Assembly (NCBI GenBank): GCA_947624945.1
Contig: CANQMJ010000002.1
Location: 1 to 37,040, forward strand
Direction of reading: 5' to 3'
Origin: an uncultured Clostridia bacterium
Lineage (GTDB): Bacteria > Bacillota > Clostridia > Oscillospirales > CAG-272
Length of the DNA: 37,040 nucleotides
Part shown: piece by piece, positions 1 through 37,040 of the stretch
Layout: every line of letters starts with the position of its first letter
How positions within the stretch are numbered: position 1 is the stretch's first letter
Notes under the pieces: generated by a model
Told to the model about the DNA's origin: nothing
Database searches by the model: none
Seen by the model: the letters and a program-made list of their open reading frames with translations, nothing else
Position numbers and translations under genes: made by a program

Positions 1-73
1 TTGGGGTGATAAGTCTTTTCCCGAGCACGCTTTTTACCCTGTATTTATTGATTTTTTTGCATTTCGCTCGGGG

Positions 74-1668
<1,595 letters not shown>

Positions 1669-1678
1669 GTGAGTTCTT

Positions 1679-1749
1679 GGGGGAAGAAAAACTTTTTGAG
1701 AAAAGTTTTTCTTCCCCCAAACCCCTATCTTTTCAAAAACTTTTATTAC
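1679..1749 (-). repeat. family-1 hairpin element; probable abfA terminator
   Basis: 18-bp perfect stem GGGGGAAGAAAAACTTTT / AAAAGTTTTTCTTCCCCC followed by the AAACCCCTATCTTTTCAAAAACTTTTATTA arm. Confidence 0.85.
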
Positions 1750-1852
1750 TTTGGGTTATAGCTAAATCCATTATCTGTACGGAAATTTATTACTGATACG
1801 CTCCGTTTGGTGCTCGGCTTCGCCTCCGCTTAATATGCCTGCCTCCGCCGGC

Positions 1853-2211
1853 AAACGGAAACAATATCATCGGTGCGTACTTAAGATAATCAGATTTGGT
1901 CCGCTTTTGGAGAGGGTTTGGGGCACCTTTTACCAAAAGGGGCTCCAAAAATTGAAAAAAGTTTTTCTCCCCCTGTTTCTTCAAAAACTTTTGTTATAGA
2001 CTATGCTTTAGCAAAACGCACGGGAACAATAATCTCGGAGATAGCTTGAGATAATCACTATTTAGTCCGCTTTTGTGAGGGGAGCATCTCCTCACTGCGT
2101 TCGGAGCTGCCACACTTTCCGCTTTGCGGAAAGTGTCGGAGGTTTGGAGCGTTAGCGACAAAACTCCCAACTTTCTACAAAAAGGGGCCCCTAAATAAAA
2201 AAAGGGGCTCC
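1853..2211 (+). repeat. family-2 composite repeat, two tandem units (first lacks the REP core)
   Basis: AAACGGAAACAATATC...CTTAAGATAATCAGATTTGGTCCGCTTTTG..., then REP CACACTTTCCGC-TTT-GCGGAAAGTGT (2111..2136), then CGGAGGTTTGGAGCGTTAGCGACAAAACTCCC and CTTTCTACAAAAAGGGGC. Confidence 0.85.
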
Positions 2212-2287
2212 ATCATACTACTCAAACCATGTACGAAATTACTGCTGAATTTTATGATAGCATCAACGCGCACGTCGACTATGCGGG

Positions 2288-3028
2288 GTGGCGGATTTTA
2301 TAGAGCGCGTATTTGACAAATACTGCCGCACGCGTCCCGAGCTCGTGCTCGATCTCGGATGCGGGACGGGCACGCTGACGCTCGAGATGGCGCGCCGCGG
2401 CTACGACATGACGGGCGCGGACAATTCGCCCGAGATGCTGGCGCGCGCGCGTGAGAACGCCGACGAAGCCGGCGTCGAAAACGTCCTGTGGCTGTGCCAA
2501 GACATGAGCGCGTTCGAGCTTTACGGCACCGTCGACGCCGTTATATCGACGTGCGACTCCGTCAACTACCTCACCGACCGCCGCGACCTGCGGCGGTGCC
2601 TTGCGCTCATACACAATTATCTCATCCCCGACGGGGTATTCGTATTCGACATCGCGCCGCGCGGCAAATACCGCCATGTCTACGACCGCGACATCGTGAT
2701 CGAGGACGGCGGCGTCTATTGCGGCTGGCAGACCGAGTATAACGACAAAACGGGACTCGCGCGGTTTTATCTCACCTACTTCGTCCGTGACATCGACGAC
2801 CCCGACGTCTGGCGTCGTTACGACGAGGTGCAGCGCCAGCGCTGTTACACGGTGCGCGTAATAAAAAACGAGCTTGCCCGCGCGGGATTTGAGGTGCTCG
2901 CCGTCTACCGCGACACGGACATGACGCCTCTCGCCGACGGCGACGAGGATAATAACGGCGCTCTCGATCGTATCCACATCGCAGCGAGAGTGAAAAAGAC
3001 TGCCTCAAGCGGCAACAACGGGCTGTGA
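2288..3028 (+). CDS. class I SAM-dependent methyltransferase (N-terminus apparently split by a 1-nt frameshift)
   Basis: 246-aa ORF from GTG with motif I VLDLGCGTGTLT followed by GADNSPEML. The short ORF 2229..2303 (MYEITAEFYDSINAHVDYAGW...) in another frame reads like the missing family N-terminus. Confidence 0.75.
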   Translation: MADFIERVFDKYCRTRPELVLDLGCGTGTLTLEMARRGYDMTGADNSPEMLARARENADEAGVENVLWLCQDMSAFELYGTVDAVISTCDSVNYLTDRRDLRRCLALIHNYLIPDGVFVFDIAPRGKYRHVYDRDIVIEDGGVYCGWQTEYNDKTGLARFYLTYFVRDIDDPDVWRRYDEVQRQRCYTVRVIKNELARAGFEVLAVYRDTDMTPLADGDEDNNGALDRIHIAARVKKTASSGNNGL

Positions 3029-3084
3029 AACCGACGCTTGAAATAAAGTGGCGAATGTGATAGAATGTTGACGAATAAAATCTG

Positions 3085-3157
3085 TAATAAAAGTTTTTGA
3101 AGAGAGGGAGGTCCGGAGGGATAGGGACTTTTTTCAAAAAGTCCCTATCCCTCCGGA
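3085..3157 (+). repeat. family-1 hairpin element between SD-like tract and hslO start
   Basis: TAATAAAAGTTTTTGAAGAGAGGGAGG is followed by a 22-bp perfect stem TCCGGAGGGATAGGGACTTTTT / AAAAAGTCCCTATCCCTCCGGA. The ATG lies 12 nt after the stem. Confidence 0.9.
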
Positions 3158-3169
3158 TCGAATACAATC

Positions 3170-4045
3170 ATGATACTTCGAGCCATGACGCGCGACGGAA
3201 GCGCGCGCATACACGTAATAGATTCGACCGCAATCGTGAACCGCGGCATTGAGATACACAAGACGTCGGCGACGGCGGGCGCCGCGCTCGGCAGGCTGCT
3301 CACGGTCACGTCCGTTGTCGGCTCCATGCTCGGTGACCCCGACGATTCCGTCACCGTGACGCTTCGCGGCGACGGTCCCGCCGGTCTTGTCACCGCCGTC
3401 GCCGACTACATGGGCAACGTGCGCGGCTACATCGAAAATCCCGCCGCCGACCTGCCCTTAAACGAACGCGGCAAGCTCGACGTCGGCGGTCTTATCGGAC
3501 GCGGCGTTTTGCAGATCATACGCGACGCGGGCGGCGAGGAGCCCTACGTCGGCGTAACCGAGCTCGTCACGGGTGAGATCGGCGACGACATCGCCGCCTA
3601 CTATGCCGGAAGTGAACAGATACCGACGATGTGCGCCGTCGGTGTGCTCATCGCCCCCGACCTGCACTGCCTCGGCGCCGGATGTGTGTTCGTGCAGATG
3701 CTGCCGTTCGCCGACGACAGCGTCGCCGCGCGTCTCGAGGAAAACGCCGGCAAGCTGTCGAAGCTGTCGCGCATGTTCGCCGACGGCATGACGTGCGAGC
3801 AGATACTCGACATCGCGTGCGCGGGCGTCGAATACGACATCTTCGACGCCATCGACACCGAGTACCGCTGCACGTGCTCGCGCGAAAGGACCGCGCGCGC
3901 CGTCCGCTCACTCGGCAAAAGCGAGGTCGAAAAGCTCTTATCCGAGCTGCGCGCGGAGGGCAGGGACGAAACGATCGAGCTCGGCTGCCGTTTCTGCGGG
4001 AAAAAGTACGCGTTTTCGCGCGATGACTGCATGAAGCTGTTTTGA
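3170..4045 (+). CDS. hslO: Hsp33 redox-regulated chaperonin
   Basis: 291-aa ORF. The N-terminus (LRAMTRDGSARIHVIDST) and the C-terminal zinc switch (CTCSRE ... CRFCGKKY, i.e. CxC...CxxC) are typical of Hsp33. Confidence 0.9.
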   Translation: MILRAMTRDGSARIHVIDSTAIVNRGIEIHKTSATAGAALGRLLTVTSVVGSMLGDPDDSVTVTLRGDGPAGLVTAVADYMGNVRGYIENPAADLPLNERGKLDVGGLIGRGVLQIIRDAGGEEPYVGVTELVTGEIGDDIAAYYAGSEQIPTMCAVGVLIAPDLHCLGAGCVFVQMLPFADDSVAARLEENAGKLSKLSRMFADGMTCEQILDIACAGVEYDIFDAIDTEYRCTCSRERTARAVRSLGKSEVEKLLSELRAEGRDETIELGCRFCGKKYAFSRDDCMKLF

Positions 4046-4183
4046 GGCGCGGCGCAGTTTGACGCAGACGCGATGCCGGTTGCATCACACTTTTTACAAA
4101 GCGACCGCGCCGCCGAACCACTGTCACCACACTTTCCGCGAAGCGAAAAGTGTAAGACGGCTTCGAGTGCAACGAGAAGACGT
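4046..4183. repeat. cluster of REP-like hairpins
   Basis: Contains CACACTTTCCGC-GAA-GCGAAAAGTGT (4128..4153) and related degenerate units. It lies directly after the hslO stop and leads into large-element copy A. Confidence 0.75.
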
Positions 4184-4601
4184 TACACACACTTTCTGCG
4201 TGAGCGAAAACGTGTCGCAGGTCGGAGCATCAGCGACGAACTGCCGCTCACCGCGGTTCAATGTACAGTCTGTCACCACCGGCAACTACCTTTGCACACC
4301 TGAAGTGGTGACGTCTTTCACACCTTCGAATAGGTTTTTTGACAAGGGGGACTTTCTCGCAAGAAAGAGATGATCGGGAATGAGGACTTTTTCTTTATAA
4401 GAAAAGGTCCTCCCCCGAACCCCCTATCCAAAAGAACACCGCGTTATTATTTCCTGCGAACAGCTCCCTCGCGACGTGTCGATATCGCCGTCAAAACGTC
4501 GTGTCTGCGTCTGACGCTGGACGCGCCGTCCAGCGCACGAGCGCGGTGCGCGTAGGTGAGGCTGGGAAGCCTCCGGCTCGTCTCTGTTATTTGGTCGGCG
4601 G
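4184..4601 (+). repeat. large hairpin-rich element, copy A (internally replaced)
   Basis: Collinear with 34597..35085, except that 4368..4438 is a family-1 hairpin (GAGGAC.../...GTCCTC, CCCCGAACCCCCTATCC) in place of the central ~95-nt conserved block. Confidence 0.85.
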
Positions 4602-4624
4602 AGTTTCTGTTTATGTAACCACGA

Positions 4625-4649
4625 ATAAAAAGGGGGACGCAGTCCCCCC
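4625..4649 (-). terminator. rho-independent terminator after radA
   Basis: On the minus strand, GGGGGAC-TGC-GTCCCCC followed by TTTTTATT, 7 nt after the radA stop. Confidence 0.7.
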
Positions 4650-4655
4650 TCTACA

Positions 4656-6044
4656 TTAACCGCCGAAAAGCGGCAAAAGCTCGTATACGCTGCGGACCGG
4701 TATGACTTCGATGGTATCCGGCAGCGACGCCACATCGGTGCCGCGCTTCGGTATCACTATGCGCGAGAATCCGAGACGCGCCGCCTCACGCACACGCAGC
4801 GGCAGACTCGTCACACCTCTGACCTCGCCCGCGAGTCCGAGCTCGCCCACGACTGCAAGATCGAACGGCACCGGCACGTCGCGCAGCGCCGATATGAGCG
4901 CCGCCGCGACGGCGAGGTCGCACGCGGGCTCGTCGAGGCGCAGACCGCCGACGACGTTGAGGTAAACGTCAAAGTCCGAGAAGCGCAGACCGAGCCGCTT
5001 TTCCAAAACGGCGATGAGCAGATACAGACGCGAATAGTCGAAGCCGTCGGCGGCGCGCTTCGGCGACGGGAACGACGTCTTGACCGTCAACGCCTGAATC
5101 TCGGCGATGATGGGGCGCGTGCCCTCCATGCAGCACACTGTGGCGCTTCCCGACACGCCTTTCGGACGCCCCGCGAGCAGCATCGCGGACGGATTCTCGA
5201 CCTCGCACAGTCCCTTGTCCGTCATCTCGAACACGCCGATCTCGTTCGTCGCGCCGTAGCGGTTTTTGACGGCGCGTATGACGCGGAAATTCTGATGGCG
5301 CTCGCCCTCGAAGTAAAGGACGGCGTCGACCATATGCTCGAGCACCTTCGGTCCCGCGATGCCGCCCTCTTTATTGACGTGACCGACGATTATGACAGAT
5401 ACGCCATAATTTTTGGCGAGCGCGCCGAGCGCCTGCGCGCTGTCTCTCACCTGCGAGACGCTGCCCTGCGACGACGGCGTCGACGGACAGTACAGCGTCT
5501 GTATCGAGTCTGCGACGACGACGTCTGGCTTCAGCCGCTCGCACTCGGAGAGGATGCGGTCGACGTCCGTTTCGGTATATATGTATAGCTCGTCCGACGA
5601 CACGCCTAGGCGCTTTGCCCGCAGACGGAGCTGGCCCGACGATTCCTCGCCCGACACGTACAAAACGCGCCGTCCCTGTGACAGTGTGCCGCATATCTGC
5701 AAAAGCAGCGTCGACTTGCCGATGCCGGGCTCGCCTGACAACAGCACCACCGAGCCGAGCACGAGTCCGCCGCCGAGCACTCTGTCGAGCTCGCCGCTGC
5801 CTGTGCCTGTGCGGACGCTGTCCTCGACGCCCTCGTCACCTATAAGCGACGCCGATTCGCTTCTGACGGCGCCTCTGCGCACAGTCTTGCCCGATTCCTT
5901 GCCGCCCGCGGACACCTCTGCCGCCGGTTCCTCATATTTTTCCTCGACGAACGACCCGAACGCCCCGCACTGAGGACACCGCCCCAGCATCTTCGGATAC
6001 TGATAGTCGCACTTCGAGCATACGTACACGGTTCTTGGTTTCAT
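4656..6044 (-). CDS. radA: DNA repair protein RadA/Sms
   Basis: 462-aa ORF with N-terminal zinc finger CSKCDYQYPKMLGRCPQC, Walker A GEPGIGKST, the RadA motif KNRYG and a Lon-protease-like C-terminal domain. Confidence 0.95.
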   Translation of the reverse strand: MKPRTVYVCSKCDYQYPKMLGRCPQCGAFGSFVEEKYEEPAAEVSAGGKESGKTVRRGAVRSESASLIGDEGVEDSVRTGTGSGELDRVLGGGLVLGSVVLLSGEPGIGKSTLLLQICGTLSQGRRVLYVSGEESSGQLRLRAKRLGVSSDELYIYTETDVDRILSECERLKPDVVVADSIQTLYCPSTPSSQGSVSQVRDSAQALGALAKNYGVSVIIVGHVNKEGGIAGPKVLEHMVDAVLYFEGERHQNFRVIRAVKNRYGATNEIGVFEMTDKGLCEVENPSAMLLAGRPKGVSGSATVCCMEGTRPIIAEIQALTVKTSFPSPKRAADGFDYSRLYLLIAVLEKRLGLRFSDFDVYLNVVGGLRLDEPACDLAVAAALISALRDVPVPFDLAVVGELGLAGEVRGVTSLPLRVREAARLGFSRIVIPKRGTDVASLPDTIEVIPVRSVYELLPLFGG

Positions 6045-6057
6045 GTGTCGGTTTTTT

Positions 6058-6122
6058 CGGGGGAAGTGACTTTTTGAAAAAAGTCACTTCCCCCGGACCC
6101 CCATCTTCAAAAACTTTTATTA
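6058..6122 (-). repeat. family-1 hairpin element between SD-like tract and radA start
   Basis: The minus strand reads TAATAAAAGTTTTTGAAGATGGGGGTC, then CGGGGGAAGTGACTTTTT / AAAAAGTCACTTCCCCCG, then 13 nt and the radA ATG. Confidence 0.9.
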
Positions 6123-6235
6123 CATATATCATATACAATATATCACAAATTCCGAAGAATTACAATACTTGCCGCGACATCACCGTTTTTCCCGAAGTTT
6201 TTTCAAAAAATACGCCCCTCGGTACAAATTCACGA

Positions 6236-6264
6236 TTGCAAAATCCCGCGAGTCGTGATATTAT
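6236..6264 (+). promoter_or_regulatory. putative sigma-A promoter of PFOR
   Basis: TTGCAA, 17-nt spacer, then TGaTATTAT (extended -10), about 55 nt upstream of the nifJ ATG. Confidence 0.6.
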
Positions 6265-6320
6265 ATATGGTGGTCAGTTATGATATACTTATATACTTTT
6301 GTAGGAGGATATAAAACCAC

Positions 6321-9300
6321 ATGGCTATCAAAAGAAACAAACAGTCGATGGACGGTAACCAGGCGGCCGCTCACGTAAGCTACGCGTTTACCGAGGTCGC
6401 GGGTATTTACCCCATCACTCCCTCGAGCCCGATGGCGGACTATGTCGATCAGTGGTCTGCGGCAGGCAGAAAGAACATCTTCGGCAACACCGTCAAGGTC
6501 TCCGAGATGCAGTCCGAGGGCGGCGCTGCGGGTACCGTTCACGGCTCCCTCGCGGCAGGTGCGCTTACCACGACGTACACGGCGTCGCAGGGTCTGCTTC
6601 TCATGATCCCGAACATGTATAAGATCGCGGGCGAGCTTCTCCCCTGCGTGTTCCACGTGTCCGCGCGTACTGTCGCGGCTCACGCGCTCAACATCTTCGG
6701 CGACCACAGCGACGTATATTCCTGCCGTCAGACGGGATTTGCTATGCTCGCGTCGTCCAACCCGCAGGAGATCATGGATCTCGGCGCGGTCGCTCACCTC
6801 TCCGCCATCAAGGGCAGAGTTCCGTTCCTTCACTTCTTCGACGGCTTCAGAACGAGCCACGAGATACAGAAGATAGAGGCATGGGAAAACGAAGAGCTCG
6901 CCGACCTCATCGACTATGACGCTCTTGCCGAGTTCCGCGCTCACGCGCTCAATCCCGAGCATCCGACGCTCCGCGGCTCCGCCGAAAACGGCGACATCTT
7001 CTTCCAGCACAAGGAAGCCGCTAACAAGTACTATAACGCTCTGCCCGAGATCGTTGAGGAGTACATGAACAAGATCAACGAGCGCATCGGCACCGATTAT
7101 AAGCTTTTCAACTACTACGGCGCTCCCGACGCTGACCGCGTCATCATCGCTATGGGCTCCATCTGCGACGTGACCGAGGAGGTCATCGACTACATGAACG
7201 CGCACGGCGAGAAGGTCGGCATCGTTAAGGTGCGTCTGTACCGTCCGTTCCGCGCCGACAAGCTCATCGAAGCTATCCCGAAGACGGCGACCAAGATCGC
7301 GGTCCTCGACAGAACGAAGGAACCGGGCGCACTCGGCGAGCCCCTCTACCTCGACGTAGTGACTGCTCTCGCACAGGCAGGCGTCAAGGCGACAGTCGTC
7401 GGCGGCAGATACGGTCTCGGCTCCAAGGATACTCCTCCGTCATCCGTATTCGCTGTATACGAGAACCTCGCATCCGACACGCCGAAGAATTCGTTCTCGC
7501 TCGGCATCGTCGACGACGTGACGCACACGTCGCTCGAGGAAAAGCCCGCTCCCGACACGGCTCCCGAAGGCACGATCTCGTGCAAGTTCTGGGGTCTCGG
7601 CGGCGACGGTACTGTCGGCGCGAACAAGAACTCGATAAAGATCATCGGCGACCACACCGAAAAGTATATCCAGGCTTACTTCCAGTACGACTCGAAGAAG
7701 ACGGGCGGCATCACGATCTCGCATCTGCGCTTCGGCGATCAGCCCATCAAGGCTCCCTACTACATCACCAAGGCTAACTTCGTCGCATGCCACAACTGCG
7801 CATATCTGACGAAGTACGACATGGTTGAGGACATCAAGCCGAACGGCACGTTCCTTCTCGACTGCCCGTGGACCGTCGACGAGCTCGAGGCTCACATCCC
7901 CGCAAAGGTGAAGAAGTACATAGCGGAGAACAACATCAACTTCTACATCATCGACGGCACCGGCATCGCCACGAACCGCATCGGCAACGCGAAGGTCAAG
8001 AACACGGTGCTTCAGTCCGCGTTCTTCTCGCTCGCCAACATCCTGCCGAAGGCTGACGCTATCGAATACATGAAGAAGATGGCGTACAAGTCCTACATCA
8101 AGAAGGGTCAGGCGATGGTCGACCTCAACTACAACGCCATCGACGCCGGCGGCGACGCCTACGTCAAGGTCGACGTTCCCGAATCGTGGAAGAACCCGAC
8201 GCCGGACGCTAAGGCTCCCGCGTTCGAGTCCGACCGTCCCGAGCTTGACGAGTTCGTAAACGAGATAGTCGAGCCCGTCGACGCTATGCGCGGCGATTCG
8301 CTGCCCGTATCCGCGTTCGAAAAGTACGTGGACGGCACGTTCCCGCAGGGCGCAGCCGCATCCGAGAAGCGCGGCGTCGCCGTCAACGTTCCCGTTTGGA
8401 ACGCTGAAAAGTGCATCCAGTGCAACATGTGCTCGTTCGTCTGCCCGCACGCTACGATCCGTCCGTTCGCTATGACCGAGGAGGAAGCCGCAGCCGCTCC
8501 CGCAGACACGAAGTACACGGCAAAGCCCGTCGTTAAGACGAATTACAAATTCACCGTCGCCGTCAGCCCGCTCGACTGCATGGGCTGCGCACTCTGCGTG
8601 AAGGTCTGCAAGGTCGGCGCGCTCGAGATGGTGACGAGAGAGAGCCAGCTCGACCAGCAGCCCGTATTCGACTACTGCGTCGCTAAGGTCTCCGAAAAGA
8701 AAGAGCTTATAAACAACACCGTCAAGGGCAGCCAGTTCAAGCAGCCGCTGCTTGAATTCTCGGGCTCCTGCGCAGGCTGCGCCGAGACGTCGTACGCTCG
8801 CCTTATCACACAGCTGTTCGGCGAGAGAATGTACATCTCGAACGCTACGGGCTGCTCCTCCATCTGGGGCGGTTCGGCTCCGGCTACGCCGTACACGGTC
8901 AACAAGGAAACGGGACGCGGACCCGCATGGGCTAACTCCCTTTTCGAGGACAACGCAGAGCACGGCTACGGCATGTACCTCGCTCAGAAGTACCGCCGCG
9001 AAGTCCTCGCCGGCAAGGTGACGGAGCTCGTCGCTCTCGAAAATTGCCCCGAGTCACTCAAGGCAGCAGCCGAGGCTTGGCTTGAGTCCAAGGACGACAG
9101 CGCTAAGACGGACGAAGTTTCCGCCGCTCTTCTCGCCGAGGCGAAGAAGATCGACTGCGACTGCGAGGTCGGACAGCGTGCGAAGTACATCGTTGCAAAC
9201 GGCGACATGCTCGGCAAGAAGTCCGTTTGGATCTTCGGCGGCGACGGCTGGGCATACGACATCGGATTCGGCGGTCTTGACCACGTGCTCGCATCCGGCG

Positions 9301-9872
9301 AGAACGTCAACGTGATGGTATTCGACACCGAGGTCTACTCCAACACGGGCGGACAGGCGTCGAAGGCATCCCAGCTCGGTCAGGTCGCGCAGTTCGCGGC
9401 AGCCGGCAAGGCGATCGGCAAGAAGAATCTCGCCGAGATCGCAATGTCCTACGGCTACGTCTACGTCGCGCAGATCGCGATGGGCGCCGACATGAACCAG
9501 ACAATCAAGGCTCTGACCGAGGCTGAGGCTTATAACGGACCGTCGCTCGTTATCGGCTATGCGCCCTGCGAAATGCACGGCGTCAAGGGCGGCATGACGA
9601 ACTGCCAGATCGAGATGAAGCGCGCCGTCGACGCCGGCTACTGGCAGATGTTCCGTTACAACCCTGCTAAGAAGGCGACGGGCGAGAACCCGCTCACTAT
9701 CGACTGCAAGGAGCCGACTGCGGACTACATCGAATTCATCAAGAGCGAGACTCGTTACAGCCGTCTGGCTCAGAGCTTCCCGGAGAGAGCGGAAAAGCTC
9801 TTCAACGAAGCGAAGATCAAGGCTGCGGAGAAGTTCAACCATCTTCAAAAGCTCGCAGAGGTGTACAAGTAA
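6321..9872 (+). CDS. nifJ: pyruvate:ferredoxin (flavodoxin) oxidoreductase
   Basis: 1183-aa single-chain PFOR with two 4Fe-4S motifs (CIQCNMCSFVCP, CMGCALCVKVCK) and a TPP-binding GGDGWAYDIG block. AGGAGGA lies upstream of the ATG. Confidence 0.95.
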   Translation: MAIKRNKQSMDGNQAAAHVSYAFTEVAGIYPITPSSPMADYVDQWSAAGRKNIFGNTVKVSEMQSEGGAAGTVHGSLAAGALTTTYTASQGLLLMIPNMYKIAGELLPCVFHVSARTVAAHALNIFGDHSDVYSCRQTGFAMLASSNPQEIMDLGAVAHLSAIKGRVPFLHFFDGFRTSHEIQKIEAWENEELADLIDYDALAEFRAHALNPEHPTLRGSAENGDIFFQHKEAANKYYNALPEIVEEYMNKINERIGTDYKLFNYYGAPDADRVIIAMGSICDVTEEVIDYMNAHGEKVGIVKVRLYRPFRADKLIEAIPKTATKIAVLDRTKEPGALGEPLYLDVVTALAQAGVKATVVGGRYGLGSKDTPPSSVFAVYENLASDTPKNSFSLGIVDDVTHTSLEEKPAPDTAPEGTISCKFWGLGGDGTVGANKNSIKIIGDHTEKYIQAYFQYDSKKTGGITISHLRFGDQPIKAPYYITKANFVACHNCAYLTKYDMVEDIKPNGTFLLDCPWTVDELEAHIPAKVKKYIAENNINFYIIDGTGIATNRIGNAKVKNTVLQSAFFSLANILPKADAIEYMKKMAYKSYIKKGQAMVDLNYNAIDAGGDAYVKVDVPESWKNPTPDAKAPAFESDRPELDEFVNEIVEPVDAMRGDSLPVSAFEKYVDGTFPQGAAASEKRGVAVNVPVWNAEKCIQCNMCSFVCPHATIRPFAMTEEEAAAAPADTKYTAKPVVKTNYKFTVAVSPLDCMGCALCVKVCKVGALEMVTRESQLDQQPVFDYCVAKVSEKKELINNTVKGSQFKQPLLEFSGSCAGCAETSYARLITQLFGERMYISNATGCSSIWGGSAPATPYTVNKETGRGPAWANSLFEDNAEHGYGMYLAQKYRREVLAGKVTELVALENCPESLKAAAEAWLESKDDSAKTDEVSAALLAEAKKIDCDCEVGQRAKYIVANGDMLGKKSVWIFGGDGWAYDIGFGGLDHVLASGENVNVMVFDTEVYSNTGGQASKASQLGQVAQFAAAGKAIGKKNLAEIAMSYGYVYVAQIAMGADMNQTIKALTEAEAYNGPSLVIGYAPCEMHGVKGGMTNCQIEMKRAVDAGYWQMFRYNPAKKATGENPLTIDCKEPTADYIEFIKSETRYSRLAQSFPERAEKLFNEAKIKAAEKFNHLQKLAEVYK

Positions 9873-9898
9873 TATCCGTTCTGCGGAAATACGAAAGG

Positions 9899-9934
9899 CA
9901 GGGATCCCGTCGGGGTCCCTGTTTTTGCGTTTTT
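9899..9934 (+). terminator. rho-independent terminator after PFOR
   Basis: CAGGGATCCC-GTCG-GGGTCCCTG stem-loop followed by TTTTTGCGTTTTT. Confidence 0.8.
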
Positions 9935-9978
9935 ATAACTGCCGCCTGTTCCGTTTCACGCCGCATTTTCTGCATTAT

Positions 9979-10260
9979 TTACAGCAGCCACCACATAAGC
10001 GCCGCCGCCGCACCCGACGATATGACCCCGACCGCAAACACTATCGCACGCTCCGTCCACATCCTCCGCCTGTCGCGCCGTCTGTACCTGTTCGGCTCCA
10101 TCTTTTCGCCCACTATCCTCGCCGCCTCGCGTATGATGTCCTCGCGCTTCGTCTTTTTCGGCAGCGGCACGTTCTGCCTGATTATGAAATACGCCGACTC
10201 GAACAGCTCGCTGTCCGTATCCTCTATCTTTATCATGCGCCGCTCGCACCCCTTTATCAT
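9979..10260 (-). CDS. hypothetical small protein with C-terminal transmembrane anchor
   Basis: 93-aa ORF. AAGGGGG lies 6 nt upstream of the ATG on the minus strand. It has a basic middle region (RYRRRDRRRMW) and a hydrophobic tail (AIVFAVGVISSGAAAALMWWLL). I do not recognise a family. Confidence 0.5.
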   Translation of the reverse strand: MIKGCERRMIKIEDTDSELFESAYFIIRQNVPLPKKTKREDIIREAARIVGEKMEPNRYRRRDRRRMWTERAIVFAVGVISSGAAAALMWWLL

Positions 10261-10374
10261 ATAGCGCCCCCTTATTTTCCTTTATGTATATCATTTATAT
10301 TATTGACGCGCCTGCGGCGCTTATTCGGTCAGCAGCTATTTTCCGACTTTTATTAAATTTTTTGCAAATACCAC

Positions 10375-10403
10375 TTGCAATCGCCGCGATGTCGTGGTAA
10401 TAT
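10375..10403 (+). promoter_or_regulatory. putative sigma-A promoter of rpsT
   Basis: TTGCAA, 17-nt spacer, then TGgTAATAT (extended -10). Confidence 0.6.
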
Positions 10404-10489
10404 AAGATGTTGTCATATACGCGGTGTGCGCTCCCCTCTCAGGCGCCGCTGTCAATACACAAAATCTCACACAGGAGGAAGCAATCGGC

Positions 10490-10753
10490 ATGCCCAACAT
10501 CAAATCGGCGAAGAAGCGCGTTATCGTTTCCGAGAAGAAAAATCTTCAGAACAGAATGTATAAGTCCGCGCTCCACACGCAGATCCGCAAGTACAATGCC
10601 GCGCTCGAGGCAGGCGACAAGGAAGCTGCGTCCGCGATCTATCGCGATACAGTGAAGAAGATCGACCAGGGCGTCGCAAAGGGAATAATCCACAAGAACA
10701 ACGCGGCGCGCAAAAAGAGCCAGTTCACCAAGGCGCTCGCAAAATTAGCGTAA
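10490..10753 (+). CDS. rpsT: 30S ribosomal protein S20
   Basis: MPNIKSAKKRVIVSEKKNLQNRMYKS... is a typical S20 sequence. AGGAGGA (10473..10479) precedes the ATG at 10490. The tracked ORF start at 10424 is an upstream in-frame extension. Confidence 0.9.
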   Translation: MPNIKSAKKRVIVSEKKNLQNRMYKSALHTQIRKYNAALEAGDKEAASAIYRDTVKKIDQGVAKGIIHKNNAARKKSQFTKALAKLA

Positions 10754-10767
10754 GTCAATATTGCGTG

Positions 10768-10797
10768 AAGCCGTCCTTTCGGACGGCTTTTTCTTTC
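10768..10797 (+). terminator. rho-independent terminator after rpsT
   Basis: AAGCCGTCC-TTTC-GGACGGCTT followed by TTTTCTTT. Confidence 0.85.
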
Positions 10798-10965
10798 GCC
10801 CCCGCGGGACAGTTATAAATACCTTTTTACAAAAAGTCCTTTCTCCCTGTCGCATCCGATAAAACATACCAAAACAAAATTTTTATCACGGCGCGCAGTC
10901 GGCACGATTTTCGTCCTGCCCGTGATATGATGTTATCACGACATGAGACGCGAGGTATACAAAAA

Positions 10966-11796
10966 ATGGAAATTTTACAGGTCGAGCCCGTACAGGGAAC
11001 GAGGTCGGTGATGGAGATACCGATCGGCGACATAATGCCGAACCCGAATCAGCCGCGCCGCGACTTCGACCGCGAGCAGCTTCGCTGTCTGCGCGACAGC
11101 ATACTGCGCTACGGAATGCTTCAGCCTATATCGGTGCGCGCGTCGTCCGCCGCCTCGGGCAAATACGAGATAGTCGCCGGCGAACGGCGCTACCGCGCCG
11201 CATGCGAGGCTGGATTCCTCTATGTTCCCGCGATACTTATCGAAACCGACGCGCAGCGTTCGGCGGAGCTTGCCATAATCGAGAATTTGCAGCGTCAGGA
11301 CCTCAACATATTCGAGCAGGCGAGCGCAATTTCTTCCTTAATCAATATATATCACATCACGCAGGACGAGGCGGCGGAAAAACTGTCCGTCAGTCAATCC
11401 TACGTCGCAAACAAGCTGCGTCTTCTCCGCTTCACCGACGAGGAACGTTCGCTCATAATCGAGCACTCGCTCACCGAGCGTCACGCGCGCGCTCTCCTCC
11501 GTCTGCGCGACGACGGCGCGCGTCTGTCCGCACTGCGCCACGTCATCGGCTACGCGCTCAACGTCTCCGCAACAGAGCGTTACGTCGACAGCCTGCTCGC
11601 CGCGTCCGTGCCACGTCCGAAGATAAAATTCGCGATAAAAAATCTCCGTCTGTTCTACAACTCCGTTGACAGAGCCGCCGACCTCATACGGTCGTCGGGC
11701 GTGCCCGTCGACATCAGACGCGACGAGTCCGCGCAGGGGTGCGTGGTCATGACTGTGACTATCGGCGAACGATCCCCCGCCCCCGACCCGGCATAA
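10966..11796 (+). CDS. ParB/Spo0J-family paralog (Noc-like)
   Basis: ParB N-terminal domain (IMPNPNQPRRDF, EIVAGERRYRAA, IIENLQRQDL) plus an HTH region (ITQDEAAEKLSVSQSYVANKLRLL). It lies directly upstream of soj-spo0J, as noc does in Firmicutes. Start chosen at MEILQV because GAGGT sits about 10 nt upstream; 10927 or 11011 are also possible. Confidence 0.8.
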   Translation: MEILQVEPVQGTRSVMEIPIGDIMPNPNQPRRDFDREQLRCLRDSILRYGMLQPISVRASSAASGKYEIVAGERRYRAACEAGFLYVPAILIETDAQRSAELAIIENLQRQDLNIFEQASAISSLINIYHITQDEAAEKLSVSQSYVANKLRLLRFTDEERSLIIEHSLTERHARALLRLRDDGARLSALRHVIGYALNVSATERYVDSLLAASVPRPKIKFAIKNLRLFYNSVDRAADLIRSSGVPVDIRRDESAQGCVVMTVTIGERSPAPDPA

Positions 11797-11854
11797 ACAA
11801 TTTATCATATTAAATTATTTTTGCTTCCTCCTTTTTCATATATTTCTTCCGAAA

Positions 11855-11870
11855 TGTTTCACGTGAAACG
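11855..11870. promoter_or_regulatory. parS site 1
   Basis: TGTTTCACGTGAAACG matches the Firmicutes parS consensus TGTTNCACGTGAAACA at 15 of 16 positions. Confidence 0.85.
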
Positions 11871-11883
11871 TCAGGGTTCGCCC

Positions 11884-11899
11884 GGTTTCACGTGAAACA
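11884..11899. promoter_or_regulatory. parS site 2
   Basis: GGTTTCACGTGAAACA matches the parS consensus at 15 of 16 positions. With site 1 it forms a larger inverted repeat (AAATGTTTCACGTGAAAC / GTTTCACGTGAAACATTT). Confidence 0.85.
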
Positions 11900-11911
11900 T
11901 TTTATTATGTC

Positions 11912-11940
11912 TTGACACGGCGGCGCATATTGACTATAAT
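11912..11940 (+). promoter_or_regulatory. consensus sigma-A promoter of soj-spo0J
   Basis: TTGACA, 17-nt spacer, TATAAT: both hexamers are perfect and the spacing is optimal. It starts 12 nt downstream of parS site 2. Confidence 0.8.
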
Positions 11941-11961
11941 ATGACTATACGGAGGTTCTCT

Positions 11962-12723
11962 ATGGCATACATCATCACATTTGCAAATCAAAAGGGCGGC
12001 GTCGGAAAGACTACCTCCGCGGTCAATGTCGCCGCAGCCGTCGCTGCGCGCGGCAAGCGCGTACTGCTGCTCGATATGGACCCGCAGGGCAACACCACGA
12101 GCGGAGTCGGTATAGGAAAGCGCGATTTGAGACATACCATGTATGAGGTGCTGCTCGGTCAATGCGCCGCGAAGGAAGCGATAGTCACAACGCGGTACGA
12201 AAACCTGTCCGTGCTGCCCGCCAACATCAGCCTCGCCGCATCCGAATTCGACCTCGTCGACATGCCCGAACGTCAGGCACAGCTCGGACGTGCGCTCGCG
12301 CCTATCAAAGGCGACTACGACATCATCTTCATCGACTGCCCGCCGTCGCTGGGCATATTGACCATCAACGCGCTCGCAGCGTCAAACGGCGTCATAATCC
12401 CGATGCAGTGCGAATATTTCGCGCTCGAGGGACTGTCGCAGCTCATGTTGACGATACGCAAGATAAAGCAGCTCTACAACCGCCAGCTCGAGATAACGGG
12501 CATCATGCTGACGATGTACAATCCGCGGCTGAATCTCACGACGCAGGTCGTGGGCGAGCTGAAAAAGTACTACGCGGACAAGCTGTTCCGCACGCCGATA
12601 CCGCGCAACGTCAAACTGAGCGAAGCGCCGAGCTTCGGCGAGCCGATAATGTACCACGACAAAAACTCAAAGGGCGCGCAGTGCTACATCGACGTCGCTG
12701 ACGAGATACTGTCGCGCATCTGA
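11962..12723 (+). CDS. soj: chromosome partitioning ATPase ParA/Soj
   Basis: MAYIITFANQKGGVGKTT carries the deviant Walker A motif, and IFIDCPPSLG is also present. GGAGG lies 7 nt before the ATG at 11962. Confidence 0.92.
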   Translation: MAYIITFANQKGGVGKTTSAVNVAAAVAARGKRVLLLDMDPQGNTTSGVGIGKRDLRHTMYEVLLGQCAAKEAIVTTRYENLSVLPANISLAASEFDLVDMPERQAQLGRALAPIKGDYDIIFIDCPPSLGILTINALAASNGVIIPMQCEYFALEGLSQLMLTIRKIKQLYNRQLEITGIMLTMYNPRLNLTTQVVGELKKYYADKLFRTPIPRNVKLSEAPSFGEPIMYHDKNSKGAQCYIDVADEILSRI

Positions 12724-12804
12724 GAAAACAGCAACACGAACGAACAGTTTTTTGAAAGGGGGACGCGGAAAAGCCTTACAAAATAGGATTTCCGCGGAAA
12801 ACCG

Positions 12805-13692
12805 GTGAAAAAACCATCACTTGGGCGCGGCATCGACGCGATATTCCTCGACAACGCCTCCGGCGCGGAGCCGGGCGGCAGCGTCGTCAAGTTGTCGATA
12901 TCGACGGTGGAACCGAGACTCGACCAGCCGCGCAAGCATTTCGACGAAGAAAGTCTGCGTCAGCTCTCGGACTCGATAGCGGCGCACGGAGTGCTCCAGC
13001 CGATACTCGTATCGGAGACGGAGCGCGACCGCTACGCCATAATCGCGGGCGAACGCAGGTGGCGCGCGGCGAAGCTGGCGGGACTCGACGAGATACCGGC
13101 GATAATACTCGACGCGGACGAGGTGTCGGCGGCGGAGATATCGCTGATCGAGAACGTACAGCGCGAGGACTTGAACGCATACGAAGAAGCGGAGGCGTAC
13201 GAAGCGCTCATCGACCGCTTCGGGCTGACGCAGGATGAACTGTCGGCGCGCATAGGCAAATCGCGGTCGACGGTGACAAACTCGCTGCGGCTGCTCGACC
13301 TGCCGGAGTCGGTGGTGCCGTTTCTTCGCTCGGGCGAGATAACGGCGGGACACGCGCGCGCGCTTTTATCGTTGCAAAACGAGCTCGACGTGCCGATACT
13401 CGCCGACCGTATCATAGCGGAGGGAATGTCGGTGCGCGCGGCGGAGGCGGCGGCGAAGTCGATGAACAAGACTGCGTCAAGACCGCAGAAAGGCACAGAC
13501 GGCGAGCTCATCGCACGTGTGAACGTCGACTACGTGCGCGTACTCGAGGACAAGGCGCGCGAGGCGCTCGGCAGACCCGTCACCATCAAGTCGACGGGGC
13601 GGAAAAAGACAGTGTCGATAGGGTACGAGGACAACGAGGACCTCGAGGCGCTGCTGCGCGCGCTGTGCGGCGAGATTATTGAAAATATTTGA
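12805..13692 (+). CDS. spo0J: chromosome partitioning protein ParB/Spo0J
   Basis: GTG start. LGRGIDAIF, QPRKHFDEESLRQLSDSI, IIAGERRWRAAKLAG and the HTH LTQDELSARIGKSRSTVTNSLRLL are typical of Spo0J. Confidence 0.92.
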   Translation: MKKPSLGRGIDAIFLDNASGAEPGGSVVKLSISTVEPRLDQPRKHFDEESLRQLSDSIAAHGVLQPILVSETERDRYAIIAGERRWRAAKLAGLDEIPAIILDADEVSAAEISLIENVQREDLNAYEEAEAYEALIDRFGLTQDELSARIGKSRSTVTNSLRLLDLPESVVPFLRSGEITAGHARALLSLQNELDVPILADRIIAEGMSVRAAEAAAKSMNKTASRPQKGTDGELIARVNVDYVRVLEDKAREALGRPVTIKSTGRKKTVSIGYEDNEDLEALLRALCGEIIENI

Positions 13693-13693
13693 T

Positions 13694-13775
13694 TTAATTC
13701 GGGGCGCTGCCCCGAACCCCGCCTAAGAAACTTCTTGAAAGAAGTTTCTTAGGGATTTTCAAGAACTTTTATTAA
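13694..13775 (-). repeat. family-1 variant with two hairpins (parB-serS spacer)
   Basis: CGGGGCGCTGCCCCG, then CCTAAGAAACTTC-TTGAAA-GAAGTTTCTTAGG, then GATTTTCAAGAACTTTTATTAA. It is a reverse-oriented paralog of 28627..28708. Confidence 0.9.
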
Positions 13776-13788
13776 ACAGGAGAACATC

Positions 13789-15075
13789 ATGTTAGACATC
13801 AAATTCGTGCGGGAGAACCCCGACATAGTAAAACAGAACATCAAAAACAAGTTCCAGGACGAAAAACTGCCGCTCGTCGACGAAGTCATCGCGCTCGACG
13901 GCGAACGCAGAGCCCACATCGGCGCGCGCGAGCAGCTGCAAGCCGACCGCAACCGCATATCGAAGCAGATAGGCGCGCTTATGGGACAGGGCAAGCGCGA
14001 CGAAGCGGAAGAGGCGAAAAAGCAGGTGGCGGCGTTCGCGGCAAAGTTGGAGGAAGAATCAAAGCTCGCCGACGAAGCCGAGGAAAAGATGACGGCGATA
14101 CTGATGCGCCTGCCGAACATCATCGACAAGTCGGTGCCGATAGGACGCGACGACAGCGAAAACGTCGAAGTCGAGAGATTCGGCGAACCCGTCGTACCCG
14201 ACTACGAGATACCGTACCACACCGACATCATGGAATCGTTCTGCGGCATCGACCTCGACGCCGCGCACAGAGTCGCCGGCAACGGCTTCTACTACCTGAT
14301 GGGCGACATCGCGAGACTTCACTCGTCGGTCATCTCCTACGCGCGCGATTTCATGATAAATAAAGGCTTCACGTACTGCGTGCCGCCGTTCATGATACGC
14401 GGACGCGTCGTTTCGGGCGTCATGAGCTTTTCTGAGATGGACGCGATGATGTATAAGATCGAGGGCGAGGACCTCTACCTCATCGGCACGAGCGAGCACT
14501 CGATGATAGGGCGCTTCATCGACCAGATAGTGCCGGAGGGCAACCTGCCGTACACGCTGACGAGCTATTCGCCCTGCTTCCGCAAGGAAAAGGGCGCGCA
14601 CGGACTCGAGGAGCGCGGCGTTTACCGCATCCACCAGTTCGAGAAGCAGGAGATGATAGTCGTCTGCAAGCCGGAGGAGTCGATGGAGTGGTACGAGCGC
14701 ATGTGGCGCTACTCGGTCGAGCTGTTCCGCTCGATGGATATACCCGTCCGCCAGCTCGAATGCTGCTCGGGCGACCTCGCCGACCTCAAAGTCAAATCCT
14801 GCGATATCGAGGCATGGAGCCCGCGCCAGAAGAAATACTTCGAGGTCTGCTCGTGCTCGAATCTGGGCGACGCACAGGCAAGACGCCTCAAAATACGCGT
14901 CAAGGGCGCGGACGGCAAGACGTACCTGCCGCATACGCTCAATAACACGGTCGCGGCGCCGCCGCGCATGCTCATAGCGCTGCTTGAAAACAATTTTCAG
15001 GCGGACGGCAGCGTGAAAATACCCGCGTCGCTGCGTCCCTACATGGGCTGCGACGTCATAGTCCCGAAGAAATAA
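13789..15075 (+). CDS. serS: seryl-tRNA synthetase
   Basis: 428-aa ORF with MLDIKFVRENPD, an N-terminal coiled-coil arm and a class II catalytic core (FRKEKGAHG..., YRIHQFEKQE, NNTVAAPPR). AGGAGAA RBS. Confidence 0.95.
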   Translation: MLDIKFVRENPDIVKQNIKNKFQDEKLPLVDEVIALDGERRAHIGAREQLQADRNRISKQIGALMGQGKRDEAEEAKKQVAAFAAKLEEESKLADEAEEKMTAILMRLPNIIDKSVPIGRDDSENVEVERFGEPVVPDYEIPYHTDIMESFCGIDLDAAHRVAGNGFYYLMGDIARLHSSVISYARDFMINKGFTYCVPPFMIRGRVVSGVMSFSEMDAMMYKIEGEDLYLIGTSEHSMIGRFIDQIVPEGNLPYTLTSYSPCFRKEKGAHGLEERGVYRIHQFEKQEMIVVCKPEESMEWYERMWRYSVELFRSMDIPVRQLECCSGDLADLKVKSCDIEAWSPRQKKYFEVCSCSNLGDAQARRLKIRVKGADGKTYLPHTLNNTVAAPPRMLIALLENNFQADGSVKIPASLRPYMGCDVIVPKK

Positions 15076-15079
15076 AGCG

Positions 15080-15661
15080 ATGGAAATATTTCTTTACTCA
15101 TACGAAAACATCGAGTTCCGCAACCCGTTCATCTCGTTAAGGCTCATCGTGTGGGCGCTGTTCGCGGGATTCGTCATAGCGGCGATCATGGCGCTTTACA
15201 ACAAACGCGTGATCGGTTCGTTCGTAAAAGACATACTCGCGCAGGGCTGCACGTCGGAGAAGGACGCGAAAACGGTGATCGACCTCGGCTACGGCACGGA
15301 CTGGTTCATCAAAAACGCGCTCCGCACTGACACGGTGCTGCGCAGACTCGTGGTGCGCATTGACGCAGCAACCGAATCGAATCAGGACGCTGACGCAGAA
15401 AAAGTGGAGTCGGCGGAATCGAGCACAAAAAAACAAAAGTCTCGCTCACCAAAGCATGAAGTCATCGACTTTTCGACGGCGAAATTCTACATTCCCGAAG
15501 AACTCAAATACCGCGCCGAAGTCCGTTACGCGAGCCGGGGCACGGACGTCGTCACATTCTTCATCGGCGTAGTCGTGCTCGCGGCGGCAGCGTTCGCAGC
15601 ACTGTTCGTCGTACCGGAGCTCATACAGCTGCTCGACAACTTCATCGGCACACTGCGGTAA
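15080..15661 (+). CDS. hypothetical membrane protein (2 predicted TM segments)
   Basis: 193-aa ORF starting 4 nt after the serS stop. Hydrophobic segments LIVWALFAGFVIAAIMALY and FFIGVVVLAAAAFAALFVV flank a charged linker. The RBS is weak. Confidence 0.55.
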   Translation: MEIFLYSYENIEFRNPFISLRLIVWALFAGFVIAAIMALYNKRVIGSFVKDILAQGCTSEKDAKTVIDLGYGTDWFIKNALRTDTVLRRLVVRIDAATESNQDADAEKVESAESSTKKQKSRSPKHEVIDFSTAKFYIPEELKYRAEVRYASRGTDVVTFFIGVVVLAAAAFAALFVVPELIQLLDNFIGTLR

Positions 15662-15673
15662 GAGGTGGGAGAA

Positions 15674-16480
15674 ATGTCAAACTCGAAAAGATTCTTATCC
15701 CGTCCGCTTGCCGTGTTCGGGGTGATAGTACTTGCCGCCGCAATAGCGGCGGGAGTCGTGGTAGCGGCGCTTTACGCGTACGGGTTCCGATACATCAAGA
15801 TACCGTCGCCGGACGGAGGATTTGATAAGTTTTTGGGCATTGTAGACAAAAGCGGCGACCCGCACCGCGGGCAAATAGTGTATTCCAACGGTTTGTCCGC
15901 CAACGTCGACTCCGAGACAGGTAAGATCACATACTCGAACGGCGACGTCTACGACGGCGAGATGGAGAACCTGCGCCGCGACGGCAAAGGGACGATCACG
16001 TTCAAAAACGGCGACGTCTACACCGGCGATTTCGTCATGGACGAGCTGACGGGACAGGGCACGTACACGTACTCGAACGGCGACGTCTACGAGGGCGGCT
16101 TCGTGAACGGCGAGAAAAACGGTCAGGGCAAGTACACGTGGTCGGACGGCAGCGTCTACGAGGGCGGCTTCTCGAAGGACAGGAAAAACGGTCAGGGCGT
16201 CTATCACTGGGCTGACGGCAGCAGCTACGAGGGCGAATACGTAAACGATATGAAGCAGGGACGCGGCGTCTACATCTACGCGAACGGCGACAAATACGAG
16301 GGCGACTTCGACGGCGACGTCCGGTCCGGCACAGGCACCTACACATGGCAGAACGGGGAATACTACGTCGGCGAGTTCGCGGACAACGCGCCGAACGGCG
16401 AGGGCACATATTCTTGGCCCGACGGCAGATCATACAGCGGTCATTTTATAAATGGCGAAATAGTTCGCATAGAAGAGTGA
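15674..16480 (+). CDS. membrane-anchored MORN-repeat protein
   Basis: N-terminal TM segment (FGVIVLAAAIAAGVVVAALYAY) followed by about 9 tandem MORN-type units (YSNGDVYEGGFVNGEKNGQGKYTW...). The ATG at 15674 follows GAGGTGGGAG; the tracked GTG at 15665 lies inside that RBS. Confidence 0.8.
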   Translation: MSNSKRFLSRPLAVFGVIVLAAAIAAGVVVAALYAYGFRYIKIPSPDGGFDKFLGIVDKSGDPHRGQIVYSNGLSANVDSETGKITYSNGDVYDGEMENLRRDGKGTITFKNGDVYTGDFVMDELTGQGTYTYSNGDVYEGGFVNGEKNGQGKYTWSDGSVYEGGFSKDRKNGQGVYHWADGSSYEGEYVNDMKQGRGVYIYANGDKYEGDFDGDVRSGTGTYTWQNGEYYVGEFADNAPNGEGTYSWPDGRSYSGHFINGEIVRIEE

Positions 16481-16547
16481 CACGCACACTTAAACAGCGT
16501 ACCTCGTCACACGCTATGCACACGCAGAAATCATATCAAACTAATAA

Positions 16548-16594
16548 CACTGCACGCAGTTGTTCTCATACATCTCCGTGCGGTGTTTTGTTTT
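16548..16594 (+). terminator. possible terminator after the MORN-repeat gene
   Basis: CACTGCACG ... CGTGCGGTG (9 bp, 20-nt loop) followed by TTTTGTTTT. Confidence 0.45.
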
Positions 16595-16608
16595 ACAGTT
16601 ATATAAGA

Positions 16609-17057
16609 TTTTTCGCGAAGCGAAAACCGCCGCCGTCCAAATGAGGGCAACGAGCCGTCAGGCTTTCAAGTGAACACTACGCGCACCGTGCTCGTGCGAT
16701 GTGCGGCGCGACACGGCTGGACGCAGACACGACGTTTGGACGGCGATATCGCCGTGCCGCGAGGGAGCTGTTCGCAGGAAATGATAACGCGGTCTGCGCC
16801 CTGATCATATTTTGCCGCAGACTGGATAACATCGACGCCACACGGGAGCCTCTTTCGGGTTCGACAAGGGGGACTTTCTTGCGAGAAAGTCCCCCTTGTC
16901 AAAAACCTATTCAAAGGTGTGAAAGACGTCACCACGTCTTATGTGCAAAGGTAGCTGCCGGTGGGGGCAGACGGCATAAACATCCGCGGTGAGCGGCAGT
17001 TCGCAGCTAACGCTACGACCTGCGACACGTTTTCGCTACGCGAAAAGTGTGGGAGAA
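16609..17057 (-). repeat. large hairpin-rich element, copy B
   Basis: The reverse complement is about 90% identical to 34597..35085 in the conserved blocks. It contains the perfect 17-bp hairpin GACAAGGGGGACTTTCT / AGAAAGTCCCCCTTGTC. Confidence 0.9.
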
Positions 17058-17126
17058 CCCAGTTATGGGTGCGGTATGTCACTGACGCGAAAAGTAAAAA
17101 ATAATACTTAATTTTGTGAAATGCAC

Positions 17127-17155
17127 TTGACATACTGCAATTTTTGTGGTATAAT
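17127..17155 (+). promoter_or_regulatory. consensus sigma-A promoter (repeated promoter module, copy 1)
   Basis: TTGACA, 17-nt spacer, TGgTATAAT. About 85% identical over about 65 nt to the module at 34525..34595. Confidence 0.8.
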
Positions 17156-17161
17156 ATAGGC

Positions 17162-17282
17162 AGTTGATAAGATATGGTGTATGAAAGTTCATTCCGTAGA
17201 TGTGGCGGCGAATAAGGCGGCGCGCGGCACATCTGCCGGAACGGTGCATTTGTTGCCGCGCCGTGTTTCTTTTCATTCTTTT
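17162..17282 (+). ncRNA. candidate small RNA / attenuated leader upstream of rpmH
   Basis: Predicted start about 7 nt after the -10 box. GC-rich stem CGGCGCG(c)G(g)CA / TGCCGCGCCG (17218..17263) is followed by TGTTTCTTTTCATTCTTTT. A second promoter for rpmH lies downstream, so this may be a separate unit. Confidence 0.35.
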
Positions 17283-17327
17283 CGCAAAAGAATCTCCCCC
17301 AAAATCCGAGGATTTTCAAAAATCCCC

Positions 17328-17357
17328 TTGACAAGTAAATTTCTTTCAGTATATAAT
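17328..17357 (+). promoter_or_regulatory. putative proximal promoter of rpmH-rnpA operon
   Basis: TTGACA, 18-nt spacer, TATAAT, about 75 nt upstream of the rpmH GTG. Confidence 0.6.
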
Positions 17358-17431
17358 AGAACCCGTGTTATGATGTGCTCCGCATACCGGGATGTTATAG
17401 CTCCGCATTAAAGCAGAGGAGGTGCCTACAC

Positions 17432-17566
17432 GTGAAGAGAACTTATCAGCCGAAAAAGCTCCAGAGACAGAAGGAGCACGGTTTCATGAAGAGAATGAAG
17501 ACCGCAAACGGACGCAAGGTCTTGAAGAGAAGACGCGATAAAGGCAGAGCTCGCCTCTCTTACTGA
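17432..17566 (+). CDS. rpmH: 50S ribosomal protein L34
   Basis: (V->M)[46 protein letters not shown] start 9 nt after AGAGGAGG. The tracked start at 17375 is an upstream extension. Confidence 0.9.
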
Positions 17567-17698
17567 TCTATCCGAATTAAAGACCCGCCGTCGTCGGTGG
17601 CAACGAAGCTGCCGAGCCTCGGGGGGTTTTTAGTATTCAGTCAAAAAACCGCAATTTTTTACAAAGCATAACGACATTCGACAAAATCAAAACGGGCT

Positions 17699-18145
17699 AT
17701 GAAAATACAAACGGTATGTGACAACAGAATTTTCGGACGCGCGTACAGGAAAGGAAAAAAACGCGCCGGACGCTATATCGTCGTCTATGTCATAAAGGGA
17801 CGCGGCAAATGCTGCCGTCTCGGAATTACGGTGACGAAGGAACGGGGCAGTGCAGTCGTAAGAAACCGCATAAAGCGCATTATCCGCGCCGCGTGGCGCG
17901 ATGTGGCAGTGCGCTGCACGCTGACGGAAGGCTGCGACGTCATCGTCGTGGCGAGAGACGCCGCCGCAGACGCTAAATCGACAGAGATAGCACCCGAGCT
18001 TGAGGACATGCTCGTCGTCCTCGGCGCCGCGGAAAAGAAAACGGAACCGGAACCGAACGAAACAGCTGAGGATGCGGAAGATAAAACCGCATTGACAACA
18101 ACTATACCTGCTCCGACGGCATCATTGTCCGTAGAAAATGATTAG
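17699..18145 (+). CDS. rnpA: ribonuclease P protein component
   Basis: FGRAYRKGKK..YIVVYV...RLGITVTKERGSAVVRNRIKRIIR is RnpA-like and the gene follows rpmH. It has an unusual acidic, low-complexity C-terminal tail of about 35 aa that overlaps the yidD start by 8 nt. Confidence 0.85.
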   Translation: MKIQTVCDNRIFGRAYRKGKKRAGRYIVVYVIKGRGKCCRLGITVTKERGSAVVRNRIKRIIRAAWRDVAVRCTLTEGCDVIVVARDAAADAKSTEIAPELEDMLVVLGAAEKKTEPEPNETAEDAEDKTALTTTIPAPTASLSVEND

Positions 18146-18383
18146 CCGCGCGCTCATCGCCATAGTCCGCCTGTATCAGCGCTTCATATCGCCGCTCAAA
18201 CGCGCGCCGACATGCCGCTTTACGCCGACATGCTCGCAGTACGCGATAGAGGCGATAGAGGAGTGGGGGCCGTTTATCGGCGTCATGCTCGCGATGTGGC
18301 GCGTTTTGAGGTGCAATCCGTTCTGCCGCGGGGGCTTCGACCCCGTGCCGAAGCGGTACAAAAGGCGGCGACGCAAAAACTGA
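18138..18383 (+). CDS. yidD: membrane protein insertion efficiency factor YidD
   Basis: 81-aa ORF. LYQRFISPLKRAPTCRFTPTCSQYAIEAIEEWG ... RCNPFCRGGFDPVP is the YidD signature. Confidence 0.9.
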   Translation: MISRALIAIVRLYQRFISPLKRAPTCRFTPTCSQYAIEAIEEWGPFIGVMLAMWRVLRCNPFCRGGFDPVPKRYKRRRRKN

Positions 18384-18478
18384 CGCATAACACAGGAAAG
18401 TGATCGTTCCATTACCGCGCGGAGCTCGGTCGACCGTGCGGACAGAATCGAAAATGACCGGGAAAAACAATTTACGAT

Positions 18479-19864
18479 ATGGAAAAAAAGAAAAACAAGC
18501 TCACGACACGCATGTGCCTCCTGATCGCGACGGCGGCGGCGCTCATATTTACGCTCGCGGTGCCGATAGCAGCGGAGACCGAGGCGCCGGCATCCGACAG
18601 CGTAAGCGTTGACACGTCGTATGTCGATACTGACGGCGCGTCCGTCACGACATCGGAATTTGAAAGCGTCGTCGCGGAGCTCGACAAGACGTACGAAACC
18701 GACGCAAACGGCGACTATGTTTTCGAGTCCGCATCGGGCGGCTTCCGCATACAGGACATATTGCTCGTGCCGATGGGATTCATCATCCGCATCTGCTATG
18801 CGGTGACGCACAACTACGCGGCGGCTCTGTTTTTGTTCGCGCTCGTGATGCAGCTCATACTGTTCCCGCTCGGCATCAAGCAGCAGAAGAACATGAACAA
18901 GCAGGCGTCGCTCCGTCCGAAGGAAAACGCGATACGCAAGAAGTACGCGGGAAGAACGGACGCGGTAACGCAGAAGAAGATCAACGACGAGATAATGGCG
19001 CTCTATCAGCAGGAGAACTTCAATCCCGCGAGCGGGTGCCTGCCGCTTCTCATACAACTCCCGATAATATTCGCGCTGTTCGCCGTCGTAAGGCAGCCGC
19101 TGACGTATATAACGCGTCTGTCGTCGGGCGTTATCGCCGCGCTCAAAGCGCAGGTGTCGGCGCTTCTCGGCGCCGGCAACATGACGGTCGGCTATGAGGA
19201 GATAAACGTTATATCCTACTTAAAGGAGCACGGCACCGCCGCGCTTCACGGAATGGGAGGCGCAGTCTCGCCCGAGACTATCGAGGCGATGCCGTCGTTT
19301 AAGATGTTTGGCGGCGCATTCGACCTGTCCGTTCTGCCGTCGTCGAAGATATGGAGCATATACCTGCTCGTGCCGATACTGACATTCATATTCATGTACG
19401 GCTCGATGAAGTTGACGCGCAAATTCACGTATCAGTCGCAGGCGATGCAGGACCAGCAGTCGGCGGCGTCGATGAAGATAATGGATCTCGTCTCGCCGGT
19501 GATGTGTACGTATTTTGCGTTCGTGGTCCCGTCCGCGATAGGCATTTACTGGATGTACCGCAACATTCTCGCATTCGTGCAGCAGTTCGTACTGTCGAAG
19601 CTTTATCCGACGCCGAAGTTCACGGAGGAGGAGCTGAAGGAAGCGGAGCGCGAATATATGGGCAAGTCGAAGAAGCCGTCCGGCTCGGGGACGAAAACGG
19701 AACGCGACCCGAATAAGCCGAAGCCGCGTTCGCTTCACAGGATAGATTTCGACGACGATGACGACGATAACGGCGGAGAGTCGTCAAAGCCTGCGCTTGC
19801 GGAGCCGAAAGAAAAGGGCGACTCACCGATAGATTCGGCGCCGCTAAAAAAAGACGATAAATAA
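18479..19864 (+). CDS. yidC: YidC/Oxa1-family membrane insertase (long N- and C-terminal extensions)
   Basis: 461-aa ORF with a signal/anchor segment, a conserved core (LFLFALVMQLILFPLGIKQQKNM..., GCLPLLIQLPIIFALF) and a lysine/aspartate-rich tail. It occupies the canonical position after rnpA/yidD. Confidence 0.9.
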   Translation: MEKKKNKLTTRMCLLIATAAALIFTLAVPIAAETEAPASDSVSVDTSYVDTDGASVTTSEFESVVAELDKTYETDANGDYVFESASGGFRIQDILLVPMGFIIRICYAVTHNYAAALFLFALVMQLILFPLGIKQQKNMNKQASLRPKENAIRKKYAGRTDAVTQKKINDEIMALYQQENFNPASGCLPLLIQLPIIFALFAVVRQPLTYITRLSSGVIAALKAQVSALLGAGNMTVGYEEINVISYLKEHGTAALHGMGGAVSPETIEAMPSFKMFGGAFDLSVLPSSKIWSIYLLVPILTFIFMYGSMKLTRKFTYQSQAMQDQQSAASMKIMDLVSPVMCTYFAFVVPSAIGIYWMYRNILAFVQQFVLSKLYPTPKFTEEELKEAEREYMGKSKKPSGSGTKTERDPNKPKPRSLHRIDFDDDDDDNGGESSKPALAEPKEKGDSPIDSAPLKKDDK

Positions 19865-19888
19865 AAGAGGACAACGGAGAAAACGGAG

Positions 19889-20530
19889 ATGAAAAAAGAG
19901 ATAACAGCGACCGGAAAGACGGTCGACGAAGCTCTCGCATCGGCAAAGCAGACGATCGGCGCCGACGTTGAGGGCATAGAGTATGAGATATTGGAGCTGC
20001 CGAAAAAGGGACTTTTAGGCATAGGCAGCGCGCCTGCGGTCATTAAAGTGACGTACACGGTGCCGGACCCGAATCCTGCGAAGGTATTCCTCGAGTCGCT
20101 GCTCGGCACGCTCGGCATAAATGCTGACGTAACTGTCTCCGATGGTGAAGAGGGCGAGATGTGCCTCGACATCGAGGGAGAGGGCACGGGAATGCTGATC
20201 GGGCATCACGGCGAAACGCTCGACGCTTTGCAGTATCTGACGAGTCTTGCGAACACGCGCGGCGCCGACGAGGAAAACAGAAAGCGCCGTGTTACCGTCG
20301 ACATCGGCGGCTACCGCGAGAAGCGCGCGGAGACGCTGCGCACGCTGGCAAGACGCATGTCGGCGCGCGTGCTCAAATATAAGAGGAGCGTAACGCTCGA
20401 GCCGATGAATCCCTACGAGCGCCGCATTATACATTCCGAGGTGCAGAACATAGAGGGCGTCACCACCCACTCCATCGGCACCGATACAGACCGCCGCATC
20501 GTGATCTCTCTCGACCGCGGCGAGCAGTGA
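19889..20530 (+). CDS. jag: Jag/KhpB RNA-binding protein (Jag_N, KH, R3H)
   Basis: 213-aa ORF with a typical N-terminus (KEITATGKTVDEALASA), GHHGETLDALQYL (KH) and LEPMNPYERRIIH (R3H). It follows yidC. Confidence 0.88.
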   Translation: MKKEITATGKTVDEALASAKQTIGADVEGIEYEILELPKKGLLGIGSAPAVIKVTYTVPDPNPAKVFLESLLGTLGINADVTVSDGEEGEMCLDIEGEGTGMLIGHHGETLDALQYLTSLANTRGADEENRKRRVTVDIGGYREKRAETLRTLARRMSARVLKYKRSVTLEPMNPYERRIIHSEVQNIEGVTTHSIGTDTDRRIVISLDRGEQ

Positions 20531-20550
20531 GATTGAATTTTATATTATAT

Positions 20551-20627
20551 GCAGGGAGAGAGGAAAACTTCTTATAAGAAGTTTTCCTCTCTCCCTGCAC
20601 CCTCTTTCTTTTCAAGAATTTTTATGA
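20551..20627 (-). repeat. family-1 hairpin element; probable terminator of the rpmH-jag operon
   Basis: Perfect 48-nt palindrome GCAGGGAGAGAGGAAAACTTCTTA / TAAGAAGTTTTCCTCTCTCCCTGC, followed by ACCCTCTTTCTTTTCAAGAATTTTTATGA. Confidence 0.9.
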
Positions 20628-20675
20628 TTTTTTCTTTTTGATGAGCGGAGGGCAAAATCTTTTACAGGATGGTTT

Positions 20676-20710
20676 GGGAACCCGCTTTTCTGAAAGAAAA
20701 GGGGGTCCCC
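20676..20710. repeat. imperfect hairpin downstream of mnmE
   Basis: GGGAACCCGCTTTTC-TGAAA-GAAAAGGGGGTCCCC, 10 nt beyond the mnmE stop. There is no clear U-tract on the minus strand. Confidence 0.5.
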
Positions 20711-20719
20711 ATAAACAGT

Positions 20720-22105
20720 TTATTTACCCACGCAGAATTTGCCGAAGATCTCGCCCAAGACCTCGTCGGTGACGCTTTTGCCCGACAGCGTATATAGCGC
20801 GTCGAGCGCGTCGTTCAAGTCCGACGTGACGATGTCCCACATCATGCCGCCCGTGAGAGCGGAAACGGCGCGTTCGAGAGCGCTGTCGGCAGATGCGAGC
20901 GCCTCATTTTGGCGCGCGTGGAGCACGACGGCATCGTGACCGAGTCTGATATCGCCGTCGGTGAATGCGTGCTCTATTGCGGACACGAGCGCATCAAAGC
21001 CTCCGTCCCCGCGTCCGCGTATGAGCGACGTCGTTATTGGCAGCGCGTCGCGCTCCCTTGCGAGCGCGGTATATTCGTTTATATAGACCGCGTCGTCGCG
21101 GTCGATTTTGTTTATGACGGCGATTTTGACAGGCGCTGTGAGCGACATGACCTCGCCGTCCTCGCTCGAGAGCGGCACTGTCGAATCATGCACCGTTATC
21201 AAAAGCTCCGCTTTAGAGGCGCTTTTTTTTGCGCGCTCGACGCCGACAGCCTCGATCTCGTCGCCGGGAGTACGGATGCCGGCAGTATCGGAGAGGCGAA
21301 GGAGCACACGGCCCGCCGTCACCGATGCGGTGAGCGTATCGCGCGTCGTACCCGCGACGGGGGTGACTATAGCGGCGTCCTCGCCTACGAAGAGATTGTA
21401 AAGCGTGCTCTTTCCCGCGTTCGGTCGTCCGCATATGACGGCGTCTACGCCGTCCATGACGGCGCGTCCCGTGCGGTACGTGGACAAGAGCGATTTTGTA
21501 CGCACCGAAAGCGCACGGCACGCATCGAGAGCCTCGTCTCGGTCGATGTCGGCGAGGTCCTCCTCGGGATAGTCTATCTTAACATTTATGCGGGCAAGCA
21601 GAGACACTATTTCCCCGGAAATAGCGTCTACGTCGCGGGACAAAAGCGACATGGCGTCTCCGGCCGTGGCGCGGAGCTGCGCGCGCGTGGCCGCGTGTAT
21701 GAGGTCACCGACGCTCTCCGCCTCCGACAGCGTGAGCTTGCCGGACGTGAAGGCGCGACGTGTGAACTCGCCGGGCTCGGCGAGTCTTGCGCCCGCGTGA
21801 AGGACTGCGGTCAAAACCTCCTCCGTGACGAGGGCGCCGCCGTGGCAGCTTATCTCGACGGTGTCCTCGCCCGTGTACGAGTGCGGCGCGTAAAACACCG
21901 TGGCGACACATTTATCGACGGTATTGCCGTCGCTGTCGACGATATTGCCGACGCGGGCGTGTGCGTGCTCGGTCTCGCACAGGCGCTTGACGCGCGTCAC
22001 AAACACGCGGTCGGCAACGTCGACAGCGTCCGTGCCCGATATTCTTATTACCGCGATGCCGCCCGTCCCTCTCGGCGTCGAAATCGCGGCGATAGTGTCT
22101 GTCAT
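20720..22105 (-). CDS. mnmE: tRNA modification GTPase MnmE
   Basis: 461-aa ORF with MTDTIAAISTPRGTGGIAVIRISG, G-domain motifs GRPNAGKST and DTAGIR, and the C-terminal FCVGK motif. Confidence 0.95.
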   Translation of the reverse strand: MTDTIAAISTPRGTGGIAVIRISGTDAVDVADRVFVTRVKRLCETEHAHARVGNIVDSDGNTVDKCVATVFYAPHSYTGEDTVEISCHGGALVTEEVLTAVLHAGARLAEPGEFTRRAFTSGKLTLSEAESVGDLIHAATRAQLRATAGDAMSLLSRDVDAISGEIVSLLARINVKIDYPEEDLADIDRDEALDACRALSVRTKSLLSTYRTGRAVMDGVDAVICGRPNAGKSTLYNLFVGEDAAIVTPVAGTTRDTLTASVTAGRVLLRLSDTAGIRTPGDEIEAVGVERAKKSASKAELLITVHDSTVPLSSEDGEVMSLTAPVKIAVINKIDRDDAVYINEYTALARERDALPITTSLIRGRGDGGFDALVSAIEHAFTDGDIRLGHDAVVLHARQNEALASADSALERAVSALTGGMMWDIVTSDLNDALDALYTLSGKSVTDEVLGEIFGKFCVGK

Positions 22106-22126
22106 TTTGGGTAGTTTATGGGTGGT

Positions 22127-22202
22127 GGGGGGAGGACCCTTTTTCTTATAAGAAAAAAGGTCCTCCCCCCACGCCCCCCTCTCCTATAAAGAATTTTTAT
22201 GA
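22127..22202 (-). repeat. family-1 hairpin element between SD-like tract and mnmE start
   Basis: The minus strand reads TCATAAAAATTCTTTATAGGAGAGGGGGGCGT, then GGGGGGAGGACC.../...GGTCCTCCCCCC, then 21 nt and the mnmE ATG. Confidence 0.9.
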
Positions 22203-22367
22203 CTTCTTTTGTTTTTGTCGGTATCAATATAATATCGCGAACGGGGAGATGTGTCAAGTATCAGGAAAGATTAAGTGAAAATTACACAGACGGAAAAATT
22301 TTGAAACGGAGTTTGCTTTACTATGAAAGTTTTCGCTTGCTTAAAGCAACTTTATATATAATACCTC

Positions 22368-22396
22368 TTGAAAAAAAGTCGGATTTGTGGTACAAT
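22368..22396 (+). promoter_or_regulatory. putative dnaA promoter
   Basis: TTGAAA, 17-nt spacer, TGgTACAAT (extended -10), 37 nt upstream of the dnaA ATG. Confidence 0.65.
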
Positions 22397-22432
22397 GTAG
22401 GGTAGCAATATAATGGTGAAAAACGGGAAAAA

Positions 22433-23812
22433 ATGTTTCAGAACGAGATTGATAACATATGGAATGCGGTAAAGGAGGAGCTGAAAAAGCGATTCGCGCC
22501 GTCCGCGTATGACTTGTGGGTCCCGGTCTTAAAGCTGATAACGATAGACGATGACAAAGCAGTTTTGACATGCGACAGCGAATTCAAGCTCGGGATAATA
22601 AAGAACCGGCACATAAACAAAATAGAGGACGCGTTTGAAGCCGTGCTCGGTTACCGCGTCGAACTGGACATATCCGCAACCGAGACGGAAACGAAGCCGA
22701 AAGATGAAGTAAGCATAGCGGCGAAAGATACGGCGTCGCTCGCAAACGTCAAAAACGTCCGCGACATCGACCTTGACGACGTAAAGACCGACAACTTCCT
22801 CTACCACGCCGAATACACGTTCGACAACTTCATCGTCGGCGGGTCGAACAAGTTCGCGCACGCGGCATGCGTCGCGGTAGCGAAGGACCCGGGCGAATCA
22901 TATAATCCCCTTTTCATATACGGACCGAGCGGACTCGGCAAGACGCATCTGATGTACGCGGTCACGAACGAGATATGGCGGCGCAATCCGAAAATATCGC
23001 TCGTATACGTCAAGGGCGAGCAGTTCACGAACGAGCTCATCGAGGCGATATCGACAAAGAGCACGTCGTCGTTCAGGGAAAAATACAGAAACACCGACGT
23101 GCTCCTCATCGACGACGTGCAGTTCATAGGCGGCAAAGAGTCGACGCAGGAGGAAATGTTCCACACCTTCAACGCACTTTACGAGAATCACAAGCAGATA
23201 ATCCTCACCTCCGACCGTCCGCCGAAGGAGATAAAGGTCCTCGAGGACAGACTCAAAACGAGATTCGAGTGGGGACTTCTTGCCGATATACAGCCGCCGG
23301 ACCTCGAGCTTCGGTCGGCAATAATAAAGAAAAAGAGCGAGGCGATGGGACTCGAGCTGTCGCCGGAGGTGATAGCGTATCTCGCCGACAGGCTCAAGAG
23401 CAACATACGCCAGATAGAGGGCGCGCTGAAACGGCTCAAGGCGATGTCGTATCTGTCGGGTACGAAAATTACCGTCGACGTCGCGGCGCGGAGCCTCTCC
23501 GACATCGTATCCGAAGAAATACCGCTCTCATCGAAGATATCGAGGGTGATAGGCGAGGTATCGAGCAAGTACGGATTCGAGGAGGCAGACCTCAGAGGCA
23601 AAAAACGGACGCAGGAGCTCGCATGGGCGCGTCACGTCGCGATATATATACTGCGCGAACGCACAGACATGTCGTGGTCGGCGATAGGGGCCGAGTTCGG
23701 ACGCGACCACTCGACGATAATGGCGTCGTATAAGATAGTGGCGGACGAGATAGAGTCGAACCCGTCGTTCGCGGTCGAAATGAACGAGCTACTCAACGAC
23801 GTCGATATTTGA
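22433..23812 (+). CDS. dnaA: chromosomal replication initiator protein DnaA
   Basis: 459-aa ORF with AAA+ Walker A GPSGLGKTH, LLIDDVQF, and domain IV (AWARHVAIYILRE...GRDHSTIM). Confidence 0.97.
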   Translation: MFQNEIDNIWNAVKEELKKRFAPSAYDLWVPVLKLITIDDDKAVLTCDSEFKLGIIKNRHINKIEDAFEAVLGYRVELDISATETETKPKDEVSIAAKDTASLANVKNVRDIDLDDVKTDNFLYHAEYTFDNFIVGGSNKFAHAACVAVAKDPGESYNPLFIYGPSGLGKTHLMYAVTNEIWRRNPKISLVYVKGEQFTNELIEAISTKSTSSFREKYRNTDVLLIDDVQFIGGKESTQEEMFHTFNALYENHKQIILTSDRPPKEIKVLEDRLKTRFEWGLLADIQPPDLELRSAIIKKKSEAMGLELSPEVIAYLADRLKSNIRQIEGALKRLKAMSYLSGTKITVDVAARSLSDIVSEEIPLSSKISRVIGEVSSKYGFEEADLRGKKRTQELAWARHVAIYILRERTDMSWSAIGAEFGRDHSTIMASYKIVADEIESNPSFAVEMNELLNDVDI

Positions 23813-23895
23813 CGCGATATAGGATCAAATCCGTATCATTTTGCGCCGTTTTGCCATATAATGTAAAATATTACAGATAAATTCATATCGGCGGG

Positions 23896-24077
23896 TGTGG
23901 AATGTCTATTCGACAAACGTATATTTTCAACAATCTGTGGAAAAGGGTGTGGAAAACTCAAATCGAGTGGGGAAACAGATGTGAAAACAAGCGTGTCGAA
24001 AACGGAAAATCGAGCAAAATATAGCGCGCCGCGGATGTGAAAAAAAATACTTTATCGGTCAAAATCGGTGTTGAAAA
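23896..24077. promoter_or_regulatory. DnaA-box cluster (oriC, downstream of dnaA)
   Basis: Matches to TTATCCACA or its complement: TGTGGAAAA at 23936 and 23948 (8/9 each), TTTTCAACA at 23924 (7/9), TGTGAAAAA at 24036 (7/9), TGTTGAAAA at 24069 (7/9), plus 6/9 sites at 23896, 23968 and 23980. Confidence 0.7.
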
Positions 24078-24232
24078 CACGTTTTCGGCGCAAAAATCGG
24101 AGTATTCGGCGATATTACTAAAAAAGTTTCCCATATTTTATAAATGTTTCAAACATGCAACGAGCCGTGATCTCAACAGAAAGCAAAACGCGGAGACAGT
24201 CGAAAAAATCAGCGTTTTTGGACGTCTCAGAG

Positions 24233-24241
24233 TTTTCCACA
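24233..24241 (+). promoter_or_regulatory. DnaA box adjacent to the unwinding element
   Basis: TTTTCCACA (8/9), 12 nt upstream of the trinucleotide-periodic run. Confidence 0.65.
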
Positions 24242-24253
24242 CAGTCAACACGA

Positions 24254-24277
24254 CTACTACGATTACTACTGCTAATA
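24254..24277. promoter_or_regulatory. DnaA-trio-like trinucleotide repeat
   Basis: CTA CTA CGA TTA CTA CTG CTA ATA on the top strand. This is TAG/TAA on the bottom strand (5 of 8 units), lying between a DnaA box and the AT-rich tract as in the Bacillus subtilis oriC unwinding module. Confidence 0.55.
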
Positions 24278-24300
24278 AAAATAAATATTTATGTATGTAA
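24272..24300. other. AT-rich candidate DNA unwinding element of oriC
   Basis: CTAATAAAAATAAATATTTATGTATGTAA is the most AT-rich stretch of the window and lies immediately after the trio-like run. Confidence 0.55.
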
Positions 24301-24424
24301 GACAGACAAACACGGATAGAGAAATTTTCAACATAATACGTTGAAACATTCAGACAGATACAAACAGACATAAAAACAGTTATTGATATTATGCAGAGAC
24401 ATCATTAAACGTGCTAAAATAAAA

Positions 24425-25052
24425 TAGCCATAAAAGTTTTGAACACATATAGTATCAGGAGAAACTTTTTTATTTGCGGAGCCCCTTTTTGTAGAAAGGT
24501 AGGAGTTTTGTCGCTTACGCTCCAAACCTCCGAACACAGTGAGGAGATGCTCCCCTCACAAAAGCGGACTAAATAGTGCTTATCTTAAGTTCGCTCGAAA
24601 AATTTTGTTATCTAAAAAACACAGCAAAATAAAAAAATGTCATAAAAGTTTTTGAATGAGTTAGGTAGTTTGGCGCAAGCGCCAACCTACGGCACATTTT
24701 CGCTGCGCGAAAAGTGCGGGGTTCGGGGGAGTTTTGTCGCTTACGCGCCAAACCTCCGACACTTTCCGCAAAGCGGAAAGTGTGGGTCAAAAGCAGGGAT
24801 TTCACTAACACGATAAATAAAAATAAGTCATAAAAGTTTTTGAACACATACAGTATCAGGAGAAACTTTTTTATTTGCGGAGCCCCTTTTTGTAGAAAGG
24901 TAGGAGTTTTGTCGCTTACGCTCCAAACCTCCGACACTTTTCGCAAAGCGAAAAGTGTGGCAGCTCCGAACGTAGTGAGGAGATGCTCCCCTCACAAAAG
25001 CGGACTAAATAGTGTTCATCTTAAGCTATCACTGAAGATATTGTTTCCGTTT
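24425..25052 (-). repeat. family-2 composite repeats, three tandem units in the oriC-dnaN spacer
   Basis: Units start at about 24425, 24637 and 24825, each with (T)CATAAAAGTTTTTGAA. REP hairpins lie at 24692..24717, 24758..24784 and 24933..24959. Unit 1 lacks the REP core. Confidence 0.85.
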
Positions 25053-25074
25053 ACTTAAATAAAACAAAATAAAG

Positions 25075-25137
25075 TAATAAAAGTTTTTAAAGAGGAGGTT
25101 CGGAGGAGAAACTTTTTTCAAAAAGTTTCTCCTCTGA
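25075..25137 (+). repeat. family-1 hairpin element between SD-like tract and dnaN start
   Basis: TAATAAAAGTTTTTAAAGAGGAGG, then the stem TCGGAGGAGAAACTTTTT / AAAAAGTTTCTCCTCTGA, then 11 nt and the dnaN ATG. Confidence 0.9.
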
Positions 25138-25148
25138 GAAATCAAACC

Positions 25149-26303
25149 ATGAAATTAGTTTTCGAAAAGACGCCGCTGATCGCGGCGGTGACGCCGGCGA
25201 TGAACGCGACGTCGAACAAGAACACGCTGACGGCGATAGACGGGCTTCTGTTTGAGGCGAAGGAAGGCGGCGGCGAGTGCGTCATAACCGCCTACGACAA
25301 CGAGAAAGGCATACGCACGTCGGTCGAGGCCGAGGTCAGGGAGCCCGGAAGCTATATAATAAACGCGCAGAAGTTCTTCTCCATAATCAGAATGATGCCG
25401 AACGACGAGATCACCGTCACCGTCAGCGATAAAATGAACGTGAAAATAGAGAGCGGACGCAGTAGCTTCGAGCTGCACGCGCTGCCCGGCTCCGACTTCC
25501 CATCGCTGCCTACACTGTCCGGCGACCGCGGATTCGTCGTCGCACAGCATATCATGAAAAAATTCATCGCGCAGACGTCGTTCGCGATAGCGCAAAAGGA
25601 TCAGCGCCCCATCTTCACCGGCGCTTACTTCCACGTAACTAAGGACGGCATGACCGTCGTCGCATGCGACGGAAACAGACTGTCCCGCTGCCGCACGAGC
25701 GGCGGCATCGCGGGTCACGGCGAGGACGATATCCCCGAGATGAACTTCAACGTTCCCGGCAAAACGCTGTTTGAGCTCGGCAAGCTGCTCGCCGATTCGG
25801 AGGATACGATGAGAGTGTCGCTGACGAGACGCCACGTCATTTTCACGGTCGGCAATATCGTGTTCTTCTCGCGCCTCATCGACGGCGAATACATCGACTA
25901 CGAGAGAATAATCCCGAAAACGCATGAAACGACGGTCGAGATCGACAGAGCCGAACTCGTCGCGTCGCTCGAACGCGCGTCCCTTATGATAGAGGAAAAA
26001 TCGGGCGGCGCAAGAGGTCACGTCGCGTGCACGTTTACGGGCGATAAGCTCGCGATAAACGCCGACAGCGTCTCCGGCTCCGTGTACGATGAAATACCGA
26101 TCTCCATGTCGGGCAGCGATATCAGGATAGGCTTCAACTGCCGCTTTTTACTCGACGCCGCAAGAGCTGCCGACGCCGAAACGGTCAAGATCGAGCTCAC
26201 CTCGCCGCTCATGGGCGTATGTATAACAGATAATGATCCCGACCGCGCAGAGGACGAGGGCGACTTCCTGTTCTTTGTCATGCCGGTAAGGATGAAGGAC
26301 TAA
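25149..26303 (+). CDS. dnaN: DNA polymerase III beta sliding clamp
   Basis: 384-aa ORF with a DnaN-like N-terminus (MKLVFEKTPLIAAVTPAMNATSNKNTLTAIDGLLFEA) and three-domain length. It is the next gene downstream of dnaA, 1.3 kb away. Confidence 0.95.
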   Translation: MKLVFEKTPLIAAVTPAMNATSNKNTLTAIDGLLFEAKEGGGECVITAYDNEKGIRTSVEAEVREPGSYIINAQKFFSIIRMMPNDEITVTVSDKMNVKIESGRSSFELHALPGSDFPSLPTLSGDRGFVVAQHIMKKFIAQTSFAIAQKDQRPIFTGAYFHVTKDGMTVVACDGNRLSRCRTSGGIAGHGEDDIPEMNFNVPGKTLFELGKLLADSEDTMRVSLTRRHVIFTVGNIVFFSRLIDGEYIDYERIIPKTHETTVEIDRAELVASLERASLMIEEKSGGARGHVACTFTGDKLAINADSVSGSVYDEIPISMSGSDIRIGFNCRFLLDAARAADAETVKIELTSPLMGVCITDNDPDRAEDEGDFLFFVMPVRMKD

Positions 26304-26322
26304 AATTTTCTTCGGAGAGAAA

Positions 26323-26460
26323 TTAAGATAATCAGATTTGGTCCGCTTTTGTGAAGGGAGCGTCTCCTCACTGCGTTCGGAGCTGTCACACTTTCCGCTT
26401 TGCGGAAAGTGTCGGAGGTTTGGAGCGTAAGCGACAAAACTCCCACCTTTCTACAAAAAG
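26323..26460 (+). repeat. family-2 composite repeat (dnaN-recF spacer)
   Basis: Near-identical to 2046..2200, with REP at 26387..26412. Confidence 0.9.
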
Positions 26461-26524
26461 ATTCTCCATGCAACAACCGATAGTGATGATTAAAAGGACA
26501 ATAAAATAAGGTTTTCGGAGCGTC

Positions 26525-26650
26525 GATTAGATAATCGGTTCAGATTAGCTTTTTTAGAGGAGCACGAAGTAGTTTGGCGCATCGCGCCAAACTACGACAC
26601 TTTTCGCAAAGCGAAAAGTGTAGCAGTGCCAAACTTCTTTCTAAAAAAGG
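26525..26650. repeat. family-2 variant with inverted REP dyad
   Basis: GTAGTTTGGCGC-ATC-GCGCCAAACTAC (26569..26595) is immediately followed by GACACTTTTCGC-AAA-GCGAAAAGTGT (26596..26621). The dyad order is reversed relative to 26387..26445. Confidence 0.85.
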
Positions 26651-26665
26651 TTCCTCGCAAACAAA

Positions 26666-27790
26666 ATGATCTGTAAAACAATCACATACCGCGACTTCCG
26701 CAATATCGAAGAAGGCACGCTTACGTGCTCGCCCGGCGTAACTATCCTCTACGGCAAAAACGCGCAGGGCAAAACGAATATGCTCGAGGGCGTTTATATG
26801 TTCGCGCAGGGCAAAAGCCACAGGGCAAGGGTCGAGTCGGAGCTTATCAGATTCGGCGCGGATGCGGCGTATATTTCAATGAAATATCGTTCGGACAAAA
26901 GCGCCGCTGCCGAATCCGAGCTGTCGATGACGATAGAGCGCGGGCACAGAAAGACGCCGTATAAAAACGGTGTGCGGCTCGACAGAATGTCGGAGATGAT
27001 AGGCAATTTCCGCGCCGTGCTGTTTTCGCCCGAGCATCTCTCGATCGTGAAGGGCGCGCCGTCGGAGAGGCGGTCGTTTCTCGACGTTGCAATATCGCAG
27101 CTCCGCCCCGTTTACGTGCGGACGCTGCAAAGATACAACGCCATACTTCTTCAGCGCAACGCGCTTTTGAAGTCCGCAGCGCGGCGCGGCGCACGTCCCG
27201 ATGCGGTACTCCTCGAGTCGTGGTCGGAGCAGCTCTCGGAATATGCGGCAAAGATCGCGGTGATAAGAGCGGGATATGCCGATAAGCTGTCCGATATCGC
27301 GTCCGAGCTTTACGCGGACATGACGGGGAAGCGCGAGGATATAAAGATCTCGTATCACGGCACATCTCGGATAGGCGGCGACTACGGCGACGAGGAAAGG
27401 GTGCGCGACATCTACCGCCGTCAGCTCACGGAGAATACGGAGCGCGAGATCATGCTCGGCGCGACGCAGTACGGCATACACAAGGACGATGTTGACATCT
27501 TCATCGACGGGAAAGAGGCGAAGCTTTACGCGTCGCAGGGTCAGCAGCGCAGCATCGTGCTCGTTTTGAAGCTTTCTGAGGGCGAATATTCTCGGCGTCA
27601 GACGGGCGAGTACCCGGTCCTCTTACTTGACGACGTGCTCTCCGAGCTCGACACGCAGAGAAGAGCATACGTCATGGGCGGTATAAAGGACAGGCAGGTA
27701 ATTATCACATCGTGCGATATGTCGGCGCGGCGGCGGGTGAAGGACTGCGTCTGTTACAGCGTCAGAAACGGAAAATGGAGCGAGACATGA
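26666..27790 (+). CDS. recF: DNA replication/repair protein RecF
   Basis: 374-aa ORF with Walker A GKNAQGKTNMLE, signature ASQGQQRS and Walker B VLLLDDVLSELD. Confidence 0.95.
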   Translation: MICKTITYRDFRNIEEGTLTCSPGVTILYGKNAQGKTNMLEGVYMFAQGKSHRARVESELIRFGADAAYISMKYRSDKSAAAESELSMTIERGHRKTPYKNGVRLDRMSEMIGNFRAVLFSPEHLSIVKGAPSERRSFLDVAISQLRPVYVRTLQRYNAILLQRNALLKSAARRGARPDAVLLESWSEQLSEYAAKIAVIRAGYADKLSDIASELYADMTGKREDIKISYHGTSRIGGDYGDEERVRDIYRRQLTENTEREIMLGATQYGIHKDDVDIFIDGKEAKLYASQGQQRSIVLVLKLSEGEYSRRQTGEYPVLLLDDVLSELDTQRRAYVMGGIKDRQVIITSCDMSARRRVKDCVCYSVRNGKWSET

Positions 27791-27791
27791 T

Positions 27792-28028
27792 ATGTATATA
27801 CACGTAGGCAACGGCAGGCTCAGACGCGCGGAGGAAATAATAGGCGTGTTCGATATGGACACGTCGACGGTCGCCGACGATACACGCGAATTTTTGGCGC
27901 GGTCGCAGCGCGAGGGCAGAGTCATCGCGACGACGTATGAGCTGCCGCGCAGCTTCATTCTGACGTGCGACGATATGGTGACGATATCGCAGCTTTCGCC
28001 GAACGCTCTCGGCGGAAGGATAGGATAA
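27792..28028 (+). CDS. DUF370 protein (RemB/YaaB-like)
   Basis: 78-aa ORF (MYIHVGNGRLRRAEEIIGVFDMD...) in the conserved recF-gyrB slot that remB (yaaB) occupies in Bacillus. Confidence 0.8.
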   Translation: MYIHVGNGRLRRAEEIIGVFDMDTSTVADDTREFLARSQREGRVIATTYELPRSFILTCDDMVTISQLSPNALGGRIG

Positions 28029-28044
28029 AAACTAAGGATAGTTT

Positions 28045-28362
28045 ATGGATAGAGATAAAATACGTAAACTATATATTGAGGGCAAGGTCAAATGGACCGT
28101 GCACGGACTCGAGAGGATGCAGGAAAAGGATATCAGTATGGACGATATCGAAAACTGCATTATGAACGGAGAAGAAATTGAGGATTATCCCTACGATTAT
28201 CCTTTTCCAAGCTGTCTTATCTTCGGATACGATAAAAACGACTGTGTGATACACACCGTTGTCGGTGCGAATGATAATGAGCTTTATATTATAACCTCAT
28301 ATAGACCGAGCACCGATATATTTGAAGCTAACCTTAAAACGAGAAAGGTAAGAAAGGTCTGA
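28045..28362 (+). CDS. DUF4258-family putative toxin
   Basis: 105-aa ORF (KVKWTVHGLERMQEKDISMDDIENCIMNGEEIEDYP...IHTVV..NDNELYIITSYRP). AT-rich codon usage is unlike the neighbours. It is followed 2 nt later by a zinc-finger ORF. Confidence 0.7.
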   Translation: MDRDKIRKLYIEGKVKWTVHGLERMQEKDISMDDIENCIMNGEEIEDYPYDYPFPSCLIFGYDKNDCVIHTVVGANDNELYIITSYRPSTDIFEANLKTRKVRKV

Positions 28363-28364
28363 AT

Positions 28365-28592
28365 ATGTGCATGTATTGTAAATGCACAGACACTGTGCCG
28401 TCGGTGACGACGCATGTCGTGAACTATAAGAACTGCATCATCGTAATCAAAAACGTTCCGTGTATGGAATGTGCGGGATGCGGCGAGCGGTACTATTCCA
28501 ATGAAGTTGCAAAGCGACTCGACGTACTCGTGAGTATGGCAAAGCAGCTTATGCAGGAGATTTCGGTCATAGATTACACGAAATCGGCTTGA
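28365..28592 (+). CDS. YgiT-type zinc-finger protein (MqsA N-domain-like putative antitoxin, no HTH domain)
   Basis: 75-aa ORF with CMYC ... CMECAGCGERYY (two CxxC pairs). It is closely coupled to the DUF4258 ORF (2-nt gap) and shares its low-GC block. Confidence 0.7.
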   Translation: MCMYCKCTDTVPSVTTHVVNYKNCIIVIKNVPCMECAGCGERYYSNEVAKRLDVLVSMAKQLMQEISVIDYTKSA

Positions 28593-28626
28593 AGAAGTCC
28601 CCGCGAAAACTTTCACTAAAACAATA

Positions 28627-28708
28627 TTATAAAAATTCTTGAAGATTCCAAAGGAACTTATTATAAGAAGTTCCTTTGGCGGGGTTTGGGGCGGCGCCCC
28701 AAATTAAA
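28627..28708 (+). repeat. family-1 variant with two hairpins (upstream of gyrB)
   Basis: TTATAAAAATTCTTGAAGATT, then CCAAAGGAACTT-loop-AAGTTCCTTTGG, then CGGGGTTTGGGGCGGCGCCCCAAATTAAAT. Confidence 0.9.
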
Positions 28709-28726
28709 TTAAAATCGAGGCAATAA

Positions 28727-30688
<1,962 letters not shown>

Positions 30689-30698
30689 TAGTCTTTTC

Positions 30699-30780
30699 GC
30701 GGGGAAGAAACTTTTCGAGAGAAAGCTGGCTTTTCCTTCGGAAAAGCTCCCCGCACCCCAACTTCAAAAGCTTTTATTAC
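30699..30780 (-). repeat. family-1 variant with nested double hairpin (after gyrB)
   Basis: Outer stem GCGGGGA/TCCCCGC encloses CTTTTCGAGAGAAAG and GGCTTTTCC-TTC-GGAAAAGC(t)C, followed by ACCCCAACTTCAAAAGCTTTTATTAC. It is a reverse-oriented paralog of 33461..33539. Confidence 0.85.
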
Positions 30781-30820
30781 AAGTTTTTGAAGTTTGAAGA
30801 TACGAAAAATAGAAAAAAGT

Positions 30821-30877
30821 AAGAAAAGTTTTTGAGGAGGGTCCGGGAGGGACTTTTTACAAAAAGTCCTTCCCGGG
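30821..30877 (+). repeat. family-1 hairpin element between SD-like tract and gyrA start
   Basis: AAGAAAAGTTTTTGAGGAGGG, then the stem TCCGGGAGGGACTTTTT / AAAAAGTCCTTCCCGGG (with G-T pairs), then 5 nt and the gyrA ATG. Confidence 0.9.
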
Positions 30878-30882
30878 AAATC

Positions 30883-33447
30883 ATGAAAGAACAAGAAAGA
30901 GTAGATTTTCCTGATCAGAAGATAATAGACGTCGAGATGCATGAGGAGGTCAAGAAGTCCTTTATTGCGTACTCGATGAGTGTTATAACGAGCAGGGCGC
31001 TGCCTGACGTAAGGGACGGCATGAAGCCGGTGCAGAGGCGAATTTTATATTCGATGTTCGAGGAAAAATTCACCTACGACCGTCCGATACCGAAGTCGGC
31101 GAAGATCGTCGGCGCCGTCATGGGTAATTATCACCCGCACGGCGACTCGTCGATTTATTTTGCGCTGATCAGAATGGCGCAGCCGTTCTCGTATCGTTAT
31201 CCGCTCGTATTCTGCGATTCCAACTACGGTACCGTAGACGGCGACCCGCCGGCTGCGATGCGTTACACCGAGACGAAGCTCGCGAAGCTGGCGGATGAAA
31301 TGGTCGCCGACATCGGCAAGGACGTCGTCGATTTCAGACCGAACTACGACAATACGCTGAAAGAGCCCGTCGTTTTGCCGTCGCGTTTCCCGAATCTGCT
31401 CGTCAACGGCAGCATGGGCATCGCGGTCGGTATGGCGACGAACATTCCGACGCACAATTTAGCCGAGACGATAGACGGCACGCTTTATCTGATGGATCAC
31501 CCCGATGCGACGACGGGCGAGCTGATGCAGTACATCAAGGGCCCCGACTTCCCGACGGGAGCGATAATATACGGCACGTCGGGCATTTATGAGGCGTATG
31601 CGACGGGACGCGGGCATATCACCGTCCGCTCGCGGTGCGAGATAGACGAGGAGCATCACCGCATCACCGCGACAGAGATACCGTACGGCGTAAACAAGAG
31701 CGAGCTTGTCAAGTCGATATGGGCGCTCAAGGAAGAAAAGCGCGTCGACGGCATGACGGGGCTCCGCGACGAGTCGGGACGCCACGGCATGAAGATAGTC
31801 ATCGACTACCGCCGCGACGTCAACCCGCAGGTGCTCTTAAATCAGCTTTTCCGCTACACGCAGCTCCAGGACACGTGCGCGGTCAACATGGTCGCGCTCG
31901 TCGGCGGCGAGCCGAAGACGTGTACGCTCAAGGATATCCTCGTCGAGTACATCAAGCATCAGGAGGACGTCGTAACGAGGCGGCTCCGCTTCGATCTTGC
32001 GCGCGCGAAACGCGAGGCGCACATATACGAGGGTTACAAGATCGCGCTCGACTACATTGACGAGATAGTGAAGCTCATACGCGCCGCGTCCTCCATCGCG
32101 GATGCGAAGATATCGCTCTGCGACCGGTTCGGTCTTGACGACGTGCAGGCGCAGGCGATAGTGGACATGACGCTCGGCAGACTGACGGGTCTTGAACGTC
32201 AGAAGGTCGAGGACAGGCTCGCGAAGCTGTACGAGGAGATAGACTATATCGAGGGAATACTCGCCGACGAAAATAAGCTCAAAGCGCTCATCAAGTCGGA
32301 GATGACGGCGATACGCGACAAGTACGCGGACGAAAGACGCACCGAGATCGTGCCGGTCGAGGACGAAATTCTGACCGAGGACCTCATCGAGCGCCACAAC
32401 TGCCTCATCACGGTCACGCACGCCGGCTACATCAAGCGCCAGCGCGCCGACGTCTACTCCGCGCAGAGACGCGGCGGCAAGGGCATCATCGCCATGTCGA
32501 CGAAAGAGGAGGACTTCATCGAGCGCGTCATCGCGGCGGACAGTCACAGCGATCTGTTGATGTTCACCGATACGGGCAAGGTGTTCACGCGCCGCGCATA
32601 TCAGATACCAGAGTCGGGACGCACGTCGCGCGGTACGAATATAGCGAATATAATCGAGCTCGAGCAGGGCGAAAGCGTGACCGCGTTCGTCACCGTCAAC
32701 GACGCTGACGGCGACGGATACAAGAACGGTTATCTTGCGATGGTGACGAGAAACGGCACCGTCAAGCGCACACCGCTTTCCGAGTTCGAGTATCAGCGCA
32801 AGGGCGGCAAGCGCGCCATCACGCTCGAGGACGGCGACGAGCTCATGTTTGTCGGCTGCACGGACGGCGAACGCGATATCATAATCGCGTCGTCGTCGGG
32901 ACGCGCCGTCAGATTCAGCGAGAGCGGCGTCCGCAGTCAGGGCAGGACGGCGAGAGGCGTCCGCGGCATCCGTCTGCGCGAGGGCGAGCGCGTCGTCGGC
33001 GCGACGATAGTCGAGCCGGGCAAGACGCTCCTTACGATAACGGAGAACGGATTCGGCAAGCGAACGGAGTTCGATCTGTTCGAGGTCAAGAACCGCGGCG
33101 GACTCGGCATATTCTGCCACAACATCACGCCTCGCACGGGCGCGCTCGTCGGTATCGCGTCGGCGGGCGAGGACGAAGACATCATGCTCATCACCGACAC
33201 GGGCGTCATGATACGCACGCATGCGGGCGACATAAGCACGTACCGCCGTGCGGCGTCGGGCGTTATCGTGATGAGGACGGGCGATTCGAAAGTGGCGAAT
33301 TTCGCGGTCGTGGAACGCGACGACGAAGCCGAGGTCGCATCGGTTGAGCTCACCGAGCAGGAAGAAGCCGTCGACGATGTAAACGATGCAGACGATGAAG
33401 TCGACGTCGATGAAACGAGCATCGACGACACGAACGATAATGAATGA
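30883..33447 (+). CDS. gyrA: DNA gyrase subunit A
   Basis: Start at MKEQERV.. by N-terminal family pattern (SFIAYSMSVITSRALPDVRDGMKPVQRRILY). Active-site AAMRYTE motif, an acidic C-terminal tail. The tracked start at 30832 runs through a repeat hairpin. Confidence 0.95.
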   Translation: MKEQERVDFPDQKIIDVEMHEEVKKSFIAYSMSVITSRALPDVRDGMKPVQRRILYSMFEEKFTYDRPIPKSAKIVGAVMGNYHPHGDSSIYFALIRMAQPFSYRYPLVFCDSNYGTVDGDPPAAMRYTETKLAKLADEMVADIGKDVVDFRPNYDNTLKEPVVLPSRFPNLLVNGSMGIAVGMATNIPTHNLAETIDGTLYLMDHPDATTGELMQYIKGPDFPTGAIIYGTSGIYEAYATGRGHITVRSRCEIDEEHHRITATEIPYGVNKSELVKSIWALKEEKRVDGMTGLRDESGRHGMKIVIDYRRDVNPQVLLNQLFRYTQLQDTCAVNMVALVGGEPKTCTLKDILVEYIKHQEDVVTRRLRFDLARAKREAHIYEGYKIALDYIDEIVKLIRAASSIADAKISLCDRFGLDDVQAQAIVDMTLGRLTGLERQKVEDRLAKLYEEIDYIEGILADENKLKALIKSEMTAIRDKYADERRTEIVPVEDEILTEDLIERHNCLITVTHAGYIKRQRADVYSAQRRGGKGIIAMSTKEEDFIERVIAADSHSDLLMFTDTGKVFTRRAYQIPESGRTSRGTNIANIIELEQGESVTAFVTVNDADGDGYKNGYLAMVTRNGTVKRTPLSEFEYQRKGGKRAITLEDGDELMFVGCTDGERDIIIASSSGRAVRFSESGVRSQGRTARGVRGIRLREGERVVGATIVEPGKTLLTITENGFGKRTEFDLFEVKNRGGLGIFCHNITPRTGALVGIASAGEDEDIMLITDTGVMIRTHAGDISTYRRAASGVIVMRTGDSKVANFAVVERDDEAEVASVELTEQEEAVDDVNDADDEVDVDETSIDDTNDNE

Positions 33448-34060
33448 TAAAAATAAGTCGGTAAAAGTTTTTGAAAAGGGGGGTGCAGGGAGCTTTTCCG
33501 AAGGAAAAGCCAACTTTCTCCTGAAAAGTTTCCCCCTGCTCCTGACCCTTCTTCTCCTCCTGACGTCCTGCGCGGGCGGGGTGCCGGAGGATGAAGCGGC
33601 GGGGATAGTAAGCGAGCTGGTCGAAGCGTCGCTGCCGCTCAACGAGATATATTTCGGAGAGGGGATGCCGGTCGAGGAGGACGGTTACGGTGCGTACAGG
33701 GCCGTGACGGACGATGCGCCGTATCTGACGGAGGCGGCGCTGCGCGAGGCGACCGAGGCTGTATTCACGGGCAGCTATTCCGAGTATCTGTTTGGGATGT
33801 TTCTGACCGGTTACAGCGACGACGACGTGGACGGCGTCGTGTACGCGCGGTATGTGGAGAACGGCGACAGGCTGTCGATGCGAGTCGCGGGAGATGTGGA
33901 GAAAATTCCCGCGCGCGAGTATGACATGGATTCGATCGTGATAATCCGCACGACGAAGGACACTATCGAGGCGGAGATCACGTCCGATGACGGCACCGTC
34001 GTCGACGTGACGGCGCGGCTCGAGGACGCCGGCTGGCGGCTCGATTCCCCTACGTATTAA
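33440..34060 (+). CDS. putative lipoprotein (start uncertain)
   Basis: Signal peptide with lipobox: KSFPLLLTLLLLLTS-C-AGG. The first in-frame ATG (33440) overlaps the gyrA stop and has no RBS. CTG at 33521 would give a textbook MKSFPLLL... signal. I do not recognise the mature domain. Confidence 0.55.
   Translation: MNDKNKSVKVFEKGGAGSFSEGKANFLLKSFPLLLTLLLLLTSCAGGVPEDEAAGIVSELVEASLPLNEIYFGEGMPVEEDGYGAYRAVTDDAPYLTEAALREATEAVFTGSYSEYLFGMFLTGYSDDDVDGVVYARYVENGDRLSMRVAGDVEKIPAREYDMDSIVIIRTTKDTIEAEITSDDGTVVDVTARLEDAGWRLDSPTY
33461..33539 (+). repeat. family-1 variant with nested double hairpin (after gyrA)
   Basis: GTAAAAGTTTTTGAAAAGGGGGGTGCAGGGAGCTTTTCCGAAGGAAAAGCCAACTTTCTCCTGAAAAGTTTCCCCCTGC. 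It overlaps the 5' part of the lipoprotein ORF. Confidence 0.85.
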
Positions 34061-34460
34061 GCGGGTGGTTTTCGCGAAGCGAAACCGCCGCAGAACAAGC
34101 TTCACCACACTTTTCGCGAAGCGAAAACGTGTAGTAGCTCCGAACGTAGTGAGGAGATACCGGCTTCGCAGCTTCACGTTTGCGCACCTCGCTCGTGCGC
34201 TGACGGCGCGACACGGCTTGACGCAGACACGACGTTTTGGCAGCGCACTCGCCGTGCCGCGAGGGAGCTGTTCGCAGGAAGTGTTGACGCGGTCGGAGCC
34301 CCGATGCCTTTTTTGCCGCAGACTCGATAACAACGTAGGCATGTAGTGCCGCTTTCGGGGATCATTAATGGGGCTGGGAGATTCCGCTTGCGGAATCTCC
34401 GGAAGTTGTCTTTGACAACTTCCACTTTCACCGACACTGGAAAGAGTCCCTTAATACGCG
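34061..34460 (-). repeat. large hairpin-rich element, diverged copy C1
   Basis: The reverse complement shares the blocks TTATCGAGTCTGCGGCAA, GACCGCGT..TTCCTGCGAACAGCTCCCTCGCGGC, AAACGTCGTGTCTGCGT and CACGAGCGAGGTGCGC. The central hairpin is replaced by GGAGATTCCGC/GCGGAATCTCC (34377..34400) and GGAAGTTGTC/GACAACTTCC (34401..34423). Confidence 0.8.
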
Positions 34461-34541
34461 TGTATTCGTCGAGCGAAGGACGAAATAGCCACCTTATGCT
34501 GTGAGCATATAAAAAATTCACATTGATTTGTGAAAAAACAC

Positions 34542-34570
34542 TTGACAGATTGCAAATTTTGTGGTATAAT
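34542..34570 (+). promoter_or_regulatory. consensus sigma-A promoter (repeated promoter module, copy 2)
   Basis: TTGACA, 17-nt spacer, TGgTATAAT. It fires into the large repeat element at 34597..35085. Confidence 0.8.
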
Positions 34571-34596
34571 ATAGGCAGTTCAAGAGAAATAGTGTT

Positions 34597-35085
34597 CTCC
34601 CACACTTTTCGCGAAGCGAAAACGTGTCGCAGGTCGTAGCGTTAGCTGCGAACTGCCGCTCACCGCGGTTCAATGTGCGTTGCACACCGACCGGCAGCTA
34701 CCTTTGATTACCTGACGTGGTGACGTCTTTCACACCTTTCAACCGGTTTTTGACAAGGAGGACTTTCTCGCGAGAAAGTCCCCCTTGTCGAACCCGAAAG
34801 AGGCTCCCGTGTGGCGTCGATGTTATCCAGTCTGCGGCAAGAAATGCTTCGGGGCGTAGACCGCGTTATCATTTCCTGCGAACAGCTCCCTCGCGGCGTG
34901 TCGACTGCGTCGTCGAAACGTCGTGTCTGCGTTTGACAATGGGTGCGTCGGGCATCACACGAGCGCGGTGCGCGTAGGTGAAACTGCGAAGCCTTACGGC
35001 GGCAGTTCGTCGCTATCGCGCCGACCTGCGACACGTTTCCGCTGGCGCGGAAAGTGTGGCGTTGCCATTACTTGGACGGCGGTAG
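34597..35085 (+). repeat. large hairpin-rich element, copy C2 (promoter-proximal, with ~60-nt terminal inverted repeats)
   Basis: This is the most complete copy. The left arm 34600..34659 and right arm 34999..35059 are imperfect inverted repeats, each a REP hairpin plus a GCAG...CTGC hairpin. It starts about 20 nt after the predicted transcription start of the 34542 promoter. Confidence 0.9.
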
Positions 35086-35128
35086 GGGACGTATAAATTT
35101 TCATCTTTAGAAAAAATAGAAAATGGTA

Positions 35129-35157
35129 TTGATTTTTTTCCGTGTATCTGTTACAAT
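35129..35157 (+). promoter_or_regulatory. putative recA promoter
   Basis: TTGATT, 17-nt spacer, TACAAT, 40 nt upstream of the recA ATG. Confidence 0.6.
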
Positions 35158-35161
35158 AGAG

Positions 35162-35175
35162 AAAACAAATGTTCG
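35162..35175. promoter_or_regulatory. putative LexA (Cheo) box
   Basis: AAAACAAATGTTCG versus the Firmicutes consensus CGAACATATGTTCG. The right half is perfect and the left half degenerate. It lies just downstream of the recA -10 box. Confidence 0.5.
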
Positions 35176-35196
35176 GTTTAGGAGAAAATAAAAGCT

Positions 35197-36330
<1,134 letters not shown>

Positions 36331-36333
36331 GCT

Positions 36334-36972
36334 TTGAGCATTCGTATCGCGGACATTGTAAACGGCAATTATACGGTGACGGTCACGATGACGGATCCGG
36401 ACGCGGACGGGGCGCTGCTGTCGTGCCGGGTTCTGTCGCGGTTTTGGCGCGGTCACATGCACCGTATCGGCGACGTCATCGACGATGCGGAAGCGGAGGC
36501 GATAGTGGATGCGGCGAGGGTGTGCGACGGTGTAGAGGTCGGTATGCGGCTGCTCGGGTATCGGGACAATTCGCTGCGCGGGCTGTCAAAGAAGCTGAGA
36601 GAACGCGGGTTTGACCGCGATGTCGCGGACATGGCGGCATCGGAGCTTGAAGCGATGGGGGCGATAGACGAGAAACGTCAGATCGCGCGGCGCGGACGCG
36701 AGTTTGCGGAGCGGAAGCTGCGCGGGCGGCGGCGCGTCGCCGCCGATTTGTGTGCGCTCGGCTATGAGCGCGGGCGCGTCGAGGAGTGGCTGTCGGAATG
36801 CGGCATCGACTTCGGCGCGATATGCGCGCGTGCGATAGAGAAAAAAGGCGGGGTGCCCGAACGCGGGGACGCGGACGGGAAACGGAGGCTGCTGTCGTAT
36901 CTTTACCGTCAGGGGTTTTCGTCCGAGGATATCAGGCGCGCGGTCGGAATAGTGAATGAGGAGAAAGTTTGA
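36334..36972 (+). CDS. recX: regulatory protein RecX
   Basis: 212-aa ORF with a TTG start 3 nt after the recA stop. Repeated three-helix RecX-type units (LLGYRDNSLRGLSKKLRERGF, RRRVAADLCALGYE, RRLLSYLYRQGFSSEDI). Confidence 0.85.
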   Translation: MSIRIADIVNGNYTVTVTMTDPDADGALLSCRVLSRFWRGHMHRIGDVIDDAEAEAIVDAARVCDGVEVGMRLLGYRDNSLRGLSKKLRERGFDRDVADMAASELEAMGAIDEKRQIARRGREFAERKLRGRRRVAADLCALGYERGRVEEWLSECGIDFGAICARAIEKKGGVPERGDADGKRRLLSYLYRQGFSSEDIRRAVGIVNEEKV

Positions 36973-37040
36973 AACAAAAGCACAATAGCCGAAGAGAAAA
37001 AAGTGCATGACAAAGAAGACTGTCGCAAGGGCAGTCAAAA

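Follow-up and report, generated by a model that had tools for sequence, protein, structure and literature searches.

The element at 34597-35085 is one arm of an interspersed mosaic repeat family, four copies of which lie within the window (the whole stretch of 37,040 nt that was analysed). It is best explained, with a probability of roughly 60%, as part of a non-autonomous, non-coding and lineage-specific mosaic repeat which bears a promoter, is predicted to be transcribed and would recombine, being similar in kind to the BIME, BOX, MITE and Correia repeats. The family is built from exchangeable modules, namely a promoter module (P), long arms, short arms and REP-like units.

All four copies reported by the first-pass annotation were found at the places it gave, using blastn (query window 34560-35110) and a repeat search, with extents of 4188-4572 (+), 16654-17058 (-), 34105-34335 (-, partial and diverged) and 34594-35085 (+). 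The shared blocks which it had quoted are present and nearly identical between copies, and its description of the element as repeated and non-autonomous agrees with the multiple copies and the lack of an associated ORF. The repeat begins at ~34595-34601, which is consistent with the proposed start about 20 nt past the predicted transcription start. The anatomy was derived by mapping six query modules onto every locus, and the parts recognized in the window are as follows:

4124..4601, plus strand: copy c1, with the P module absent (from module mapping and blastn); a solo REP-like unit (~4124-4183) is followed by an X unit (~4189-4245) and then a long arm, in which a terminator-like hairpin (GAGGACTTTTTCTT..AAGAAAAGGTCCTC) takes the place of module B
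16609..17059, minus strand: copy c2, a type-1 long arm, with an X unit at ~16997-17053 and the tail and terminal hairpin at 16609-16660
17095..17185, plus strand: second P module, back-to-back with c2 and pointing to rpmH (TTGACA 17127-17132; TATAAT 17150-17155)
34061..34475, minus strand: copy c3, a diverged 'type-2' arm back-to-back with P, with the tail and terminal hairpin at 34061-34105, a Y-type REP-like unit at 34106-34161, core C at 34162-34277, B' extending to 34335 and, further 5', a compensated palindrome of its own
34510..34600, plus strand: promoter module P of the c4 locus, with an AT-rich upstream part containing the palindrome TTCACA-N6-TGTGAA, the -35 element TTGACA (34542-34547), the extended -10 element TGTGGTATAAT (34560-34570) and a purine-rich, Shine-Dalgarno-like leader ending ..GTGTTCTCC
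34601..34657, plus strand: left X unit, CACAC-TTTTCGC-GAA-GCGAAAA-CGTGT plus GCAGGTCG..CGAACTGC
34658..34998, plus strand: long arm of copy c4, type 1, with module A (~34658-34749), palindrome H (34749-34792), module B (34793-34875) and core C (34876-34994)
35002..35058, minus strand: right X unit, inverted and inserted in the 3' tail of the arm
35059..35082, plus strand: remainder of the c4 3' tail (GCGTTGCCATTACTTGGACGGCGG), at the end of which family similarity stops

Members of the family are confined to a single lineage of uncultured gut Clostridia. The invariant 20-mer CTGCGAACAGCTCCCTCGCG, used as a probe against 185,579 species, each represented by one genome, was found in 30 stretches, 28 of which belong to one MAG, 'uncultured Clostridia bacterium Lapin-004__bin51' (CANPXS01), spread over 27 of its contigs. 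This MAG contains 31 occurrences of the 20-mer, far more than chance would give, and elsewhere there are only 3 isolated chance matches; two other genome stretches and a single viral match share the bare 20-mer alone. The MAG is distinct from the genome of the window, its orthologous recA region (locus L004) being 93-96% identical in the flanking genes. Core C was identified by blastn ~48 times, in full or as a fragment, in the window and the 238 kb taken from MAG loci. The first-pass annotation had allowed for the copies being confined to this region only; they are instead spread through the MAG. A gapped pattern scan of the JGI metagenomes found the family to be absent (seven chance matches in DNA of 63-70% GC), no member was found in plasmid and phage collections, and ten relatives with an identical L34 protein and ~70-75% DNA identity around rpmH have no module near that gene. 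Exact-protein look-ups gave recA and rnpA contigs from short-read assemblies of close strains, which break at the repeat, with nothing on record for Hsp33, RadA and a 224-aa gene. An association with tRNA genes was considered and dismissed, there being two incidental neighbors only.

The family has a modular anatomy. In the long arm, found at more than 25 unrelated loci, module A is followed by H, a perfect palindrome of 17 bp, and then by module B, core C and the 3' tail. The arm normally sits upstream of P, reading away from it, with a spacer of ~45 nt between the two. The short arm consists of core C and tail without A-H-B; it lies downstream of P at 12 loci and is the usual sequence that P would transcribe. 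Its leader pairs with an invariant block of C as a hairpin (GCGGGGGAG-U-CUG-CGAA-CAG-CUCCCUCGC). With a long arm reading away on one side and a short arm on the other, two C modules come to be inverted around P, and P is flanked by inverted C modules at ~15 loci. This order of an arm, P and an oppositely directed arm recurs with differing arm lengths and subtypes. It is rare for P to run straight into a long arm, this being found at three loci only (c4 of the window, L010 and L026), with all three junctions running through a REP-like unit, and at further loci almost nothing follows P (c2 of the window at 17127, L004, L006, L018 and others). The type-2 subtype of c3 recurs in the MAG loci L005, L010, L022 and L023, and the palindrome of the type-2 arm is fully compensated (GTTAAGGACCTCTTTCC..GGAAAGAGGCCCTTAAC vs. 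GACAAGGGGGACTTTCT..AGAAAGTCCCCCTTGTC).

Core C contains several invariant parts (AACAGCTCCCTCGCG, ACGTCGTGTCT, GCACGAGC and GAAGCC), with an invariant run of 15 nt across 38 copies at a mean identity of 80% (permutation p = 1e-5). It is always read by P in the same sense (12 short-arm and three long-arm loci), and the different junction types (short leader, long arm and a GGCAT variant) all converge just upstream of its invariant block. The uninterrupted 3' tail is GAAGCCTACGGCTCGTTGCC...TTGGACGGCGG in most copies. However, the arms have no sharp common terminus, the tails being ragged with similarity fading past ..TTGGACGGCGG, and their heterogeneous 3' ends show no common terminator. Neither target-site duplications nor direct repeats were found at the ends of arms or composites. 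Most long arms are without a promoter of their own; a second promoter within the spacer between P and the arm was considered and rejected, its candidate hexamers lying at a non-conserved spacing.

The consensus promoter described by the first-pass annotation was confirmed, with 34542-34570 matching TTGACA-17-TATAAT at 12 of 12 positions and possessing the upstream TG. P is itself a repeat, ~110 nt in length and found at most loci bearing the family. Its second copy in the window (17127-17155) adjoins the 16.8-kb copy and is directed away from it, and a pattern search identified 24 P modules in the window and 238 kb of MAG loci. When these 24 copies were aligned (71% mean identity), the -35 and extended -10 hexamers and their flanking bases were invariant, with the 8-nt mid-spacer being variable and the purine-rich leader being AGGCAGTTAAGGGAAAGAGGTG. 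Invariant hexamers with a free mid-spacer are the signature of a promoter retained by selection, and consensus hexamers at 17-nt spacing, conserved on a variable background, predict a functional sigma-70/sigma-A promoter. The aligned copies show selection on both the promoter hexamers and blocks of core C, and the element is probably transcribed. P is directed at a same-strand gene at only about half of the loci and points at the 3' end of a convergent gene at about half, a distribution more in line with selfish or neutral placement than with a dedicated leader; a gene-dedicated function for P, whether as promoter or as 5' leader, was rejected for this reason.

The first-pass annotation had described the c4 copy as bounded by ~60-nt imperfect inverted repeats. 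These are present where it placed them (34601-34657 and 35002-35058, with arms 85-87% complementary), but they are separately inserted units rather than the ends of the element. Each such REP-like unit comprises 55-60 nt, with a core hairpin (CACAC-TTTYCGC-NNN-GCGRAAA-GTGTG) followed by a second, variable hairpin. Comparison of filled and empty copies identified an insertion site at the 5' end of the arm (CTCC^GCTCAC), where the X unit is absent or swapped for a Y-type unit among 20 copies, and another inside the 3' tail (TACGGC^GCGTTGCC), where X or Y units split the tail at the same point in c4, L004, L008, L018, L019 and L022. A third site is the variable hairpin of C (L006, L009, L021 and L025). 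X and Y types occupy the same sites, at which no more than 1 nt (C) is shared, and the units are located where modules join. The core CACAC hairpin occurs 53 times in 238 kb, paired with at least five different second hairpins. The units are therefore of the REP/BIME type in that they are abundant, short, imperfect palindromes, single or clustered, found in both orientations and joined to other motifs. The same core hairpin is found in a second mosaic family, located in the window at 1850-2210, 24400-25100 and 26300-26620, and a related second repeat family fills the dnaA-dnaN spacer. Across ~275 kb of the lineage, dnaN is the only real gene with units on both sides.

It might be supposed from the inverted 57-nt units flanking c4 that the arm is a classical TIR-type MITE, with the ~60-nt inverted repeats as its ends and moved by the transposase of an insertion sequence. 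The arm is indeed multi-copy and non-coding, lacks a transposase and folds strongly. However, most arms lack one or both X/Y units, and the units are inserted within the arm's own sequence, the tail running on past the right X unit. Units are also found alone (4124-4183) and within other repeat families, and target-site duplications are lacking. This explanation of the arm is very unlikely and is already largely ruled out. No transposase or RAYT-like gene was found in ~275 kb, with ~20 proteins screened. The recurrent flanking ORFs were rejected as transposase candidates, a five-member family of ~470 aa consisting of lipoprotein-like paralogs with no Pfam match and the others being ABC transporters and permeases.

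Modules have been replaced at the orthologous recA locus of two related genomes. Between the stop codon of the gene at 33386-34060 and the arm, the window has a type-2 arm (c3), a P module facing recA and an X unit. In the MAG (L004) the same interval is 209 nt, P is reversed so that it points away from recA, and both c3 and the X unit are missing. The sequence from 34061 to ~34860 has thus been replaced, despite the 93-96% identity of the flanking genes (recA 96.0%, recX 93.1%). Within the arm, A-H-B is 85% identical between the window and the MAG (30 differing columns) vs. 138/139 identical positions in core C, which indicates a recombination breakpoint at the 5' edge of C (~34860), coinciding with the start of homology between short and long arms. 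The right X unit is identical at 61/61 positions. Taken together, C and this unit are identical at 199 of 200 positions (~10 differences would be expected at 5% divergence and one was observed), making them better conserved than the adjoining coding DNA, and C and X, at least, appear from this to be under constraint. The replacement of modules at this locus implies exchange on a short time scale.

No terminator-like site was detected from P to the start of recA, whose own promoter (35129-35157) is followed by a plausible LexA box. In addition to recA's own promoter, a constitutive consensus promoter would therefore be expected to drive transcription across ~0.5 kb of folded repeat and into the gene. 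It was on this arrangement that a structured leader of recA had been proposed, and a dedicated cis-regulatory 5' leader would indeed be served by a promoter upstream and an uninterrupted path to the gene. However, the same sequence lies at more than 25 unrelated loci, P enters the long arm at three of them only, and P is directed away from recA at the orthologous locus, which makes the predicted read-through a strain-specific by-product and not a conserved leader. The stand-alone large RNA gene proposed as the other option fares no better as a description of this arm, again given its presence at more than 25 unrelated loci. The 86-aa ORF at 34717-34977 might alternatively suggest a gene for a small protein. 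When compared with the ORF at 16666-16935, it was found to have 46 aa in common at 85% identity before a 1-nt indel, in keeping with the earlier observation that the two agree and then diverge. The frame is lost between copies and the indel lengths are not multiples of three, so that a protein-coding role is rejected and the earlier description of the element as non-coding is upheld. Leader and small protein alike are refuted by the distribution over unrelated loci and have next to no likelihood.

The same locus bears on the proposal that the family is an invertible or shufflable promoter switch, in which recombination between the inverted C copies flanking P, either site-specific at the invariant AACAGCTCCCTCGCG or homologous, would flip or swap the P cassette and thereby switch read-through into neighbors, recA among them, on or off. 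Inverted C modules enclose P at ~15 loci, the orientation of P to recA is opposite in two genomes 93-96% identical in the flanking genes, the breakpoint is at the 5' edge of C and all junction types meet just upstream of the invariant block, all of which would suit such a switch. However, one of the two recA-locus states has no second C copy and a different A-H-B, and simple inversion thus cannot interconvert them. With no recombinase gene seen nearby and about half of the P modules facing the 3' end of a convergent gene, a promoter switch is quite unlikely.

The hairpin-rich character of the element, noted previously, was borne out by a predicted fold of -238 kcal/mol for the c4 transcript (z = -10.2), with folding z-scores of -5 to -10 among the loci folded. 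The antisense strand folds alike (z = -9.9, with alignment folds also similar), and the comparison of sense with antisense was discarded as strand evidence because there is no useful difference. As had also been claimed, some of the variable hairpins keep their pairing by compensatory changes. In module A, CCGC/GCGG becomes CCGU/ACGG and GUACA/UGUAC becomes GUGCG/CGCAC, and six pairs covary with 31 compensated cells, a number which none of 500 shuffles reached (score 0.194 vs. 0.126 in shuffles); related copies inflate such shuffle statistics, and the covariation is therefore taken as real but modest. Intermediates in the covarying pairs (~21 G.U vs. 5 A.C) favor the sense strand, a wobble bias that would fit an RNA or single-strand role, although covariation cannot tell RNA from single-stranded DNA. 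The G-C to G-U change which had been described as neutral only at the RNA level is not diagnostic, as the same helix (GTCTGCG/CGYAGAC) also has uncompensated G.A, A.A and A.C. GTAGG/CCTAC and several other helices picked by eye in C show no covariation and were rejected. Core C itself yields a weak consensus fold (-10.7 kcal/mol, a single compensated pair in 38 copies), and the block-wise conservation of C is better matched by sequence-specific recognition than by a simple fold. Of 80 pairs predicted for the long arm, just 3 show compensation, the long-range helices of this arm being uninformative because they join invariant blocks.

No Rfam family matched the window at gathering score, and in E-value mode 33900-35250 and one short-arm locus gave sub-threshold generic hairpin matches only, in agreement with the earlier statement that the element is not a recognized RNA. 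A family of multi-copy small or medium RNA genes is nonetheless conceivable, in which P would drive an RNA of ~190 nt from the short arms and sometimes one of ~480 nt from a long arm, with the C-rich blocks (GCUCCCUC, GGCUCCCG) acting in trans, perhaps through base-pairing to Shine-Dalgarno regions in the manner of the UCCC-motif sRNAs of Firmicutes. The selection signature of the promoter, the invariant blocks of core C and the single sense in which it is read are consistent with such genes, as are the 99% conservation of C between orthologs, the folding z-scores and the covarying hairpins of module A, and the Shine-Dalgarno-like leader near the 5' end could act as a 5' stabilizer. Set against this are the weak fold of C, the few compensated pairs of the long arm and an antisense strand which folds as well as the sense. 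Furthermore, most long arms are promoterless with non-conserved spacing of the candidate hexamers, the 3' ends are heterogeneous without a common terminator, and the family is absent from all relatives searched, which would be unusual for a functional RNA. RNA genes are on balance a possible but doubtful explanation.

A promoter-bearing mosaic repeat would account for these observations in the following way. The family would spread and be reshuffled at the DNA level as its copies undergo homologous recombination or gene conversion with one another, the breakpoints falling at REP-like units and at the 5' edge of C, and a trans-acting enzyme may also help. P would fire to produce abundant, highly folded RNAs, of ~190 nt from the short arms, and its transcripts would also read through into downstream sequence. 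At recA this would supply an extra, LexA-independent upstream promoter, with a transcript passing through ~0.5 kb of folded repeat into the gene, which would be a by-product of module shuffling rather than a dedicated leader.

The invariant blocks of C, the near-identity of C+X and the compensatory hairpins point to a possible function beyond selfish spread, and a specific role for one module or more is suggested by the invariant core blocks together with their near-identity between orthologs. An unlikely but more far-reaching reading is that core C (AACAGCTCCCTCGCG, in the same polarity in every copy) is the recognition module of a dedicated RNA-based or site-specific recombination system. 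In the RNA variant, the P-driven RNA of ~190 nt would act on ~45 genomic C sites or on Shine-Dalgarno sequences; in the recombination variant, a ready-made promoter cassette would be moved between ~25 chromosomal sites. If true, this Clostridia lineage would have a private network, spanning the genome, for regulation or for the shuffling of promoters. On the favored explanation of a promoter-bearing mosaic repeat, this small-genome gut anaerobe would have dozens of copies of a portable strong promoter inside a folded repeat. Copies of the repeat adjoin core genes (recA, rpmH/rnpA and radA), and with an arrangement that differs between genomes only ~5% apart the family would be an active driver of transcriptional rewiring and chromosomal recombination. 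The repeat is also a practical hazard in that it breaks short-read assemblies and may be mistaken for riboswitch-like leaders or sRNA genes.

Several known systems offer likenesses to the family. It is multi-copy, structured and non-coding like the IS200/IS605 omega RNA, HEARO/IscB RNA, OLE, GOLLD and ROOL, and RNAs of the omega/HEARO type are transcribed toward the end of their element, as is predicted here for the P-driven arms. Unlike these RNAs, it has no Rfam match at any threshold tried, and unlike omega and HEARO it lacks a sharply defined end with a variable guide beyond it, and no TnpB/IscB-like gene was noticed among the ~20 proteins screened. Invertons of gut bacteria have short inverted repeats (tens of bp) next to a recombinase target. 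The family likewise has a promoter between inverted repeats, with an orientation that differs between related genomes at the recA locus; however, its repeats are of 120-170 bp and ~20% diverged, and the change of orientation at recA comes with other replacements.

The family works like known mosaic and promoter-bearing repeats (PMC3184786; PMC3575422) but by sequence belongs to none of these groups. Putative mobile promoters, described by Matus-Garcia, Nijveen and van Passel, are highly similar promoter regions before unrelated sequences in one genome (PMC3575422), a description which P shares. They are a descriptive category consisting mostly of pairs, unlike the at least 24 members with a repeat architecture found here. 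The BOX elements of Streptococcus pneumoniae are modular (boxA-boxB(n)-boxC) and range from 67 to 637 bp (PMC3184786). The present family is similarly modular, variable in length, non-coding, strongly folded and confined to one Firmicutes lineage, with an uncertain mechanism of mobilization; BOX is transcribed, as is predicted here from P. However, the modules and their order differ, the Clostridia family having its own promoter and inverted long arms, and BOX is not known to have such a consensus promoter module.

REP/BIME sequences of enterobacteria and pseudomonads are high-copy short imperfect palindromes which form mosaics with other motifs (PMC3184786; REPINs, PMC8049555). The family resembles them in having high-copy palindromes that are single or paired, in both orientations and in mosaics with conserved motifs; in being intergenic, often between convergent genes; and in its association with recombination and lack of MITE-type ends. 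It differs in sequence, in its Gram-positive-type Clostridia host, in the much larger size of its mosaics (0.4-1 kb), in the absence of a RAYT gene from the ~275 kb and in that its mosaics incorporate a full consensus promoter as well as long arms which are non-palindromic and contain invariant blocks.

Correia (CREE) and REP2 elements of Neisseria bring functional promoters to many unrelated loci (PMC3184786; Siddique et al. 2011, cited in PMC3575422), and REP2 sits directly before start codons and brings a ribosome-binding site as well (PMC3184786). The present family would share with them the nature of an interspersed repeat which brings promoters and so gives small transcripts or rewires neighbors. 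Correia elements measure 100-155 bp and have TIRs of 26 bp together with a TA duplication, unlike the family described here, and P, in contrast to Correia and REP2, is ~110 nt, lies between long arms and faces the neighboring gene in about half of cases. The anatomy of the family is unusual, although promoter-bearing mosaic repeats are in general an already known phenomenon.

The window (positions 1-37040) was found to be an origin-proximal housekeeping region carrying Hsp33, radA, PFOR, rpmH-rnpA-yidC-jag, trmE, dnaA, dnaN, recF, gyrB, gyrA, recA and recX. The dnaA-rpmH adjacency present in most relatives is absent from it, the place of dnaA upstream of rpmH being taken by a MORN-repeat gene (15665-16480) and by copy c2 of the main mosaic intergenic family. 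The 'tRNA-???' with a 4-base anticodon called by ARAGORN inside gyrB (29126-29218) is almost certainly a false positive.

The dnaA-dnaN spacer (23813-25148), the usual site of oriC in Firmicutes, is AT-rich and filled with a second mosaic repeat family, which consists of the CACAC hairpin (the core hairpin of REP-like units, common to the main family) and other hairpins. A third hairpin family, GGGGGAARAAAACTTYTTTCAARAAGTTTTYCTTCCCCC, often with GTMATAAAAGTTYTTGAA on its 5' side, was observed at many gene boundaries, e.g., immediately 5' of the dnaN start codon, and also in three loci of the related MAG CANPXS01 (L012, L024, and L029). These hairpins may act as bidirectional terminators or as 5'-UTR hairpins.

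Window sites of the second and third families
24432-24609 and 24833-25045: second family, pair of near-identical blocks, ~180-210 nt each
1850-2210 and 26300-26620: second family, further copies flanking dnaN/recF and the gene at 2288
73-140, 1673-1721, 3122-3157, 20562-20597, 25078-25141 and 30847-30882, among others: third family

The Logan/ENA contigs L049, L050, and L051, short-read assemblies of close strains encoding identical RecA or RnpA protein, all end exactly within the repeat or its promoter part (the P module), and the main family therefore fragments the assemblies of this lineage.

In the MAG, a lipoprotein-like protein of ~470 aa has five paralogous versions (L001:5567-6997, L002:1215-2618, L002:4235-5815, L003:5775-7181, and L011:2645-4054), which neighbour ABC-transporter genes and, in many cases, copies of the repeat. 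DPxCxH and GDLYY motifs are common to these proteins, for which no Pfam match was obtained; their appearance does not fit that of a transposase.

Just 5' of the -35 element, six of the 24 P modules possess a perfect palindrome, TTCACA-N6-TGTGAA (window 34517-34534 and the equivalent position in L001, L010, L012, L023, and L030), one half-site being degenerate in the others. This palindrome could be a regulator-binding site or an UP-like element. All P leaders contain a purine-rich Shine-Dalgarno-like stretch (consensus AAGGGAAAGAGGTG; window 34577-34596) at a distance of ~10 nt from the position predicted as the 5' end, and no conserved ORF comes after it. This stretch is presumably similar to the 5' 'STAB-SD' mRNA stabilisers of Bacillus.
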